A stretch of DNA of 64,000 nucleotides from Saprospirales bacterium (GTDB lineage: Bacteria; Bacteroidota; Bacteroidia; Chitinophagales; UBA8649): the NCBI GenBank assembly GCA_002708985.1, contig PAPS01000033.1:5803-69802 (forward strand), read 5' to 3'. Numbering within the stretch: the first letter of the stretch is position 1; every line of letters begins with the position of its first letter. The notes under the pieces were generated by a model that did not search any database, had not been told where the DNA came from, and saw only the letters and a list, made by a program, of their open reading frames with translations. This document shows positions 1 to 64,000 of this stretch, piece after piece. The position numbers were made by a program, and so were the translations under genes.

Positions 1-187
1 CTAGGCTTACCTGAGCATCACTCAAATCAAGCATAATTATCTCAATAGGTATGTTTGGATCCGGAATAGTCTCCTGGTCGTTGGCCAATAAAAATGCAGG
101 GCAAAAAGAAAGTAGAAAAATCAGACTACCTTGTGTGAAAGATGCGAAGTGCCTCAACTTCGCAGTCAAAAAATTTGTTTGGCTCAT
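1..187 (-). CDS. 5' part of a secreted protein running off the left edge (not in the ORF track)
   Basis: Minus-strand frame is open from ATG 187 to base 1: MSQTNFLTAKLRHFASFTQGSLIFLLSFCPAFLLANDQETIPDPNIPIEIIMLDLSDAQVSL. Signal-peptide-like hydrophobic core. Alternative TTG start at 157. Confidence 0.6.
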   Translation of the reverse strand, partial: MSQTNFLTAKLRHFASFTQGSLIFLLSFCPAFLLANDQETIPDPNIPIEIIMLDLSDAQVSL

Positions 188-2369
188 GATAAGACAAGAT
201 AGAAAAAGCCCTACGTTTATTTTTTATGCCTGGCTACTCTTGTGCACGATATGCAGTGCAACGGCTCAAGTGCATCTGTATCCCTACACCTTGCCGACGG
301 TTTCTAATGCGGAGGTATTGAGCAATCCATGGACAGGGGGATTTGACTTGCCTCAGTGGTCGATGGGTGACCTAAATCAAGATGGAGTCGACGAACTTGC
401 TGTTTTCGATCGAGCGGGTGATTTCTGGTTAATTTTTTCGTGGGAAAATGGTACATGGGTTTCTAGGCCGGAGTTGGCCTTAAAAATGCCAGCGTGTCGG
501 TCTTTCGCTCTGTTACGAGACTATAACGGAGATGGAATAGCGGATATTTTTACTCAAACTACTGGGGGAATTCGTCTATATCGAGGATCGAATGAGGGGC
601 TTTATACTTCCTTTTCTGTCGAATCCAATCTCATAGAGTACAATACTGGATTTGGTAATTCAAACATCTATAATCGAAGCATTGATATCCCTCATATAGG
701 AGATATGGACGGTGATGGTGATCTGGATATCTTATCCTTTGAAGTAATAGGAACGACTTTGCCTCTGTATAAAAATTTAAGTGCTGAACTAGGCTACGCT
801 AGGGATAGTTTGCTATTTATTCAGGAAGATCCCTGTTGGGGTGATTTCAAAGAAAGCGAGACAGATAATAATATTCAGTTGGCCTTTTCTTGTGATGGCA
901 AACGTGCCGGTCCAAAGCATGCTGGGTCTACTGAATTAGTCTTTGATGGCGATGGCGATGGTGATTTCGATTTAGTGCTAGGAGATATCTCATCTCGTGG
1001 ATTGTCCTACTTAGAAAACATTGGTGGCGGAGTGGATAGTATGATTCGTGTTGATTACACGTTTCCGTCGAATAGCCTGTCAGTTGATATGCCGATTTTT
1101 CCTGCGGCCTATGCCATTGATGTTGATATGAACGGCGTGCAGGATCTTGTGGTCTCACCCAATGGAAACTCTAGGTATTTCAATCTGAACAATGCTTGGC
1201 TATATCGTTTCGATGAAAATACAACGCCGAATTTTGTATTTGATCGGCAGGATTTTCTAATAGAAACTACCCTCGATTTAGGAAGCGATAGTTATGGGGT
1301 TTTCTATGATGTTGATGAAGATGGATTGCAAGATTTACTCTTGTCCGGATCGTCAATTTATCGTGCTGTGGGGGATGATTCAAATGGTCAAATTGCCTAT
1401 TACAGAAACACAGGAAATGCGACAACGCCCGCATTTAATCTAGAATCTGATGATTGGCTCGGACTTTCATTTCTGGGCTATTTCCGCTATCGCCCATGTT
1501 TTGGCGATATTGATAATGATGGATTTGATGACATGCTTTTGGGTAACAGCGAAGGGCGGTTGATCCATTTTGAACGCAATGCAACAGGAAGTTTTGTATT
1601 TGACACGACGTTTTATTGTGGGATAGATGTCGGTAATGCGGCACATCCAACCTTGTTTGATGTAGATGATGATGGGGATCTCGATCTTGTGATTGGCAAA
1701 GAATATCTTGGTAGTATTAATTACTATCCAAACCTAAATCCTGCTGATATGACTCCATTTCAGCCCGATTCTTTAAATGGTTTTTTTGGGGGTATTAGTG
1801 TTTCAGAGGGTGGATTTATAATCGGCAATGCTGTTCCTCATTTTATAGAAAGCAATGAAGAGGTTTTGTTGTTAGTTGGAGGTAGTTCGGGAAAGACAGC
1901 TGCTTATGTGCTTGATTCGGATAGTTTGCTTTCAGGAAGCTTTAGCGTAGCGTCAACAAAATGGGGCGGAATCGATGTTGGGACAGAGGCGGCGCCTTTC
2001 ACTAGTGACATTAATAATGATGGTTCAATCGATGTTCTTTATGGGAATCGTCGCGGAGGGTTGAATTTATTTTCAGAAGTTATAACAGATTCTTCCCAAA
2101 TTTTGGGTCTATCGACAGTAAACACAGATAATAAATTAGCTCTTTTCCCTAATCCTGTGCGGTCTCAATTGACAATTTCAGGGCTTCCAAAGGAGGAGGT
2201 AGAGCTTAAAATTATTGATTTGCAAGGAAGGGTTATTGAAGTATATATTGTTCAATCTAACGATGGTCAAGTTACATTGGACCTAACTTTCATTGAGAAG
2301 GGAATGTATTTAGGGGTGCTATCAAATAGAAATTTTGCCCAAGTAACGAGCATTTTTTCCAAGTTTTAA
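186..2369 (+). CDS. FG-GAP/VCBS-repeat beta-propeller protein with T9SS C-terminal sorting domain
   Basis: Many DxDxDGxxD repeats (GDLNQDGVDEL, DYNGDGIADI, DMDGDGDLDI, DVDEDGLQDL, DIDNDGFDDM, DVDDDGDLDL). C-terminal LFPNPV...KGMYL CTD. Start moved from 51 to ATG 186, which precedes the signal peptide. Confidence 0.85.
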   Translation: MIRQDRKSPTFIFYAWLLLCTICSATAQVHLYPYTLPTVSNAEVLSNPWTGGFDLPQWSMGDLNQDGVDELAVFDRAGDFWLIFSWENGTWVSRPELALKMPACRSFALLRDYNGDGIADIFTQTTGGIRLYRGSNEGLYTSFSVESNLIEYNTGFGNSNIYNRSIDIPHIGDMDGDGDLDILSFEVIGTTLPLYKNLSAELGYARDSLLFIQEDPCWGDFKESETDNNIQLAFSCDGKRAGPKHAGSTELVFDGDGDGDFDLVLGDISSRGLSYLENIGGGVDSMIRVDYTFPSNSLSVDMPIFPAAYAIDVDMNGVQDLVVSPNGNSRYFNLNNAWLYRFDENTTPNFVFDRQDFLIETTLDLGSDSYGVFYDVDEDGLQDLLLSGSSIYRAVGDDSNGQIAYYRNTGNATTPAFNLESDDWLGLSFLGYFRYRPCFGDIDNDGFDDMLLGNSEGRLIHFERNATGSFVFDTTFYCGIDVGNAAHPTLFDVDDDGDLDLVIGKEYLGSINYYPNLNPADMTPFQPDSLNGFFGGISVSEGGFIIGNAVPHFIESNEEVLLLVGGSSGKTAAYVLDSDSLLSGSFSVASTKWGGIDVGTEAAPFTSDINNDGSIDVLYGNRRGGLNLFSEVITDSSQILGLSTVNTDNKLALFPNPVRSQLTISGLPKEEVELKIIDLQGRVIEVYIVQSNDGQVTLDLTFIEKGMYLGVLSNRNFAQVTSIFSKF

Positions 2370-2419
2370 ATTTTACTAAACTCAAACAAATAGTCGGTTA
2401 AAACATTAGCTTCATTTAT

Positions 2420-2427
2420 TATTTTTG
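2420..2427 (+). promoter_or_regulatory. Bacteroidota sigma-A -7 element (TATTTTTG)
   Basis: Exact TAnnTTTG 14 nt upstream of ATG 2442. Confidence 0.55.
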
Positions 2428-2441
2428 AGAAAATTTATATA

Positions 2442-2789
2442 ATGAAAAATATTCTTTCCTTGGGATTTACCCTTTTTCTTGCAGTAACAGTTTTTGCTGC
2501 AGGAGGTACCGAAACGCTAACACTAAAGACCTCTGCAGTATGCGGTGGGTGTAAAGTACGTATTGAGTCTGCGGTTAAAGAATTACCAGGTATTAAAACG
2601 GCAACAGTTGACCTTACCAATGGTTCTTTAACAGTGGAATACAGAGAAAGAAAAATCTCTGCTGATGATATAAAGCTTGCTGTTTCTATGGCAGGATATA
2701 GCGCCAATGAAGTAGCTGCTAATCCTGAGAGCTATGAGGCACTACCCGCATGCTGTAAAGGAAGCAAAAAGAGTTGCGGTTCGAAGTAA
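2442..2789 (+). CDS. Exported heavy-metal-associated (HMA) domain protein
   Basis: Signal peptide, SAVCGGCKVRIE metal-binding motif, C-terminal YEALPACC tail. Confidence 0.85.
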   Translation: MKNILSLGFTLFLAVTVFAAGGTETLTLKTSAVCGGCKVRIESAVKELPGIKTATVDLTNGSLTVEYRERKISADDIKLAVSMAGYSANEVAANPESYEALPACCKGSKKSCGSK

Positions 2790-2806
2790 AGAACGTGCTC
2801 ACATAT

Positions 2807-2839
2807 AAAAGCCCATCCAACTGGATGGGCTTTTTTTTT
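2807..2839. terminator. Bidirectional intrinsic terminator
   Basis: AAAAGCCCATCC-AACT-GGATGGGCTTTTTTTTT between the convergent HMA and hsp20 genes. Confidence 0.9.
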
Positions 2840-2868
2840 GAAACAAATAATCTAGAATAAATGCGGTA

Positions 2869-3300
2869 TTAGCTGGCAATTGGGATTTTTTTCCGCTCTA
2901 CTTTTTTCACCTTGACTTTAGGTAAGGTAATAGTGAGAAGGCCATGGTTCATTTGGGCTTTTACCTCGCCAAGATCAATATCTTTATTAAGCTTGAAACG
3001 TTTAGTAAAAGATGTGGCAAATCTGTTTCCCTCCTTCTCCTCTTGGTCATCTTTCTCGTATTGAACAACTAATACGCCTTCCTCTAACGCAAGGGATATT
3101 GATTTGTTATTCAATCCTGGAAGAGCAATTCGAATGTACCATGCATTCTCTTCTTCATCAATTTGGCTATGAATGGAATCTTCTGTGCGAATGCCATTTT
3201 GTAACAGAATGTTGGGTGAAAAGAAATCGTCGAAAAACAACCTCTTAAATTGCCTGAACTCAGCATTTGGTTGATAGGGTTTTGTGTGTGTTAAAAACAT
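2869..3300 (-). CDS. Small heat-shock protein (Hsp20/alpha-crystallin)
   Basis: IALPGL, SFTKRFKL, AQMNHGLLTITLPK and C-terminal IPI motif. Confidence 0.9.
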   Translation of the reverse strand: MFLTHTKPYQPNAEFRQFKRLFFDDFFSPNILLQNGIRTEDSIHSQIDEEENAWYIRIALPGLNNKSISLALEEGVLVVQYEKDDQEEKEGNRFATSFTKRFKLNKDIDLGEVKAQMNHGLLTITLPKVKVKKVERKKIPIAS

Positions 3301-3341
3301 AAATTTTTGATTTAATGATTATGAAATATGCAATGCACAGG

Positions 3342-3357
3342 GCAAAGTATGTTCCAA
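3342..3357 (-). promoter_or_regulatory. Putative sigma54 -24/-12 promoter of hsp20
   Basis: Minus strand TTGGAACATACTTTGC = GG-N10-GC, about 40 nt upstream of the hsp20 start. Confidence 0.6.
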
Positions 3358-3369
3358 TACACTAAGGCG

Positions 3370-3445
3370 CGACAAAATGCTAGGAATCGAATCATATATA
3401 TGACAAAAAGTCAGTTTGTTTAATCAATATATGACAAAAAGACAG
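3370..3445. repeat. Three phased direct repeats (putative activator sites)
   Basis: ATATATGACAAAAAGTCAG (3396-3414) and ATATATGACAAAAAGACAG (3427-3445) are 18/19 identical. The GACAAAA core occurs at 3371, 3402 and 3433, an exact 31-bp period. Confidence 0.8.
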
Positions 3446-3463
3446 CTATTTCTTTAAACTAGA

Positions 3464-5830
3464 TTAAAATGGATAGCCTATTGCGAGGTTAAACACTAGA
3501 TTTTGTTGTCGCCAGGCACGATCGCGCCATTGATAGGTTCCAACACGCCAGCGCTCTCCTTGGTCATATCGCGGGTCATGAACCGGAAGCCCTACATCAA
3601 GACGGATTACAAAATATTCAAAGTCGAGACGAAGACCACCTCCCCATCCCATGGCTATGCCTCGGTAGAAGTCTTTGTTAAATTGGCCCCCTGGACGAGC
3701 CTCATCTCTATTATATAACCACACATTACCTAAATCATAAAAAAGAGCCCATTTGATCCATGAATTCATTGACCAACGTAATTCGATGTTGGCTTCTAGT
3801 TTTACATCTCCCGATTGATCAAAGAAGTAGGTTGGATCTGTCAGTGTAAGTGAGTCACTGTAAGTTCCTGGCCCAATAGATCGCAGCTTAAAGGCACGAA
3901 TACTATTCGCTCCACCAACATAAAATTGACTGATAAATGGGATAATGGAGCTGTTTCCAAAAGGTATACCAACACCAATCATGGCTCTTGAGGCTAGTTG
4001 TGCTTTGGTTCTGCCAATCCCTCTAGCATATTTTCCTTCGACTTCAAAACGCAAGTATTGTGCATAGGGACGGCCAAAAATGGTATAATCTCCACGCTCT
4101 CTTTTTCCTTGAAGGATTTTTGTGAAGCCGCTTACAAGATTCCCTGCCATCTGCGCGTCAAATCGAAAACTTTCTATGTTGAGCTTGTTGTTTCGGGGTA
4201 TGCCTGTCCAAAGGAAAGTGTAGTTCGACCCTGCGATAAGAGATTCCTGGAAACTTCTAGCTAACGAAGGAAATTGAAGGAGTTTGTCTTCAAATTCTCT
4301 AGTTCTAAATGCATCAGGCAGATAAAACACATTCAATTGAATAGGTCTTAGAGTATGTAGTATTTTCTTATTCTTATTCCATTCATAAGCAACAGATGCA
4401 CTGATTGTGTGCAGTCGATAAAATCGGAATCGTTGTTCAAATTTGTAGCGAGTTGAGAAAGTAGTACGTATCCTAGTACTGCGCTTAAGTGGCCTAATAG
4501 CAAAGGGTAAAATAGCTTTAGGAAAGGCTTCGCTTATATCGATGACAAAATCAGCGTTATTCAATGCGCCATCAATTCGGCCAAATTCTGCATCCACACC
4601 CGCTATATTTTTTATTTGAAATATGTCGGCAAGCCTAAAGAGGTTTCGATTGGTATATCCCAAACTTGTGGATACCCCTGATAAGCCGGGCTCTATCCTA
4701 TGATTGATCTCAATATCTAAGTCGAGCGATTGGTGTTTCCCCTCGGTAAGGTACACTCGGCCAATTAGGTTGTGCTTTGCGGTATCAAGTGCATTAAACT
4801 TTAAATCGATAAAGCGAAATGTTCCATAAGATGCAAATCGTTGAACTGTTGGCTCATATAAAGATGCTTTAAACCGATCACCGGCCTCATAAAATACTGC
4901 TTGTCGAAGGAGCACGGGTCGATAACGGAGCTTGCCATTCCAAAAAATGGAAAGTCCTTCGTAGTTTCTCTGGTGGCTTACCGCGGTATCACTATGTTGT
5001 ACTCGATAATCTGGGTAGACCTCTATTGAATCAACCGTCCATATCGCATGTCCTTCACCATTGACCTGGTTGGTAATTTGCAACTCAAGATTGATGGAAG
5101 AAACATCGCTGAAGCTGTCTAGTGAAAAGCGAATGTAATCCGGGCTGAAGGCGTAAAATCCTTCATCGCGAAAAATGCTGGACAATCGCCTTCTTTCTTG
5201 GTCTAATTCATCGATACTGAACCTTGCTCCGGGTAAAACTTTAGAGTCTTTCTGATGTCTTCGAATAATAGAGTCTAGTATGGGATTATTTGCAATGATT
5301 GATACATTGCCAATGTAGTAGGGGTCATTAGGCTCAAGGATATAGGTCACTTTTGCGCGTTTGCCCATGGTGTCTGTCTCAACCTTAATGGAGTTGTCCA
5401 AAAATCCTGCATTATACATATACTGCCGAAAAGCCAATGACGTCCTTTCAGTGAGCGTTGGGTCAAGAATGACCGGCGCTTCTCCAATAGACCGCTTTAT
5501 CCAAGAACGTAAGCTTTTGCCTTGAATTTCTGTGCCATCTCCTCGTACTTCTCGTTGAAACCAAGCGCGTAGGGCCCATATACCAAGCAGGCGTCGGTTG
5601 GGTTGCTGAAAGGGAATATCGCTTAACAACTCTTGTTGGGGTATGCCTTCGTTAAGACCTTTATTTTCTTCTACGACGATCTTGTTTTTCCAAACTAGAT
5701 ACTCTCCTTGGTCGAGACTTCTTCTCACAGAACAGGACGAAAATGCTGCGGCTATTGCAATAGCCAAGGGTAAAATATGCAACACCCTCCATGTAAACTT
5801 TTTATTTCGTCTTACTTTAGAACTTGTCAT
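3464..5830 (-). CDS. tamL: Omp85-family TamL/TamA lipoprotein (POTRA + beta-barrel)
   Basis: Lipobox AFSSC, YVGGANSIRAF loop-6 motif, C-terminal NLAIGYPF. Start uncertain (5836, 5830 or an internal GTG/TTG). Confidence 0.8.
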   Translation of the reverse strand: MTSSKVRRNKKFTWRVLHILPLAIAIAAAFSSCSVRRSLDQGEYLVWKNKIVVEENKGLNEGIPQQELLSDIPFQQPNRRLLGIWALRAWFQREVRGDGTEIQGKSLRSWIKRSIGEAPVILDPTLTERTSLAFRQYMYNAGFLDNSIKVETDTMGKRAKVTYILEPNDPYYIGNVSIIANNPILDSIIRRHQKDSKVLPGARFSIDELDQERRRLSSIFRDEGFYAFSPDYIRFSLDSFSDVSSINLELQITNQVNGEGHAIWTVDSIEVYPDYRVQHSDTAVSHQRNYEGLSIFWNGKLRYRPVLLRQAVFYEAGDRFKASLYEPTVQRFASYGTFRFIDLKFNALDTAKHNLIGRVYLTEGKHQSLDLDIEINHRIEPGLSGVSTSLGYTNRNLFRLADIFQIKNIAGVDAEFGRIDGALNNADFVIDISEAFPKAILPFAIRPLKRSTRIRTTFSTRYKFEQRFRFYRLHTISASVAYEWNKNKKILHTLRPIQLNVFYLPDAFRTREFEDKLLQFPSLARSFQESLIAGSNYTFLWTGIPRNNKLNIESFRFDAQMAGNLVSGFTKILQGKRERGDYTIFGRPYAQYLRFEVEGKYARGIGRTKAQLASRAMIGVGIPFGNSSIIPFISQFYVGGANSIRAFKLRSIGPGTYSDSLTLTDPTYFFDQSGDVKLEANIELRWSMNSWIKWALFYDLGNVWLYNRDEARPGGQFNKDFYRGIAMGWGGGLRLDFEYFVIRLDVGLPVHDPRYDQGERWRVGTYQWRDRAWRQQNLVFNLAIGYPF

Positions 5831-6626
5831 GTCCACTTTAAGCCTTTCTCAAGTCAAACAAATTCGTGCGCTTCACTCAAAGAAGTACCGGGATAAACAT
5901 AACGCTTTCCTTGTTGAAGGGCGTAAGTCTATAGAAGAATTTGTTAAGGAAGGTTGGTGCTGTTTGCAATATGTTGTACAAGATTCTACTCAACCTATTG
6001 ATGGTCTCGATCAAGAAATATACATCACCGACTGTAAAACGATGAAGTCCATTTCTGTATTATCGTCCGCTTCCAATCATCTCGCAGTTTTTCAGCGTAA
6101 ATACAGTGAAATGAATACCGCTCTAAGGATATGGGTAGCACTTGATCAATTGCAAGATCCAGGAAATCTAGGAACGATTATTCGAACGATGGATTGGTTT
6201 GGGTGTCATCATCTAGTACTTAGTGAAGGATGTGTGGATGTGTTTAATCCTAAGGTAGTTCAAGCGAGTATGGGTTCCCTTAGTCGTGTTTCGGTTCATC
6301 AAATAGCCCGCGAAGAATGGAAGGATTTGTTTGATAATCGCCATATTTTATTTGCTGACCTTGAGGGACTTTCATTTACCAGTCCTGAGCTCACTAATCA
6401 TCTCATTACTCCAATGGGCTTGCATCCGCTGGTTCTTGTAATGGGTAATGAGGGTAATGGGATTCATCCTTCTACTCGTGCATTGGTTGATTATACCTCG
6501 ATTACTATTCCTCGTGGTGTATCCGTCAAGTCAAATGTGGAATCACTGAATGCCGCTATGGCGACGGGAATAATGCTCGCTCATTTTAGTTCGATGCGAG
6601 ATTCAGGAAAGGCCAATAGCCACTGA
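5829..6626 (+). CDS. TrmH/SpoU-family RNA methyltransferase
   Basis: DPGNLGTIIRT, NPKVVQASMG, MGNEGNG, VESLNAAMA. Start refined to ATG 5829 (MSTLSLSQVKQI). Confidence 0.9.
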   Translation: MSTLSLSQVKQIRALHSKKYRDKHNAFLVEGRKSIEEFVKEGWCCLQYVVQDSTQPIDGLDQEIYITDCKTMKSISVLSSASNHLAVFQRKYSEMNTALRIWVALDQLQDPGNLGTIIRTMDWFGCHHLVLSEGCVDVFNPKVVQASMGSLSRVSVHQIAREEWKDLFDNRHILFADLEGLSFTSPELTNHLITPMGLHPLVLVMGNEGNGIHPSTRALVDYTSITIPRGVSVKSNVESLNAAMATGIMLAHFSSMRDSGKANSH

Positions 6627-7801
6627 TTCCAGAAATCTGGAAACGATTTTTTTACACATTGAGAATCGTTGAGAGTTAGTGCTGATCGCATGGAGAGCTG
6701 AGCAAAGGCCATGGCGATTCTGTGGTCATTAAATGTGTCAATACTTACTTTACGCGGAAATATAAACCTTCTGGCATCGAAGTGAAGTTTTGAGTCACTT
6801 GAGGTCAGTGATACGCCAAACTTTTCAAGATTTACTCGAAGGGCTTCTACACGATTTGATTCTTTATGAAACAGGGTATTGACTCCTCTTATTGAACCTT
6901 GGCACTTAAAGGCAGATAACAAGACAACAAGATTCATGATTTGATCTGGGTAATAAAGCATATCGATTACCCCATTTGTCGTCGACTGAAAATCACTTAG
7001 ATCTATTCTTAAGCCTGCAGCAGTGAATTCATACTGTAATCCCATGGCATGGTATACCTTTAAAAGCTTGCGATCACCCTGGATATCATCTCTTTTGAGT
7101 CCACTTATTGACAGTGCGCTTTTTGTCAAGAGTGCCCCTCCAAGAAATGCATACACGCTACTCCAATCATACTCCACTTGTATTTTTTGTGGCGTTAAAT
7201 CTTGTTGGGCAATGGATAACTGGTTCCGACCTACGTTCACACATAAGCCAAGTTGATGCATTAAGTCGATGGTAAGAGATACATAAGGTTTTGATACCAT
7301 TTGGCCTTCGGTAAATCGAAGATTGATTCCTTCTTTTATGGACGACCCAAGAAGTAACAATGCGGTAATAAACTGGCTGCTTGTATTGACGTCAATGTGC
7401 TGCGTAAGACCAGCTGTCTTGGTCTCTTGATAGTCTCGTCCTGTAATTCGATAACCCTGACCATTTTTACTGCTGAATTCTTCTATGTCAGCACCCAGTG
7501 CGCGTAGTGCATTCCAGAGCGTATGATGGGGTCTTTGCAAAAGCCTTGATTCCGCGTAGATTTCGGTAGTTATTGGTAGACTTGAAAAATAGGTCATAGC
7601 AAATCGGAGACTCGTCCCACCTTGCCCCACGTAACGATTTTCCTGTTGCTCATTGAGCACCTTGTTCAAATAGAGTGTATCCTCTGCATCGGATAAATTC
7701 GAAAGTTCTAGTGGGCCTCCATGGAGTTTATTGAGCAAAAGCAATCGGTTACTTATGCTCTTAGAAGAGGGTAGCGTAACGGATTTGTAGGTTTTAGACA
7801 T
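6581..7801 (-). CDS. aroA: 3-phosphoshikimate 1-carboxyvinyltransferase
   Basis: LPSSKSISNR, SSQFITALL, HKESNR, NDHRIAMAF, KKSFPDFW. Confidence 0.92.
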   Translation of the reverse strand: MSKTYKSVTLPSSKSISNRLLLLNKLHGGPLELSNLSDAEDTLYLNKVLNEQQENRYVGQGGTSLRFAMTYFSSLPITTEIYAESRLLQRPHHTLWNALRALGADIEEFSSKNGQGYRITGRDYQETKTAGLTQHIDVNTSSQFITALLLLGSSIKEGINLRFTEGQMVSKPYVSLTIDLMHQLGLCVNVGRNQLSIAQQDLTPQKIQVEYDWSSVYAFLGGALLTKSALSISGLKRDDIQGDRKLLKVYHAMGLQYEFTAAGLRIDLSDFQSTTNGVIDMLYYPDQIMNLVVLLSAFKCQGSIRGVNTLFHKESNRVEALRVNLEKFGVSLTSSDSKLHFDARRFIFPRKVSIDTFNDHRIAMAFAQLSMRSALTLNDSQCVKKSFPDFWNQWLLAFPESRIELK

Positions 7802-8840
7802 CCTCCCATATTTTTTTGATCTGTCCTACCTCATATTCTACATCAAAATGTGCTTCAGCAATTTCACTTAAGACAACGCCTAAGATTTTTTGTGCCCTAT
7901 TCTTTTTATCATCTCTCATGTGATGCATTAGCTCCTCAAAGGCAAAATGAGGAATAGGGGGGAAACCACTTTGTAAAAAATCAACAGCATCTTCTATGCC
8001 AGCGACGGTTTGCTTGTAATGCAGTGCGCTATAGGCTAACTCAAGTTGAATACCCCAAGCGATCGCACAGCCATGGCTGATTGGGTTACTCTCCGCCAAA
8101 AAATACGATTCAATGGCATGACCAAAAGTGTGACCAAAGTTTAAGCATCTTCTTAATCCATTATCCATCATATCCTTCTTGACAAAGTGGTGTTTTATAT
8201 TGACACTATCGAGCACAACCTTTCCTAAAGGCGGAGTTGCCAGATCATAGGATAAAACATCTTGAATATGTTCTTCAGAGTGGATGAGACCGTGCTTTAT
8301 CATTTCGACTTTTCCGTCGCGTACTTGATCAGGTTGCAATGTCTCTAAGAATGAAGGGTCAAAGCATACAGCTTTTGGATCGGCAAAAATGCCTATTCCA
8401 TTTTTTATGGATGCGAAATCTATTCCTGTTTTTCCTCCGATGGTTGCGTCAACAGCACCGAGCAGTGTCGTAGGTACATGAATGAATGGGCAGCCGCGTT
8501 TAAAGACTGAAGCAGCAAATCCTCCGAGATCAGTTATCTGTCCTCCCCCAAGATTGATGAATAAACTATCCCTTCCATATTTTTGACCAGCGAGTTGTTG
8601 CCAGATGTACTGACAGCTTGCAAGCGACTTATGTTCGGGGCCCTCAGGAAGCTCTACAACAAGATGTGAAAAGGGTATGTCAAGTTTCGGCAAGCAATGT
8701 TTATTGGTGTTTTCATCCACAACGATAACAAGGTTCATATCTTCCGTTAGGTATTCTGACAACATAGTATTTATATCGCCAATCCTGTAAGAATAGGTGG
8801 AGGCAATTCCTTGTATCTGTAAAGACGATGATTCACTCAT
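7794..8840 (-). CDS. aroB: 3-dehydroquinate synthase
   Basis: GGGQITDLGGF, PTTLLGAVDATIGGKTG, NFGHTFGHAIE. Confidence 0.95.
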   Translation of the reverse strand: MSESSSLQIQGIASTYSYRIGDINTMLSEYLTEDMNLVIVVDENTNKHCLPKLDIPFSHLVVELPEGPEHKSLASCQYIWQQLAGQKYGRDSLFINLGGGQITDLGGFAASVFKRGCPFIHVPTTLLGAVDATIGGKTGIDFASIKNGIGIFADPKAVCFDPSFLETLQPDQVRDGKVEMIKHGLIHSEEHIQDVLSYDLATPPLGKVVLDSVNIKHHFVKKDMMDNGLRRCLNFGHTFGHAIESYFLAESNPISHGCAIAWGIQLELAYSALHYKQTVAGIEDAVDFLQSGFPPIPHFAFEELMHHMRDDKKNRAQKILGVVLSEIAEAHFDVEYEVGQIKKIWEDV

Positions 8841-9148
8841 GCGGGCTGGTTTTCAAGCGTCTCTTGTGAATGAGTAGTCCAGGCTTTTGGTTTGTCGGTA
8901 AAGTGTTGTTTGACCTCTTTCCATGTGGATTGAAACCATTCACTTTGTCGATAGGCCTCTAGATCTCTTTCTGATTTCCAGTTAGACACCGTAAAACACA
9001 ACCCTTTGTTTGTACTATCTAAATAGAGATCCACAGTAAGACAACCTTCATAGGATAGGATTTGTTGCTTTTTCTTTTCGAAGCTCTCAAGGAATGTATC
9101 AAGATAATCCTCGGATAAACTCAGTTTAACCAGTCGTGTAATCTTCAT
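8837..9148 (-). CDS. ABM-family (antibiotic biosynthesis monooxygenase-like) protein
   Basis: ITRLVKL, GCLTVDL, SNWKSERDLEAYRQS. Typical ~100-aa ABM pattern. Confidence 0.8.
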   Translation of the reverse strand: MKITRLVKLSLSEDYLDTFLESFEKKKQQILSYEGCLTVDLYLDSTNKGLCFTVSNWKSERDLEAYRQSEWFQSTWKEVKQHFTDKPKAWTTHSQETLENQPA

Positions 9149-9156
9149 GGGAGATC

Positions 9157-9921
9157 TTATAAATTTTTCCGCTCAATCACCACGGTAGTGCCATATTGTA
9201 AACCAAGAAGACCTGCCGCATTACCGCCATAAATAGCAATTTCTATGTAGCCTGCATCATTAAAACGGCACACATGGCGTCCTTGAGCACCTTCCCCATC
9301 GTACCGATCGTGAATTCGGTTTGCCTTATATCTCAGGAAGGTGATTTCAAATGGGTTATCTCCAATAAAATCTTCGAATTTGTCTCGATGAATGTTCAAT
9401 ACGGCATTGTTTTTAGAATCCACGAAAAAAACCATGGCTCTCATTATATTGTCCTGAATAGCAGGTTGAGCAAAAATACTTTGTTTAAACTCGTGGCTTT
9501 GCTTGCACCAATCCTCTAGTTTTTTTCCAGATTCTTGTTCTACGATTACTGTATTGACCAAATCAAATAGAGAATGTTCGTCAAACCGACCAACCTCGTA
9601 AATAATTAAATCAGTCTCGGGAAACATCAAAGAAATGATCCCATTATCTGGGAACATGTAAACTTTACCTTCATGACCCATCGCAAGCAAACGATTTTTG
9701 CCCTCGTGCTGTTTTACTACCGTTAGGTGGTAGCTTGGTGATGGAAAATTAGCTGATCCTTGACGACTTGTGTACGCAGCTCCGATGAGATCATTGGTAT
9801 CAATGCCATGGCTGATATCAATTAGGCGAATATCTTTGTTTCGTTGGAGCAATTGACCCTTTAGGGCAGCTACATCGTAATCTTTGTAGCCATAGTCTGT
9901 GGTGAGTGTCAGGAGCGCCAT
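9157..9921 (-). CDS. SAM hydroxide adenosyltransferase / chlorinase-fluorinase-like (DUF62) protein
   Basis: TLTTDYG, DISH, PDNG, YIEIAIYGGNA. The canonical VVDPGVG motif is absent. Confidence 0.8.
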   Translation of the reverse strand: MALLTLTTDYGYKDYDVAALKGQLLQRNKDIRLIDISHGIDTNDLIGAAYTSRQGSANFPSPSYHLTVVKQHEGKNRLLAMGHEGKVYMFPDNGIISLMFPETDLIIYEVGRFDEHSLFDLVNTVIVEQESGKKLEDWCKQSHEFKQSIFAQPAIQDNIMRAMVFFVDSKNNAVLNIHRDKFEDFIGDNPFEITFLRYKANRIHDRYDGEGAQGRHVCRFNDAGYIEIAIYGGNAAGLLGLQYGTTVVIERKNL

Positions 9922-9934
9922 AAATTAGTTGACT

Positions 9935-9957
9935 GATAAGATAAAAGTAAGGTAAAT
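9935..9957 (+). repeat. 23-bp element, second copy at 49356-49378
   Basis: GATAAGATAAAAGTAAGGTAAAT versus GATAAGATAAAAGTAAAGTAAAT, 22/23 identical. Confidence 0.8.
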
Positions 9958-10964
9958 TGAACGAATTAATACTGCACATCGACCGAGTGAACCCAATTGA
10001 TTTCTTAGGGATTCATCAAAGTAAATTTCAAGTCCTCAAACAAGCCTTTCCAAAACTTAAATTGGTAAGCAGAGGCATTATGATAAAGGCCTCAGGTCGC
10101 GAGGAAGAATTAGAACAATTTGAAGTGAAATTTAATGCGTTGATTCTGCATTTAGAGCGCTTTGGTGAATTGACCCAAGCCGATATGCTAGGTATACTTG
10201 ATGCTGAAGGTGATTCTCTAAATTCAGAAGAACAAACAACAAAGTCAACAGATGAGATTATCCTTTACGGTAACAGGGGGCATGTGATTCGAGCTCGCAC
10301 AGCTAATCAAAAGAAATTAGTCGACATAAGTCAACATCATGACATTGTTTTTGCAGTTGGTCCTGCAGGTACAGGAAAAACCTATACGGCTGTTGCGCTT
10401 GCAGTCAAGGCATTAAAAGAAAAGACAATTAATCGAATCATATTAACCCGACCGGCTGTTGAAGCAGGAGAGAGCTTAGGTTTTCTTCCAGGGGATTTGA
10501 AAGAAAAGATTGATCCTTATCTCCGGCCTCTTTATGATGCGCTTGATGATATGATTCCGCCGGACAAGCTGCGTTATTTTATGGAGAACCGAATCATTGA
10601 AGTAGCTCCACTAGCCTTTATGAGAGGCCGAACATTAGATAAGGCCTTTATCATATTAGATGAAGCGCAAAATGCTACTATCGCCCAACTCAAGATGTTT
10701 TTGACCCGAATCGGTCCTCGTGCTCGCTGCATTATTACAGGGGACATGACCCAAATCGATCTTCCCAAAAACCAGCGCAGCGGATTAAAAGATGCCATCT
10801 ATCGCCTGCGTTCCATCCCGGAGATAGGCCTTGTAGAACTCTCTACACGCGACGTGGTACGTCATCATTTGGTGGCTAAAATCATTCGCGCCTTTGATGT
10901 GGATAAGCGGACAGAAAATGACAAGGAAGCTCCGTCAAATACTACCTTTGAGGAAGACAATTAG
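9957..10964 (+). CDS. phoH: PhoH-family ATPase
   Basis: [43 protein letters not shown] start. Confidence 0.93.
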
Positions 10965-10969
10965 GATAT

Positions 10970-11890
10970 ATGAATTCACTGTTAACGCTCAATGGACAAG
11001 TAGCTTTTTACCAAGGTAAAGTAAGGGATGTCTATTTTTTAGATAAAGGGCGTTTAGCTATTGTCGCTAGTGACAGGATTTCTGCATTTGATCATATTTT
11101 GCCGCGTGCCATTCCGGGGAAGGGACAAATGTTAAATGATATTGCCTATCACTTTTTACAAGCCACAGAACACATTATTCCTAATTGGAGCGAGGCCCTG
11201 CCCCATAAATCAGTAACTACTGGCAAAACTGCTGAGCCAATCAAGATTGAAATGGTAGTGCGCGGTTTTCTCTGCGGACATGCTTTGCGTCAGTATACCG
11301 CAGGTAAACGTACGCTTTGCGGTGCATCGATGCCTGATGGTATGCTTCCCTATCAGGCCTTCCCCCAACCGATTATAACTCCAGCCACTAAAGCGGAGCA
11401 CGGGGAGCACGATGAGGATATATCCCCAAAAGAAATACTTAGTCGCGGAATCGTCTCAGAGGACTTATGGCAAAAACTGGCTTCTGTTAGTCTTGAACTT
11501 TTTGCCTTCGGTCAACAAATGGCTTCTGAGCGAGGACTCCTTCTTGCGGATACTAAATATGAGTTTGGTTTGATTGATGGTGAACTCATACTCATTGATG
11601 AGATTTATACCCCCGACAGTTCTCGATATTTCTATTTAGAAGGTTTTGATGAAGCGGTAAGTCAAGGAAAACCGCCTAAGCATCTCTCTAAAGAATTTGT
11701 TAGAGAGTGGCTAATGTCTAAAGGATTTCAAGGGCGCGAAGGGGACGTTATGCCTGTTATGGAGGATGGGGACGTTCAGCTGATCCGCGATCGCTATACG
11801 GAGCTATATGAGACCATGCTCGGCCGACCCTTCCAAGAGGAATCTATGGATAATCTCCAGGATATAATTAATGCTTTTCTACAAAATTAG
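10970..11890 (+). CDS. purC: SAICAR synthase
   Basis: GKVRDVY, SDRISAFD, ADTKYEFG, TPDSSR, SKEFVREW. Confidence 0.95.
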   Translation: MNSLLTLNGQVAFYQGKVRDVYFLDKGRLAIVASDRISAFDHILPRAIPGKGQMLNDIAYHFLQATEHIIPNWSEALPHKSVTTGKTAEPIKIEMVVRGFLCGHALRQYTAGKRTLCGASMPDGMLPYQAFPQPIITPATKAEHGEHDEDISPKEILSRGIVSEDLWQKLASVSLELFAFGQQMASERGLLLADTKYEFGLIDGELILIDEIYTPDSSRYFYLEGFDEAVSQGKPPKHLSKEFVREWLMSKGFQGREGDVMPVMEDGDVQLIRDRYTELYETMLGRPFQEESMDNLQDIINAFLQN

Positions 11891-12046
11891 GGTTGTATAG
11901 TTATTGTACAAACCCCGTTAAATAATGCTAACATTTAACACATTTAAGGCATTGTGAAAATATCATAAACAACTGATAGTCAGGAAATAAACTTGGAATT
12001 GAATCCGTCTTTATCCTGAATTGTTCATCAAAAATTATTAGTTATT

Positions 12047-12325
12047 ATGAAAAAGAATGTTTTGTTTTTTGCCTTAGGTGGTCTTTTATTGACGAGTGCT
12101 GGTCTGGTATCCTGTGAATACCTTATTAAAGAGGAAGCACAGGGGGAAGAGGAGGTTGTACAAGATGATGCAGCTGCTACAAAATCATCAGAAGCTGATG
12201 CCATAGAATCTGGCGATGCAGAAGATGTAGAGTCTTCAGCTGTTCTTGACGAGACGCAGAATACAGCATCCGCTGAAGAAGGCGATGAGGTGCAAGATGC
12301 GAGTCAAGAAACTACTTCTGAGTAG
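12047..12325 (+). CDS. Small, highly acidic lipoprotein of unknown function
   Basis: Lipobox LVSC followed by a D/E-rich low-complexity chain. Confidence 0.75.
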   Translation: MKKNVLFFALGGLLLTSAGLVSCEYLIKEEAQGEEEVVQDDAAATKSSEADAIESGDAEDVESSAVLDETQNTASAEEGDEVQDASQETTSE

Positions 12326-12367
12326 TCAATAATGTGACAAGGAAGCATAAGCTCGACTTCCTATATT

Positions 12368-12399
12368 AAAAGCACATCCTAATCGGGTGTGCTTTTTTT
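12368..12399. terminator. Bidirectional intrinsic terminator
   Basis: AAAAGCACATCC-TAATC-GGGTGTGCTTTTTTT between convergent genes. Confidence 0.85.
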
Positions 12400-12991
12400 A
12401 TGCCTGCGATGGGGATTGCGCGCTCTGGCGCTGGAAAAGATAACCCATCACTCCGAAGATTATAGAAAATCCGATGGTAGAGGCCATTCCATAGGTCAAA
12501 AAGGGTAGAGCGCTCACATAGCACATACCTAATCCACTAAGAGTAGGAGGGTACATATGCATGCCCGCCCAAACACCGAAGTTCGACACGGCAAAGAATA
12601 GTAAAGGAGATACAACACTAGCCAATCCATAATAGCCTAGAATAGAGCCTTTCTCTTCACTTCTTTTTTTAAGAAATTGGGTAAATCCAAAGATCAGTAG
12701 CATGGCAATCGTGGCAAAAATAAACGATTGGCTGATCCATGTAAAGCCTTCATAAAACCCTGCGTAGATGGTATTATTTATGATAAGATCAGTAGCAAAC
12801 CAAGCAGCCAGTGGTAAAATCAAGCTCAATATTTTTCGGTGAAGTGCAAAAACTCCAAAAATCATCATCGCTTCAAATGGGGCGACATTTGGTAAGTGGA
12901 GTGTCAAGAATCTTGCAATCACGGCAAAGACAACAGTGATTAAGGCAAGGAGCGTTGATTTCTTCGCATTGCTTTTTGTTATACCAAACAT
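12398..12991 (-). CDS. DUF6580-family membrane protein (putative transporter component)
   Basis: HLPNVAP, FFAVSNFGVW, YPPTLSGLGMCYVSALPF. About six hydrophobic helices. Confidence 0.7.
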   Translation of the reverse strand: MFGITKSNAKKSTLLALITVVFAVIARFLTLHLPNVAPFEAMMIFGVFALHRKILSLILPLAAWFATDLIINNTIYAGFYEGFTWISQSFIFATIAMLLIFGFTQFLKKRSEEKGSILGYYGLASVVSPLLFFAVSNFGVWAGMHMYPPTLSGLGMCYVSALPFLTYGMASTIGFSIIFGVMGYLFQRQSAQSPSQA

Positions 12992-13071
12992 AGATTAAAA
13001 TAGGTGTGTTTATGTCTAAAGATAAGGTCATCACACTAATCCGACTGATTTCTTTGTAAAAGTCAAAAAAA

Positions 13072-13097
13072 ATTTATCGAACGGCCGTTTGATAAAT
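13072..13097. promoter_or_regulatory. 26-bp near-perfect palindrome (putative operator)
   Basis: ATTTATCGAACGG|CCGTTTGATAAAT, 12 of 13 pairs, in the divergent DUF6580/gltA spacer. Confidence 0.65.
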
Positions 13098-13132
13098 GGC
13101 ATTTTTCGTACATTTAGATCAACCGAAAATCC

Positions 13133-14422
13133 ATGAGTAACCAAGCAAAAATTATCTACAACGACCAAACATTTGAAGCTCCTGTTGTCAAGGGTTCTGA
13201 AGGGGAACTAGGGCTTGATATTTCAAAGTTAAGAGGTAGCACAGGTCTAGTAACCTATGATGTAGCCTATAAAAACACTGGTGCAACACAAAGTTCCATC
13301 ACATTTATTGATGGAGAAAAAGGTATTCTGAGACATAGAGGGTATAGCATTGAAGATTTAGCCAATAATGCGAGCTTTCTTGAAGTAGCCTATTTACTCC
13401 TTAAAGGACACCTGCCAAATAAGAAAGAATACCAAGATTACACGGATCTCATTCGTATGCACACCCTTGTTAATGAGGATGTTAAGCATGTTTTTCAGGC
13501 TTTCCCTAATGGATCTCATCCAATGGGACAGCTAATGACCATGATGTCTATGATGTCAGCATTCTATCCTGATTCGCTTAATCCGCATCGCAGTGAAGAG
13601 GACTTCGATATGACGATTACTCGGTTGATTGCTAAGACACCCACTTTGGTCGCGATGATTTTGAAAAAGAAAATGGGGCATCCATTGGTTTATCCAAAAA
13701 ACAAGCTCGAATATGTAGATAACTTCTTAAACATGACTTTTGGACAGGTTACCGAAGAATATGATCTCGATCCTGTGTTGAGCTCCGCTATGAACAAGCT
13801 ACTTATCCTTCACGCAGATCATGAACAAAATTGTTCGGCTTCCACAGTGAGAATAGTTGGATCATCTCAATCAAATCTTTATGCCTCCATCTCGGCCGGT
13901 ATTGCGGCTTTATGGGGACCATCCCATGGTGGTGCTAATCAACGTGTGTTAGAAATGCTTGAGGATATTTCACAAGATGGTGGTAATGTCCAGAAATTTA
14001 TTGATCGCGCCAAAGATAAAAATGATCCTTTTCGCCTTATGGGATTTGGACACAGAGTCTATAAGAATTTTGATCCCCGTGCTCGGATTATTAAAACGTC
14101 AGCCGATAAAGTACTTGATCAACTTAAAGTAAACGATCCTATTCTATATCTTGCTAAAGAACTTGAGGAAAAGGCACTTGCTGATCCTTATTTTGCAGAA
14201 CGCAAGTTGTTCCCTAACGTTGATTTCTATTCTGGAATTATCTATCGTGCGATGGGATTCCCAGTAGATATGTTTACCGTGTTGTTTGCCTTGGGAAGAA
14301 TGCCAGGCTGGATTGCGCAATGGAATGAAATGAGAAAAGCTGGGCAGCCCATCGGCCGACCCCGTCAGATTTACACGGGAGAAGTGCATCGACCCTACCC
14401 ATCTTGGGACGAGCGCGGATAA
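13133..14422 (+). CDS. gltA: Citrate synthase (type II)
   Basis: GILRHRGY, ILHADHEQNCS, GPSHGGAN, MGFGHRVYK, PNVDFYSG, RPRQIY. Confidence 0.97.
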   Translation: MSNQAKIIYNDQTFEAPVVKGSEGELGLDISKLRGSTGLVTYDVAYKNTGATQSSITFIDGEKGILRHRGYSIEDLANNASFLEVAYLLLKGHLPNKKEYQDYTDLIRMHTLVNEDVKHVFQAFPNGSHPMGQLMTMMSMMSAFYPDSLNPHRSEEDFDMTITRLIAKTPTLVAMILKKKMGHPLVYPKNKLEYVDNFLNMTFGQVTEEYDLDPVLSSAMNKLLILHADHEQNCSASTVRIVGSSQSNLYASISAGIAALWGPSHGGANQRVLEMLEDISQDGGNVQKFIDRAKDKNDPFRLMGFGHRVYKNFDPRARIIKTSADKVLDQLKVNDPILYLAKELEEKALADPYFAERKLFPNVDFYSGIIYRAMGFPVDMFTVLFALGRMPGWIAQWNEMRKAGQPIGRPRQIYTGEVHRPYPSWDERG

Positions 14423-14431
14423 ATCAATACT

Positions 14432-14881
14432 CTGAAAACTGGTTTAATTTATCTTCATTCAGGCCTACGATATATAGTGCTTGCGGCCTTGCTGTACGCT
14501 ATAATTAAGGGTTTTCAGGCAGGTGAACGTAAGGTTGATGACAAAGAAAGATGCCCCTATCTCATCGCCATGGTTGTTGCCCATATTCAACTCTTGTTGG
14601 GCCTTGGGCTTTACTTTATGGGTGAGAATGGTCTTACTGCACTGGACAGTTTGTTTGATGCGGGGGCAAGTCTTCTTTCGTCTTTAGGTTTTTTTGGCAT
14701 AATACATTTTGTGCTCATGGTTACGGCTATTACTGTTATTACTAAAGCACATAGCTTAGCTAAGAAAAATGCGACTCATCGCAGAGTTGTTCATTTGATG
14801 CTTCTAGCATTACTTATCATTCTCGCGGCGATTCCTTGGCCATTTTACGGATATGGTCGCGGTTTTTTTCCTGGTACGTAG
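14432..14881 (+). CDS. Four-helix membrane protein with conserved His residues (cytochrome-b-like Bacteroidota family)
   Basis: The frame extends upstream of GTG 14477 to give (M)KTGLIYLHSGLRYIVLAALL, then AHIQLLLGLGLY, IHFVLM and IPWPF. Probable CTG start at 14432. Confidence 0.7.
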   Translation: MKTGLIYLHSGLRYIVLAALLYAIIKGFQAGERKVDDKERCPYLIAMVVAHIQLLLGLGLYFMGENGLTALDSLFDAGASLLSSLGFFGIIHFVLMVTAITVITKAHSLAKKNATHRRVVHLMLLALLIILAAIPWPFYGYGRGFFPGT

Positions 14882-14975
14882 TTTGTGGACACTCGGATAA
14901 TTTACTGTGGAGTTATAGGCTACCATCATTCATTGTTTAATGGTAGTTTGTTTTCAGTAGTAAAAAGATTTATTT

Positions 14976-16043
14976 ATGCAACGACTATCGATTTTTATGA
15001 TATTCATGGCGTGCTATTTGCTCAGCAGTGCACAAGTGGATGAACGCCTTACCGATTTATCGAGGTATATAGCAGGAATGCCTGCGCCAATGTATACTTC
15101 AGATGATAAGTTAAATGATGCGATACCAAGTGATTACTCCGAAGACTGTACATCTGCCTTTGATCGTCTTAGTGAAAAGCACCTAGAGCCGATTAGTGAA
15201 TGGGCGAGTTCATCATCAATTATAAGTAACAGCGATCATCAAAAAACATTGTTTTATCCATTTGCTGGTGCAGATTTTATCTATGCTGATGCTTTTTTTG
15301 GCGAGGTTGACAATATGATCCTAATCGGTCAGCAAGATGCAGGTACATTACCCGACTTTGATGCGATGTCTCAATATGAAATCAAAGAGTATCTAAATGC
15401 AATCTATAACAGCTTATCCATTTCCAATCGACTAGGCTTCTTCAGAACAAAGGACATGAATCGTCAGTTTCGAGACACTTATGTGAATGGCACAATTCAT
15501 TCAATTCTTTGGTATATGGCAAGAGCTGAAATGAAGATTATTTCGATTCGTAATGTTCGTTTGACGTCTAGCGGGCGGTTGGAGACATCTACAGGTAAAG
15601 ACGGTATAGAAGTGATATACAGTGACAAGGGTAAGGAGAAAAAGCTCTATTACTTTGCTTACGATTTGTCCAACTCTAATCTTTCAAGCAATTCTCGTCT
15701 ATTTGACTTTCTTAAATCCTTTGGAAAGCATAATGTCCTTGTCAAAAGTGCGTCGTATTTAATGCACAATAGTAGCTTCTCTATTATACGGGACTATCTT
15801 ATGAATACTTCACATCTAGTGATTCAAGACCCTTCTGGAATACCCTACAGAAAACTTGTTTCAGCAGGATGTAGCGTTGATTTACATGGAACGTATACAA
15901 GACCGATTTCCTTGTTCTCAGGATATAGTCAATCCAGTTTGAAAGAAGCTGCAAAAAGTGCACCCGATTTACCCTTTATGATTGGTTACATGGCTCCTTA
16001 TGGTGAGTGCAGTTTGGCTGTTTTTAAGAGTTGTGATAATTGA
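14976..16043 (+). CDS. Exported conserved hypothetical protein (YPFxGxD motif)
   Basis: Signal peptide, LFYPFAGADF, KSASYLMH, QDPSGIPY, LPFMIGY. Confidence 0.7.
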   Translation: MQRLSIFMIFMACYLLSSAQVDERLTDLSRYIAGMPAPMYTSDDKLNDAIPSDYSEDCTSAFDRLSEKHLEPISEWASSSSIISNSDHQKTLFYPFAGADFIYADAFFGEVDNMILIGQQDAGTLPDFDAMSQYEIKEYLNAIYNSLSISNRLGFFRTKDMNRQFRDTYVNGTIHSILWYMARAEMKIISIRNVRLTSSGRLETSTGKDGIEVIYSDKGKEKKLYYFAYDLSNSNLSSNSRLFDFLKSFGKHNVLVKSASYLMHNSSFSIIRDYLMNTSHLVIQDPSGIPYRKLVSAGCSVDLHGTYTRPISLFSGYSQSSLKEAAKSAPDLPFMIGYMAPYGECSLAVFKSCDN

Positions 16044-16466
16044 TTTTGTACCTCAAACGATGAACAGATTACCCTGTAAATTGATGTATTATATGATCTA
16101 TTCTGAATAATAAAGGTTATTTCCTTTTTTATATTAATCATATAATTGCGAATAATAAAGTGTAAAAGCGATTATTTTGTTAACTGTACAGGTTAAAAGA
16201 AAAAATTGGCGGCATCTTAAATCACTGAATGAAAAATATTTTTTGGAAACTCGGTGTAAACAGAATTTTTTTGAGGTCTTCAGGCTCACAATAACACTTA
16301 TTCTAGTCAGAGATAAGATTTGTTACTGTCGAAATATCTTTTTTTAAATACTTAGTATGGGAGGTAGATTGGCTTTAATTACGTTTATTTCCGTTCTATA
16401 AAGATGTTTTTTGACAATTTTACCTAGATTATCTCGAATTTTTAAAGATTTAGCGAAACTTCAAAT

Positions 16467-18143
16467 ATGGTAATAGACGAAATAAGTGGCATTGTTGGTA
16501 AAAAATTTGTTATTACTAACTCCTCTAGCATGCAGTCTTATACTAAAGGATATAGGTTCGGTGAGGGAAGTGCGCTGCTAGTTTGCCGTCCTGGTTCTTT
16601 GTTGGAAGTATGGAAGGTTCTTGAAATTTGCGTTAAAAATGATCTTATCGTCATTATGCAGGCTGCTAACACCGGTCTCACTGGAGGATCAACCCCCTCA
16701 GGAAATGATTATGATCGTGATATTGTCATTATTAGTACGATGCGAATTGACGCTATTCACGTAATAAACGACGGAAAACAAATTATTGGTTTTGCTGGAA
16801 GCACTCTTTTTGGTTTAGAAAGAAAATTAGAACCTTATGGCCGAGAGCCACACTCAGTCATCGGTTCTTCTTGTATTGGCGCATCCATTGTTGGTGGCAT
16901 ATGTAATAATTCTGGAGGAGCTTTAGTAAAAAGAGGACCGGCGTACACTGAGATGTCCTTGTATGCGCAGATTACCGATAGTGGTAATTTGATTCTTGTA
17001 AACGATTTAGGCATTGAATTAGGCAGTTCTCCTGAAGAAATCCTTAGCAACATTGAAAATTCGAATTACACAGAGAATCAGATTAGCTTCCCACCCAAGT
17101 TAGCTTCTGATCCAGATTATCAGTCTAGAGTACGTGATGTTAATTCAGATACTCCTGCAAGATTTAATGCTGATGGACGAAGACTTCATGGGGCATCGGG
17201 ATGCGCAGGGAAGATTGCAGTCTTTGCCGTGCGCCTAGATACTTACCCGAAGTCAAAACAACATAAAGTTTTTTACGTCGGCAGTAATGATCATTTGGTC
17301 TTTGGTCAGTTAAGAAAGGAGATATTAATGAATTTTAAGCATCTGCCGACCTCGGGGGAATATTTACATAGAGATTGTTATGATGCTACAAAAAAATACG
17401 GCAAGGACACTTTCGTGGTGATTGATAGGTTAGGATCTAGTTTTATACCAAAGCTTTTTGCTCTTAAGCGAACAGTTGATCTAATCGCTGAAAAGTTCAA
17501 AATACTACCAAGTAAATTTTCTGATCGTCTTATGCAGGCTCTTAGTCATCTTTGGCCAAATCATTTACCTAAAAGGATGGAAAAATATCGAAACCTATAC
17601 GAGCATCATTGGGTAATTGAAATGTGTGATGATGGAATTAGCGAGGCAAGAGATTTTTTAACCAAATTTTTTGAAAATAATGAAGGAGATTTCTTTGAAT
17701 GCTCAGATAGAGAGGGGGAAAAGGCTCTGCTTCATCGTTTCGTTGCTGGTACTGCAATCGGCAGATATCACGCCGTACATAAGAATAAAGTTGGATCTAT
17801 GATGACTATGGATATCGCTTTACCAAGAAATGAGAAAGATTGGTTTGAAAATCTGCCACCAGAAGTGGATGAAAAGTTTCACTTAAAACTTTATTACGGG
17901 CACTTATTTTGTCATGTTCTGCATCACAACTACATAGTAAAAAAAGGAGTCGACGCAGATGAATTAAAACAGCAAATGCTTGAAACATTTGATAAAAGAG
18001 GGGCGGAGTATCCAGCGGAACACAATGTTGGACATGAATACTGCGCTAAGCCAACATTAAAAACATTTTATATGAAGTTAGACCCCACCAACGGTTTTAA
18101 TGCAGGTATAGGAAAGACTAGCAAACTGAAACACTGGAAGTAG
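16467..18143 (+). CDS. dld: Quinone-dependent FAD D-lactate dehydrogenase
   Basis: MQAANTGLTGGSTP, REPHSVIGSSCIGAS, NNSGG, GASGCAGK, PAEHNVGH, all matching the E. coli Dld type. Confidence 0.93.
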   Translation: MVIDEISGIVGKKFVITNSSSMQSYTKGYRFGEGSALLVCRPGSLLEVWKVLEICVKNDLIVIMQAANTGLTGGSTPSGNDYDRDIVIISTMRIDAIHVINDGKQIIGFAGSTLFGLERKLEPYGREPHSVIGSSCIGASIVGGICNNSGGALVKRGPAYTEMSLYAQITDSGNLILVNDLGIELGSSPEEILSNIENSNYTENQISFPPKLASDPDYQSRVRDVNSDTPARFNADGRRLHGASGCAGKIAVFAVRLDTYPKSKQHKVFYVGSNDHLVFGQLRKEILMNFKHLPTSGEYLHRDCYDATKKYGKDTFVVIDRLGSSFIPKLFALKRTVDLIAEKFKILPSKFSDRLMQALSHLWPNHLPKRMEKYRNLYEHHWVIEMCDDGISEARDFLTKFFENNEGDFFECSDREGEKALLHRFVAGTAIGRYHAVHKNKVGSMMTMDIALPRNEKDWFENLPPEVDEKFHLKLYYGHLFCHVLHHNYIVKKGVDADELKQQMLETFDKRGAEYPAEHNVGHEYCAKPTLKTFYMKLDPTNGFNAGIGKTSKLKHWK

Positions 18144-18237
18144 ATTCGTATAATCTTATAGGGAACAACATACCGAGTATATCGTTTATATTGTACGCAA
18201 TACCATTCTATATTTTTTGATTAAAACTTTTAACTCT

Positions 18238-18885
18238 ATGACACGATTTACAGTATTCGCCTTTATTTTTTGTTCAATTCTTTGCTCAACAGCTTTTGCT
18301 CAAGAGCTTGAAGATTTACCTAAATCTCTAGAGGTCGGGGATAAAGTATTAGACTTGTTTGAGTCAGGTATGTTGGCTACGTCTGGAGAATCCATTGCAT
18401 TAAAGAAAATAGCACAGAACAACGGACTTGTAGTTATTTTTTCTTGTAACGAGTGTCCATTTGTTGTGGCATGGGAGGATCGTTATCAAAAAATAGCAGC
18501 CTTTGCAAAGGATAACGGTTTTGGGGTGGCGCTTATCAATTCAAATGAAGCAAAGCGATCGGGAGACGTTCAAGCGGATAATTTCGATGCTATGGTTGCC
18601 CATGATAAAGAGATGGGCTATACTCCAATGGGAATCTTTTATTTATTAGATAAAGAATCACGTTTGGCAAATTCTTTTCAGGCCAAAGTAACTCCTCATG
18701 TCTTCCTGTTTGATGTAGATGGTATTTTACGTTACAAAGGAGCTATCGATGACAATTATAAATCGGCAATGGATGTTAAGGATGCTTATCTCATGAATGC
18801 TATGGTATCTCTAGTCAATGGAGAGGAAGTGGAAGTCCAGGTGACCGATGCGATTGGGTGCAGCATTAAGCGCGTAAAGAAGTAA
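18238..18885 (+). CDS. Exported thioredoxin-fold (AhpC/TSA-like) protein
   Basis: Signal peptide, FSCNECPFV, AKVTPHVF, YKGAIDD, GCSIKR. Start at ATG 18238 or TTG 18217. Confidence 0.85.
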   Translation: MTRFTVFAFIFCSILCSTAFAQELEDLPKSLEVGDKVLDLFESGMLATSGESIALKKIAQNNGLVVIFSCNECPFVVAWEDRYQKIAAFAKDNGFGVALINSNEAKRSGDVQADNFDAMVAHDKEMGYTPMGIFYLLDKESRLANSFQAKVTPHVFLFDVDGILRYKGAIDDNYKSAMDVKDAYLMNAMVSLVNGEEVEVQVTDAIGCSIKRVKK

Positions 18886-18984
18886 GGCACTTATTTTATA
18901 AAATGAGGATTTATTTTTCCAGCGCAGACATAGCCTAGTACCAAAGTTATTTTATTGGGCTAATCAGCTTCATTTCCTATGCTG

Positions 18985-18992
18985 TATGTTTG
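18985..18992 (+). promoter_or_regulatory. Sigma-A -7 element (TATGTTTG)
   Basis: Exact TAnnTTTG 17 nt before the start at 19010. Confidence 0.55.
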
Positions 18993-19009
18993 TATAAAAC
19001 CAATGCATC

Positions 19010-20608
19010 TTGAGTATCCTAGGTAAATCAAATCGTGATAGAGTCTACCTCTCTCGAAAGTTTAATCTAGATGCGAAGCTGATTGAGGATTCCTTTATTA
19101 TAAAGGTTGATCAGCTAGGTCTCGACAGGTTGCCTCAAAATGGTGGTTGTATTCTTCTTTGTAATCGGCCTATTGGAGCTATTGAAGAACTGCTCGTAGA
19201 GAGCATTTTGCCAAGTCATTTTTTAGAGAGGATAGCCTTTTATAAGAATCCTTTTCTTTTATCTAATGAGGGGATGAGCGATAAGATGGTTTTGAACAAT
19301 GATGACCGTAGCGCTGAAGTTATCACACGCCTAAAAAATCGGATTAACATAATTTTTCCAGCGGGAGTCCTGTCCAAACGAAGAAATCATAAAAGAGCTA
19401 AGGTAGATGGGCGTTGGAATAGACAGACTATTCGCCATATTATGGCACTTGACCTTCCAATTTTTCCGGTATGCATTGAGTGTCGAGTTAAAACCGCTGG
19501 ACGGGTCTTGTCGTCTTTTCATTCTGTACATCGAACAAGTCAGATTTTAGTTTCTGCTTTACAGGAAGAAAAAAACGATGCCACAATTCATATCGGTCGA
19601 CCAATAGACAAAGAACAGTTGCTTCTTTGCTTAAATGAGGGGCAGCTCACAAGATTACTTCGATCGAAGCTTTTCTCTCTTGGAACACCTATTTCAGTAG
19701 AGCATTATTTTTTTAATGAAAAATTGGCACCAGGGCCTCTTGCTCATCCAACACGTAAAGATGTGATGCTAAGCGAAAAAAAGGCCTTGGATAAAGAACA
19801 TCTCCTTTTTGAATCGAAAGGCCATGAAGTATACCTAATCTATGCCTTAGATGCTCCGAATTGGATTCAGGAAATTGGTCGCCTACGCGCCCTGAATGAT
19901 CGGTTAAGTGGTAAAGAATGCAACAGGCCACGACGATTGGATGAGCTTGACTTGTATCACGAGCACATAGTAATTTGGAGTACAGAGGAAAAGCGAATAG
20001 TCGCCTCATGTAGAGTAGGGGATGGGAAGATAGTTTATGCGACCCATGGAAAGTCAGGACTGAGCTTAGGTCAGACTTTCCGACTTAAGCCGGCATTTGA
20101 TATCATGTTAAAACAGTCCATTGATATTGATTGTTTTTACCTGGATTATAGTTTATCAAAGGATAATTTGCTGCTTACGCTAATTTGGAGTGGTATCACT
20201 ACTATCCTGTGCGATCGTCCGTATCTCAGCTATCTTTCTTGTCTAAGTCCCCTCAGCATGCCAGAAAACAAAGACAGCATGTCAAAGGCTATTGAAACCT
20301 TTGTAAGTGAGCGCAGAGATGAGACCTTAGCGTCCTATATCGAGATTACGGACGGCAAACTAAATTTTGATGCGTTCAACCAACCGAGGATTGAAGAGGG
20401 CAGAAGTACAGCTTTCTTGAACAGTCAACCCATTGACTTACCTGCTCCTCCACAGATTAACCATGCCATACTTCAACATGCTAAGGTGTTGAGTGTAATC
20501 GCGGATGAGACGCATTCTGATGAAATTAAGGTGCTATTATGGATGGCGGTGCAAGACTTACCTGAGCAATTAATCGTGCAGACTGAAATCATTCGAAGGG
20601 AGGGATAA
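19010..20608 (+). CDS. Acyltransferase + GNAT two-domain protein (OlsF-like architecture), degenerate
   Basis: FPAG, EIGRLR, LDELDLYHEHIVIW and IWSGI are recognisable. The NHPxGxxD motif reads NRPIGAIE. Confidence 0.7.
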   Translation: MSILGKSNRDRVYLSRKFNLDAKLIEDSFIIKVDQLGLDRLPQNGGCILLCNRPIGAIEELLVESILPSHFLERIAFYKNPFLLSNEGMSDKMVLNNDDRSAEVITRLKNRINIIFPAGVLSKRRNHKRAKVDGRWNRQTIRHIMALDLPIFPVCIECRVKTAGRVLSSFHSVHRTSQILVSALQEEKNDATIHIGRPIDKEQLLLCLNEGQLTRLLRSKLFSLGTPISVEHYFFNEKLAPGPLAHPTRKDVMLSEKKALDKEHLLFESKGHEVYLIYALDAPNWIQEIGRLRALNDRLSGKECNRPRRLDELDLYHEHIVIWSTEEKRIVASCRVGDGKIVYATHGKSGLSLGQTFRLKPAFDIMLKQSIDIDCFYLDYSLSKDNLLLTLIWSGITTILCDRPYLSYLSCLSPLSMPENKDSMSKAIETFVSERRDETLASYIEITDGKLNFDAFNQPRIEEGRSTAFLNSQPIDLPAPPQINHAILQHAKVLSVIADETHSDEIKVLLWMAVQDLPEQLIVQTEIIRREG

Positions 20609-20674
20609 TTACTTTTCTGTTCCTGTATATGTCTAACGCTCTAGGGCACAAGCATTCTGCAATATGATAAGGGC

Positions 20675-20704
20675 AAAAAAAAAGCGGGCAATTTACCCGC
20701 TTTT
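20675..20704 (-). terminator. Intrinsic terminator of the Omp28-CTD gene (probably bidirectional)
   Basis: AAAAGCGGG-CAATTTA-CCCGCTTTT with a 9-A run on the left, which is the U-tract on the minus strand. Confidence 0.85.
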
Positions 20705-20723
20705 GAAAAATATACAATTTTAT

Positions 20724-22640
20724 TTATTTCATTATCTGAATGATGCCAGAAGAAACATTGCCTGATGCATCTACAACAGATAACGTATAGAGTCCACTAG
20801 CTGCTGAGGATAGATTCAAGCTTTTATTTCCCTTGACACTACCCGATGTAATTATCTTACCTAAGGCATCGATTACTCGGTAGTTTACTCGACTTACTGA
20901 CTCTAAATACACGATACCAGTTGAAGGATTAGGATAAATGCTTACTCCAAGATTAGCTAAATCGCTGATCGATGTCGTAGGCTGGCTATTAGGGTCATTT
21001 GGATTTGATCCTAAGTTTAACTCGTCTAAATCCGTAACGCCATCATTATCTGAATCCGTTGTTTCTGTTAAATCAGTTGTGGCATTTGATCCTCCTGTCG
21101 CATTGATGGTAAAGAATGCTGCAGAACTTCCGCTGCCAATACTTCCTCCTGAACCTATCAAAAGGGGAGCACTTGTTGTGGGATCAGTGAAGGAGAATGA
21201 TCCCACAGGTCCACCGCCATTGCCATCTAGTCCATCTCCATACGAATCCTCAAAGACTATGCTGTAGCAATCAAAATCATTCAATGTAATCGTGTAGAAG
21301 AATTGATTGTTAGCTGAGGTCATTCCATCTGCATATACAATTGGACTTGAGTAAGTTGTTCCTGTGATGTTATCACGCGCTGGGACAAATACTCCGCTAG
21401 CATCATAGACACCCCAAGTGATTTCTGATCCCCAATTATCTAATTGTAAATCGAGCCCTATAGATGTCGTGTTATAACCTGTTGCATCTACGTTAAAATT
21501 ATTTGTTACAATATTATTTGATGCAACATCATCGGTTGAGCCATTTACTGCAATAATCTCCACGGTGATAGTGTTGTTTGCCTGTGGCAAATAATAATAG
21601 GTTGGAAGGGAGATTTCAGCTGATGCAAATTGACCGACTTGTCCATTCCATGTGTAAGTTACTTCTGTGCCATTATTAATATTGTAGAGCAACTCAATGG
21701 AGGAAACTGTATTTTGACCAATATTTTCAAAAGCAAAGGTTGGATCAACTTGCCATCCACAGGATGGAGATTGAACGGATGCGCCCTCAGCGCTTGCATC
21801 CAGTGCGGTAAGTCCTGTATAGTTTGGTGCTACTTTGATAGCCGTTTCAACATTTCTGTTATTCTGATGTGTTGTGAAAAGCACAAAGCTCATTTTACTA
21901 ATTTCGGTCATCACATTAGTGCTTCCAGAAAGAGAAGGATAGAAATCTTGAATGCTTACGGTGAAGGTTGTATCATAAAGGCTTCCTGTAGTATTGCTTG
22001 GAAGCGTGATGCCATTCAGTCCAAAGAACATATGCCGAAGCATTTTCTTGTGGTTATACAAACCGTTGGGGAGGACCATTTCAGGATAGTAGGTTGAACC
22101 CGCAACTTGTTTACCTTCAACATCATCTTGAAGAAGATAGAGATGTAAACGCTCACTATTAGCTCCAGAATTTCCTGTGAAATACGCCTGTAAGGTAATC
22201 GTTACCTCATTGTTATTAACATCCCAATCCGCTTGCATTCCTAAATTGACATAAGATGTTTGAGATAGTATTGGAGTAATTTGGCCTGACCATTCACCTC
22301 TGCCTAAAGTGTTATTTCCTTGGGCACGATTAACAACTCCCGCGGGATACCCATGCTGATTGAAACTATCATCAAAATTTTCTCCATCTTGAGTACGAAA
22401 ATCAGTAGGGTCGGAGGCGAAACTTCCTGCGTGGATGTTAACTGCCACCACACGCCCTGGATTAGCATTTACTAATTCATCAGCAATGCTATGGCCTTGA
22501 GGGCAAAACTGACAATTTACACCTGTGAATTCCTCTAGTAAAGCATTTCTGTTACTAGTATTCTGACTCACTGGGATTCCTTGCGCCATCACAGCGCTGG
22601 CGCAAATACTCAGTGAAAAAATGGTTAAAAAGTTTTTCAT
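20724..22640 (-). CDS. Omp28-domain protein with TSP3-like repeat and T9SS CTD
   Basis: LLEEFTGVNCQFCPQGH, YPAGVVNR, DSDNDGVTDLDELNLGSNPNDP, IYPNPSTG...GLYTL. Confidence 0.85.
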   Translation of the reverse strand: MKNFLTIFSLSICASAVMAQGIPVSQNTSNRNALLEEFTGVNCQFCPQGHSIADELVNANPGRVVAVNIHAGSFASDPTDFRTQDGENFDDSFNQHGYPAGVVNRAQGNNTLGRGEWSGQITPILSQTSYVNLGMQADWDVNNNEVTITLQAYFTGNSGANSERLHLYLLQDDVEGKQVAGSTYYPEMVLPNGLYNHKKMLRHMFFGLNGITLPSNTTGSLYDTTFTVSIQDFYPSLSGSTNVMTEISKMSFVLFTTHQNNRNVETAIKVAPNYTGLTALDASAEGASVQSPSCGWQVDPTFAFENIGQNTVSSIELLYNINNGTEVTYTWNGQVGQFASAEISLPTYYYLPQANNTITVEIIAVNGSTDDVASNNIVTNNFNVDATGYNTTSIGLDLQLDNWGSEITWGVYDASGVFVPARDNITGTTYSSPIVYADGMTSANNQFFYTITLNDFDCYSIVFEDSYGDGLDGNGGGPVGSFSFTDPTTSAPLLIGSGGSIGSGSSAAFFTINATGGSNATTDLTETTDSDNDGVTDLDELNLGSNPNDPNSQPTTSISDLANLGVSIYPNPSTGIVYLESVSRVNYRVIDALGKIITSGSVKGNKSLNLSSAASGLYTLSVVDASGNVSSGIIQIMK

Positions 22641-22684
22641 TTATTGTATATTTCTGGAAGTAAATTAACATTTTTAAAAATATC

Positions 22685-23389
22685 ATGACTAGCTTTTCAT
22701 CATCAGTATTCAAATCGATAGTGATTTTTACACTGTTTCTTTTTGTCTCAGGCTTTTCATACGGTCAATTCACAACGAGATATAGCACGTTCAATATAGA
22801 TACGTTTTCACAAGACTTTGATGTTGTCCTTAAAAACCAAGTTTTTAATGAGGGACAAGATTCAATTTATTTGGCTTGGCGAAGAACAATAAACGATTTT
22901 CCTTCTGCCAAATGGACAGGTACAAGTATTTGTGATAATGTGAATTGTGCAGCACCTCAAATAAGTCAAAGAAATTTCGATGCAATTGCGCCTGGAGATT
23001 CTTCACGACTCGACATGCACTTCTTAACCAATGGATACGCAGGCGAAGCTATTACAGAGATAATCGTATGGGATATTAACGATAGCATAAATTCTGCACA
23101 AGTGGTACCATATTCTTTTAAAAATGACCCTTCAAATGTCATAAGCAACATGCTTTTACTAGACGAAGGTGATATAAATTTGGCTGTCATTAATGGCCAC
23201 GTCCATTTGGATGCTAGCGCCGCGACCCGTCTTGAGGTGCACATTTACGATTTACTTGGCAATCAAGTAAAGAGTGTTGTGTGCAATGGTGTGCTATCAC
23301 TTGATATTCGCGACCTACCCAAGACGATGTATTTCGTTCAAGTTCTTCAAGGTTCTACTATTGTCAAGACGCAATCCTTTGTGCGATAA
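22685..23389 (+). CDS. Small T9SS CTD-bearing protein
   Basis: Signal peptide, Ig-like N-domain with ICDNVNC, C-terminal IYDLLGNQV...MYFVQV...TQSFVR. Confidence 0.75.
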   Translation: MTSFSSSVFKSIVIFTLFLFVSGFSYGQFTTRYSTFNIDTFSQDFDVVLKNQVFNEGQDSIYLAWRRTINDFPSAKWTGTSICDNVNCAAPQISQRNFDAIAPGDSSRLDMHFLTNGYAGEAITEIIVWDINDSINSAQVVPYSFKNDPSNVISNMLLLDEGDINLAVINGHVHLDASAATRLEVHIYDLLGNQVKSVVCNGVLSLDIRDLPKTMYFVQVLQGSTIVKTQSFVR

Positions 23390-23405
23390 GAAAGAGTTTC
23401 TCTTT

Positions 23406-23906
23406 TTAATCTTCTGCGATTCGTGCAAGCTCTTCCTCTAGGGCATACTCATCACCTGCATTGTACCCAGTGTGTTTGTAGGCTACCTCCCCATTTTTAT
23501 CTAGGACTATGGTAAAAGGTACCGTTTGCCAACCGAGGCTTCGTTTTGTGTCTGAATTGCGGTCGTAGAGTACCTCAAAAGGCCAATCTTCTCCGGCTAC
23601 ATAGCTTTTAGCGCGTTCAACATTACGTTGGTCATCAATTGATATGGCTATGAGTTCAACATCGTAAAGATCTTGCCAATCTGCATAAAAGTCTTCTGCA
23701 ATCGCTTTAAGTTCTGTTTTACACGGAGCGCACCATGTAGCCCAAAAGCAGAGCACAGTAATCTTTCCATTATCTGCATAGGTCTTTAAATCGACCTCTT
23801 TATTTTCTCCGTCTTTAAGTTTTGTTGAGGTTATAGTTTGTGCGGACAGTCCGCTTGTACAAAATACAACGGCAGCGAAGAGCAATACTTTAACAATTGA
23901 AGCCAT
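23406..23906 (-). CDS. Periplasmic TlpA-family thiol:disulfide oxidoreductase
   Basis: Signal peptide, FWATWCAPCK, VPFTIVLDKNG. Confidence 0.9.
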   Translation of the reverse strand: MASIVKVLLFAAVVFCTSGLSAQTITSTKLKDGENKEVDLKTYADNGKITVLCFWATWCAPCKTELKAIAEDFYADWQDLYDVELIAISIDDQRNVERAKSYVAGEDWPFEVLYDRNSDTKRSLGWQTVPFTIVLDKNGEVAYKHTGYNAGDEYALEEELARIAED

Positions 23907-23941
23907 AGTTTCTAAATTTTAAATGTAAGCGGCCTTTAAGG

Positions 23942-23958
23942 TACAAAGTCAATGCCAA
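23942..23958 (-). promoter_or_regulatory. Possible sigma54-like promoter of the TlpA gene
   Basis: Minus strand TTGGCATTGACTTTGTA (GG-N10-GT), 11/16 identical to the hsp20 element and at a similar distance from the ATG. Confidence 0.4.
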
Positions 23959-24037
23959 GTTTTATATGTGGTCATCTACTTCGTAAACCATGTGAAAGGA
24001 GCGATAAACATTGTACATTCATACTTTAATCTAACCT

Positions 24038-25750
24038 ATGCGACGCTTTGAGCTTACATCTGCTTTCCTATTAGTTTCGATTTTATCTACATCGCTAGTG
24101 TTTGGACAGGGTACGATTTATGGTGATTTAGAAATTCGAAATGATTATTACGTAAGAGATTCCTTGATTGGTGCATCGAATACTGCGCAGTATGATAATT
24201 TAAAATCGAGCGTTGACGCTTGGCTAACGGTAAACTACGCTAATCCAGAGTGGGACTTTGATGCGAGTGTTCGACTCGATGGCTTCTTGCATTCAAACTT
24301 ATTTAATCCAGGCAGAGAGGCTTACACGGGATTCGGCGTTGGCCGGTTTCATCTGAGAAAGACGATTAATAATTTGGAAATCACTGGAGGTTACATCTAC
24401 GATCAGCTTGGCAGTGGGCTTATTTTCCGTGCCTATGAAGATCGTGCATTAGGTATTGATGACGCCTTAGTGGGCGTAAGAACAGATTACAAAATTTCTG
24501 AAGCATTCTCGATTAAAGGTATGGCTGGAATGCGCAAGCAACGTCTTGGGATGGACCGGTCAGTCATCGCCGCTACTGAGTTGAAGAGTTTCCAAAGTTT
24601 TGGCAAGGAAAAAGACTGGAACATGTCCTCTGGGATTGCTGCGGTAAATCGTACGCTTGATCAAGAATCGATGGACGCTATTGTAGCTATAATTAACAGT
24701 TATCCCCTTGACGAACGATTCTTGCCTACCTACAATAGCTATGCCTTTTCCGCGTACAATCAGCTAAATCATAAACGCTGGGGGTGGTATCTTGAAGGAG
24801 CTTGGAAGTCAAAAGATTTACAGCTTGTTAGCCTGACCGAGCCTTTACAGTTTGACCCAGGGAGCGCTTTTTTTACCACCGTGTCTTATGCTAAACCCGG
24901 TCTAGGCGCCACAATGCTATTTAAGCGAACTGACAATTTCCAATCTCGAAGCAATCCATTAGGCGGAGAGACCATTTTAAATTCGGCAATCAACTTCCTG
25001 CCACCTGCAAACCGTCAGTTGTCGCTTCGTCTTCCCGCGCGTTATCAACCTGCTTCCCAGGAAATACGCGAAATGGGTTTGTCACTTGATGTAAATTGGA
25101 AGATAAATGAATCGATGTCACTCCATGGAACCTACAGTCAGATTCATGATCTGGGGGCTACTCCAGGCGACTTCATCAATGACCTATTATACGCTCGAGG
25201 AAGCATTTCGGGCTTAAATAGTGGTAAAGCAGAGGGAGCGCTTTTATTTAAAGAGGTATATCTCGATGTTGAATGGAAACATTCTAAGAAATGGAAGGGG
25301 TTATACGGTATGTATTATACCATGTATAACCGATTATTTTATGAAGGTGAAGGCCTTGCCCAGACCTTTGTCTACTCACCTTTCTTTCGTTGGACCAATC
25401 GTATCTCGCGAAATGTTTCTATGAAATACGAATTGCAATATCAGCATACGGTGGATGACTTCGGTCAATGGATCTATGGAATGGTTCAGTTGAATTTACC
25501 CCCTAAACTCTCCTTTGCCATTTCTGATATGTGGAACCTGCAAACCGGTCCGAATGTCTTGAGTGTATCTGAAGAGGGGTCGAAGACCGGTATACATTAT
25601 TACTCCATATTTATGTCATACACCGAAAAACAACACCGCTTGTCCTTAAATTATGCCAAGCAAGTTGCTGGAATTGTATGTACCGGAGGAGTATGCCGTT
25701 ATGAACCTGCCTTTAACGGATTCCGAGTTAACCTTGTAACCAGTTTCTAA
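24038..25750 (+). CDS. DUF6029-family outer-membrane beta-barrel protein
   Basis: Signal peptide, amphipathic strands, YDQLGSGLIFRAYEDR, GIVCTGGVCRYEPAF, terminal Phe. Confidence 0.8.
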   Translation: MRRFELTSAFLLVSILSTSLVFGQGTIYGDLEIRNDYYVRDSLIGASNTAQYDNLKSSVDAWLTVNYANPEWDFDASVRLDGFLHSNLFNPGREAYTGFGVGRFHLRKTINNLEITGGYIYDQLGSGLIFRAYEDRALGIDDALVGVRTDYKISEAFSIKGMAGMRKQRLGMDRSVIAATELKSFQSFGKEKDWNMSSGIAAVNRTLDQESMDAIVAIINSYPLDERFLPTYNSYAFSAYNQLNHKRWGWYLEGAWKSKDLQLVSLTEPLQFDPGSAFFTTVSYAKPGLGATMLFKRTDNFQSRSNPLGGETILNSAINFLPPANRQLSLRLPARYQPASQEIREMGLSLDVNWKINESMSLHGTYSQIHDLGATPGDFINDLLYARGSISGLNSGKAEGALLFKEVYLDVEWKHSKKWKGLYGMYYTMYNRLFYEGEGLAQTFVYSPFFRWTNRISRNVSMKYELQYQHTVDDFGQWIYGMVQLNLPPKLSFAISDMWNLQTGPNVLSVSEEGSKTGIHYYSIFMSYTEKQHRLSLNYAKQVAGIVCTGGVCRYEPAFNGFRVNLVTSF

Positions 25751-26598
25751 TGCATCAACGTCTTACACCATACTTATTTGCCTCTTTTCTGTGTTTAATG
25801 ATGTTGTCATGTGAAGAGGAGGGTCCAGCTGTTATTTTAGATGAAGCGGAAACTTTATCGGATACTACCTACGTTACCTCAACCATTCCAATTGCTCAGG
25901 ATAAAGTTGTACTTATAGAAGAGTTAACCGGAGTGCGTTGTCCGAATTGCCCTGACGGCCATCAAGAGGTAGAAACCATTTTGGCCAATAATCCTGGTCG
26001 AGTTTTAGCCGTTGCAGTACATACCCCATTTTTGGGGCAGCCATTTCCAGGTGAACCTAGTCTGATTACTCAATCAGGGATTGATATGGAAAGCATCTTC
26101 GGTGGCTATGATGGGAAGCCAGCTTCTCTTATAGATCGGATTAATTATCCCGGTGAGCAATATCGTTTTTTAGGCCTGCCCCAGTGGGTGATTCGTGTTA
26201 ATGAGCGCATGATGGAAACATCACCCGTGAATATCGATATTTCCTCAACGCTATCTTCCAATGGAAATTCTGGGGTAATCAGTGCATCTATGGTTTACAC
26301 AGGGGCAGCTTCCGACCACAGATTTGGTATTTTGCTCACTGAAAATCAGGTGCCGACAACGCAGATTGTCGGAAGTATTGAGGTAGAGGACTACGAACAA
26401 GAGCATGTTTTACGACGATATATTACTCCAGTCTCTGGTCAAGGACTAGAGGCTTCTCTTGAGGCAGGACGGGTTTTTGAAAAAGAATTTGCCTTCGATC
26501 TTGAAGAAGGTTGGAATAGTGATAATATGGAAGTGATTATTTGGGTTTCAGATGCTAATGGTATTGTGCATGCTGCCAAATCAAAACTCGGTGAATAA
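25750..26598 (+). CDS. Omp28-family lipoprotein
   Basis: Lipobox MLSC-EEE, IEELTGVRCPNCP, KPASLIDR, EHVLRR. TAATG overlap with DUF6029. Confidence 0.85.
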   Translation: MHQRLTPYLFASFLCLMMLSCEEEGPAVILDEAETLSDTTYVTSTIPIAQDKVVLIEELTGVRCPNCPDGHQEVETILANNPGRVLAVAVHTPFLGQPFPGEPSLITQSGIDMESIFGGYDGKPASLIDRINYPGEQYRFLGLPQWVIRVNERMMETSPVNIDISSTLSSNGNSGVISASMVYTGAASDHRFGILLTENQVPTTQIVGSIEVEDYEQEHVLRRYITPVSGQGLEASLEAGRVFEKEFAFDLEEGWNSDNMEVIIWVSDANGIVHAAKSKLGE

Positions 26599-26607
26599 GG
26601 TTTAGAT

Positions 26608-29031
26608 ATGAAGATTTCGTACAACTGGTTACAACAATATATTTCTGCAGAAATTCATCCTGATGCTGCTGCGGATTGTCTAACGGCAACGGGTCTGGAA
26701 GTCGAGCATCTCACTAGTTCCGGCGGAGATCCTAAGCTGCTTCAACAACTTAAGGTAGGAGAAGTATTGACTAAAAGCGCTCATCCAAACGCAGATCGTC
26801 TTGCACTGGCCAAAGTGGATATTGGGGAGATGGCCCCACTTAATATAGTATGTGGTGCTCCAAATCTAGAAGCAGGTCAAAAAGTTGCTGTGGCTTGCGT
26901 GGGAGTTGAAATTCCAATGAAAGACGGAGAATCGTTAACCATTCGTAAATCGAAAATACGCGGTGAGTATTCAGAAGGAATGCTATGTAGTGAGCGCGAA
27001 ATTGGTCTGAGTGAAGATCATTCGGGAATATTGGTTTTGCCCGGTACGGCCAAGGTAGGCCTGCCATTGTTAGACGTTATTGATTTGGAAACTGACTACC
27101 AATTTGATATTGGCTTGACACCAAATCGAAGTGATGCCATGAGCCATTACGGCGTCGCTCGAGATCTTGTTGCTGCGCTAAGAGCTCAAGGAAAGAGTGC
27201 TTCATGTAAACCTATTAAAAGTGCTGCGCTTCCCGGTAATCTTCCTTCGGTAGGACTATCCATAAAGGACGGCACGGCTTGTCCTCGCTATTCGCTTTTA
27301 AAGATAACTGGAGTTGAAGTGAAAGATTCACCGCAGTGGATTCAGCAATCATTGAAATCCATTGGCCTAAAATCAATCAACAACGTCGTTGATGCTACGA
27401 ATTTTGTGCTTTGGGAGATAGGACAGCCCTTGCACGCCTTTGATGCGGACCATGTAGATCAAGAGTCCATCATTGTGCGTAAGGCAAGTGATAAAGAAAA
27501 GTTTGTGACCCTTGATGACAAATCGATTAAACTTGATAAGGAAGATTTAGTCATTTCTGATGCTAAAGGTCCCCTCTGTTTGGCAGGCGTTTATGGAGGA
27601 AAAAACTCAGGGGTTACGCAAAAGACTACCTCAATCCTTTTAGAGAGTGCATACTTTGATGCGACAACGATTCGTAAAACCTCGGTTCGTCATGGTTTAC
27701 GAACGGATGCCGCTCAGCGCTATGAGAAAGGTGCGGATCCAGAGATTTTGCAATTTGGTCTGCAGAGAGCGGTGGATATTCTTCGTGAAACCTGTCCTAA
27801 TCTTGCGTTAGAAGGATACAACTTTTTCGATAGTGGTGCGCTGAAGCCTACAGAGGTTAAACTTTCCTTAGAATATTTAGATCAGCTTTCTGGACTATCT
27901 TTTTCCTATGCTACTGTGGTGCAGATATTGGAAGATTTAGACATCAAGGTGCTCAATGAAGAAAACGGTTGGTTGACGCTATCCATCCCAATGTATCGCA
28001 GCGATGTGACACGCCCAGAAGATGTGATTGAAGAAATTCTTCGGATCTATGGTTTTGATCGCGTGAGCATTCCTGACCGCGTACATAGTTCTCTCACCTT
28101 CCAAGATCGTTTTCAAGTCAAGTCGTGGGCTGATCGCTTAGCCGGTCTTCTCAATGGATTTGGTTATTCGGAGATCATGACGAATTCCATAAGCAAGTCC
28201 AAGCATTACCAAGGACTCGGTGAAGAAGACTTGGCACGTATTGTTTGCTTGGAAAACAGCATGACAAGTGAGTTGGATATTATGCGGCCTAATCTAATTC
28301 CTGAAGGGCTTGAAGTCATTGCCTACAATATCAATAGAAAATCGGATAATCTACGTCTGTTCGAATTTGGGTATACCTATTCGAAAAGTGGAGCGGCGTA
28401 TGGCCAACGTCGGGAGCTTGCAATATATTTTTCTAGTCCGGGTTCATTACGCCATTGGTCTGGCGACGTCTCTCAACAAGATTTTAATGCATTTAAAGGG
28501 CTAGTTGATGCCATAAACAAAAACTTAAAGCTTAGTGCTCAGTCAATGAAGGCATGGAGTGGAACTTTTGCGCAGGGGCAGGAATTTATGATAAATAAAA
28601 AGGTCTTCCTTCGTTTGGGTGAGGTGCTTCATGAGGCCAAGGAGCAATTTAACATCAATCAGCCTGTTTTTGTAGCACTTTTTGATATCGATAATGTCTT
28701 GTCGTTAATTGATAAGGATGTACCACATATGATGTCCATTCCAACAACACTCAATGTGCATCGCGACCTAACCATTCACTTGGAGGAAAACATGCCGTAT
28801 CATCAAGTAAGTAGAACCTTGTCAGATTTAAATATCAAAGAGCTTATCCATTGGAACCTAGTGGATGATTTTCGTGATGAGGACAAAATTGGAAAAGCTC
28901 TAAAGGCCTGGACAATTCATTTTGTATTAAACTTCGGGGATATTACACCGTCTGATGCCTCAATTGATCAAATTATGCAAGATATAATTCAGGCCTTACA
29001 ACAGAAATTTGGAGCGAATATCGCTCAGTAG
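26608..29031 (+). CDS. pheT: Phenylalanine-tRNA ligase beta subunit
   Basis: MKISYNWL, HPNADRL, VCGAPN, LTPNRSDAMSHYG, RYEKG, DVIEEILRIYG. Confidence 0.96.
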   Translation: MKISYNWLQQYISAEIHPDAAADCLTATGLEVEHLTSSGGDPKLLQQLKVGEVLTKSAHPNADRLALAKVDIGEMAPLNIVCGAPNLEAGQKVAVACVGVEIPMKDGESLTIRKSKIRGEYSEGMLCSEREIGLSEDHSGILVLPGTAKVGLPLLDVIDLETDYQFDIGLTPNRSDAMSHYGVARDLVAALRAQGKSASCKPIKSAALPGNLPSVGLSIKDGTACPRYSLLKITGVEVKDSPQWIQQSLKSIGLKSINNVVDATNFVLWEIGQPLHAFDADHVDQESIIVRKASDKEKFVTLDDKSIKLDKEDLVISDAKGPLCLAGVYGGKNSGVTQKTTSILLESAYFDATTIRKTSVRHGLRTDAAQRYEKGADPEILQFGLQRAVDILRETCPNLALEGYNFFDSGALKPTEVKLSLEYLDQLSGLSFSYATVVQILEDLDIKVLNEENGWLTLSIPMYRSDVTRPEDVIEEILRIYGFDRVSIPDRVHSSLTFQDRFQVKSWADRLAGLLNGFGYSEIMTNSISKSKHYQGLGEEDLARIVCLENSMTSELDIMRPNLIPEGLEVIAYNINRKSDNLRLFEFGYTYSKSGAAYGQRRELAIYFSSPGSLRHWSGDVSQQDFNAFKGLVDAINKNLKLSAQSMKAWSGTFAQGQEFMINKKVFLRLGEVLHEAKEQFNINQPVFVALFDIDNVLSLIDKDVPHMMSIPTTLNVHRDLTIHLEENMPYHQVSRTLSDLNIKELIHWNLVDDFRDEDKIGKALKAWTIHFVLNFGDITPSDASIDQIMQDIIQALQQKFGANIAQ

Positions 29032-29116
29032 GCACACGTAAAAGTTACCGTAATTCGTGAACACTGATCAGTCTCAGTTGCGCGATAAATTACTTTCAGT
29101 TTGCGGTAAGTTCTAG

Positions 29117-29419
29117 CTAGAGTTCTAAGCGGTCCTCAGGAAATGCCTTCATTTCAAAGGGCTGATTGACAATTTTTGCCATGGCCATGCGGTCCAATCG
29201 AAACACTCTAAAGTCCTCTCTTAGTCTACAGTATGCTGCTAACTGTCGCTTACTTTCATTAAAGATTAAGCGTATTGGTTCTACCACTCTCTGAGTTACC
29301 TCGCGCTCATTGGATTCGTATTCTATCTCAATGCATAATCGCTCATTAATTGCCGTTTCAATACAGTGTGTCAAATTGGGACTGTAATGCATGTGTCGCT
29401 TAACATGATAATCTTCCAT
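29117..29419 (-). CDS. Stand-alone WYL-domain protein
   Basis: IEIEY...TQRVVEP...LAAYCRLREDFRVFRLDRM. No HTH or WCX domain. Confidence 0.85.
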   Translation of the reverse strand: MEDYHVKRHMHYSPNLTHCIETAINERLCIEIEYESNEREVTQRVVEPIRLIFNESKRQLAAYCRLREDFRVFRLDRMAMAKIVNQPFEMKAFPEDRLEL

Positions 29420-29428
29420 GCAATAAAT

Positions 29429-32050
29429 TTAGGATTTATATTGAGAGAGGTTCTTTTTTAAGGCTTCAATCTTATCCAAGCCATCTTTGAGCTTTTGGCG
29501 CTCTTTCTCAACTACTGCTGGTGGTGCATTGTCTACAAAGCGGGCATTGCTCAGTTTTCCTTGGACCTGTTTTACAAAGCCCTCTGTATAGGATAGTTCA
29601 GATTCGAGGTCTTGAATCAGTTGATCAATATCAATGGTTTTTCCCGTATCAACATAGAAGGTGGCTCCCTTTTCCACAAAACTCTCTTGACCATCGATTT
29701 CACGCTCAACCCAATTAATGGATTCAGCCTTGGTCATTTTTGCAATCAATTGCTCAAAGGCCATGTAGGCTTCTGATGGCTTACCATACGCTGTCAGCTT
29801 GATGGTGTCTTGGTTTTTACAAGAAGCTTTTTGTCGAATATCTCGTATTCCAGTTATAATGCGTCGAGCGGACTCTCCATAGTTGAGCCAAGTTTGATCT
29901 TTGACCTCACTTGGTGTTGGATAGGATTCAACACAAATGCTTTCTCCCTCTTTTCGCTCCTCTACATTTTGCCATAGCTCTTCGGTGATGAAGGGCATGA
30001 AGGGATGTAAGAGTTGCAGAAGTTGATTGAAGAATTCTATACTCTTCTCTTTTACTTCCTTAGGATAGTCTTCTCCTTTTGGTCGTTTAACAAATTCTAG
30101 ATACCATGAGCAGAAATCTGTCCAGGTAGCTTTATACAATTCCATCAATGCTTCGGACAGTCGAAACTCTGAGATGGCCTTACCTACATCGCTTGTTAGT
30201 TGCTCTAATCGGGCCTCAAACCATAGCATAGCTGCTTTGTCTTCTTGGGCTAATTCATTGGAATCTGTACTCCATGAATCAATCAGCATATAGGCATTAT
30301 ATAGTTTATTGGTGAAGTTTCTTCCGTTTTCACAAAGCTTTTCTTCAAATAACAAGTCATTTCCCGCGGCTGCGCAACTCAATACCCCAAAGCGGACTCC
30401 GTCTGCACCGTAGTGATCCATAAGTTTTAGTGCATCAGGCGAGTTTCCTAACGATTTGGACATTTTCCTGCGCTGCATGTCCCGAACCATCCCAGTGAAA
30501 TAGACTTTTTCAAATGGCTTTTTATTTTTGAAAGTATATCCAGCAAAAACCATTCGTGCCACCCAAAAGAAAATGATGTCCCATCCTGTAACCAACACTT
30601 GAGTAGGGTAGTAGTAGTTGAATTCTTGTTGTTCCTCTTTAAATCCATCGAAGACGGATATAGGCCATAACCAACTGGAAAACCAGGTATCGAGTGCATC
30701 AGGATCTTGGACGAGGTCTTCTATTTGGATACCATCATCCGCAAAGTGGGAGCGAGCCATTCTTAGTGCCTCTTCTATGCTTTCTGCCACGAAGACTTGG
30801 TCGCGCACATAATAGGCTGGAATTGAATGTCCCCACCACAGTTGTCTAGAAATAGGCCAATCTCTAATGTTGTCAAGCCAATGTTTGTAGACGGATACAT
30901 ATTTAGTTGGAATAAAATCAATATCTCCATTAAGGACGGCATCAAGGGCAGGCTTAACAATTTCATCCATGCGCACAAACCACTGTAAAGAACGGCGGGG
31001 TTCCACCACAGTGTCAGTATTTCGTTCCGAATAGCCCACGCTGTTTTGTATCGACTCATTTTTGATTAATAGGTCGTTCTCTTTGAGGTATCGAGCTGCT
31101 AGCTTGCGTGCTTCAAACCGATCCTTTCCTACAGCAAATCCTGCAATGTCTGCAATGCTGCCGTCGGGATTAAGCACATCGATGGATTCTAAATTATGTC
31201 GTTGACCAATCTCATAGTCATTGGTGTCATGGGCTGGGGTAACTTTAAGTACTCCAGTTCCAAACTCCCTATCGATATAGGTGTCTGCGATGATTGGCAC
31301 TTCCCGATTGACTATGGGTGTAATAGCGCGCTGTCCAATAAGATGCTGGTAGCGCTCATCATCTGGGTGAACGCAGATGGCCGTATCACCCATAATAGTT
31401 TCTGGCCGCGTTGTGGCCACGATGAGGTAGTCATTCTGGTCGACAAGTTTGTACTTGATGTAATACAGTTGGGAAGTAACCTCTTTACGGATCACTTCCT
31501 CATTAGATAAAGTGGTTTGTGCTTTAGGATCCCAATTGACAATCTTCCAATCTCGGTATATCTTTCCTTCATTATAGAGTTCAACAAAGACCTTATTGAC
31601 GGCTTTAGAAAGATCCTCTTCCAATGTGAAGCGGGTCCTTGACCAGTCACAAGATGCGCCTAAACGCTTTAATTGATCGAGAATAACTCCACCAAACTCA
31701 TCCGTCCATGCCCACGCATGCTTTAGAAATTCTTCTCGTGTGAGGTCTGATTTTTTAATGCCTTGTTCTCTAAGTCTGCCAACAACTTTGGCTTCAGTGG
31801 CTATTGATGCATGGTCAGTTCCCGGCACCCAACACGCGTTTTTTCCTTGCATTCTAGCATGCCGAATAAAGACATCTTGAATGGTATTGTTAAGCATATG
31901 TCCCATATGCAAAACTCCGGTGACATTGGGTGGTGGGATGACGATGGTGAAGGGTTCTCTATCGTCTACTTTGCTAGTAAAAAATTCATGTTTTAGCCAA
32001 TAAGAATACCATTTCGATTCTACTTCTTTGGCGATGTAGCCTTGACTCAT
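29429..32050 (-). CDS. valS: Valine-tRNA ligase
   Basis: PPPNVTGVLHMGH, ISRQLWWGH, KMSKS, C-terminal coiled coil (FVDNAP). Confidence 0.98.
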   Translation of the reverse strand: MSQGYIAKEVESKWYSYWLKHEFFTSKVDDREPFTIVIPPPNVTGVLHMGHMLNNTIQDVFIRHARMQGKNACWVPGTDHASIATEAKVVGRLREQGIKKSDLTREEFLKHAWAWTDEFGGVILDQLKRLGASCDWSRTRFTLEEDLSKAVNKVFVELYNEGKIYRDWKIVNWDPKAQTTLSNEEVIRKEVTSQLYYIKYKLVDQNDYLIVATTRPETIMGDTAICVHPDDERYQHLIGQRAITPIVNREVPIIADTYIDREFGTGVLKVTPAHDTNDYEIGQRHNLESIDVLNPDGSIADIAGFAVGKDRFEARKLAARYLKENDLLIKNESIQNSVGYSERNTDTVVEPRRSLQWFVRMDEIVKPALDAVLNGDIDFIPTKYVSVYKHWLDNIRDWPISRQLWWGHSIPAYYVRDQVFVAESIEEALRMARSHFADDGIQIEDLVQDPDALDTWFSSWLWPISVFDGFKEEQQEFNYYYPTQVLVTGWDIIFFWVARMVFAGYTFKNKKPFEKVYFTGMVRDMQRRKMSKSLGNSPDALKLMDHYGADGVRFGVLSCAAAGNDLLFEEKLCENGRNFTNKLYNAYMLIDSWSTDSNELAQEDKAAMLWFEARLEQLTSDVGKAISEFRLSEALMELYKATWTDFCSWYLEFVKRPKGEDYPKEVKEKSIEFFNQLLQLLHPFMPFITEELWQNVEERKEGESICVESYPTPSEVKDQTWLNYGESARRIITGIRDIRQKASCKNQDTIKLTAYGKPSEAYMAFEQLIAKMTKAESINWVEREIDGQESFVEKGATFYVDTGKTIDIDQLIQDLESELSYTEGFVKQVQGKLSNARFVDNAPPAVVEKERQKLKDGLDKIEALKKNLSQYKS

Positions 32051-32058
32051 AGCTTAGA

Positions 32059-32622
32059 TTATAGGTTGTTTTTCCATTTGATGCTACATCCTGCGCTGGG
32101 CAACTGGTTTACATCAATGACTTTGTTCTCTAAGTGGGCATCAATGGCGTTTAGTAAATCTTGACCATCAAGATCTTCATCGTTTTTATGATTTGAGCCG
32201 TCGTACCTCCCTCGATAAACGAGTATTCCATCTTTATTGTACATAAAGAAATCGGGTGTACAAACGGCACCGAATGCCTTAGCTACTGTTTGGTCTTCAT
32301 CATAGAGATAGGGAAATTGGAAGCCTCGTTGAAGTGCCTGTTCTTTTAGCCGATTAGGATGATCTTGAGGGTAATTGACGACATCGTTGGACGATATGGC
32401 GACAAATCCCATTCCTCGTCCAATGCGTTGATTAAAGGCTGACGCCATATGCTCATCTAGGTGCAATACATAGGGGCAATGGGCACATATGAATGCCACA
32501 ACTAAGCCATGGGAGGCCATTAAGTCATTCTCACTGAACAATTCTTGACTTATAACGTCCATCAAATAAAATGAAGGAATAGAAATGCCCAGTGGGGCCA
32601 TGGAGGACTGCATAAGTGCCAT
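32059..32622 (-). CDS. Cytoplasmic thioredoxin-fold (AhpC/TSA-like) protein
   Basis: FICAHCPYV, YPQD, GAVCTPDFF, YRGRYD, GCSIKW. Confidence 0.88.
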   Translation of the reverse strand: MALMQSSMAPLGISIPSFYLMDVISQELFSENDLMASHGLVVAFICAHCPYVLHLDEHMASAFNQRIGRGMGFVAISSNDVVNYPQDHPNRLKEQALQRGFQFPYLYDEDQTVAKAFGAVCTPDFFMYNKDGILVYRGRYDGSNHKNDEDLDGQDLLNAIDAHLENKVIDVNQLPSAGCSIKWKNNL

Positions 32623-32644
32623 TGCGTTGCTTTAAGGCTGAAAG

Positions 32645-32977
32645 TTAGTCTTTACCTTTCTCATTTTCAAAATGTAGGGCATAGGAGTTGATACAAAATC
32701 GAAGTCCAGTTGGTTGAGGGCCATCGTTAAATACATGACCCAGTGGGCTGTTGCAATATTTACATGCGACGGCTGTACGAACCTTGCCTTCTGAATGATC
32801 CTCGGTTAGAATCAATGTGTCTTCTGCGGCTTCCTTGTAAAAGGTGGGCCAACCGCATCCAGAATCGTATTTGCTTTTTGAGGAGAAAAGGGGAGTTTTG
32901 CAATGGCTGCACAAATACATTCCATTATCGAAGTGTAGGTAGTACTTGTTCGTGTAAGGAGATTCAGTTTTTGCCAT
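32645..32977 (-). CDS. msrB: Peptide-methionine (R)-S-oxide reductase
   Basis: CSHC and CKYC zinc pairs, SGCGWPTF, HVFNDGP, RFCINS. Confidence 0.92.
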   Translation of the reverse strand: MAKTESPYTNKYYLHFDNGMYLCSHCKTPLFSSKSKYDSGCGWPTFYKEAAEDTLILTEDHSEGKVRTAVACKYCNSPLGHVFNDGPQPTGLRFCINSYALHFENEKGKD

Positions 32978-32980
32978 GGA

Positions 32981-34996
32981 CTATTTTATGCGGGACTGTG
33001 TCTTTATTTCCTCAATTAAAATCTCTTTGCTGTGCTCCGCGTCATGGTCTAGAGAGATTTCTAAATAGTTGCCGTCCCCAGCAACAGTCAAACTTTCCAT
33101 TCGTTCAAGTCCATTTGAATCGTTACCAAATCCCAATACTGATAATTTTATACCGTAGTCCTTATTATTTCGACGAACTACACGGAGCAGCTCTTGTTCG
33201 TTAAGAGTTAAGTGGTCATCGGTAAAAAGTCCGTCCGTGGCGAGTATGATTTGATTATTTCCTTCGGAAAGGAAGCTCCCTTGAATCAGTGCATACGCCG
33301 CTTCAATTCCTTTTACTCCGTATGTAAGTCCGGATGGCGTTAAACGGTTTACTTCATACTTTACCGCTTCCTTGTCAGATAGTGCAATCGATGAGAAGAT
33401 GGTGTCAGCCTTTGAGTTGTAGGTAATTAATCCAATTTGATCAAAATCTCTAAGGACGTCAATTAAGGTGGTTATAGATTTTTTAAGCTTAGCTATTTTC
33501 CCATGTTTTCGCATCGAAAAAGAAATGTCAATAAGAAAAATGAGATTGTTCTGTTTGTATAGCGCCTCATTGAGTTCTCCCCATTGATTGTAATCCGAAA
33601 GATCTTCATCAACTACAGTTTCTTCCTCGTAACCATTATCTTCTGAATTATTGGAGGTGTTCATAAAGCTTTCCATCCGTTCTTCTGGGGACATTTCACT
33701 TAATTGGATTTCTTCACTCGTTGCCTGTGTGGTGGTTAAAACATCCTCTTCAGAGCCTTCAGTATTTTCTTCACTGATTAAGGTTGTATCTTCCGACTCG
33801 GTGATGTCGATGTGGTTTTCCAATGATGTGTTTTCGTGGCTTGAATTCGTTTCAGATGCTACATCTGTCGAGGTAGGAGATAAATCGGCTTGCACATTTT
33901 CTTGAATAGCTATTGTTTCAAGCGAACTGCTCTCTTGAGAGCTAGGTGTATCTAGGGTAACTCCAACGTAAATAGGAGTCAGGTAAACCTCTTGAATTTC
34001 CGTAATCTTAGTGTCTATGGTCACTACCTTTTTTTCATAACCGCTGGCTTTAATTTCGGCCTCTGTGTTTTCTTTGGGCTGTCCAGTTCTCCAAATCCCC
34101 TCCTCGTCACTCTTACCCGACTCCAGAAGGTAGCCATCTACATTACGAACAAAAACATCTGCACGATAAATAGGCTGTTCGGTTACGATGTTTAAAATTT
34201 GGAATCCATAATCCACAAAACTTGGGTCATCTAAGTTGATTGGGTTCATGTCATAAGCTGCCAGAAGTGAATCATAGTTGATATCGTTCTCGTCGAAGGT
34301 CCGATCCATGCTAATTTGAATAACATCTGACCGATAAGTGTGGTCAAAATACATGGTTTGTGAAGCGTAGCCGTCACGCTCGAGGGTCATGTCAAAGCTT
34401 CCTTGTGGAAAGTTTTCGTTGAGTTGCCCTTCTTCATTGGTAGTCATGATAATTTCATCGGGATAATATTGAGACTTTAGTCGCACGCGCACGTTTTCTA
34501 AAGGACGATCAGTACGTTTGTCACGAACAAACAATGAAAGGTTGCTTATCGAGGTGGACTTGCCCTTTCTGTAGGCAGGACAAACACTGACGACATTTGG
34601 GGAAAAAGATAAAATGTTTCCCTTGATAATAACAGGAAATGGAGAGGATGATTCTTCGAAGTAAAGCGTTACAACTTCGTCAAACTTACCTTTTTGACCC
34701 GTATAAAACTCGATATAAAATGAGGCCGAATCTCCCGGTTGGATTCCGTAAGTTGGATAAAGAATATTTACGGAGGGTGTACTAGGCGTTCTTAAGAAGT
34801 GAAGCGTTTTGTCGCTTCCGTTGTATACGGTAAAGGTTGCTTTTGGATTGGACCAATTGGTTAGCCTTCCATAATCAAAAACTTCGGGGTGTATGGTAAC
34901 GACATCCGTAATGCTTTGGCTAATCGCACGTATTTGTATACCCAAAAGAAATGGAAGTAGTAGGATAAGTAAACACTTCTTTGGTTGCATATTCAT
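32981..34996 (-). CDS. Exported VWA protein with Ig-like/carboxypeptidase-regulatory-like domains and acidic linker
   Basis: Signal peptide, DUF1573-like N-domain, MIDAS DISFS...T...ATDG. Confidence 0.8.
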   Translation of the reverse strand: MNMQPKKCLLILLLPFLLGIQIRAISQSITDVVTIHPEVFDYGRLTNWSNPKATFTVYNGSDKTLHFLRTPSTPSVNILYPTYGIQPGDSASFYIEFYTGQKGKFDEVVTLYFEESSSPFPVIIKGNILSFSPNVVSVCPAYRKGKSTSISNLSLFVRDKRTDRPLENVRVRLKSQYYPDEIIMTTNEEGQLNENFPQGSFDMTLERDGYASQTMYFDHTYRSDVIQISMDRTFDENDINYDSLLAAYDMNPINLDDPSFVDYGFQILNIVTEQPIYRADVFVRNVDGYLLESGKSDEEGIWRTGQPKENTEAEIKASGYEKKVVTIDTKITEIQEVYLTPIYVGVTLDTPSSQESSSLETIAIQENVQADLSPTSTDVASETNSSHENTSLENHIDITESEDTTLISEENTEGSEEDVLTTTQATSEEIQLSEMSPEERMESFMNTSNNSEDNGYEEETVVDEDLSDYNQWGELNEALYKQNNLIFLIDISFSMRKHGKIAKLKKSITTLIDVLRDFDQIGLITYNSKADTIFSSIALSDKEAVKYEVNRLTPSGLTYGVKGIEAAYALIQGSFLSEGNNQIILATDGLFTDDHLTLNEQELLRVVRRNNKDYGIKLSVLGFGNDSNGLERMESLTVAGDGNYLEISLDHDAEHSKEILIEEIKTQSRIK

Positions 34997-35032
34997 AGTT
35001 TTACATTATCAGTGAAGTTACTTTCAAAATAC

Positions 35033-35761
35033 ATGCTTCAGATTAGTGGGTTTTTAGCATCAAGGCGTGGATGGGCTATTATAGTAGTCATTGTTTTACA
35101 CACAGTGGGTGGAATATGTATGGCTCTAGGCGATCCGATAGGTTTAGTTTTACTCACACCTGCGCACTTATGTATAACTACATTTATATTGTTTTCTATT
35201 CATCCTCCGCTCAATAGGGAATTCTACAAGGCAGCCTTTTTGACCTTCATGTTCGGTATGTTTATTGAGATTGTTGGAGTACGAACAGGTAATATATTTG
35301 GCGAGTATCATTATACACCTTTGCTCGGTCCTAGAGTTTTAGGAGTTCCTATTGTAATTGGTACAAATTGGTTGCTATTGTCTTATTGTTTTTCTGCGCT
35401 TGTTCTATGGTGGCGACCGTCTTCACGATGGTTGTATAAGGTGATTTTAGGCGGTGTGGGAATGGTGCTCCTAGACGTAATCATTGAACCTTTTGCTGTG
35501 CATTATGGTTTATGGATTTGGAAAGGCCGAGTTCTTCCTTCAATGGCTAATTACCTAGCATGGTTTTTGGGAGGATGCATTGTTACATCAATATGGTTGC
35601 GCTTCTGGCAAAAGCCTGCTAATCATCAAGTTAGGTTCTCAAAATCGACAGAGGTCGACAGAAATATTGATTTGATTGGCAATAATGACATTCTTCTCGT
35701 AACTATTTTGTCTTTAGTAGTGTTCTTAGTACTGAGTTCAGCAGGGATTATGCTGAATTAG
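35033..35761 (+). CDS. cruF: CruF-like (DUF422) carotenoid biosynthesis membrane protein
   Basis: EIVGVRTGNIFGEYHY, LGVPIVIGTNW, DVIIEPFA, NYLAW. Start refined to ATG 35033. Confidence 0.75.
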   Translation: MLQISGFLASRRGWAIIVVIVLHTVGGICMALGDPIGLVLLTPAHLCITTFILFSIHPPLNREFYKAAFLTFMFGMFIEIVGVRTGNIFGEYHYTPLLGPRVLGVPIVIGTNWLLLSYCFSALVLWWRPSSRWLYKVILGGVGMVLLDVIIEPFAVHYGLWIWKGRVLPSMANYLAWFLGGCIVTSIWLRFWQKPANHQVRFSKSTEVDRNIDLIGNNDILLVTILSLVVFLVLSSAGIMLN

Positions 35762-35768
35762 AGCTACA

Positions 35769-36641
35769 ATGGGAAAATATTCGATTAAAGATATTGAGAT
35801 GCTAACGGGCATCAAGGCGCATACCTTAAGGATATGGGAAAAGCGCTATGATATCGTCTCGGCAGAGAGAACGGATACGAATATCAGGTTTTACAGTGAC
35901 GCTCAACTTAAGACGCTTCTTAATATTGCCTTGCTTAATCAAAACGGTATAAAGATTAGCAAGATCGCATCTTTGTCACAGGACGAAATACGTCAGAGGG
36001 CCATGGAAATGGGTCTGATGCAAACAAGCGACAACTATTTTCAAGGTAAACTTATCGAGTTTATGATTGCCATGGATGAGTCTAAGTTCGAAGCAACTTA
36101 CGAATCAAGTATTCGAAAACTTGGATTTGTGCATCAAATTGAGTCTGTTTTGTATCCTTTCATGCGAAAGGTGGGAATGTTGTGGTCGACCGGATCGATA
36201 AATCCAGCACAAGAACATTTCGCCACAAACATCATTAAGCGGCGCATAATGCGTGAAATTGAGAAAACTAAGCGTTTAAACGAAAATCCTAAACGTTTCA
36301 TTCTTTTCTTACCTGAAGGAGAGCTTCATGAAATAGGGCTGTTGATCGCTGAATACATGCTCCGTATACATGGTGCAAGGACGCTTTACCTTGGTGCTTC
36401 TGTTCCCATAGAGGATTTGGATAAAGTTCATCAATCCTTTGTTCCGGAATATTATGTTACCTGTTTTATTGTAGAAGGTGTGGGCCGGTCAGTGCGTGAA
36501 GAGCTCAACTATATAAGTGGTAAATTTCCCAAGTCTGAGATATTGTATTTTGGTTCTTCGTTTTTATTATCTGACATTGATCCTCCAGCGAACTGTAACT
36601 ATCTTTCTTCTCTTCATCAACTTGATCAGTACGCCATCTAG
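35769..36641 (+). CDS. carH: MerR-family B12-binding photoreceptor/repressor (CarH/LitR)
   Basis: MerR HTH (HTLRIWEKRY), W-x9-EH (WSTGSINPAQEH), ExHxxG (ELHEIG). Confidence 0.88.
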   Translation: MGKYSIKDIEMLTGIKAHTLRIWEKRYDIVSAERTDTNIRFYSDAQLKTLLNIALLNQNGIKISKIASLSQDEIRQRAMEMGLMQTSDNYFQGKLIEFMIAMDESKFEATYESSIRKLGFVHQIESVLYPFMRKVGMLWSTGSINPAQEHFATNIIKRRIMREIEKTKRLNENPKRFILFLPEGELHEIGLLIAEYMLRIHGARTLYLGASVPIEDLDKVHQSFVPEYYVTCFIVEGVGRSVREELNYISGKFPKSEILYFGSSFLLSDIDPPANCNYLSSLHQLDQYAI

Positions 36642-36795
36642 CGTTTGATATTTTTTAAAGTTATACACATTCTCTAGGTGTTGCTAGAAGACAATTATAC
36701 CTCCCAATTGTTTGTTTAATGTCTACTGTAAACCATTCATTTTGTTTAATTTATTACCAATTTGAGTCATATTAAGTTGAACGAAACAACCATTA

Positions 36796-36825
36796 TGTTT
36801 AACTAAATGTGGAAATAATTAAACA
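36796..36825. promoter_or_regulatory. Putative CarH operator 1
   Basis: TGTTTAA-N16-TTAAACA. Confidence 0.7.
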
Positions 36826-36861
36826 AAAAGTTGGGAAAATTGTCGCTTTTATGAAATATTC

Positions 36862-36891
36862 TGTTTAAGTTTAAGTCTGAAAAGTTAAACA
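36862..36891. promoter_or_regulatory. Putative CarH operator 2
   Basis: TGTTTAA-N16-TTAAACA, 66 bp after operator 1 and ending on the A of the sigma ATG. Confidence 0.7.
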
Positions 36892-37400
36892 TGTCTACAC
36901 GAGTATTTATAACACAAGTTGGGGAAATCGAAAGTTTTCTGCGTTCATTTGCACTTAGCCTAACTCAAAATCAAAGTGATTCTGACGATCTTGTTCAGGA
37001 CACTCTTCATCGAGCCATGAGAAATCTAGATAAGTACAAGGACGGTACAAATTTCCGTGCCTGGATGGCTACAATTATGAAGAATATCTTCATTAATAAC
37101 TACCGTCGCAAGTCTCGTCAAAACACTATGCTTGATGGATTAGATGAGCGCACAAGTACTGTCATTGATCGCAATCATTTCGAGATTAATACGGCATCAA
37201 GTAACTTGAGTGAAGAACTGATTGTTAATGAAATTGACGCGCTGAAGGATGATTTACGCCTTCCATTCCTTATGCATGTTGATGGTTTTAAATATGAAGA
37301 AATTGCCTTGCAACTTGACGTTCCTTTAGGAACAATCAAAAGTAGGATTTTTCATGCGCGACGTATACTTCGATTGCGTTTAACCAAACTAGGATATTAA
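36891..37400 (+). CDS. ECF sigma factor heading the crt operon
   Basis: DDLVQDT, NFRAWMATIMKNIFIN, YEEIA...PLGTIKSRIFHAR. Confidence 0.92.
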   Translation: MSTRVFITQVGEIESFLRSFALSLTQNQSDSDDLVQDTLHRAMRNLDKYKDGTNFRAWMATIMKNIFINNYRRKSRQNTMLDGLDERTSTVIDRNHFEINTASSNLSEELIVNEIDALKDDLRLPFLMHVDGFKYEEIALQLDVPLGTIKSRIFHARRILRLRLTKLGY

Positions 37401-38905
37401 TGTCGAAAGCCCTTGTCATAGGATCTGGATTCGCCGGCATCAGTGCCGCATCGCATCTCGCTCAAAAGGGATATGAGGTCAAGGTTCTAGAAAAAAATGA
37501 GGGCGCTGGTGGACGTTGTTCGGTATGGCACAAGGATGGTTTTACTTTTGATATGGGGCCATCTTGGTATTGGATGCCTGATGTATTTGATCGATATTTT
37601 AATCAATTTGGTAAACAAGTTCAAGATTATTACCACTTAGATCGTTTAGATCCAGGCTATAGAGTTTTTTTTCCGGAAGATCTTCGCGTTGACATTCCCG
37701 GTAACGAAATGGAGCTCTTCCAACTTTTTGACAGATTAGAGGAGAATGGTGGCAACAAGCTAAAGATCTTTCTTAATAACGCGAAGGCAAAATATGAGGC
37801 TGGTATGAATGACCTAGTTCATAGACCTTCTATTTCATTCACAGAGTTTATTGACTTTTCAATTGTAAAGCAGGTTCCGAAGCTTAAGTTGTTTACTTCC
37901 CTCACGGCAGAGATAAGTAGCCTCTTCACAAGTGAGGCAGCGCGCAAGCTATTGGAGTTTCCTGCTTATTTTCTTGGGGCTTTACCAAAAGATACACCTG
38001 CGCTATATAGCTTGATGAATTATGCTGACTTATCGCTCGGCACGTGGTATCCTCAAGGGGGAATGCATCAAATTATCAAAGGCATGGTTTCTTTGGCTGA
38101 AGAGTTAGGTGTTCATTTTGAATATAATGCGGAGGTTGAAAAAATATTAGTTGATGAGAACGGTCGTGCTCGTGGTGTGTCAGTGAATGAAATAACCTAT
38201 GAAGCTGACCTTATTGTTGCAGGTGCCGATTATCATCATGTTGAGTCAAAGCTTTTAGAACCTAAGTGGAGAAATTACCGGGAGGGTTTTTGGGATAAGC
38301 AGGTTATGGCACCTTCTTCTTTAATCTACTACTTAGGTATAGATAAGCGATTGGATAATCTATTACATCATAACCTTTTCTTTGACGAGGACATTGAGCA
38401 GTTTGGCTCAGATATATACAGTAAGCCTCAATGGCCTGAAAAACCACTATTTTATGTTTGTTGTCCATCAAAGACGGACACTTCGGTTGCTCCAAAAGGT
38501 AAAGAAAACGTGTTTTTGCTAATGCCTCTTGCTCCAGATCTTGAAGACACCGAATCTTTGAGAGAAAAGCGTTTCAAATTCATGGTTGATAAGTTAGAGA
38601 CCATTACGGGGACAAGTGTACACGATGCTATTTCCGTTAAACGAGGTTTTTGCATAAATGACTTTAAGTCGCGATATCATGCCTATCGTGGGAATGCCTA
38701 TGGACTAGCTAATACTTTACGGCAAACTGCTATATTCAAGCCTAAGATGATTAATAAGAAGGTGAATAATCTATTTTACACTGGGCAACTTACGGTACCC
38801 GGCCCAGGTGTTCCCCCTAGTCTTATTTCAGGCGAGGTTGTGGCAAATTATATCAGTAATAAGATTCCTTTAACGCAAAAAGAAACCTATGATGCACTTG
38901 CATGA
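37400..38905 (+). CDS. crtI: Phytoene desaturase
   Basis: IGSGFAG, FDMGPSWYWMPD, TGQLTVPGPGVPPSLISG. Confidence 0.93.
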   Translation: MSKALVIGSGFAGISAASHLAQKGYEVKVLEKNEGAGGRCSVWHKDGFTFDMGPSWYWMPDVFDRYFNQFGKQVQDYYHLDRLDPGYRVFFPEDLRVDIPGNEMELFQLFDRLEENGGNKLKIFLNNAKAKYEAGMNDLVHRPSISFTEFIDFSIVKQVPKLKLFTSLTAEISSLFTSEAARKLLEFPAYFLGALPKDTPALYSLMNYADLSLGTWYPQGGMHQIIKGMVSLAEELGVHFEYNAEVEKILVDENGRARGVSVNEITYEADLIVAGADYHHVESKLLEPKWRNYREGFWDKQVMAPSSLIYYLGIDKRLDNLLHHNLFFDEDIEQFGSDIYSKPQWPEKPLFYVCCPSKTDTSVAPKGKENVFLLMPLAPDLEDTESLREKRFKFMVDKLETITGTSVHDAISVKRGFCINDFKSRYHAYRGNAYGLANTLRQTAIFKPKMINKKVNNLFYTGQLTVPGPGVPPSLISGEVVANYISNKIPLTQKETYDALA

Positions 38906-39725
38906 TCGCTGTGGTGAGCTAACTAGTATTATGATGGCAAAGCAATACAGCACGTCATTTAGTTTAGGTATCCGTATGTTAGATAAGCCCTTGCGCTTTC
39001 CAATCTCTGCGATTTATGGATTTACGCGTGCAGCAGATGAAATCGTTGACACCTTTCATGATTACGATAAGCAGGCTTTGCTCGGGCGTTTTAAAAAGGA
39101 AACTTACCTCGCGATTGATGAGGGCATAAGCACTAATCCAATATTACACAGTTTCCAACGAATTGTTACTAGATACAATATTGAACGAGAGGTTATTGAG
39201 GCGTTTTTCACTTCTATGGAGATGGATTTACATAAATCCACATATACATCAGAAGACTACAATATCTATATCTATGGAAGTGCAGAAGTTGTAGGTTTAA
39301 TGTGTTTGAGTGTTTTTGTTAACGGTAATAAAGAAATGTACAATGATTTGCTTTACGGGGCAAAGATGCTCGGCAGTGCTTTTCAAAAAGTCAACTTTCT
39401 GAGAGATATTCAGGATGATGCGGAGGACAAAGGCAGGGTTTACTTTCCTGGAGTGAGCTTTGATAATTTTACAGAGCAGGATAAAGAAATCATTGAACAA
39501 GATATCCAACGTGAGTTCGATGAGTCGTTGGAGTATATCAAAAGACTTCCAACCTCTGCTCGCTTTGGTGTCTTTGTTGCTTACAACTACTACCAAAGGT
39601 TATTCAACAAAATAAAGCGAACCCCTGCAAGTCAGATTGCTATTCAGCGCATAAGAATTCCAAATACAAGGAAGTTTACTATGCTTGGACGATTATGGTT
39701 ATTTAATCAGTTAGGCGCAGTTTAG
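38889..39725 (+). CDS. crtB: Phytoene synthase
   Basis: YSTSFSLG, ADEIVD, YIYGSAEVVGLMC, VNFLRDI. Confidence 0.94.
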   Translation: MMHLHDRCGELTSIMMAKQYSTSFSLGIRMLDKPLRFPISAIYGFTRAADEIVDTFHDYDKQALLGRFKKETYLAIDEGISTNPILHSFQRIVTRYNIEREVIEAFFTSMEMDLHKSTYTSEDYNIYIYGSAEVVGLMCLSVFVNGNKEMYNDLLYGAKMLGSAFQKVNFLRDIQDDAEDKGRVYFPGVSFDNFTEQDKEIIEQDIQREFDESLEYIKRLPTSARFGVFVAYNYYQRLFNKIKRTPASQIAIQRIRIPNTRKFTMLGRLWLFNQLGAV

Positions 39726-39765
39726 CCCGTTAGGCGGAGTCGGCCCCTTTGCTTATCTTGCTACA

Positions 39766-40560
39766 GTGAAGATTTTGCTCAGATATCTAGCCTTTGTTGG
39801 TTGTTTGATGGCAACGTTGCCCGCTATTGGACAGAGCAACGTGGAAGATATTCTCGGTCTATCTTCGGACGAGGCGGGTTTTAGACAGCATGAGTTAAAT
39901 TTTGGCAGTCGTTTTCATACAAATGGTTATTCTGCTTTCCTGGAGAAAGTTTGGTTCAAGACCTACAAGAAAAGCCGCCTACTTCAAATAGAATATTTCC
40001 ATTTCAAAGACATGCGTGAGCGGAAGCAGGAAAGTCTTTACAGTGCATGTAATCCAAAACGCTATTTTTTTGGAAAGAAGAATTCTTTTTTTTCTCTGCA
40101 TACTGCTATGGGTCAACGAAGGCTTCTCGCAAAGAAAGCTGATCGATTGGGAGTTAGCATATCCTACGACTGGCTTTTGGGTTTTTCGTTGGGATTTGAA
40201 AAGCCTTACTATTTGGAAATGATTGACGATAAGGATGGAGATAACCTTATTAATTGCACCAAAGATCATGAACCTGAGCGATATTCTGAATCAAATGCTT
40301 CAAGATTTCTTGCCCGTCAAGAGATTTATGGGGCTGCAAGAATAGGGCTCGGTTTCACTGAGATAAAGCCTGTTCCTGGGCTTCATGGAAAAATTGGACT
40401 TCACTTTGATTGGGCCACTGATGCCTCTTTTGTCAAAGCGCTCGATGCCGGTATCTCTTTGGATATATATTATCGCCGGCTTGATGTAATGGTTGCTGAA
40501 ACAAATAAGCCTATAATTTTTAATTTATACCTCGGATTTCTTCTGGGAAAGAGATATTGA
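39766..40560 (+). CDS. Predicted outer-membrane beta-barrel protein, unknown function
   Basis: GTG start, signal peptide, alternating strands, C-terminal NLYLGFLLGKRY. Confidence 0.7.
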   Translation: MKILLRYLAFVGCLMATLPAIGQSNVEDILGLSSDEAGFRQHELNFGSRFHTNGYSAFLEKVWFKTYKKSRLLQIEYFHFKDMRERKQESLYSACNPKRYFFGKKNSFFSLHTAMGQRRLLAKKADRLGVSISYDWLLGFSLGFEKPYYLEMIDDKDGDNLINCTKDHEPERYSESNASRFLARQEIYGAARIGLGFTEIKPVPGLHGKIGLHFDWATDASFVKALDAGISLDIYYRRLDVMVAETNKPIIFNLYLGFLLGKRY

Positions 40561-40640
40561 CAATTCTGACAGAACCTTTAGGATAGGAAGGTGGTTTGGT
40601 GTTATATTAGAAACTGTAAAGAAATCGTAAACAAAATACT

Positions 40641-43637
40641 ATGAATCGCATTTTACGCTTCGCTGCATTGGCAGCATTACCCGCATTGCTTCTTTCAAGC
40701 TGTGCACAACAAGAAAATGTAACCTTAAAAACGGATGCATCTTTAAGTGAGTCAAATCAGGAGATTGCCTCTGCAAAACCCTGGGATAAACCTCAGCGCA
40801 TGATGGAGTCCATGCAGTATCGTTATGATAAATGGGCTGATCCTGTAACAGGCGAAATTGACTACCGTAATTATTACAAAGCACTTGCGCAGGCAGATCG
40901 CATTGCCCAAGGCCCTTCGACTAAAGCAAATTTTGATCTTTCTTGGGATGCTTTAGGTCCTGATAATCAGGGTGGACGGACAAGAACAATCCTCATCGAT
41001 AAGGATGATCGAAATTTAATGTTTACCGGATCAGTAGCAGGCGGTATGTATCGTTCCACGGATAGAGGAGATTCTTGGGAATACATGGATAATTATCCTG
41101 GCTTCTCTGCGATTTCTTCTATCGTGCAGTCTGCTGACGGAACAATTTACGTAGGAACAGGAGAAGGATTTGCATCTTACCAATCACCAACGGGGGTAAG
41201 TTTCACTCCTGCTGCACCTGGTAATGGGGTTTGGAAGTCATCGGATAAAGGCCAAACTTGGCAATTCTTATCAAGCACCGCGTACTACACCCCAGGCGCA
41301 TCTGGCGTAGAAAACGTTACGAATCCTGGAGGTTGGGCAATCGTAAATCGATTAGCAGCTCATCCAACAGATCCTAACATTATTGCTGCTGCTGTTGTCA
41401 ATGGCCTTTATGTTTCACAAGACGGAGGTTTAACTTGGATTCAGCGTTCAGGTTCGAATGCTCAAGATGTTAAGTGGTCTCCAGATGGAAACCGTCTTTA
41501 TGGAACAATTAGCGGACGGATGTATTACACGGACAATTTTGGAGTGAATTGGGCATCATCCTCTCTCTCTACTTCGGGAAGAACGGAGATTGGAGTAACT
41601 CCAGCTAATCCGGATTACATTTATTTAAGTAATGCGAATGGGCAAGGATGTTTCAATGGCCTTTGGGTATCGGAGAACAAGGGGATAACATTCACTCGCG
41701 TTGCTGATAATACAAACTTTGATCCCTTTGCTCAGCCTTCTGGTTCTGCTGGCTGTCAGGGTGGATATGATAATGCCATTGCAGTAAGTCCATGTGATGA
41801 GACATTAGTATACATTGGTGGAATTACCTTCTACACTTGGTCAAATAACTCAGGTGGATTACGTCGTGCTGACGTAATTGGTACGGAGGGTGGTAGTGCA
41901 CCAAATGCGGATTATCTGCATGCAGATAAGCATACTATTTTATTCGACCCGTTCGACGCTACATGCAATACAATGTGGGTCGGAAATGATGGCGGGCTTT
42001 CTGTTGCTAGTCGTGCGAAAGATGGTTTTCCTGATAACCTTCAATTTCAAGAAAAGAATTTTGGTTACCAATCTCTCCAGTGTTGGAGTGTTGGTGCAGG
42101 ATTCTATGGCGAAAGTGCTTGTGGAGCCCAGGATAATGGTTCTCAGTATATCGACGGTCTTGGGAATTCTTCGAAAGCTTCTTCAAGATACGTCGGTGGT
42201 GACGGCGGTTATGCTGAAATTTCTCACCTAGATCCAGATATTGTCTTTGGAGGTTCGCAAAACGGAAATCTTCGTCGTTCTACAAATCGAGGAGGATCAG
42301 TACAGACATTTTTTGATAGTAATATTGACGAAGGCGGGTGTGGTTTCCCTTCAGGATGTTTATGGAGTCCTTCTCAGACATGTGAAAGTATCGAAAACAG
42401 TACATCGAAGTTTGTGACTTTCTTCACTCTAGCGGAAACTGATAATGTAGTTAATCCACCTAATTCTGCGTATGTTGCTGCTCGAGCTGATTTTGTAAAT
42501 AATAATGGCGTTCTTATTCCTGGAGAGACAATAAACGCTGGAACTACAGTCAACGCAATCAGTGGTAAAACAGGTATTGAATTTCCTGTAACGCTAACGG
42601 CAACGGTATTTCCTGGTGATACATTGTTTTTACCGGATCCATATGATGCTAAACTCTTTATGTCTACTTCATGTGGGGTATGGGTTTGTACTAATCCATT
42701 AGACAAGGTCAACGGACAAATTTGGTACAAGATTACCAATCTAGATGCTGATGGAATGGCAGTTTCGGAAGACCTCAATACGCTATACTGCGTCAATGGA
42801 TCTACATACTTCACTGTATCTAATCTTAATGGGGCAAATTTCCCAGCTAGCGGTTCTCAGAACCCCTCTGCGGTGGTCGGCTTAATTACAACAAGTACTT
42901 CAGTCCCTGGAGGCGGAAGTATGGAAGGTGTTGCAGTGGATCCTAATGATCCAAATCACGTATTAGTCGTAAAGACATCTTACGCAGCGTCATCGCATGT
43001 CTATCGCACAAACAATGCTTTGGCAAATAACCCAACATTTGTTAGTCTCCAAAACAGTGACGCACAGATGCCCTACATGCCTTTCTATGACGCAACGATT
43101 GATTTCAACGACGCTAATCGTTACCTCGTAGCTACTGAATTAGGTGTATGGGGAAGTGATGACGGCGGTATTACTTGGTCAGAGCAAAACACGAATTTAG
43201 GTCGTGTACCTACTTATGGTGTTCGTCAGTTCAGATATTGTGATGATGATCCAAGTTGCAGAGCAATTTACATTGGGACGCACTCACGTGGTATGTGGCG
43301 TACAACTACGTTAAATGGAGCAAATTGTGCAGCGTCTTGTAAACTTCCTACAGATATTCCTTCTGTGGCGCAGGATGTAACAGATCTCTCGATACAGCCA
43401 AATCCCGTAGCGAATAAGACAACTTTGACCCTAGACCTTGTGAATGGAGCAGATGTCAGAATTCGAGTGATTGACTTAGGTGGACGTCTTGTCAAAGAAT
43501 TCCAAACCCAATCAATTAGCGCTGGGACTCAAGAAATCCCTCTTGACGTTTCAGATATAAAACAAGGAGCTTATGCTGTTGTTGTATCGACAACTGGTGG
43601 ACGTGAAAATCGAAGTGTGATGATGGTTAAGAAATAA
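40641..43637 (+). CDS. BNR/Asp-box (sortilin/VPS10-like) beta-propeller protein with T9SS CTD
   Basis: Repeated SxDxGxxW (STDRGDSW, SSDKGQTW, SQDGGLTW, SDDGGITW), GTHSRGMW, IQPNPV CTD, lipobox LSSC. Confidence 0.85.
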   Translation: MNRILRFAALAALPALLLSSCAQQENVTLKTDASLSESNQEIASAKPWDKPQRMMESMQYRYDKWADPVTGEIDYRNYYKALAQADRIAQGPSTKANFDLSWDALGPDNQGGRTRTILIDKDDRNLMFTGSVAGGMYRSTDRGDSWEYMDNYPGFSAISSIVQSADGTIYVGTGEGFASYQSPTGVSFTPAAPGNGVWKSSDKGQTWQFLSSTAYYTPGASGVENVTNPGGWAIVNRLAAHPTDPNIIAAAVVNGLYVSQDGGLTWIQRSGSNAQDVKWSPDGNRLYGTISGRMYYTDNFGVNWASSSLSTSGRTEIGVTPANPDYIYLSNANGQGCFNGLWVSENKGITFTRVADNTNFDPFAQPSGSAGCQGGYDNAIAVSPCDETLVYIGGITFYTWSNNSGGLRRADVIGTEGGSAPNADYLHADKHTILFDPFDATCNTMWVGNDGGLSVASRAKDGFPDNLQFQEKNFGYQSLQCWSVGAGFYGESACGAQDNGSQYIDGLGNSSKASSRYVGGDGGYAEISHLDPDIVFGGSQNGNLRRSTNRGGSVQTFFDSNIDEGGCGFPSGCLWSPSQTCESIENSTSKFVTFFTLAETDNVVNPPNSAYVAARADFVNNNGVLIPGETINAGTTVNAISGKTGIEFPVTLTATVFPGDTLFLPDPYDAKLFMSTSCGVWVCTNPLDKVNGQIWYKITNLDADGMAVSEDLNTLYCVNGSTYFTVSNLNGANFPASGSQNPSAVVGLITTSTSVPGGGSMEGVAVDPNDPNHVLVVKTSYAASSHVYRTNNALANNPTFVSLQNSDAQMPYMPFYDATIDFNDANRYLVATELGVWGSDDGGITWSEQNTNLGRVPTYGVRQFRYCDDDPSCRAIYIGTHSRGMWRTTTLNGANCAASCKLPTDIPSVAQDVTDLSIQPNPVANKTTLTLDLVNGADVRIRVIDLGGRLVKEFQTQSISAGTQEIPLDVSDIKQGAYAVVVSTTGGRENRSVMMVKK

Positions 43638-43658
43638 ATCAATAATTGCACGGAATGC

Positions 43659-43690
43659 AAAAAAGGGGAAGGATTACCTTCCCCTTTTTT
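43659..43690 (+). terminator. Intrinsic terminator
   Basis: AAAAAAGGGGAAGG-ATTA-CCTTCCCCTTTTTT, perfect 14-bp arms. Confidence 0.92.
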
Positions 43691-43791
43691 ATGCCCTGTC
43701 GATAACGCGATTACTCTTTTTACCAACCACTTTTCGCGAACATATTAAAGGCCAATTTGTTCTCTTAATATAACTTCTAAAACCCTACATA

Positions 43792-44085
43792 ATGGCAGTA
43801 GACGATTTACGAAACGAACTGGCAGTTAAGATTAAAGAGATACCCCCGATTGAAAAGAAGCTTAAATTTCAGATTGATGGGGAAATCATGTTTATTGATG
43901 GCAGGGGTAGCGAAAATGTGATGAGTGCAATCGACGAGGAAGCAGATTGTACGATTACAATGAGTGAGGATACCTACCTCAAACTACAGAACAAGCAGAT
44001 AAAACCCATGATTGCCACTTTGACAGGCAAGCTAAAGGTAAAAGGTGATTTAGCACTCGCTCGAAAGCTCAAGGAACTTATGTAG
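43792..44085 (+). CDS. SCP2 sterol/lipid-binding domain protein
   Basis: ADCTITMS, TGKLKVKGDLALA. Confidence 0.88.
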   Translation: MAVDDLRNELAVKIKEIPPIEKKLKFQIDGEIMFIDGRGSENVMSAIDEEADCTITMSEDTYLKLQNKQIKPMIATLTGKLKVKGDLALARKLKELM

Positions 44086-45351
44086 ATGGAATCCAATCAA
44101 AAAGAACAAGTCTTCATTGAACGAAGTCGGGGTCTTAACATAATGAATGGAGCGGGAAAGCTCTTAAATCGGTTGGGCTTTAAAGTGTACACGCTTGACG
44201 CTAGGTCCATCATAAAAAAGGCTGTGAAGGATGCTAACTATCAGGGTGAAGTACCAAGTGGGCTTGTTGCCGGTCTAGAGCAATTAGTTCAATCGATTAA
44301 TAAGGAGAGCAGAATCAATGCTTTTGGCTCGATTGCATTAACGGGTCTTCTTAAACGAACGCTCACCTCAAGGTTAAAAGTTGAGCAGGTTTTACAAAGC
44401 AACCCTTCCATTCTTGATAGGAAGATTACGGCTCCTGTCTTTATAATAGGCATGCCGAGAACGGGTACCACGATTCTTCACAGTTTATTGCACGAGGATG
44501 TGAACCACCGATCGCCTCTTGCTTGGGAATGCCTTTTACCAAGTCCAGTTCCCGAGCCTTCAACCTTTACTGATAATCCCCAGCTCAATATGATAAAGAA
44601 GGAATTCGGCCAGCTTTTTAAGCTTGTGCCAGACTTCCAAAAGAAGCATCATATGACGGCCGAGTCACCCCAAGAATGTATTGGAATAACGGCCTTGGAT
44701 TTTAATAGTTTTCAGACCTGTGCTCAGGTGTATATTCCGAGCTACCTAAAGTGGTTTTCTGAAGTATCTGATCAACTTCAGACCATGCGCTTCCATAGGA
44801 GTTTTTTGCAGTACCTAGAGTCGGGAGGGGTTCGCTCCGAGCGATGGTTGCTTAAAACCCCGGTGCACATGATGCGTTTATCTGCTCTATTTGACGTATA
44901 TCCTGATGCTAGGGTTATTATGACTCATAGAGACCCTGCAAAGGTTGTCCCTTCAGCTGCTAGCCTGATATCTTCTGTACGTTCTTTATACAGTGATTAT
45001 GAAGAACCCGCTCGTTCGGGTAAAGAGCAGCTTGATTTTTGGAAAACATCCTTTGATCGGTTTATGGCCGATCGTGCTCAATTGAATAAGGAAGATCAGA
45101 TTCTAGACCTTCATTTTAATGATTTTGTGCGTGATCAAATGGCCTGTGTCGATAAGATTTATTCGTATTTTAATTGGTCTTTAGATGATACAAGCCGGTC
45201 AAGGATGAAGTCTTTTTTGGTGTCCAATCCCAAAGGAAAACACGGTAGTCATGAATACAGCTTAGAGGATTTTGATCTAAGCAAGGATGAGGTCTCCAAA
45301 GCATTCCAGAATTATTATTCATTTCTTGAAAAGATGAACTATGAAAAGTAA
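44086..45351 (+). CDS. PAPS-dependent sulfotransferase (Sulfotransfer_3 type)
   Basis: 5'-PSB GMPRTGTTILH, WLLKTPVH, 3'-PB THRDPAKVVPS. Confidence 0.9.
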   Translation: MESNQKEQVFIERSRGLNIMNGAGKLLNRLGFKVYTLDARSIIKKAVKDANYQGEVPSGLVAGLEQLVQSINKESRINAFGSIALTGLLKRTLTSRLKVEQVLQSNPSILDRKITAPVFIIGMPRTGTTILHSLLHEDVNHRSPLAWECLLPSPVPEPSTFTDNPQLNMIKKEFGQLFKLVPDFQKKHHMTAESPQECIGITALDFNSFQTCAQVYIPSYLKWFSEVSDQLQTMRFHRSFLQYLESGGVRSERWLLKTPVHMMRLSALFDVYPDARVIMTHRDPAKVVPSAASLISSVRSLYSDYEEPARSGKEQLDFWKTSFDRFMADRAQLNKEDQILDLHFNDFVRDQMACVDKIYSYFNWSLDDTSRSRMKSFLVSNPKGKHGSHEYSLEDFDLSKDEVSKAFQNYYSFLEKMNYEK

Positions 45352-46393
45352 AGAAGCATTAGATGCCTTATTGGATATTGTGAAGTCAGCGGATCATACC
45401 TTTTTAGATCCTGATAAGAATCTTGATGCACAAGGTAAAGTTGATGGATATAGACATCTCTTTCACTTAATGCGGACAACGATTGACTTCTATCTTTTTA
45501 ATGATCCAATGCACCCTACCTTCATGCCCTTATCCAATGAGCACCATAAAATTCTAGGCGATAATGTAGATGCAGTATATTATTTCACACAGCTACTTCC
45601 TGATCAGGAGTATGTCATTTCAGGAAGACGCTTTGATAGCTGTTATTTATCTTTTACGACCTATGGTGGTGATGCGGATGGTAGTATTGTTGATCGCGTT
45701 GCAAATTCAATAAACCATAGACGCATAAACTTCGACGAAGATGGCCGCTTTGAGATTAAACTAACTCCATACCCAAAAGGCGATAATGAGTTTATGTTAG
45801 ATTCTGACGTAGTTAATTTATTTACTAGGGAGTACTTTTTGGATCGATTCAATGGCCAAGAGAGTGAGCTATCGATAAAAAATATCAGCAATCAAGGAAT
45901 ACCGCCTGTTCTTGATGACGAAGCACTCGCAAGAAGGATACAAATAATGACTACTTTCTTCCAGCAAAGTACTTGGTTGGCACCGCTTCCTGTGGAATTT
46001 CCCATGAATGATTTTTTACCCCCTTTTCCCTTTGATGCCGAGCAAGGAGGGTGGGGCACCGTGGATAATATTTACTGTTTTGGCCGCTATCACCTCAAGC
46101 AAAATGAATACTTAAAAATTGAGTTCTCATCCCCTGAATGTTGTTACTGGGGTGTACAAACTTGGAATTATCTCATGCAATCTATGGATTATAGATATTA
46201 TCCTGTTGGATTAAATAAGGGTAATGCAGTACAGAATGCAGAGGGTAACTATACTATATATCTAAGCCATAGCCCAATGAAGGTTGATAATTGGATAAGC
46301 ACGGCGGGTTATGAAGAGGCTATAATTTTTTGTCGTTGGTTGCTCAGTGAGGAAGTTCCCAACAAGCCAGTGGTCACTTTACATTCTCTTTAA
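45341..46393 (+). CDS. DUF1214-like protein
   Basis: GDNVDAVYY, YVISG, DEDGRFEI, YWGVQTWNY, DNWISTAG, FCRW. Confidence 0.7.
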   Translation: MKSKEALDALLDIVKSADHTFLDPDKNLDAQGKVDGYRHLFHLMRTTIDFYLFNDPMHPTFMPLSNEHHKILGDNVDAVYYFTQLLPDQEYVISGRRFDSCYLSFTTYGGDADGSIVDRVANSINHRRINFDEDGRFEIKLTPYPKGDNEFMLDSDVVNLFTREYFLDRFNGQESELSIKNISNQGIPPVLDDEALARRIQIMTTFFQQSTWLAPLPVEFPMNDFLPPFPFDAEQGGWGTVDNIYCFGRYHLKQNEYLKIEFSSPECCYWGVQTWNYLMQSMDYRYYPVGLNKGNAVQNAEGNYTIYLSHSPMKVDNWISTAGYEEAIIFCRWLLSEEVPNKPVVTLHSL

Positions 46394-47860
46394 CAACTGT
46401 TGGATCCATTGGTTGACTTGCTGGGGCACGCAAGAGGCAATAATACAGGTTATTAGGAACAGCATAGGCATGAGGATGCTTTGCGCAAGTGATCTATATT
46501 GCCAATCAACATTTTCTTGGAGGATAAAACTACCTGTAATACACAGCAACGCAATGCTGAAGGTTAAGAGACTTTTTTGTGAAAAAGCATGTAAGGAGGT
46601 GCTTCTATACATGATTAGTGCATTAAATCCAGCTCTTAGGACCAAGCCAATCGCTGTGGTTATTGCTGCGCCATAGATACCATATATCGGTATTAATACA
46701 AAGTTTAGGACGATAACAAGAACCACAATGGCTAAAAAATTAATAAGGCCTAATACATACTTTGATGAGGCATTGATGAGCATTTGTTGTAATCCCAAAA
46801 GATGGTCTGTCAGAGTAGCAATGCCTAAAATGTATAATACAAGGCGTGTTTCGACGAATAGTTCTCCATTGGGCATAATGCTTAGTAGAATTTCTATACC
46901 ATTAACCAATGTAATTACAAGAAGTCCGGTAGCAAAGGTCATTAGCTCGGCTCCACTGTTTAGTATAGTGCGAATTTCTTCGATTTTTTCTTCTTTAAAT
47001 TTTCCGCTTACAATGGGAAGGGATATTTGTGTTAGGCTTCGCTTGCTTACGTTCAGAAATGAAATCATAAAGAGCGCTATGCTGTAAACACCTGTGCTGG
47101 CCAGGCCTACCAAGCTACTCAGCATAATAGAGTCCACTGCAAGTAGAATTACATTACTAAGCGATAATGGAATCTGAACAAGATTATACAAGAAGGTCTT
47201 CTTATAAATCTTAACTAGTGTCGTTCTTGATGGCCACTGTAATGAGGTTTTAATCATTCGGCTGACATATAATGCTGTGGCAATGGGTGGGAGAATAAAG
47301 AAAATGAGCGTGTACACGCGAGGTATATTCTTTACATCAATGCTATTCAGAAATACTAGGATTAGAAGGATTGCCAAGATCCCGCGATTCATTACATTTT
47401 GTGCAAAATCTGGAATAACAGTCCGCCGGTGGACCGAAGAAATAGCCATGCAGAAGTTTTGTACTGCAAGGCCCATGAGTCCCATGTAAATCACAAGACT
47501 GTAGGCCTTTATTCGGGGTGATTTATCTTCGTAAATACTGAAAATTTGGTCTTTAAAACCAAAATAGGCTAGTGTAAAAATCGTTGCTGTAAAAATAAAT
47601 ACGTATAAATACGAATAAATCAAGGTGTACGATTCGTTTTGACTTCGCATGGGATCAAAGTACTTACGTATGGCTTGTGGCCCTCCCATAACCAATAGAG
47701 GTACACCCATGGTAATCATTTTACGCATGGTGTCAATCAAGCCAATTTCTTCGACAGATAAAATCGCTGGAATAAGAAAGATCGTTGTGATTGCTCCGAT
47801 AGCCATTCCCACCACTCGGACGATGGCTGACTTCAAACCCTGTCGTTGTATGATGCCCAT
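46379..47860 (-). CDS. Wzx/MOP-family oligosaccharide flippase
   Basis: MGIIQRQGLKS start (TAATG overlap with the upstream gene), about 12-14 TM helices, TGVYSIA, PIYGIYGAA. Confidence 0.85.
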   Translation of the reverse strand: MGIIQRQGLKSAIVRVVGMAIGAITTIFLIPAILSVEEIGLIDTMRKMITMGVPLLVMGGPQAIRKYFDPMRSQNESYTLIYSYLYVFIFTATIFTLAYFGFKDQIFSIYEDKSPRIKAYSLVIYMGLMGLAVQNFCMAISSVHRRTVIPDFAQNVMNRGILAILLILVFLNSIDVKNIPRVYTLIFFILPPIATALYVSRMIKTSLQWPSRTTLVKIYKKTFLYNLVQIPLSLSNVILLAVDSIMLSSLVGLASTGVYSIALFMISFLNVSKRSLTQISLPIVSGKFKEEKIEEIRTILNSGAELMTFATGLLVITLVNGIEILLSIMPNGELFVETRLVLYILGIATLTDHLLGLQQMLINASSKYVLGLINFLAIVVLVIVLNFVLIPIYGIYGAAITTAIGLVLRAGFNALIMYRSTSLHAFSQKSLLTFSIALLCITGSFILQENVDWQYRSLAQSILMPMLFLITCIIASCVPQQVNQWIQQLLKRM

Positions 47861-48453
47861 TAGGTTAGTTTTTCTTCGCGTGAATTCCATTGATATGGTC
47901 CTGATTTCTCCACAAATTTCAGATGAGCCTTATCCTGCAAAACAAGCGTATTGGGAGGTATATCGCCATGAATTACACAGCCAGCTCCTATCGTAACGTT
48001 ATCTCCAATACTACTTCCTGCAAGAATCGAACAGTTCCCACCAATCCATACGTTATTTCCAATGGTTATTCCCTTTGTCTTACTGAGTTTACGGTGATCA
48101 TATTGGTCATGGTTGGTGGAGGTCAGAATAGAGTTTGGTCCAATGTTTACGTTGTCTCCAAGTGTTATTCCGCCGAAGGCGTTAATGTAGACTCCGAGAT
48201 TATCTCCAGGGTCGCAACATATGCCTTTTGTGATGTTCTCAGCACCAAATACTTTTGATCGAAAATCTACAGGCCACGGCACTTTGCCATTGATTCTTAA
48301 AATCTTTTGATGAAAAAAGTATCGTTTGATTACTCGATAGTGGGCTTGGTACCCCCTACGGGGCCTTTGATACATAGGCCATAGGAATTTCACAATCCAT
48401 CGGAATAGGGATTGATCAACAAATTCTATGAATGTCCTGATGGGAGATGCCAA
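47860..48453 (-). CDS. Hexapeptide-repeat (LbH) acyltransferase
   Basis: ITLGDNVNIGPN, ITIGNNVWIGGNCSILAG, IGDNVTIGAG. Confidence 0.85.
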   Translation of the reverse strand: MASPIRTFIEFVDQSLFRWIVKFLWPMYQRPRRGYQAHYRVIKRYFFHQKILRINGKVPWPVDFRSKVFGAENITKGICCDPGDNLGVYINAFGGITLGDNVNIGPNSILTSTNHDQYDHRKLSKTKGITIGNNVWIGGNCSILAGSSIGDNVTIGAGCVIHGDIPPNTLVLQDKAHLKFVEKSGPYQWNSREEKLT

Positions 48454-48491
48454 AGATTATGATTTAGTATTCAATGTAGTGAATTGTCTTC

Positions 48492-49319
48492 TTACGAGGC
48501 AAAACGTCGGGCAACAACCTTGTTCAAAATCTCAAAGCCCTTGGTCGTTGTGTTTACGTTATAGGTTTTCACTAAATTACTGTTGAGGTGGTTCATCGCG
48601 CTGTCAAGATCAGGTAATTGATCTATGAATTCAACTTCCTTATCAAAATTTATACGCTTTCCGCCAAATACATCATTAATGATGAGAAAGCGGCGGTTGA
48701 GATCGATTAAGCTGTTAAGACGAAGATGCCCTCCTCTCTTTAATAAGTGAGATGTTGAGTCGTCTGTTTTTTTCTGCGCTCGGTCGGCAATAGAAGGCGA
48801 GTTGTTTCTGAATTGGTCTACAATATTTTTTGGTGTGGAAGAGGTCTCTGTAGGGTTTTTTAAAGTGACACCGCTTTGCTCCTTCGGTACTTCTTCAACA
48901 GCCTCTGCGCTGGGCTTTTTGGTTTCTTCTACCGGCTGCGAGGGAACAGGATTCTTTTGTTGTTGCTCTGGTGTTTCAGCCTCTGCAGTGGAACTATGTT
49001 CTTTTGTCAAAGGGATGTCTTCTTCTTCTTCTTCTTGGCTTGGTAAATTATCGATGATTTTCTGCTGCTCTTTAATCTCTGCTGCTTTTTGCGGAGGCGG
49101 TACAACTTCTTCATTACTTTTTTCCAAGGTGGGGTTATGTGAACTTATTTCCTGTGCATCGGATAAGTTGACCGTACTTGATAAACGTCCTAAAATCTCT
49201 AGAAAAAATTCAATCTCCATTGGAGATAAATCCTCAAAGTTTTGAGCTTCAAACGTTTTAAAAAGCCATTGAAGTTTTTCAAAGCTTCGTTTAAACTCAT
49301 TGATATTGCTAATTTTCAT
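48492..49319 (-). CDS. Conserved hypothetical protein (helical ends, disordered middle)
   Basis: Glu/Pro/Gln-rich linker and C-terminal IDLNRRFLIINDVFGG domain. Confidence 0.7.
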   Translation of the reverse strand: MKISNINEFKRSFEKLQWLFKTFEAQNFEDLSPMEIEFFLEILGRLSSTVNLSDAQEISSHNPTLEKSNEEVVPPPQKAAEIKEQQKIIDNLPSQEEEEEDIPLTKEHSSTAEAETPEQQQKNPVPSQPVEETKKPSAEAVEEVPKEQSGVTLKNPTETSSTPKNIVDQFRNNSPSIADRAQKKTDDSTSHLLKRGGHLRLNSLIDLNRRFLIINDVFGGKRINFDKEVEFIDQLPDLDSAMNHLNSNLVKTYNVNTTTKGFEILNKVVARRFAS

Positions 49320-49355
49320 GGTGTGGAACGTTTTTTAAGCAGTATTTTTCAAAAA

Positions 49356-49378
49356 GATAAGATAAAAGTAAAGTAAAT
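49356..49378 (+). repeat. 23-bp element, first copy at 9935-9957
   Basis: GATAAGATAAAAGTAAAGTAAAT abutting the tdk ATG. Confidence 0.8.
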
Positions 49379-49919
49379 GGGGTCAATCGAAGTTATTTGT
49401 GGTGGAATGTTTTCAGGGAAAACAGAGGAAATGATTCGTCGTATGCGTCGCGCGACCATAGGCGGGAAAAAGGTATTTCTTGGAAAGGCAAGTAAGGATA
49501 CACGATATGATAACGAACAGGTTGTTACTCATAATATGGATCGAATGGATTCTGTACCAATTTCAAGTGTAGACGAATTATATCGAGTCGTTGGTGACGC
49601 CGACATAATAGGTATCGATGAGGTTCAATTTTTTACCGAAGAGTTTATCGATGCTTTTGAAAATTTAGCGAATCAAGGTCGTCGGGTTATCTTATCCGGC
49701 TTGGATATGGATTACGCGGGTATTCCTTTTGGTCTAATGCCCCTGCTGCTTGCACGTGCCAACCGCGTATCTAAGTTGAAGGCAGTTTGTATTCAATGTG
49801 GTCAAGATGCCTCATATTCATATCGCCTTAACAGCGTCGAAAATCAGGTGATGCTCGGATCAACCGACGCATATGAAGCGCGCTGTCGTGCGTGCTTTGC
49901 AGAAGGTATGAAATCGTAG
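49377..49919 (+). CDS. tdk: Thymidine kinase (TK1-like)
   Basis: CGGMFSGKT, IDEVQF, CIQC...EARCRAC. Confidence 0.95.
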   Translation: MGSIEVICGGMFSGKTEEMIRRMRRATIGGKKVFLGKASKDTRYDNEQVVTHNMDRMDSVPISSVDELYRVVGDADIIGIDEVQFFTEEFIDAFENLANQGRRVILSGLDMDYAGIPFGLMPLLLARANRVSKLKAVCIQCGQDASYSYRLNSVENQVMLGSTDAYEARCRACFAEGMKS

Positions 49920-49931
49920 AAGGACCTTGTC

Positions 49932-50555
49932 TTAAAAAAGTCCGTTAAGTTCTGCCTGAATTCTATTGTAGATGTCAGAAATATCATCCTTGTTCTCTAC
50001 GATGTCTGTATTATCGCAGTCGATGACTAGTAATGGTCCTTTATCGTACGAAGCTATCCAGTTTTCATAGAATTCGTTGAGCTTCTTCAAGTAGTCAAGC
50101 CGAAGATTTTCCTCATAGTCTCTTCCTCGTTTTTGAATATTATTTACTAAAGTGGGTATAGACGCCTTCATGTAAATTAAAAGATCTGGTGGTTGAATTT
50201 GCGCTTCCACGGTTTTATAAAAAGCCTTGTAATTTTCATAGTCTCGTGTGGACATAAGGCCCATTTTGTGCAAATTCGGAGCAAAAATAGCGGCATCTTC
50301 ATAGATGGTACGGTCCTGAATAATCGTTTTATTTCCTTCGCGAATCTCTAAAATTTGGCTATAGCGTTGATGCAGGAAGAAAATTTGAAGGTTAAATGCC
50401 CATCGATGCATATCTGAATAAAAGTCATCGAGATAAGGGTTTGATTCAACTTCTTCATACTGCGCTGTCCAGTCGAAATGATGAGACAAATTTTGCACTA
50501 GGGTTGTCTTCCCGGCGCCAATATTTCCGCTTACGGCAATGTGTTTTACATCCAT
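49932..50555 (-). CDS. Deoxynucleoside kinase (dNK family)
   Basis: GNIGAGKTT, LQIFFL, DRTIYED, RGRDYE. Confidence 0.93.
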   Translation of the reverse strand: MDVKHIAVSGNIGAGKTTLVQNLSHHFDWTAQYEEVESNPYLDDFYSDMHRWAFNLQIFFLHQRYSQILEIREGNKTIIQDRTIYEDAAIFAPNLHKMGLMSTRDYENYKAFYKTVEAQIQPPDLLIYMKASIPTLVNNIQKRGRDYEENLRLDYLKKLNEFYENWIASYDKGPLLVIDCDNTDIVENKDDISDIYNRIQAELNGLF

Positions 50556-50562
50556 ATTTTCC

Positions 50563-51570
50563 TTAATCTTTAAAGTAATGCATTCCCATCACGTCACGCA
50601 TTGCGTTCAATGTTTTCCTTGCACTTTCGCGTGCCTTATCCGCTCCAAGTTGCGCAATACGCTTCATTCGGACCTCGTCACTTTGCCAAGATAAAATCTC
50701 TTCTCGTTTTGGCGCAATAAAATCAATAACATCTGTGGCTAACTGGGCTTTGAAATCTCCATAACGTATTGCGCAATTCGCATAATCGGCCATAAATGCT
50801 TGTAAAGTTTCCGGACTACTGACTCCAGTCATTAACTCAAAAAGCCCTTTAATTTCTTGTGTGAAGGGACTGTTTTTTTCTTGGGGACCCTTATCTGTCT
50901 TGGCTTTTTTAAGTTTTTTCCGAATCTCGTCGTCCGAATCCGTAAGAAAGATGGTGTTGTTCGTATTGTGATCGGATTTGCTCATCTTTTGGCCACTCCC
51001 GTCCAATGCAAATATTTTCACAAGGCTTTCGCTGTAGGCAAATGCCTGAGGCTCTGGGAATAAGTCCGTTTTATACACATGATTAAATCGGTTACCAAAT
51101 GTTCGGGTCATTTCAAGATGTTGCTCTTGATCCTTACCTACCGGTACAAAGTCGGCTCGGTGAATAAGAATATCAGCTGCCATAAGCACTGGGTAGGTGA
51201 GGAGACCGGCATTTAATGATTGGCCTTTTTTTCTTGCTTTCTCTTTAAAGGATGCGGTCTTTTCCAATTCTCCTTTATTGGCGAACATATTAAGTACTAA
51301 ATAGAGTTCTGCGATCTCTGGCACATCACTCTGTATATAGAGGGTGCATTTTTCGGGATTTAAACCCAATCCGAGGTAGTGTGCAAAAATGGTTTTTGCA
51401 TGATGATTTAATGCACTGGGGTCGTGATCTGTCGTTAGGGCATGTAAATCCGCCACAAAAAAATAGCAATTGTATTCTTCTTGCATGCGCAACCAATTAG
51501 CTGCTGCCCCAAAATAATTTCCCAAGTGCAAACGACTTGTTGCACGCATTCCACTAAGCACCGTTTTCAT
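50563..51570 (-). CDS. trpS: Tryptophan-tRNA ligase
   Basis: HLGNY, YPVLMAADI, PVGKDQEQH, KMSKS. Confidence 0.97.
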   Translation of the reverse strand: MKTVLSGMRATSRLHLGNYFGAAANWLRMQEEYNCYFFVADLHALTTDHDPSALNHHAKTIFAHYLGLGLNPEKCTLYIQSDVPEIAELYLVLNMFANKGELEKTASFKEKARKKGQSLNAGLLTYPVLMAADILIHRADFVPVGKDQEQHLEMTRTFGNRFNHVYKTDLFPEPQAFAYSESLVKIFALDGSGQKMSKSDHNTNNTIFLTDSDDEIRKKLKKAKTDKGPQEKNSPFTQEIKGLFELMTGVSSPETLQAFMADYANCAIRYGDFKAQLATDVIDFIAPKREEILSWQSDEVRMKRIAQLGADKARESARKTLNAMRDVMGMHYFKD

Positions 51571-51575
51571 ACTGT

Positions 51576-51583
51576 CGAAGTTA
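51576..51583 (-). promoter_or_regulatory. -7-like element (TAACTTCG) 5 nt before the trpS ATG
   Basis: One mismatch to TAnnTTTG. Confidence 0.5.
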
Positions 51584-51643
51584 ATATTTCATTCGATATA
51601 CCACGAATAAAATCAATCTTCGATAAATCCCTCTTATTTTAGC

Positions 51644-51940
51644 ATGATGAAGGTTGATGTAAAGCTTGTTGAGCGTCTAGCATCCTTGGCAAAACTTAGT
51701 TTTGATAAGGAGGAGAAAAAGCGTCTAGTTAAAGATTTAGAGCGTATGATTGGTTTTGTTGATACGCTGGATCAACTAGATCTATCTCATGATGAGCCAA
51801 TGACACAAGTTCATCAAGTAAAAGGTCGTCTCCGATCGGATGAGACTGCGCCAACTCTTCCAAAGGAGGATGTCTTCCGCAGTGCACCAAGTCATGATGG
51901 GACTTATTTTAAAGTGCCTAAAGTGATTAAAGGGCAATGA
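51644..51940 (+). CDS. gatC: Asp/Glu-tRNA amidotransferase subunit C
   Basis: LASLAKLSF, LRSDE, YFKVPKVI. Confidence 0.9.
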   Translation: MMKVDVKLVERLASLAKLSFDKEEKKRLVKDLERMIGFVDTLDQLDLSHDEPMTQVHQVKGRLRSDETAPTLPKEDVFRSAPSHDGTYFKVPKVIKGQ

Positions 51941-52632
51941 GTGCTCTAATCTTTTTTGAGAATATTCGTAAATCGTACCGACTCGGAGGAGTAGATATTC
52001 ACGCCTTGGATGGTGTGAATTTATCCATTCATCAAAATGAATTCGTTGCGCTTATGGGCCCCTCGGGCTCCGGTAAATCCACATTGATGAATATTCTGGG
52101 CTGTCTCGATAGCCCAACTTCTGGAAAGTATGCATTAAACGGAAAAGATGTGGGGTCCATGCGTGACTGGCAGCTTTCTGAAATTCGTAATACTGAAATA
52201 GGATTTGTTTTTCAAAGCTTTAATCTATTGCCCCGGATGTCAAGTTTGGATAATGTAGCCTTACCATTGGTATATGCTGGCGTTTCTAGTAAACAGCGTC
52301 AAAATCGTGCTCAGGAGTTGCTTGAGTTAGTTGGCTTAGGCGATCGTTTAAAAAATAAACCCAATCAGCTTTCTGGTGGACAACGTCAACGAGTTGCAAT
52401 AGCAAGAGCCCTAGCTAACAAGCCTTCGTTAGTTTTAGCGGATGAACCTACAGGAAATCTTGATAGTACCACTGCTCAAGAAATCATGGAAATCTTGACG
52501 AAAGTGAACGCCCAAGGCAATACGATTGTTGTTGTTACACATGAGCGGGAAGTTGCGGAATATGCCCAACGCATTATTCATCTGAAAGACGGATGCATTG
52601 AACATCACGAGGTCTTGACTAAAAAACATTGA
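51937..52632 (+). CDS. ABC transporter ATP-binding protein (LolD/MacB-like)
   Basis: GPSGSGKS, GFVFQSFNL, LSGGQRQR, LADEPTGNLD, VTHE. Confidence 0.93.
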   Translation: MSALIFFENIRKSYRLGGVDIHALDGVNLSIHQNEFVALMGPSGSGKSTLMNILGCLDSPTSGKYALNGKDVGSMRDWQLSEIRNTEIGFVFQSFNLLPRMSSLDNVALPLVYAGVSSKQRQNRAQELLELVGLGDRLKNKPNQLSGGQRQRVAIARALANKPSLVLADEPTGNLDSTTAQEIMEILTKVNAQGNTIVVVTHEREVAEYAQRIIHLKDGCIEHHEVLTKKH

Positions 52633-52639
52633 TTTTGTC

Positions 52640-53185
52640 ATGAAAATCTACACAAAAACAGGAGATAAAGGAGAAACCGGTTTATTCGGAGGCAGTCGAG
52701 TTTCCAAGGCTGACCTGCGTGTTGAGGCTTATGGCACGGTCGATGAGTTAAACAGCGTTTTAGCTGTTGTTATAGAATATGTGGGACAGACAAATCTACC
52801 CACAGATGGACTGCTTAAAGTTCAAGATATGTTGTTTCGTATCGGTAGTCACCTTGCTTCCATGGATAATCCTAAGTCAGAATTTTTACCTGAGTTAAAT
52901 CCATTAGAGATTGAGCGTTTAGAAATTGAAATTGATGACCTCACCAATAAGTTACCCCCTTTAAAAAACTTTGTTCTTCCTGGCGGTTGCCTAGGTAATG
53001 CGTATTGTCATGTGGCTCGAAGCATATGCCGAAGAGCAGAACGGCGTGTTGTTGGCCTTGATTCCTCACTTGATTCATTGGCCTTCATCATAAAATACTT
53101 AAATAGGCTATCTGATTATCTTTTTGTACTGAGTAGGCAACTTAGCAAAGAACAAGGTGTAGAGGAGCGAAAATGGGAGGCTTAG
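52640..53185 (+). CDS. PduO-type cob(I)alamin adenosyltransferase
   Basis: KIYTKTGDKGET, GTVDELNS, CRRAERR, LNRLSDYLF. Confidence 0.93.
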   Translation: MKIYTKTGDKGETGLFGGSRVSKADLRVEAYGTVDELNSVLAVVIEYVGQTNLPTDGLLKVQDMLFRIGSHLASMDNPKSEFLPELNPLEIERLEIEIDDLTNKLPPLKNFVLPGGCLGNAYCHVARSICRRAERRVVGLDSSLDSLAFIIKYLNRLSDYLFVLSRQLSKEQGVEERKWEA

Positions 53186-53250
53186 CCCCAATTTATAGAA
53201 GATATGCACATTCGTGTGGATTCTAAACTTGTTGGATTCGTTGGAAATCC

Positions 53251-53258
53251 TATTTTTG
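53251..53258 (+). promoter_or_regulatory. Sigma-A promoter of the DUF2795 gene
   Basis: TATTTTTG with TTG 19 nt upstream (-33/-7 geometry). Confidence 0.6.
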
Positions 53259-53274
53259 GCTGAAATCGTATCGT

Positions 53275-53496
53275 ATGTTTTGGACATTAGAACTAGCGAC
53301 TCACTTAGAAGAAGCACCTTGGCCTGCGTCAAAGGACGATCTTATTGATTTTGCCATTCGAACTGGAGCTCCAGTGGAGGTGGTGGAGAATCTTCAAGAA
53401 TTGGAAGATGACGATGAAGTCTATGAAAGCATTGAAGATATATGGCCTGATTATCCTACAAAGGATGATTTCTTCTTTGATGAAGAAGAGTACTAG
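53275..53496 (+). CDS. DUF2795 protein
   Basis: MFWTLELATHLEEAPWPASKDDLID...IWPDYP. Confidence 0.9.
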   Translation: MFWTLELATHLEEAPWPASKDDLIDFAIRTGAPVEVVENLQELEDDDEVYESIEDIWPDYPTKDDFFFDEEEY

Positions 53497-53528
53497 ATAC
53501 TCCAAATATCGGGCTTCGATTGGCAATT

Positions 53529-54821
53529 TTACTCCGGTTTTTTAACCACTGTTACCAAGAAATATTTCTTTTTGCCGCGTTGAATGAGAATGATCCCATT
53601 TGACATAATATCTTTTTTAGTACAGACGTAATCTAGGCTGATTCGTTTTTTATTTACTTGGATCGAATTCTCCTTCAGTGCTCTCCTTGCATCTGATTTT
53701 GATTCGCAAATTGCGGTTACACCACTGAGCATCTCATCCATGGATAGCCCATTTTCTAGAATATCTTCAGCTAGTTCAAACTGAGGCATTCCATCGAATA
53801 TTTGGCTTAACTCCCGTGCAGTAAATACATCTAAATCACTTCGTTCCGACTTTCCAAAAAGTAACTTCGTGGCGCGTTCTGCCTTTTGGATACCTTCCTG
53901 GCCATGGACGGTAGTTGTTATATTTTCCGCGAGTTCTTTTTGCAGTGCTCTATGGTGCGGTTCCTGTTGATGTGCGGTAATTAAATCTTCGATAACTTTA
54001 CGATCAAGCATGGTGAAAAGCTTGATATACTTTGTAGCATCCTCATCACTTGTGTTTAGCCAAAATTGATAGAATGCATATGGTGACGTGCGTTTAGGAT
54101 CAAGCCAAACATTTCCTTGTTCTGTTTTGCCAAATTTTCCTCCATCAGATTTGGTCACTAAGGGACAGGTAAAAGCATAGGCTGATTTGCCCAATTCTTT
54201 GCGAATCATTTCCGTTCCTGTGGTGATGTTTCCCCATTGATCTGATCCACCTGCTTGGATTTCACAGTCTATCGTTTTAAACAAGTGCAAAAAATCATAT
54301 CCCTGTAATAATTGGTAAGTGAACTCCGTGAAGGATATTCCAGTCTCAATCCGCTTTTTAACCGATTCTTTGGTCATCATTGTATTTACTGTGACCATTT
54401 TACCGATATCTCTAATGAAGTCTAAGAGGTTAAATTTTCCAAGCCATTCTGCATTGTTGACAATTACTGCTGCATTGTCCTCGGATTCGAAATCAAGAAA
54501 TCGCTGGAGCTGTTTGCGAATGCCAAACATGTTGTATTGGATTTCTTTAGCTGTGAGAAGGTTTCTTTCCTTGCTCTTTCCAGATGGATCACCTACCATC
54601 GCAGTTGCGCCGCCAATAAGGGCAACAGGAGTATGTCCGGCTCGTTGTAGGTGCGCTAAAATCATTATCGGGACTAAACTTCCTACATGCAGAGAATCAG
54701 AGGTTGGGTCAAAACCGATATACACCTTTGTTGGTTTCTCTGCTAGTCGCTCAGCCGTGCCAGGGACATGATTATGAATCATACCTCGCCATTCCAATTC
54801 TTGAAAAACATCTTTATGCAT
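53529..54821 (-). CDS. tyrS: Tyrosine-tRNA ligase
   Basis: GFDPTSDSLHVG, YQLLQGYDF, GGSDQWGNI, KFGKT, C-terminal S4 domain. Start refined to ATG 54821. Confidence 0.97.
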   Translation of the reverse strand: MHKDVFQELEWRGMIHNHVPGTAERLAEKPTKVYIGFDPTSDSLHVGSLVPIMILAHLQRAGHTPVALIGGATAMVGDPSGKSKERNLLTAKEIQYNMFGIRKQLQRFLDFESEDNAAVIVNNAEWLGKFNLLDFIRDIGKMVTVNTMMTKESVKKRIETGISFTEFTYQLLQGYDFLHLFKTIDCEIQAGGSDQWGNITTGTEMIRKELGKSAYAFTCPLVTKSDGGKFGKTEQGNVWLDPKRTSPYAFYQFWLNTSDEDATKYIKLFTMLDRKVIEDLITAHQQEPHHRALQKELAENITTTVHGQEGIQKAERATKLLFGKSERSDLDVFTARELSQIFDGMPQFELAEDILENGLSMDEMLSGVTAICESKSDARRALKENSIQVNKKRISLDYVCTKKDIMSNGIILIQRGKKKYFLVTVVKKPE

Positions 54822-54873
54822 AATTATTGCACCTTTTTCCTGCAAGGTAAATATTTTCGCACCGGATTAGAAC

Positions 54874-55572
54874 ATGAATATCTACAGTCATTTAGTTACC
54901 CTTCCTGTATCTTGCTCACCTTACGCGGCCCATGGGGTAATTGCTCCTGATCTCTGGCCAAAATTTACTAGGGTTTATAATTCATCGCGACTCAATGCAG
55001 GTAAGATGTTAAGCGATCCTATTGTTAAGGATTGGATGGTTGGCGTTCAGTGGCATATTCATTTGGATCAGCATTTTCACAATCTCGATACTTTCCACAG
55101 GGCTTGTATATCTGTAACCGATGATGTACAGAGATATGCTGAGTCTTTGGGTTGGAAGCGCTGCCACACTATTGCCCATGTATGGATTGAGTTAATGCTT
55201 GATGGATGGCTATTAAATCAACAGGATGTTTCATCCCACTGGGGCGAGACGCTATCTGAGTCCTATAATACCTTGGTCAATCGACTAATTAGTCATGTAC
55301 CTGATTTGGATTTACTTGATGTATACCTCCAACGCCTCTCATGGTGTAAAGAGAGCCATCATTTATCCCGACCAAACCAAGTAAAGGAGCAGATGTTTAT
55401 TTTGGACAAAATCTTGCCGGAGCGATTGTTTTGTGCTCGGTTTCTAGAAGTTGATTTAGGTTGGGCGAGTGCCGTGGAACGTCGCGCTAAACAAGACTTT
55501 GGTCAAGACTTATGCACATGGGTCACAGGATGTGAAAAAGGTTTCGATACTTTTTCAAAAGGTTTAGGGTAA
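54874..55572 (+). CDS. AcpH-like (ACP phosphodiesterase family) protein, divergent
   Basis: N-terminal MNxxxH, HIHLDQHFH, HVWIELMLD metal-ligand pattern. Confidence 0.6.
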   Translation: MNIYSHLVTLPVSCSPYAAHGVIAPDLWPKFTRVYNSSRLNAGKMLSDPIVKDWMVGVQWHIHLDQHFHNLDTFHRACISVTDDVQRYAESLGWKRCHTIAHVWIELMLDGWLLNQQDVSSHWGETLSESYNTLVNRLISHVPDLDLLDVYLQRLSWCKESHHLSRPNQVKEQMFILDKILPERLFCARFLEVDLGWASAVERRAKQDFGQDLCTWVTGCEKGFDTFSKGLG

Positions 55573-55577
55573 AGGCC

Positions 55578-55585
55578 TACTTTTG
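55578..55585 (+). promoter_or_regulatory. Sigma-A -7 element (TACTTTTG)
   Basis: Exact TAnnTTTG 27 nt before ATG 55613. Confidence 0.55.
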
Positions 55586-55612
55586 AAGCAAGAACCTATC
55601 GATTAACCTGCC

Positions 55613-55978
55613 ATGAGAAAAATTACTAAATATCTTTGCTCCGTCTTTATTGCAGGATCAGTTTTTCTTTTAAGTTGCGCCAATGAGTCAGGTAATATGT
55701 CAAATTTTGATGAATCAGAAAAACCTCATCTAGAAGTCGTCGCAAACGATTCTTTACTTCTCTCCATTGAGGGTATGATGTGTCCTTCAGGATGCGCTAA
55801 GCCTATTGAAGAAAAACTTGCGTCATGCGTTGGGATAAGTAATTGCACTGTGGATTTTGAAAATCAAACGGCCTTTGTAAGCTTTGATAATTCTTCTATA
55901 ACTCCAGAATTAATGATTCAAGTTGTCGGTGCTGTAAACGATGGTGCTTATACGGCATCTGTAAAAGAAGCGCTATAG
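55613..55978 (+). CDS. HMA-domain lipoprotein (CxxxC variant)
   Basis: Lipobox LLSC, IEGMMCPSGCAKPIE. Confidence 0.8.
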   Translation: MRKITKYLCSVFIAGSVFLLSCANESGNMSNFDESEKPHLEVVANDSLLLSIEGMMCPSGCAKPIEEKLASCVGISNCTVDFENQTAFVSFDNSSITPELMIQVVGAVNDGAYTASVKEAL

Positions 55979-55998
55979 ACCAATCCTCAACACTGCCC

Positions 55999-57201
55999 AT
56001 GAATTTCTCTAAACTCATCCAACGTGTTCCTACTTCATCTACCATTAAGATGGCTCAAATGGCGCGTGAAAAACGCCAAGCAGGAAAAGAGGTGATTAAC
56101 CTGACCTTGGGAGAACCTGATTTTCCAACCCCTAACTTTATAGTAGAAGCGGGTGCTAAGGCGTTACGAGATGGTTTTACCAAGTACACACCAGTTCCTG
56201 GGTTGCTTAGTCTTCGAAAGACTATTTCTAGCAAACTTTCAACGCAAAATAATCTTACTTACGCTCCTGATGAGATCATCGTGTCGACTGGAGCCAAGCA
56301 ATCGATTGCAAATGCAGTGCTGACCCTCGTAAATCCTGGGGAGGTTGTCTTGCTTCCTGTGCCGTATTGGGTAAGTTATGCGGGTATAGCAAAGATGGCG
56401 GGGGCGGAAGTTTTTCCAATGCCTACGGGTATTGATCAACAGTTTAAAATTACTCCTGCACAACTTGAATCGACGTTGGCTAGTCTTTCAGCGTCAGGCA
56501 AAGTTGCTAAGATGCTCATTTTTAGCAGTCCTAGTAATCCTTCGGGAATGTGCTATTCACAGGAGGAATTGGATGCCCTCTCTACGGTTATTGAAAAACA
56601 TGCTTCTTTATGGGTCCTGACCGATGAGATTTATGAGCATATAAATTTCACAGGGAAGCCCCATGCGAGTATTGCAAAAAATCAATCTATTCGAGATCAA
56701 GTCTTGTTAGTAAATGGTATGTCTAAAGGATATTGTATGACAGGCTGGCGTATTGGATATTTAGTTGGTCCAAAAGAGGTAGTAAAGGCTTGCGGAAAGC
56801 TTCAAGGGCAGTTCACGTCAGGTACTTCTGCCGCGGCTCAAAAAGGTGCTGAGGCTGCCTTGTTAGGATCTCTTGATGAAACCTTGGCTATGCGTGATGC
56901 CTTTGTTCAACGAAGAGATTATCTTCTGGATGCCTTAAAGGATTTTAAAGGATGGTCTTATTTAAAACCAGACGGGGCTTTCTACTTATTTATCAATATT
57001 CAAGAGGCACTTGGTCAATCAATTAATGGTAAAGAGATTACTTCTGGAGATGGGCTTGCTGAGCTCTTGTTAGACCAATTGGATGTTGCTTTGGTGGGTG
57101 GGTCAGGCTTTGGAGAACCTAATGCCATGCGTATATCCTATGCAGCATCTATTGAGGACTTAGAGGTAATGGTAAGTCGCTTGGCTCCGTATTTTAGTTG
57201 A
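55999..57201 (+). CDS. aspC: Class I PLP aspartate aminotransferase
   Basis: GEPDF, PSNPSG, DEIY, NGMSKGYCMTGWRIG. Confidence 0.85.
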   Translation: MNFSKLIQRVPTSSTIKMAQMAREKRQAGKEVINLTLGEPDFPTPNFIVEAGAKALRDGFTKYTPVPGLLSLRKTISSKLSTQNNLTYAPDEIIVSTGAKQSIANAVLTLVNPGEVVLLPVPYWVSYAGIAKMAGAEVFPMPTGIDQQFKITPAQLESTLASLSASGKVAKMLIFSSPSNPSGMCYSQEELDALSTVIEKHASLWVLTDEIYEHINFTGKPHASIAKNQSIRDQVLLVNGMSKGYCMTGWRIGYLVGPKEVVKACGKLQGQFTSGTSAAAQKGAEAALLGSLDETLAMRDAFVQRRDYLLDALKDFKGWSYLKPDGAFYLFINIQEALGQSINGKEITSGDGLAELLLDQLDVALVGGSGFGEPNAMRISYAASIEDLEVMVSRLAPYFS

Positions 57202-57202
57202 T

Positions 57203-58138
57203 ATGCGCGCATTAGTTGTTGGCGATATAATCTTGGATAGCTTTCTTAAAGGAACAAAGACAAGGCAATCTCCGGAAGCTGATGCCCCAATACTTCTTCA
57301 TGAATCAACAAATTATGTTGCCGGTGGAGCAGCCAATGTAGCCTTGAACCTACATAGTCTGGGCTGGGACGTTTCTCTGATGGGGCTAGTAGGAGGAGAT
57401 GAGGCTGGTGAGCGTTTGTCAAACTTGTTAGCTACTTATAAAAACCTCGAAGTGATTTCCTTTGCGGATGGTAGACCTACTACTCACAAACAACGTATTC
57501 TAGTTGATGGAGTCTATCAGATGCGTGTAGACGTTGAAAGCACCCTAACTATTGATATGGATATAGTAAGAGATATACTTGACAAGGTCGAGGAGAAGAT
57601 AAATGAGGATTTGGATATTCTTGTTTTGCAAGATTATAACAAAGGGATTTTGACTCCTGATTTTATCAAAGGCATATTGTCTTTGGCGAATGCAGCTGGG
57701 GTAGACGTTGTGGTGGATCCCAAAAGAAACAACTTTTGGAATTATAAAGCGGTCTCCATATTCAAACCAAATCGTAAAGAGTTAGCCGAGGCAAATCAAA
57801 TAGATGTTGCTGCTTTAACAGACTTGACCATCTTAGAAGAGGTGATGAGAAAGTCTAAAAATAACTTGCAATGTGATCAACTCATTGTGACGCTATCTGA
57901 AGCCGGTATTGCTGCTTTAGATCGAAACGACACCTTTCATTATCAACCGGCTCTCTCTCATTCGATAACCGATGTTTGTGGGGCTGGCGATTCTGTTTTT
58001 GCTGCAGTGATTGACGCCACGAAAAATGCATTGGGCTTAGAAGAAGTTTTACATCGTTGTCTTCTAGCTGGTAAGGCAGCTTGTTCAACCCAGGGAACCT
58101 ATGTTTTACGTCAAGAAGACTTAGAGGTAAATTATTAG
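57203..58138 (+). CDS. Heptose-7-phosphate kinase-like PfkB protein (RfaE/HldE N-domain only)
   Basis: VGDIILD, SPEADAP, GGAANVA, QDYNKG, DVCGAGD. Confidence 0.85.
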   Translation: MRALVVGDIILDSFLKGTKTRQSPEADAPILLHESTNYVAGGAANVALNLHSLGWDVSLMGLVGGDEAGERLSNLLATYKNLEVISFADGRPTTHKQRILVDGVYQMRVDVESTLTIDMDIVRDILDKVEEKINEDLDILVLQDYNKGILTPDFIKGILSLANAAGVDVVVDPKRNNFWNYKAVSIFKPNRKELAEANQIDVAALTDLTILEEVMRKSKNNLQCDQLIVTLSEAGIAALDRNDTFHYQPALSHSITDVCGAGDSVFAAVIDATKNALGLEEVLHRCLLAGKAACSTQGTYVLRQEDLEVNY

Positions 58139-59391
58139 ATTTTACGGATAGCTTTAACAGGATCAAGTGAAGCTCCTAAGTAAGCGGGTATAGCTCCTGC
58201 AAGTAAACCAATAGCTGTAGATAAGCCAAGGCCAAGTATAACATTCTGTTGGGAAAGGCTCAATACAATTGATGCGCCACTTTTTGCGATAACGAGGTTT
58301 GCTACGTTTAAGAAGCAATAACTAGCAATCATTCCTAAAGCCCCTCCAATCAAACAAAGCATGACGGCCTCAACTAAAAATTCAAGCATAATGACATATC
58401 GCTTGGCACCTAGCGCTTTTTTTATGCCTATGTATACTCTCCGCTCACGAACCGATACCAGCATAATGTTGAGAATGCCAATGCCGCCAACAAGGATAGA
58501 AAAGATGCCAATGAAGAGTCCCGCTTGATTCACCACTTCAAACACTTTGCTGAAAGCATTGGCCAACAAACTCGTTTCGTTGATCGAAAAGTCGTCTTTG
58601 GATTGAGTGTTTTGGTAACGTGCAGAGCGCATAAGAAAGGCTAGTTCCGCTTTGGCCTCATCCATGGATTGTCCTTCCTTCACCTTAGCCATGATTAGCG
58701 GGCTTCCAAAGGTTTCCTTTCCCAACGTTTTATTGATAAAGGCATTGGATACGATAATGTCATTATCCAAACTAAGATTAAGAATATCTTGTCCTTCTTT
58801 CTGCAACACACCGATGACGCGAACTTCTGCGTTATTCATCTTGATTTTTTGTCCTATTGCACGGACGGCTTTGGGAAACAGTTCTAATGCAATACTACCA
58901 CCTAGAATAGCGACGGATTCTCCGTTGTGAAATTCTCGTTGACTAAAGAATCGCCCACTCGTTAATTGAAGACTGCGGATGTTGTCATATCCTTCTGATA
59001 CACTAACTAGATTAACACCATCCATGGTGGACCATGATGAAATTGCTTGTTGGTTTTCAATGACTTCTAGGTAACATATCGCTTGGGAAGAACGGATACG
59101 GTGGCGGATGGTAAGGTATTCTTCCTCATTGACTTCGGGTCGGTTCATGTACTCCCACCAAGGATAACCTTCTCCAAAATCCCATGGCCATTTTTGTACA
59201 TAGACAACATCATTTCCAAGTGAGTTTATGCTGCCAGAGATGTTGCGTTCTAGGGAATCGACAGAAGCGAAAACAGTCATAATACAGAGCACGCCGATGA
59301 AGACTCCAAAAAAGGACAATATAGATCGAAGTTTATGGGACCAGATCTCAAGAAAACCAGTAAATAAACTGCGAAATAGAATACGCAACAT
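58135..59391 (-). CDS. MacB/FtsX-type ABC transporter permease
   Basis: RSILSFFGVFIGV, VGGIGILNIMLVSVRER...GIKKALGA. Confidence 0.92.
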   Translation of the reverse strand: MLRILFRSLFTGFLEIWSHKLRSILSFFGVFIGVLCIMTVFASVDSLERNISGSINSLGNDVVYVQKWPWDFGEGYPWWEYMNRPEVNEEEYLTIRHRIRSSQAICYLEVIENQQAISSWSTMDGVNLVSVSEGYDNIRSLQLTSGRFFSQREFHNGESVAILGGSIALELFPKAVRAIGQKIKMNNAEVRVIGVLQKEGQDILNLSLDNDIIVSNAFINKTLGKETFGSPLIMAKVKEGQSMDEAKAELAFLMRSARYQNTQSKDDFSINETSLLANAFSKVFEVVNQAGLFIGIFSILVGGIGILNIMLVSVRERRVYIGIKKALGAKRYVIMLEFLVEAVMLCLIGGALGMIASYCFLNVANLVIAKSGASIVLSLSQQNVILGLGLSTAIGLLAGAIPAYLGASLDPVKAIRKI

Positions 59392-59430
59392 TGAATGGAT
59401 TTAGATTCGCTAAAGAATGCAAGTTAGTAG

Positions 59431-59438
59431 TAATTTTG
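59431..59438 (+). promoter_or_regulatory. Sigma-A -7 element (TAATTTTG) of queA
   Basis: Exact TAnnTTTG, 4 nt before ATG 59443. Confidence 0.6.
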
Positions 59439-59442
59439 CAGG

Positions 59443-60498
59443 ATGGAACGAATGAAGCTTTCTCACTTTAATTATGAATTGCCAAAAGAACTTATTGCGG
59501 AGTTTCCTACCGAGCAGCGCGATGAGAGCAGATTAATGGTCATTGACCGTGCAAAACAAACCATCGAACACAAAACCTTTAAAAACTTTATTGATTATTT
59601 CGGAGAAGGGGACACCCTTGCTATGAATAATACAAAGGTGTTCCCTGCAAGATTGTATGGCCAAAAGGAAAAGACCGGAGCCAAAATAGAAGTGTTTTTG
59701 CTTCGTGAGCTAAACAAAGAGCAAATGTTGTGGGATGTTTTGGTCGACCCAGCACGTAAAATTCGCGTGGGTAACAAGCTCTATTTTGGTGATGATGAAC
59801 TCGTTGCGGAAGTTGTAGACAATACTACTTCTCGTGGAAGAACCGTTAGATTCTTTTTTGATGGTTCTCAAGAAGATTTCAGAAGGGTCTTGTTTGGACT
59901 GGGTTCTACGCCTCTTCCCAAATACATCAAAAGAGACTCTGAAGAGATAGACGAAAGTCGATATCAAACTATTTATGCTAAGGTTGATGGTGCTGTTGCT
60001 GCTCCGACGGCTGGTCTTCATTTCAGTCGAGAGGTGATGAAAAGACTAGAACTCAATGGGGTAAATATGGCCGAGGTTACCTTACATACTGGGCTCGGTA
60101 CTTTCCGTTCGATTGAAGTAGAGGATTTGTCAAAGCATAGAATGGATGCTGAGTTTTATATGGTGAATAAACAGGCGATCGAAACCATTAATACCGCGCT
60201 TGATAGAGGGAAACGAATCTGTTCTATTGGTACGACATCGATGAGGGCAATTGAGTCTTCTGTCTCGGCATATGGTCGATTAAAAGAAGGACAAGGTTGG
60301 ACTAATCTTTTTGTATATCCTCCCTTTGACTTTTCAATTGCTAATTCAATGCTGACAAACTTTCATCTGCCCAAATCAAGCTTGATTATCATGGTTTGTG
60401 CTTTTGGTGGATATGAGTTAATTATGAAAGCTTATGAAGAAGCTATTAAAGAAAAGTATCGCTTCTATAGCTATGGGGATGCAATGTTAATTCTTTAG
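59443..60498 (+). CDS. queA: SAM:tRNA ribosyltransferase-isomerase
   Basis: [42 protein letters not shown]. Start at 59443 or 59452. Confidence 0.96.
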
Positions 60499-60500
60499 AT

Positions 60501-61976
60501 GTGAAGTTGTTTCGGTTCTTTCTTCTCGGATTTTTCGCAATCCTTACGTTCTTTTCTGTAAAGGCTCAGCGAGGCTTCTTTTATTCTCATATTCCAGATT
60601 GGGACTATTCACATGTTGATTCTTCCATTCAATCATCAATCATGAAGGATACCGCTGTGTTGACAGATGATGAAATCAAAGCAATGATTCGTCTGCCTCA
60701 AAGTGAATTGCCACAGCCAAGTGACGAAGAGATTTCAGCGCAGCTTGAAGCCATTCCCGCTTTGATTAATTTTCAATGTAATGATCAAGTAATCGCTGAG
60801 ATCAGGAGCATGGTATACTCCGCTAGGAACTACATGGCCAAGCTTAGAGGAAGAGCGGAATACTATTTTCCAATTTTTGAGGGAATGCTCGCACAGGAAG
60901 GATTACCTATCGAGTTAAAGTATCTAACCCTTATCGAATCTGGACTTGATCCTCAGATAACAAGTTATGCTGGAGCTCGTGGATTGTGGCAGATTATGCC
61001 AGCTACTGCTCGAGGACTTGGCTTAACCCTTGATTCATGGGTAGACGAAAGGTGTGATCCGATAAAGTCAACGCAAGCTGCCCTTGCTTACCTCAAGGCT
61101 GCGAACAGGACATACGACGATTGGTTGGTTAGCTTGGCATCATACAATGCAGGACCTGGAACGGTGAACCGGGCTATTTCAAGAACGGCAAGTGGAAGGA
61201 CCTATTGGGACATTCAACCTCAGCTGCCACGAGAGACACAAAAGTATGTTCCAAAGTATATAGCGATGGTCTATGCGATGCACTATGCGGACTACTACAA
61301 AATTCCGATTATCTATCCGAGTTATAGCACTGCTCCTAGCATTCCGGTAGAAATCTTTTCTCCTTTAAAAATTAGCCATATTGCTGCTGCCCTTGATATA
61401 GACTCTGCCGACTTAGCTCGGTTAAATCCATCGCTAAATACAGATTGGATTCCTTATTATCAAAAAGGGTTCTATTTGAATATTCCTTCCGATAAGTCAG
61501 CAAGATTTTATGCTTTGGAACAAGATATTTATTTGACAAGTGATACTTTGTTTTTTGTTTTACGAGATGACCGGGTAAATGGCGGTTATGATGAGCGTAA
61601 GAACATTTACTATGTTCAACAAGGAGATTATCTCGAAAAGATTGCCATGAATTTCTCGGTAAGCGTAGAGGAATTAATGGAGTGGAATGACCTTGAGTCG
61701 ATGATGTTAGAGTTGGGTCAAGGACTAGTTGTAGGTGATAACAAGGGGCTAAATCCCTACATATCGGATGAAGAACGACCCGATGAGGTAGGCGTGCAGT
61801 CTGATGAATATGACGAGAACTGCCAATGTACCTATCACCGCGTTCGATTCGGTGAATCAATCTTTGACATCGCCTATGAATATGGCGTCCGCGTCGAGGA
61901 TATTCTCAGAGAAAACACCATTACAAACGTTCTCTTAGTTGAACAGGGTATTAACCTCAAAATTCCAAAGGAATAG
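60501..61976 (+). CDS. mltD: MltD-like lytic transglycosylase with LysM domains
   Basis: IESGL, GLWQIMP, SYNAGPG, ETQKYVPK, two LysM repeats. Confidence 0.85.
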   Translation: MKLFRFFLLGFFAILTFFSVKAQRGFFYSHIPDWDYSHVDSSIQSSIMKDTAVLTDDEIKAMIRLPQSELPQPSDEEISAQLEAIPALINFQCNDQVIAEIRSMVYSARNYMAKLRGRAEYYFPIFEGMLAQEGLPIELKYLTLIESGLDPQITSYAGARGLWQIMPATARGLGLTLDSWVDERCDPIKSTQAALAYLKAANRTYDDWLVSLASYNAGPGTVNRAISRTASGRTYWDIQPQLPRETQKYVPKYIAMVYAMHYADYYKIPIIYPSYSTAPSIPVEIFSPLKISHIAAALDIDSADLARLNPSLNTDWIPYYQKGFYLNIPSDKSARFYALEQDIYLTSDTLFFVLRDDRVNGGYDERKNIYYVQQGDYLEKIAMNFSVSVEELMEWNDLESMMLELGQGLVVGDNKGLNPYISDEERPDEVGVQSDEYDENCQCTYHRVRFGESIFDIAYEYGVRVEDILRENTITNVLLVEQGINLKIPKE

Positions 61977-61991
61977 TCCTGAATTTTCAGA

Positions 61992-62834
61992 CTAAAGCGA
62001 TAAGCGCTTCACATCCTTAAAATTGGGCTTTCTTTTTTCTAGAAAGGCATCCCGTCCCTCTTGTGCCTCGTCGGTCATATAAGCTAAGCGAGTAGCCTCT
62101 CCTGCGAAAACCTGCTGGCCTACCATTCCGTCGTCGGTTAGGTTCATAGCAAACTTCAGCATTTTTATTGCCGTAGGAGACTTTTGAAGAATAGTTTGGG
62201 CCCATTCAAAGGCTTTATCCTCTAACTCTTCGTGGGGATAGATGGCGTTTACCATGCCCATGTCAAGCGCCTCCTGCGCCGTATAATCCTTTCCTAAGAA
62301 AAAGATCTCTCGTGCCTTTTTTTGTCCCACCATTTTTGCGAGATAGGCTGATCCATATCCCCCGTCAAAACTTGATACATCTGCATCAGTTTGTTTGAAA
62401 ATTGCGTGCTCTTGACTAGCTAGGGTCATATCGCATACGACATGAAGGCTGTGCCCGCCGCCAACGGCCCAACCTGGTACTACGGCTATTACAACCTTGG
62501 GCATGAAGCGAATCAATCGCTGTACCTCTAAAATGTTAAGTCTTGGCGTACCCGAGCTGTCTACATATCCTTGTTTACCTCGAGCTCTTTGATCTCCTCC
62601 ACTGCAAAAAGAATACACACCATCTTTTGGAGAAGGTCCTTCTCCAGAGAGTAAGACAACTCCGATGCTGTTATCCTCTTGGGCATTATAAAATGCTCTT
62701 AGTAGTTCAGCTACAGTTTTTGGGCGGAATGCATTCCGCACTTCTGGGCGATTAAATGCAATACGCGCGACGCCATCTTTCTTTGCATAGGTTATATCGC
62801 TATACCCTTCGATTGAATTCCATGATATATTCAT
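61992..62834 (-). CDS. menB: 1,4-dihydroxy-2-naphthoyl-CoA synthase
   Basis: NRPEVRNAFRP, FCSGGDQ, GGGHSLH, SFDGGYG, EGRDAFLEKR. Start refined to ATG 62834. Confidence 0.97.
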   Translation of the reverse strand: MNISWNSIEGYSDITYAKKDGVARIAFNRPEVRNAFRPKTVAELLRAFYNAQEDNSIGVVLLSGEGPSPKDGVYSFCSGGDQRARGKQGYVDSSGTPRLNILEVQRLIRFMPKVVIAVVPGWAVGGGHSLHVVCDMTLASQEHAIFKQTDADVSSFDGGYGSAYLAKMVGQKKAREIFFLGKDYTAQEALDMGMVNAIYPHEELEDKAFEWAQTILQKSPTAIKMLKFAMNLTDDGMVGQQVFAGEATRLAYMTDEAQEGRDAFLEKRKPNFKDVKRLSL

Positions 62835-62901
62835 AGAATAAATGTACAATCCATAGGCTCTAAATTGGGATTTCCTTGCAGGAATCCTTTAATTTGACGA
62901 T

Positions 62902-63918
62902 ATGTCTTGGCAGGATACACAGCGGTTTATAGGTAAGTTGAGTTGTAAAAAGCTCGCAAACATGTCCAAGCTGCTTATTTCCTATAAGTTAGCAACCTTG
63001 CAAGGTCGCGGTTCGAGGTGGGGCTTACCGATGACGCTGTCCGTTGAGCCGACAACCTCCTGTAACCTTGGTTGTCCGGAGTGCCCAAGTGGTTTACAAT
63101 CCTTTTCAAGGCCAACGGGTACAATCGATGTAGATTATGTTAAAAGATTGGTCGATGAGGTCAAAGATCATTTAATCTATCTCTACTTTTATTTTCAAGG
63201 AGAGCCCTATGTACATCCGCAATTTACGGAAATGGTAGACCTTGCCTCTCAGGCGGGATTATATACTGTTACATCATCCAATGGTCATTTCCTCACGGCT
63301 CGTAGAGCGCAAGAAACACTAGACAGCGGTCTTGATCGATTGATTATTTCGATTGACGGAAGTACGCAAACGAGTTATGGTCGTTATCGAAAAGGTGGGA
63401 AATTAGACAAAGTATTGCGCGGTATCGAAACCTTACTCAATGCGCGAGAAAAAGGAGGATATAAGAATCCGCATGTAATCTGGCAAACTGTTGTTTTTGC
63501 GTCTAATGAAGATGAAATTGATACGCTTAGGTCCATGGCCAAATCCTACGGTGTAGATGCCTTCTCTTTAAAAACAGCTCAGCTCTATGACTATGAAAAT
63601 GGCCACGAACTTATGCCGTCTTCACCGACCTTTTCCAGGTACCAGAGAAATAAGGAGGGAAAGTATGAGCTTAAACAACGAGGCCATCGTCATTGCTGGA
63701 AGGCTTGGCATAGTGCTGTCATGACATGGGATGGAAAGGTTGTCCCTTGCTGTTTTGATAAGGACGCTGAATTTGCCTTAGGTAATTATTCAAAAGAGTC
63801 GGTTCAGTCGATTTGGACCAATGATCTTTCTTCCTCATTTATGGAACAAGTACAACAGTCTCGACAGAGTATACCGATGTGTAATAATTGCTCTGAGGGG
63901 GTAAAAATATGGCGCTGA
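62902..63918 (+). CDS. Radical SAM protein with SPASM/twitch domain
   Basis: CNLGCPEC, GEP, SIDG, C-terminal CWKAW...CCFD...CNNC. Confidence 0.9.
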   Translation: MSWQDTQRFIGKLSCKKLANMSKLLISYKLATLQGRGSRWGLPMTLSVEPTTSCNLGCPECPSGLQSFSRPTGTIDVDYVKRLVDEVKDHLIYLYFYFQGEPYVHPQFTEMVDLASQAGLYTVTSSNGHFLTARRAQETLDSGLDRLIISIDGSTQTSYGRYRKGGKLDKVLRGIETLLNAREKGGYKNPHVIWQTVVFASNEDEIDTLRSMAKSYGVDAFSLKTAQLYDYENGHELMPSSPTFSRYQRNKEGKYELKQRGHRHCWKAWHSAVMTWDGKVVPCCFDKDAEFALGNYSKESVQSIWTNDLSSSFMEQVQQSRQSIPMCNNCSEGVKIWR

Positions 63919-63933
63919 TTAACAGCGCCATAT
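63901..63933 (-). terminator. Stem-loop over the radical SAM stop, probably a terminator for a convergent gene beyond the window
   Basis: ATATGGCGCTG-ATTAA-CAGCGCCATAT, 11-bp perfect stem. The short U-run is on the minus strand. Confidence 0.55.
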
Positions 63934-64000
63934 GCTAAGATTTTGTAAGTAGTTTTCGTCTATTCGTTAGGGATCATTAAATCATAAAACTGATCTAACT

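Follow-up and report, generated by a model that had tools for sequence, protein, structure and literature searches.

Known sigma-54 promoters of heat-shock genes

The closest described counterparts of the promoter analysed here are the sigma-54-type promoters of Flavobacterium psychrophilum. Transcription starts have been mapped for such promoters at groES-groEL, dnaK, grpE-dnaJ, htpG, lon, clpB and skp, and the bacterium possesses rpoN (PMC9723704). Basal expression of the chaperone cluster driven by these promoters is high, and the cluster is responsive to growth conditions. Three candidate activators are mentioned, of which none is assigned, and no enhancer motif is assigned either (PMC9723704). 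In a PSSM survey of 2025, sigma-54 promoters were predicted before the genes for GroEL, GroES, GrpE, DnaJ, DnaK and the sHSP family COG0071 in Bacteroidota and Planctomycetota; in Bacteroidota, such predictions are over-represented before COG0071 genes (PMC12316311). The survey is a computation at the COG level and is concerned with neither enhancer sites, spacing, RNA evidence nor Chitinophagales (PMC12316311). The sequence-only reading of the hsp20 locus had implied an arrangement out of the ordinary. It is less so, since such promoters are already known from Bacteroidota chaperone genes (PMC9723704, PMC12316311). Outside this phylum, NorR binds three tandem dyad sites at norVW of E. coli, and all three are required for ATPase activity and for the open complex (PMC2831303).

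A literature search of incomplete coverage returned no paper describing the enhancer motif or naming the activator of the chaperone promoters, which is absence of evidence only. Bacterial enhancer-binding proteins (bEBPs) act, as a rule, from dyad-symmetric enhancer sites roughly 70–150 bp ahead of the promoter. E. coli also has a sigma-54-dependent promoter at a small heat-shock gene, ibpB, where it is secondary to sigma-32 control. To our knowledge, the RpoH scheme is not used by Bacteroidota.

The hsp20 gene studied here shares with the sigma-54 (motif SM4) promoters of the F. psychrophilum proteostasis cluster the phylum and the type of gene downstream, a chaperone or protease gene (PMC9723704). 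The geometry of the -24/-12 region is also the same: counted from the mapped start, the GG occupies -26/-25 and the -12 dinucleotide -14/-13 (PMC9723704). The -12 element differs, being mostly TTGA or TTGT in SM4 and TTGC here, and hsp20 was not found by text search in the gene lists of the F. psychrophilum paper (PMC9723704). As chaperone sigma-54 promoters have already been mapped by their transcription starts in F. psychrophilum, the hsp20 promoter is of a known type. What is added here is a conserved enhancer motif that extends across orders, together with its geometry, for a putative regulator.

Organization of the hsp20 locus

The positions of the features discussed below are collected in Table 1. 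They refer to the window, which is the whole 64-kb stretch of DNA that was analysed and comes from an uncultured marine member of the Bacteroidota.

Table 1. Features of the hsp20 locus and their positions in the window
Feature	Position	Strand	Basis or remark
HMA gene, convergent with hsp20	2442-2789	+	
GC-rich hairpin between HMA gene and hsp20, flanked by A and T runs	2807-2834		terminator scan
hsp20, small heat-shock protein of 143 aa	2869-3300	-	ORF; Pfam HSP20, E 3.9e-17
Intergenic region, 163 bp, from Omp85/TamA-like gene to hsp20	3301-3463		holds promoter and repeats
5′ UTR, ~29 nt	3301-3331	-	start inferred from L001; almost invariant among 5 lineages
Sigma-54-type promoter TTGGAACATACTTTGC	3357-3342	-	GG 3355/3354, GC 3343/3342, 10 nt between
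Proximal element CTAGCATTTTGTCGC	3369-3383	-	centre about -47
Middle dyad CTGAC-TTTTT-GTCAT (perfect TGAC-N5-GTCA)	3400-3414	-	centre 3407, about -78
Distal dyad CTGTC-TTTTT-GTCAT (TGTC-N5-GTCA)	3431-3445	-	centre 3438, about -109
Omp85/TamA-like gene, upstream of hsp20	3464-5836	-	Pfam Omp85 and POTRA

The hairpin between the two convergent genes is likely to be a bidirectional intrinsic terminator serving both the HMA gene and hsp20. The transcription of hsp20 could be followed in metatranscriptome contigs from four runs. These contigs cover positions 2823-3294 of the window and nothing else in 2400-3900. The word depth is ~4-60 on hsp20, whereas the intergenic region and both neighbouring genes, Omp85 and the convergent HMA gene, have a depth of zero. 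This indicates that hsp20 was expressed alone, and strongly, in the samples concerned. Its RNA contigs have their 3′ ends at 2823-2832, within the hairpin. Transcription of hsp20 is monocistronic, and the unit ends at the hairpin.

The HMA gene, which is syntenic with hsp20 in all orthologous loci, encodes a small protein with a heavy-metal-associated (HMA) domain, a signal-peptide-like N terminus and a Cys-rich tail. A second small HMA-domain protein is encoded in the window at 55613-55978. On the other side of hsp20, the ORF of a SpoU-type methylase (5643-6626, plus strand, 327 aa) overlaps the Omp85 ORF head-to-head by ~190 nt (5643-5836). The Omp85 ORF begins with GTG and encodes 790 aa, whereas its orthologs are called at 755 aa and those of the SpoU-type methylase comprise 290 aa. 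Because the orthologs are shorter, the true starts of both genes are probably located further in, which would make the genes divergent neighbours. Among the 50 window ORFs scanned, neither rpoN nor a gene with PF00158, the AAA+ domain of bEBPs that interacts with sigma-54, was found, which counts against the sigma-54 reading; the orthologous and outgroup loci collected did not contain a PF00158 candidate either. The genes dnaK, groES, clpB and lon have no representative in the 64-kb window.

Close relatives of the Hsp20 protein, with 70-79% identity, occur only in an uncultured marine clade labelled Chitinophagales. Scans of genomes and metagenomes with the protein yielded a single useful locus. 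From public assemblies, 19 syntenic loci were collected which represent five lineages: the window, L004, L005, L016 and the L001 group. The gene order is SpoU methylase, Omp85, hsp20, HMA protein and FG-GAP/T9SS protein, and the intergenic regions of the five lineages are 71-79% identical. Three assemblies of the same clade (L020-L022), obtained by nanopore sequencing and polished with pilon, show the same architecture. They were excluded from the spacing measurements. Many genes around hsp20 are split in these assemblies, consistent with homopolymer indel errors, which make spacings there unreliable (29 bp between sites in L020).

The -24/-12 element and the probable transcription start

The GG-N10-GC element described in the sequence-only reading is present ahead of hsp20 and on the same strand. 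The element TGGAACATACTTTGC (3356-3342, minus strand) is located ~41-42 nt before the hsp20 ATG at 3300. Compared with TGGCAC-N5-TTGC, it reads TGGAAC-ATACT-TTGC, with the correct GG-N10-GC geometry and 9 of 12 consensus positions. The quality of this match is not distinctive. The pattern TGG-N8-TTGC is observed 8 times in the 64-kb window against 8.6 expected, and ten window sites that have both GG and GC are no worse matches to TGGCACG-N4-TTGCW; the best other match, at 15007, is inside a signal-peptide coding sequence. By itself, the consensus match is at chance level, and this counts against the sigma-54 reading. What lends weight to this match, which is not significant alone, is its position, its conservation and the RNA 5′ ends. 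In all orthologous lineages the element is TGGAAyATnCTTTGC. GG and GC are unchanged throughout, and the spacer position n is occupied by A, T, G and C across the lineages.

The contigs of the window's own lineage have their 5′ limit at 3290-3294, just inside the coding sequence and short of the UTR, and words from the window UTR or promoter were found in none of the RNA runs. A likely start was located with the help of L001, whose Hsp20 is 76% identical to that of the window. The landmarks in L001 are the ATG at 4001, the GG at 3948/3949 and the GC at 3960/3961. Contigs from four samples of one study have their 5′ ends at 3974, 3974, 3973 and 3972, the last two including one and two unaligned leading bases, respectively. 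These ends are 11-13 nt past the C of the -12 GC, and no contig extends upstream of them, while the 3′ ends vary from 4432 to 4471. The RNA 5′ end is sharp, and its distance from the -12 element is the expected one. By homology with these ends of assembled contigs, transcription of the window's hsp20 would start at 3329-3331, where the invariant block ATATTTCATAATC begins. This agrees well with the start near 3330, about 12 nt from the GC, that had been predicted from the sequence. The 5′ ends, which come from assembled contigs of a relative, may mark a processing site instead of a start. In the runs X28-X31 of a second study, coverage is even and low over everything, the ortholog intergenic region included, which is due to either read-through or DNA carry-over; these runs give no indication of the start.

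The 5′ UTR and the first ~25 nt of the hsp20 coding sequence (3275-3331, minus strand) are almost invariant across the lineages. Within this block, the window alone contains a 2-nt insertion (AAATCAAAAATTT versus AAATCATATTT). The 5′ UTR has a minimum free energy of -0.6 kcal/mol (z +1.0), and of 200 shuffled sequences 171 are equally or more stable; no Rfam family came close to the threshold for it. An RNA thermometer of the ROSE, fourU or similar type was rejected, because the 5′ UTR is unstructured and without an Rfam match. Given the lack of structure, the invariant block may rather be a translation-initiation signal without a Shine-Dalgarno sequence.

Other types of heat-shock control share chaperone targets with the promoter described here. 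The CIRCE element (TTAGCACTC-N9-GAGTGCTAA) has no match in the 64 kb with up to 3 mismatches allowed, and TAnnTTTG, the -7 box of Bacteroidota sigma-A promoters, is missing from the gene strand in 3301-3463. The absence of both from the hsp20 upstream region is in line with the sequence-only reading, in which RpoH and HrcA/CIRCE had been set aside for this gene. In contrast to HrcA/CIRCE and RpoH systems, hsp20 has neither CIRCE nor a promoter of the sigma-70 family type, and it differs from ibpB in that no second promoter type is apparent beside the sigma-54-type element.

The chance-level consensus match leaves room for the view that a sigma-70-family factor (sigma-A or ECF) transcribes hsp20, that the GG and GC are fortuitous and that the repeats bind a class-I activator. 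The TTTG in the -12 region is similar to the last bases of the Bacteroidota -7 box, and a weak TTGCCC-16-CATAAT pair is found at 3345-3318. We regard this as very unlikely. The orthologs read ATnCTTTG, without the TA, and the Bacteroidota -33/-7 promoter was rejected for want of TAnnTTTG. From the end of the nearest TTTG to the RNA 5′ end the distance is 13 nt, too much for a -7 box. The sigma-70-like pair was rejected as well, as the RNA 5′ end is upstream of its -10 hexamer. Moreover, the GG and GC never vary across the lineages, whereas all four bases occur at the variable position of the spacer. The hsp20 genes of outgroups, described below, have TGG-N8-TTGA, which is the TSS-mapped sigma-54 form of F. 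psychrophilum.

Upstream dyads

Three GACAAAA cores had been reported upstream of the promoter, and they are located exactly as claimed, at 3371-3377, 3402-3408 and 3433-3439 on the plus strand with a spacing of exactly 31 bp. The identity of two of the sites in 18 of 19 nt was also verified, for the 19-mers 3396-3414 and 3427-3445. A repeat search of the region yielded a single direct-repeat family of 19 nt, 95% identical, with a start-to-start distance of 31. The repeat pair is the sole exact 15-mer recurring within 60 nt in the whole 64 kb.

The symmetry of the sites required some revision. The proposed palindrome TGACA-N3-TGTCA is indeed a dyad, but TGAC-N5-GTCA is its better form, and the consensus of the dyads is TGnC-W5-GnCA. 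Likewise, of the three enhancer sites that had been proposed, the middle and the distal ones are dyads, whereas the third is a conserved half-site and not a full site: the proximal element holds the right half CATTTTGTC only (3379-3371, minus strand). On the gene strand, the spacer between the distal and the middle site is 16 nt, and that from CATTTTGTC to TGGAACATACTTTGC is 14 nt. With 8 matches versus 10.8 expected, the degenerate pattern TGNC-N5-GNCA by itself is no more frequent in the window than by chance.

A weight matrix was built on the marine clade alone, using its ten distal and middle sites. With this matrix the proximal element scores 7.9 bits, the 10th best of ~128,000 window positions, and the corresponding element of L005 reaches 14.1 bits. 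The third-best match in the window, ATGCCATTTTGTAAC (14.1 bits, 3191-3205, plus strand), is located in the hsp20 coding sequence ~130 nt past the start. As it is not kept in the orthologs, it is probably a chance match.

Conservation in orthologous loci

Within the intergenic regions of the five lineages, conservation is confined to blocks: the distal TG.C.TT.TG.C, the middle CTG.C.TTTTG.CA, the proximal CATTTTGTC, TGGAAyATnCTTTGC and the entire 5′ UTR. The spacers among these blocks are scrambled. The 9-mer CATTTTGTC is invariant in all five lineages. The middle site has the form CTGnC-(T/G)TTTT-GkCA in all orthologs at an unchanged position, and the distal site the form TGnC-N5-GkC(A/G). The distance between the distal and the middle site is 31 bp in four of the five lineages and 30 bp in L016, and that between the middle and the proximal site is 31 bp in all five. 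The repeats assigned by the sequence-only reading to the hsp20 promoter are accordingly found in the orthologous promoters too, with the -24/-12 element and the three sites kept in place and the intervening sequence diverged. A helical-phase comparison of four lineages, calculated by hand, is compatible with a single helix face and is not significant.

The inner base of the half-sites varies, being C, A or T on the left and T or G on the right. L005 has a perfect TGCC...GGCA and the window a perfect TGAC...GTCA, while TGCC...GTCA is found in others. Strict covariation within the dyad (TGCC/GGCA versus TGAC/GTCA) was ruled out, since hybrids such as TGCC...GTCA are common. As the inner position varies without strict covariation, the dyad symmetry is only partial, and this counts against the proposed reading of the sites.

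All close orthologs belong to one syntenic marine Chitinophagales clade, so the conservation could in part reflect shared ancestry, and the repeats might then be a local duplication or a remnant that persists in close relatives without a regulatory role. This appears highly improbable. The sequences between the sites have diverged freely, but the sites have not, and the motif with its spacing recurs before non-orthologous hsp20 genes (~30-44% identity) in other orders.

The motif in other Bacteroidota

In a profile search, a large gap follows the marine clade, and the next Hsp20 proteins are 27-44% identical. Three outgroup hsp20 loci were examined: L026, from a Bacteroidales MAG; L030, a Bacteroidota-like contig on which a neighbouring gene ends in a T9SS sorting domain; and L023, from Tenacibaculum geojense. 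Each of them contains a TGG-N8-TTGA element 45-67 nt before the hsp20 ATG, and in each the best matrix match of the entire locus is found a short distance upstream of this element. The matches were compared with 2000 dinucleotide shuffles, which for L026 were made of the 130-nt upstream region.

In L026, the top match of the 6.4-kb locus is CTGCCATTATGTCGT with 17.9 bits (0 of 2000 shuffles), and a second copy of the core GACATAATGGC is exactly 31 bp away, the centres being at about -81 and -112. The two best matches of the L030 locus, CTGCCTTTTTGTCTG and TTGTCATATTGTCAT, score 16.1 and 8.8 bits (3 of 2000 shuffles) and are located at about -56 and -89, with a spacing of 33 bp. In L023, the three best matches of the 6.5-kb locus comprise two beside hsp20 and one in the lon leader. 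Those beside hsp20, at about -89 and -67 (20 of 2000 shuffles), are closer together and overlap. Overall, the outgroup sites are found from -56 to -112. By its matches to the marine-clade matrix, the motif recurs before the hsp20 genes of other Bacteroidota orders.

The promoter strings published for F. psychrophilum begin with ACATTTTGTCC for clpB and AAAAAATGTCAG for groS (PMC9723704). Both have a W5-GTC half-site centred at -46, matching the invariant CATTTTGTC at -47 here. As the strings end at -50, enhancer sites are not visible in them.

The match in the L023 lon leader (2001-2013) is a perfect TGTC-ATTCT-GACA 13 nt before the lon ATG. It is located ~97 nt downstream of the sigma-54-like element TGGCATAACTATTGA (2130-2116, minus strand). 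This dyad could be an enhancer acting from downstream or a repressor operator.

The position of the lon dyad, at about +97 in a transcribed leader, would also suit a repressor and counts against the bEBP reading. The same is true for the proximal element: with its centre at -47 it is unusually near the promoter for an enhancer and abuts the polymerase footprint. Both observations would fit a sigma-54 promoter at which the repeats serve a heat-shock repressor or anti-activator as operators, or an architectural DNA-bending protein as binding sites. The latter role would also be compatible with the conserved T5/A5 centres, which are phased at three turns and could act chiefly via intrinsic bending. 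The true enhancer would in that case be elsewhere, or consist of only part of the TGnC-W5-GnCA sites. We consider such a function of the repeats unlikely. Without an activator, a sigma-54 closed complex stays silent, so that repression is seldom needed. Furthermore, the hsp20 sites of four lineages are at -47 to -112, the usual range of enhancers, and no further conserved block is present upstream that could act as one.

Proposed mechanism

We consider it probable that hsp20 is controlled by a sigma-54 promoter and a bEBP which binds to the dyads and the half-site and assembles into a hexamer on one face of the DNA. In this proposal, hsp20 would be a single-gene unit transcribed from a sigma-54 (RpoN) promoter with a start at ~3329. 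Sigma-54 RNA polymerase would occupy the -24/-12 element as a closed complex, which would open only upon the action of the ATP-hydrolysing bEBP. Dimers of the bEBP would occupy the two TGnC-W5-GnCA dyads, centred at about -78 and -109, and the half-site at -47. A distance of 31 bp corresponds to three helical turns, which would place all three sites on one face of the DNA, and three dimers sharing this face could assemble the active hexamer. The T5 centres, which are conserved and in phase every three turns, may also curve the DNA intrinsically and so stand in for an IHF site.

The interpretation given in the sequence-only reading, in which RpoN and an activator drive hsp20, is supported by these results. 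The dependence of hsp20 on sigma-54 is inferred from the invariant -24/-12 element and the RNA 5′ ends, and the conserved dyads suggest that a bEBP binds there. The assembly of a hexamer is proposed by analogy with NorR, for which tandem dyad sites upstream of the sigma-54 promoter norVW are likewise part of a model in which three dimers form one hexamer (PMC2831303). The organism, the signal (NO) and the motif of NorR are unrelated to those of the putative hsp20 activator, for which the third site would be only a half-site. The NorR sites fit within a 66-bp fragment, so their spacing is tighter than 31 bp. The inducing signal at hsp20 would presumably be proteotoxic or heat stress, by analogy with the chaperone cluster of F. 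psychrophilum.

More tentatively, the tandem TGnC-W5-GnCA dyads, set about three helical turns apart, with the half-site at about -47 might be the code of a single heat-shock bEBP common to the whole phylum Bacteroidota, for which we see a little less than an even chance. If this were true, a phylum-wide bEBP would take the role played elsewhere by RpoH or HrcA, and the motif would be a direct handle on the sensing of proteotoxic stress in Bacteroidota through DNA-affinity capture, DAP-seq and regulon prediction. The motif and its geometry could be used to pull out the activator and to predict its regulon in any Bacteroidota genome. It could also help to read hsp20 signals in marine metatranscriptomes, as hsp20 is strongly and specifically expressed in some samples.

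Other features of the window

A carotenoid cluster is located at 34985-39725 and encodes a carotenoid synthesis protein, a phytoene desaturase-like amine oxidase and a phytoene synthase. It also includes the genes of a MerR-family regulator with a B12-binding domain (35769-36641), which we take to be CarH/LitR-like, and of an ECF sigma factor (36891-37400). The presence of the MerR/B12 regulator and the ECF sigma factor within the cluster suggests that it is under light-dependent control.

Follow-up and report, generated by a model that had tools for sequence, protein, structure and literature searches.

Organization of the carotenoid gene cluster

The window (the whole 64-kb stretch of DNA that was analysed) contains a carotenoid gene cluster in which all of the genes lie on the forward strand, in the order cruF-like gene, carH-like gene, a 249-bp intergenic region with repeats, ECF sigma factor gene, crtI and crtB. 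The cruF-like carotenoid gene (34985..35761; Pfam Caroten_synth) is located 8 bp upstream of carH, with which it is probably co-transcribed, and the order cruF then carH is conserved in most loci. The carH-like gene (35769..36641), which would encode the candidate repressor, specifies a 290-aa protein that combines a DNA-binding domain of the MerR winged-helix type with a four-helix bundle and a B12-binding domain of the Rossmann type. The ECF sigma factor gene (36891..37400; Sigma70_r2 and r4_2) is the first gene of the putatively regulated operon. Its stop codon overlaps the start of crtI (37400-38905), the gene for a CrtID-type phytoene desaturase (NCBIfam CrtID, 713.8 bits, in excess of the cut-off), and this is followed by the phytoene synthase gene crtB (38889-39725; Pfam SQS_PSY).

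No anti-sigma gene was seen adjoining the ECF sigma gene at the locus, and a terminator scan of the stretch from carH to the sigma gene was negative for intrinsic terminators. A scan for sigma-70 promoters returned a single reverse-strand consensus match, fewer than in shuffled sequences. Genes for photolyase, GTP cyclohydrolase I (folE), 6-pyruvoyl-tetrahydropterin synthase (PTPS), fasciclin and TetR_C_23 proteins were sought in the 64-kb window, and none was found. Four metatranscriptomes from the same samples were compared with positions 35700-39800; the sole matching contig (342 nt) was an exact match to 35734-36073, on carH. The carH gene is expressed in the sea, as this one metatranscriptome contig attests.

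The CarH-like protein

The carH product contains the Pfam modules MerR_1 (E 1.5e-13, residues 4-70) and B12-binding_2; PF02310 was not detected in it at E <= 0.001 and is found in its homologues. It could be aligned with the CarH protein of Thermus thermophilus (TtCarH) at E 2.5e-23, with an overall identity of ~25%. In the alignment, W139-x9-E149-H150 coincides with the Wx9EH motif of TtCarH, and these residues are invariant in 14 homologues. This motif, located in the four-helix bundle, caps the adenosyl group. In addition, E185-L-H187-E-I-G190 is aligned with ERHEIG of TtCarH (the D/ExHxxG signature, with H187 as the lower axial histidine), and the SxT and GG parts of the B12 motif are kept only loosely. 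The elements LRxWExRY and RT...RxY are common to the DNA-binding domains of the two proteins. Across 100 homologues, including those of the Flavobacteriia type with an overall identity of only 31-40%, there is hardly any variation in the recognition helix and wing (GIKAHTLRIWEQRY and RTDTNIRYY).

The AF2 model of the protein (pLDDT 88, pTM 0.83) gave similar indications: the top 50 PDB matches were all TtCarH chains, and the modelled B12 domain has five beta strands, with a TM of up to 0.76 versus TtCarH. The best match in NCBIfam was TransRegCarH (NF052513), whose score of 111.7 bits, compared to a cut-off of 400 bits, falls below the equivalog threshold. Judged by its sequence and predicted fold, the protein is a distant member of the CarH family, but not an equivalog of the curated set. 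The identification of the neighbouring gene as a genuine CarH-type gene, a point in favour of the CarH site proposed in the first-pass annotation of this DNA, is borne out by the domains, the alignment to TtCarH, the best NCBIfam match and the structural matches of the model.

Paired palindromes in the intergenic region

Two inverted repeats of the form TGTTTAA-N16-TTAAACA, both exact, are located between carH and the sigma gene, and are considered here as candidate operators, neither of which is assigned to a strand. The distal one, op1 (36796..36825), consists of TGTTTAA at 36796-36802, a 16-nt spacer and TTAAACA at 36819-36825, and the proximal one, op2 (36862..36891), of TGTTTAA at 36862-36868, a 16-nt spacer and TTAAACA at 36885-36891. 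The distance between them is 66 bp from start to start, their facing edges being 36 bp apart, and the final base of op2, an A at 36891, doubles as the first base of the ATG of the sigma gene.

The exact motif thus occurs twice in the 64-kb window, versus 0.00 in 100 dinucleotide-preserving shuffles, and even when up to 2 mismatches were allowed the scan of the window revealed no additional copies beyond op1 and op2 (shuffle mean, 0.64). The bare heptamer is not enriched overall (17 observed versus 16.5 expected in the window), and its copies are clustered locally, with 6 of the 17 falling in 36713-36891. The palindrome pair is far above chance, because it is conserved in distant relatives, as described below.

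Two unpaired half-sites, both TTTGTTTAAT on the forward strand, are located farther upstream. The copy at 36741..36750, 119 bp before op2, is possibly an auxiliary site; the second copy, at 36711..36720, lies 149 bp before op2 and is more weakly conserved. A 19-nt inverted repeat (36702-36720 / 36818-36836, 17/19 matching) was also considered and was dropped as a separate feature, as it is not conserved in a closely matching marine locus (L003, see below). The first-pass annotation had listed the paired repeats with their 66-bp separation, the two TTTGTTTAAT copies at 36711 and 36741, and the coverage by op2 of both a -7-like box and the ATG, and all of these could be verified on the sequence.

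Conservation of the palindromes among Bacteroidota

A set of 80 genome loci was picked by CarH homology alone (40-46% identity), and included Algoriphagus and other Cyclobacteriaceae, Roseivirga, Marinoscillum, Pontibacter, Fulvivirga and others. The carH gene is followed by a sigma gene in 62 of the 80, usually with crtI and crtB next. In most (57 out of 62) of these carH-sigma loci, the 200 bp upstream of the sigma gene contain a site with no more than one mismatch, and in 46 of the 62 a distal site is present as well, to give two sites. The density of sites was 7.0 per kb upstream of sigma versus 0.028 per kb in the other 633 kb, a ~250-fold enrichment. The consensus is tttTGTTTAA-N16-TTAAACAaaa, with an AT-rich and poorly conserved spacer; the arms remain near-invariant down to ~31-45% CarH identity, while the spacers diverge.

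In L003, a marine MAG labelled Chitinophagales whose CarH is 96% identical, both palindromes are kept, again 66 bp apart. Its op2 is nearly identical to that of the window; its op1 has retained the arms, while the spacer and the surrounding DNA have diverged. A block at ~36728-36753, around the second TTTGTTTAAT copy, is identical in L003 apart from one base. The first copy (36711-36720) reads TTTGTTCAAC there, such that only the 36741 copy is fully conserved. The contig L001, with a CarH that is 53% identical, carries two 7-16-7 palindromes 54 bp apart directly before the sigma gene. Additional unpaired heptamers were recorded in 35 of 53 loci at 119-150 bp upstream of op2, the two TTTGTTTAAT copies of the window among them; the Algoriphagus-type loci have TTAAACA at -149/-150. 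The palindromes are kept beside carH in Cytophagales, Chitinophagales and Flavobacteriia-type loci, which is in line with the Bacteroidota site that had been postulated from the window.

The genes that accompany the motif vary. In ∼11 loci (L054, L112, L114, L119, L122, L127, L145, L160, L172, L187 and L192), carH, the motif and crtI occur without a sigma gene. Sites directly upstream of carH itself, observed in L114, L192, L020 and L045, suggest autoregulation. Some sigma-crt loci (L086, L107, L163 and L201) carry the motif while lacking carH in the available sequence past the site, 1-9 kb in length. One outlier, L038, exhibits compact 7-6-7 and 7-0-7 versions of the motif.

Half-sites, spacing and phasing

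The known CarH operators comprise three or four tandem 11-bp direct repeats, ~33-44 bp in total (PMC9304148). TnnACA forms the core of the 11-bp repeat that is read by each CarH DNA-binding domain, and binding takes place on one face of the DNA (PMC9304148, PMC8156234). The half-site described here, TAAACA, is a TnnACA element, on the top strand in the right arm and on the bottom strand in the left arm. TnnACA was present at the two arm positions in 104 and 103 of 108 sites, which had themselves been selected by arm match. Tandem 11-bp direct repeats (nnnnTnnACAn) are absent from these sites, and the half-sites are inverted and 23 bp apart. Moreover, no single position of the spacer holds an internal TnnACA or TGTnnA in more than 7 of the 108 sites. 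The ACA in some Algoriphagus -7 boxes (TACATTTG) was tried as an internal repeat and rejected, since its positions are unconstrained and vary between loci. Two proposals made from the window, that the half-site fits TnnACA and that the layout is inverted rather than tandem, are supported.

Over all loci, the distances between adjacent sites fell into the ranges 34-35, 41-46 (44 bp in 30 loci), 50-58 and 62-66 bp, and none were observed at 36-40, 47-49 or 59-61 bp. A Rayleigh test, in which the distinct spacing values were compared with random draws, indicated a period of 10-11 bp (p ~0.0008). The description of the 66-bp distance as 6 x 11 in the first-pass annotation is correct for the window, but represents one case of this broader series. 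Because the spacings of the pairs step by ~10 bp, the phased pairs point to cooperative binding on one face of the DNA. A loop between op1 and op2, which had also been suggested, seems unlikely, and side-by-side binding on one face is the likelier arrangement, because their edges are just 36 bp apart. Looping via the heptamers 119-150 bp upstream of op2 is conceivable, the looping idea being speculative overall.

Position relative to predicted promoters

The consensus of the Bacteroidota housekeeping promoter is TTTG-N19-TAnnTTTG (-33/-7). In the window, a predicted -7-like box, TAAGTTTA (36866..36873, forward strand), lies inside op2 and has one mismatch to TAnnTTTG; the nearest TTG upstream of it, at 36840-36842, would leave an over-long spacer of 23 nt. 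The homologous -7 position reads TAAGTTTA in L003 as in the window, and TAAGTTTG, a perfect TAnnTTTG, in L001 and L063; in L001, a TTTG is located 20 nt upstream of the -7 box. The Algoriphagus-type loci display a regular order, consisting of op1, 3-5 nt, TTTG, a 19-nt stretch with the left arm of op2 in it, and TAnnTTTG in the op2 spacer, after which the right arm of op2 is followed by 10-20 nt and the ATG. Their -33 box is therefore situated between the two sites, with op1 abutting it, and their -7 box, a perfect TAnnTTTG, within the spacer of op2. In the clade to which the window belongs, the left arm of op2 and the -7 box overlap.

The predicted -7 box was thus inside op2 in every clade examined, an overlap with the promoter that is also characteristic of CarH operators. 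A protein on op2 would exclude RNA polymerase, in the window's clade and in the Algoriphagus-type loci alike. The coverage of a -7-like box by op2, as proposed from the window, is supported, the box being a perfect TAnnTTTG in L001, L063 and the Algoriphagus-type loci.

Wider distribution of the motif

Metagenome contigs were scanned for TTGTTTAA-N16-TTAAACAA, and at least 120 loci were recovered. Among the matches listed, 126 of the 130 exact sites (97%) were intergenic, and only 4 of the 130 were inside long ORFs. For isolated heptamers in the same contigs, the corresponding values were 37% intergenic and 63% in long ORFs, which account for 76% of the bases. Some 29 of the matches listed were crt, carH or sigma loci, in which crtI is preceded by the motif with or without a sigma gene. 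Most of the motif sites among the matches listed were not beside carH, and sites were also observed at divergent promoters, in either orientation.

The remaining categories of downstream genes, each counted among the matches listed, included fasciclin-domain proteins (at least 11 loci), TonB-dependent receptors (at least 5, plus others divergent from sigma-crt) and DNA photolyase (at least 4, plus a sigma-photolyase operon in L086). In one photolyase locus (L190) the right arm of the motif abuts or overlaps the start codon. PTPS, with or without folE, was represented by at least 4 loci, and GTP cyclohydrolase I alone by at least 2, plus the genome locus L012. An operon comprising TetR, ABC1 and flavin reductase genes, which adjoins a photolyase-related gene, was found in at least 4 loci. 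Short-chain dehydrogenases and DUF2805 proteins each occurred in at least 3, and flavin reductase and DUF4397 proteins with a type IX secretion tail each in at least 2, the latter plus the genome locus L029.

In other phyla, the light regulons of LitR/CarH, such as those of LitR in Pseudomonas and Burkholderia, typically include photolyase, folE and carotenoid genes. Fasciclin genes are light-induced in Mycobacterium kansasii (PMC9861118). The first-pass annotation had recommended a motif scan for other light-regulated genes; outside the window its outcome was positive, as photolyase and pterin genes carry the motif.

Candidate CarH operators and alternative explanations

On the basis of these sequence comparisons, we estimate a probability of roughly 80% that the palindromes are operators of the adjacent CarH-type protein, an AdoCbl-dependent photoreceptor and repressor, which would bind in the dark and block the promoter and would be released by light. 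The original proposal of a candidate CarH site is supported, as a candidate, by the linkage in 57 of 62 loci, by the TnnACA half-site and by the CarH-type neighbour. CarH is favoured as the binder in part because its DNA-binding domain is as invariant as the arms across homologues. Adjacency to carH is no proof of this, because the regulator would act in trans at most of the sites.

The analysis demonstrates the sequence of the sites, their conservation, their placement with respect to predicted promoters, the type of regulator encoded and the light-related character of the genes that bear the motif. From these we infer which protein binds, its oligomeric state, how binding responds to B12 and light, and what the sigma factor does, in the following scheme. 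CarH oligomers loaded with AdoCbl would, in the dark, bind cooperatively to op2 and op1, each TTAAACA arm serving as the TnnACA element for one CarH DNA-binding domain. A protein on op2 would mask the -7 box together with the predicted start of transcription and the A of the ATG. With op1 some six helical turns upstream of op2, lying on about the same side of the helix, the two bound sites would keep RNA polymerase off the sigma-crtI-crtB promoter. Light would photolyse the AdoCbl, upon which the oligomer would fall apart and the sigma-crtI-crtB operon would be transcribed. The co-transcribed ECF sigma factor would then probably switch on further genes, thereby amplifying or extending the response, in the manner of LitS in Streptomyces. 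The sigma factor would be controlled via its own transcription, since no anti-sigma gene is adjacent.

The geometry of a single palindrome can be compared with the TtCarH-DNA complex, in which one head-to-tail dimer contacts the repeats DR1 and DR3, 22 bp apart (PMC9304148). The arm starts of the palindrome are 23 bp apart, i.e., ~two helical turns, which is near the DR1-DR3 separation, but the half-sites are inverted. In an extended form of the proposal, Bacteroidota CarH would bind DNA in a geometry new to the family: a symmetric head-to-tail dimer would read inverted half-sites two turns apart, and two such units, together with the half-sites ~120-150 bp upstream, would be arranged on one face or would wrap the DNA. 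The same form envisages a phylum-wide B12 regulon of carotenoid, photolyase, pterin, fasciclin and TonB receptor genes, with an ECF sigma factor as amplifier. We put it forward tentatively, and consider it somewhat more likely to be wrong than right.

The most serious rival binder is a TetR_C_23-family protein. This protein, or some other trans-acting dimeric regulator, might bind the palindromes, and carH would then be merely a neighbour within the crt cluster. Such an explanation could account for the position of the motif ~30 nt upstream of a TetR_C_23 gene in at least 4 metagenome loci, which resembles autoregulation, and for the majority of sites, among the matches listed, that are not beside carH; moreover, a light-induced Chryseobacterium has been reported without car and lit genes (PMC7064467). 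However, TetR_C_23 is found within 4 kb of carH in none of the 80 loci, whereas the motif is. The TetR gene heads an operon with genes for an ABC1 kinase and a flavin reductase, beside a photolyase-related gene, and thus looks like a target. A half-site separation of 23 bp with an unconserved spacer is ill-suited to a single TetR dimer, but matches DR1-DR3 of the CarH dimer. In addition, the half-site is TnnACA, the DNA-binding domain of CarH is invariant like the arms, and some sites are directly upstream of carH (in L114, L192, L020 and L045). On balance, a binder other than CarH appears unlikely.

In another alternative, the arms, 16 bp apart, could be read as the -35 and -10 elements of the downstream ECF sigma factor's own promoter, in a form of self-activation that would agree with the spacers of 16-17 bp typical of ECF promoters, with the occurrence of the motif before sigma in 57 of 62 loci, and with its presence before sigma-crt or sigma-photolyase operons whose available flank lacks carH. 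A sigma factor has no reason, however, to require arms that are exact reverse complements. The sites come as tandem pairs, they are interleaved with a canonical housekeeping-type -33/-7 promoter, and in ~11 loci the motif precedes crtI or carH without any sigma gene. Furthermore, where the right arm abuts or overlaps the start codon, as in the window and the L190 photolyase locus, transcription initiated past the "-10" would begin inside the gene. We therefore hold self-activation to be very improbable. We attach slightly less weight still to the notion that the repeats act as RNA hairpins which attenuate or terminate read-through from carH. In the absence of an intrinsic terminator between carH and sigma, read-through transcripts would contain both repeats, but the stems would comprise 7 A/U-rich pairs with 16-nt loops, the predicted fold of the region is no better than that of shuffled sequence (z -1.3), and an Rfam search of the region gave no match. 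What is conserved in the arms is the sequence itself, compensatory changes being absent, and sites also occur at divergent promoters in either orientation. Finally, a functionless chance or low-complexity repeat would agree with the AT-richness of the region and with a frequency of the bare heptamer that, across the window, equals the expectation. That reading is refuted by the conservation data: no exact match arose in 100 shuffles, sites are enriched ~250-fold at the homologous position over 62 loci, and 97% of them are intergenic versus 37% of isolated heptamers, among the matches listed.

Comparison with known regulatory systems

The CarH (LitR) proteins of Thermus thermophilus and Bacillus megaterium have the same three-part structure as the window protein, are encoded next to crt genes and are AdoCbl-dependent repressors of carotenoid genes. 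Their operators resemble the present sites in the TnnACA half-site, the overlap with the promoter and the multiplicity of sites on one DNA face. In contrast, the units in the window are inverted half-sites 23 bp apart, with a non-conserved AT-rich spacer, and form phased pairs at 34-66 bp; the promoter is of the Bacteroidota -33/-7 type, and the protein shares only ~25% identity with TtCarH. The CarA/CarH operator of Myxococcus xanthus, at carB (Pcrt), is bipartite, covers ~55 bp and accommodates two dimers, which bind cooperatively. Early work pointed out inverted repeats in it, but it was later concluded that CarA/CarH reads direct repeats, and the palindromes are not conserved among myxobacteria, whereas in Bacteroidota the palindromic arms are the conserved feature. 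Unlike M. xanthus, no CarS antirepressor or CarA paralogue was seen in the window.

In Streptomyces, the gene of the ECF sigma factor LitS is repressed in the dark by a B12-dependent LitR/CarH acting on its promoter, and the sigma factor drives the carotenoid genes (PMC11519972). The window is similar in that carH is immediately followed by an ECF sigma gene under candidate-operator control: the sigma gene is the first gene after op2 and would be directly under the promoter concerned, as in the LitR-LitS system. The two systems differ, however, in that sigma, crtI and crtB form one operon in the window, so that CarH would also control the crt genes directly, and in that carH and sigma are arranged in tandem rather than divergently, with no anti-sigma gene nearby. 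The consensus of LitS-type promoters (GCATCCR-N15-CVGAAD) is unrelated to the palindrome motif. Classical members of the MerR family (MerR, SoxR and CueR) likewise have a winged-helix reader and a palindrome within or over the promoter. Their sites are compact palindromes of ~18-22 bp, placed in a -35/-10 spacer of 19-20 bp, and the proteins act by distorting the DNA. The half-sites in the window, by comparison, are two helical turns apart.

Significance of the putative operators

CarH is a model B12 photoreceptor and an optogenetic tool. To our knowledge, the CarH operators characterized so far come from Thermus, Bacillus and myxobacteria only, and each consists of tandem direct repeats. No description of a Bacteroidota CarH/LitR operator or of the TTAAACA motif was found in the searchable literature, which comprised papers available without subscription. 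For a Chryseobacterium that is pigmented in the light, the mechanism in that strain was stated to be unknown in a paper of 2020 (PMC7064467). A repressor site beside the gene of its repressor is ordinary in principle; the architecture predicted here is unreported in the searchable literature, and the predicted regulon would be phylum-wide.

A conserved operator of this kind, its half-sites inverted and far apart, would show that the recognition of DNA by CarH is more plastic than is known so far, and its 30 bp would serve as a compact part for controlling gene expression by light in Bacteroidota. The motif would also define, by sequence, a candidate regulon for light-induced pigmentation and photorepair, and thereby a testable map of light sensing in Bacteroidota. 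Many marine Bacteroidota depend on external B12. If the proposal is true, abundant Bacteroidota of marine and fresh waters would respond to light in a manner gated by their supply of B12, and such a B12-gated response, possibly including genes for TonB-dependent uptake, would link vitamin availability to photoprotection.

Arrangement of the arms of the candidate operators

In addition to the paired arms of the candidate CarH operators (TGTTTAA-N16-TTAAACA, or 7-16-7), 35 of 53 loci have extra heptamers without a partner, which recur near -149/-150 and between -119 and -131 relative to the proximal operator. In the window these heptamers lie at 36711-36750 and are of the left-arm type, while those of the Algoriphagus-type loci, about 127-150 bp 5' of the proximal operator, are of the right-arm type. 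They may serve as auxiliary sites. The first of the upstream half-sites in the window, together with the right arm of the distal operator, is lengthened by TCCCAA/TTGGGA into a 19-nt inverted repeat (36702-36720 and 36818-36836; 17 of 19 positions matching). This repeat was not kept in L003, the closest relative locus, and may thus be a relic of local duplication.

One carH-sigma locus (L038, 1756-2060) lacks the 7-16-7 site and carries the same arms at other spacings, namely TGTTTAA-N6-TTAAACA and the abutted TGTTTATTTAAACA, which are one or two helical turns shorter. In this respect, its short-spaced arms resemble the classical compact MerR palindrome. Another genome locus (L070) contains TGTTTAAACA and a 7-17-7 variant. 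Several metagenome-assembled records with a Bacteroidota-type locus (within L016-L082) bear implausible taxon labels, including "Bifidobacteriaceae" (L038) and "Agrobacterium" (L080), which suggests binning or labelling errors.

Neighboring genes in the window

The ECF sigma gene (36891-37400) has no adjoining anti-sigma gene, in the window and related loci alike, and the activity of the sigma factor is presumably set by transcription alone. No copy of the motif was found in the window 5' of the cruF-carH pair. As called mechanically, the cruF-like ORF (34985-35761) opens with a TTG codon at 34985, and its 5' end overlaps that of the divergent VWA-domain gene (32981-34996); since the counterpart of this ORF in L002 was called at 242 aa, the true start is probably located further 3'. 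Following crtB, a 264-aa ORF (39766-40560) without a match in Pfam or NCBIfam occupies the same position in L003, with 89% identity.

Genes downstream of the motif in metagenomes

Among the matches listed for the metagenome loci (L083-L202), fasciclin-domain proteins were the commonest non-carotenoid products encoded directly 3' of the motif, accounting for 11 of the 92 proteins there (e.g., L093:852, L100:36 and L171:12816), and some carry a type IX secretion tail. Fasciclin proteins are not known to be linked to light in Bacteroidota. TonB-dependent receptors, with CarboxypepD_reg, Plug and barrel domains, also appeared repeatedly 3' of the motif (L184:10044, L123, L159, L200, L201:4588-4659 and L107:2638-2708), in some cases divergent from the sigma-crtI-crtB operon. 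These could be genes for uptake of B12 or another cofactor, under the same switch as the crt operon.

The motif was further located about 30 nt 5' of a conserved operon encoding a TetR_C_23 regulator, an ABC1/UbiB-like kinase and a flavin reductase (L135:965-5367, L165, L166 and L168), which in L135 is followed by a photolyase-related (DPRP) gene. In one lineage (L086:5040-6938), a photolyase gene takes the place of crtI behind the motif-preceded ECF sigma gene; the sigma factor is thus tied to the light response beyond carotenoids alone.
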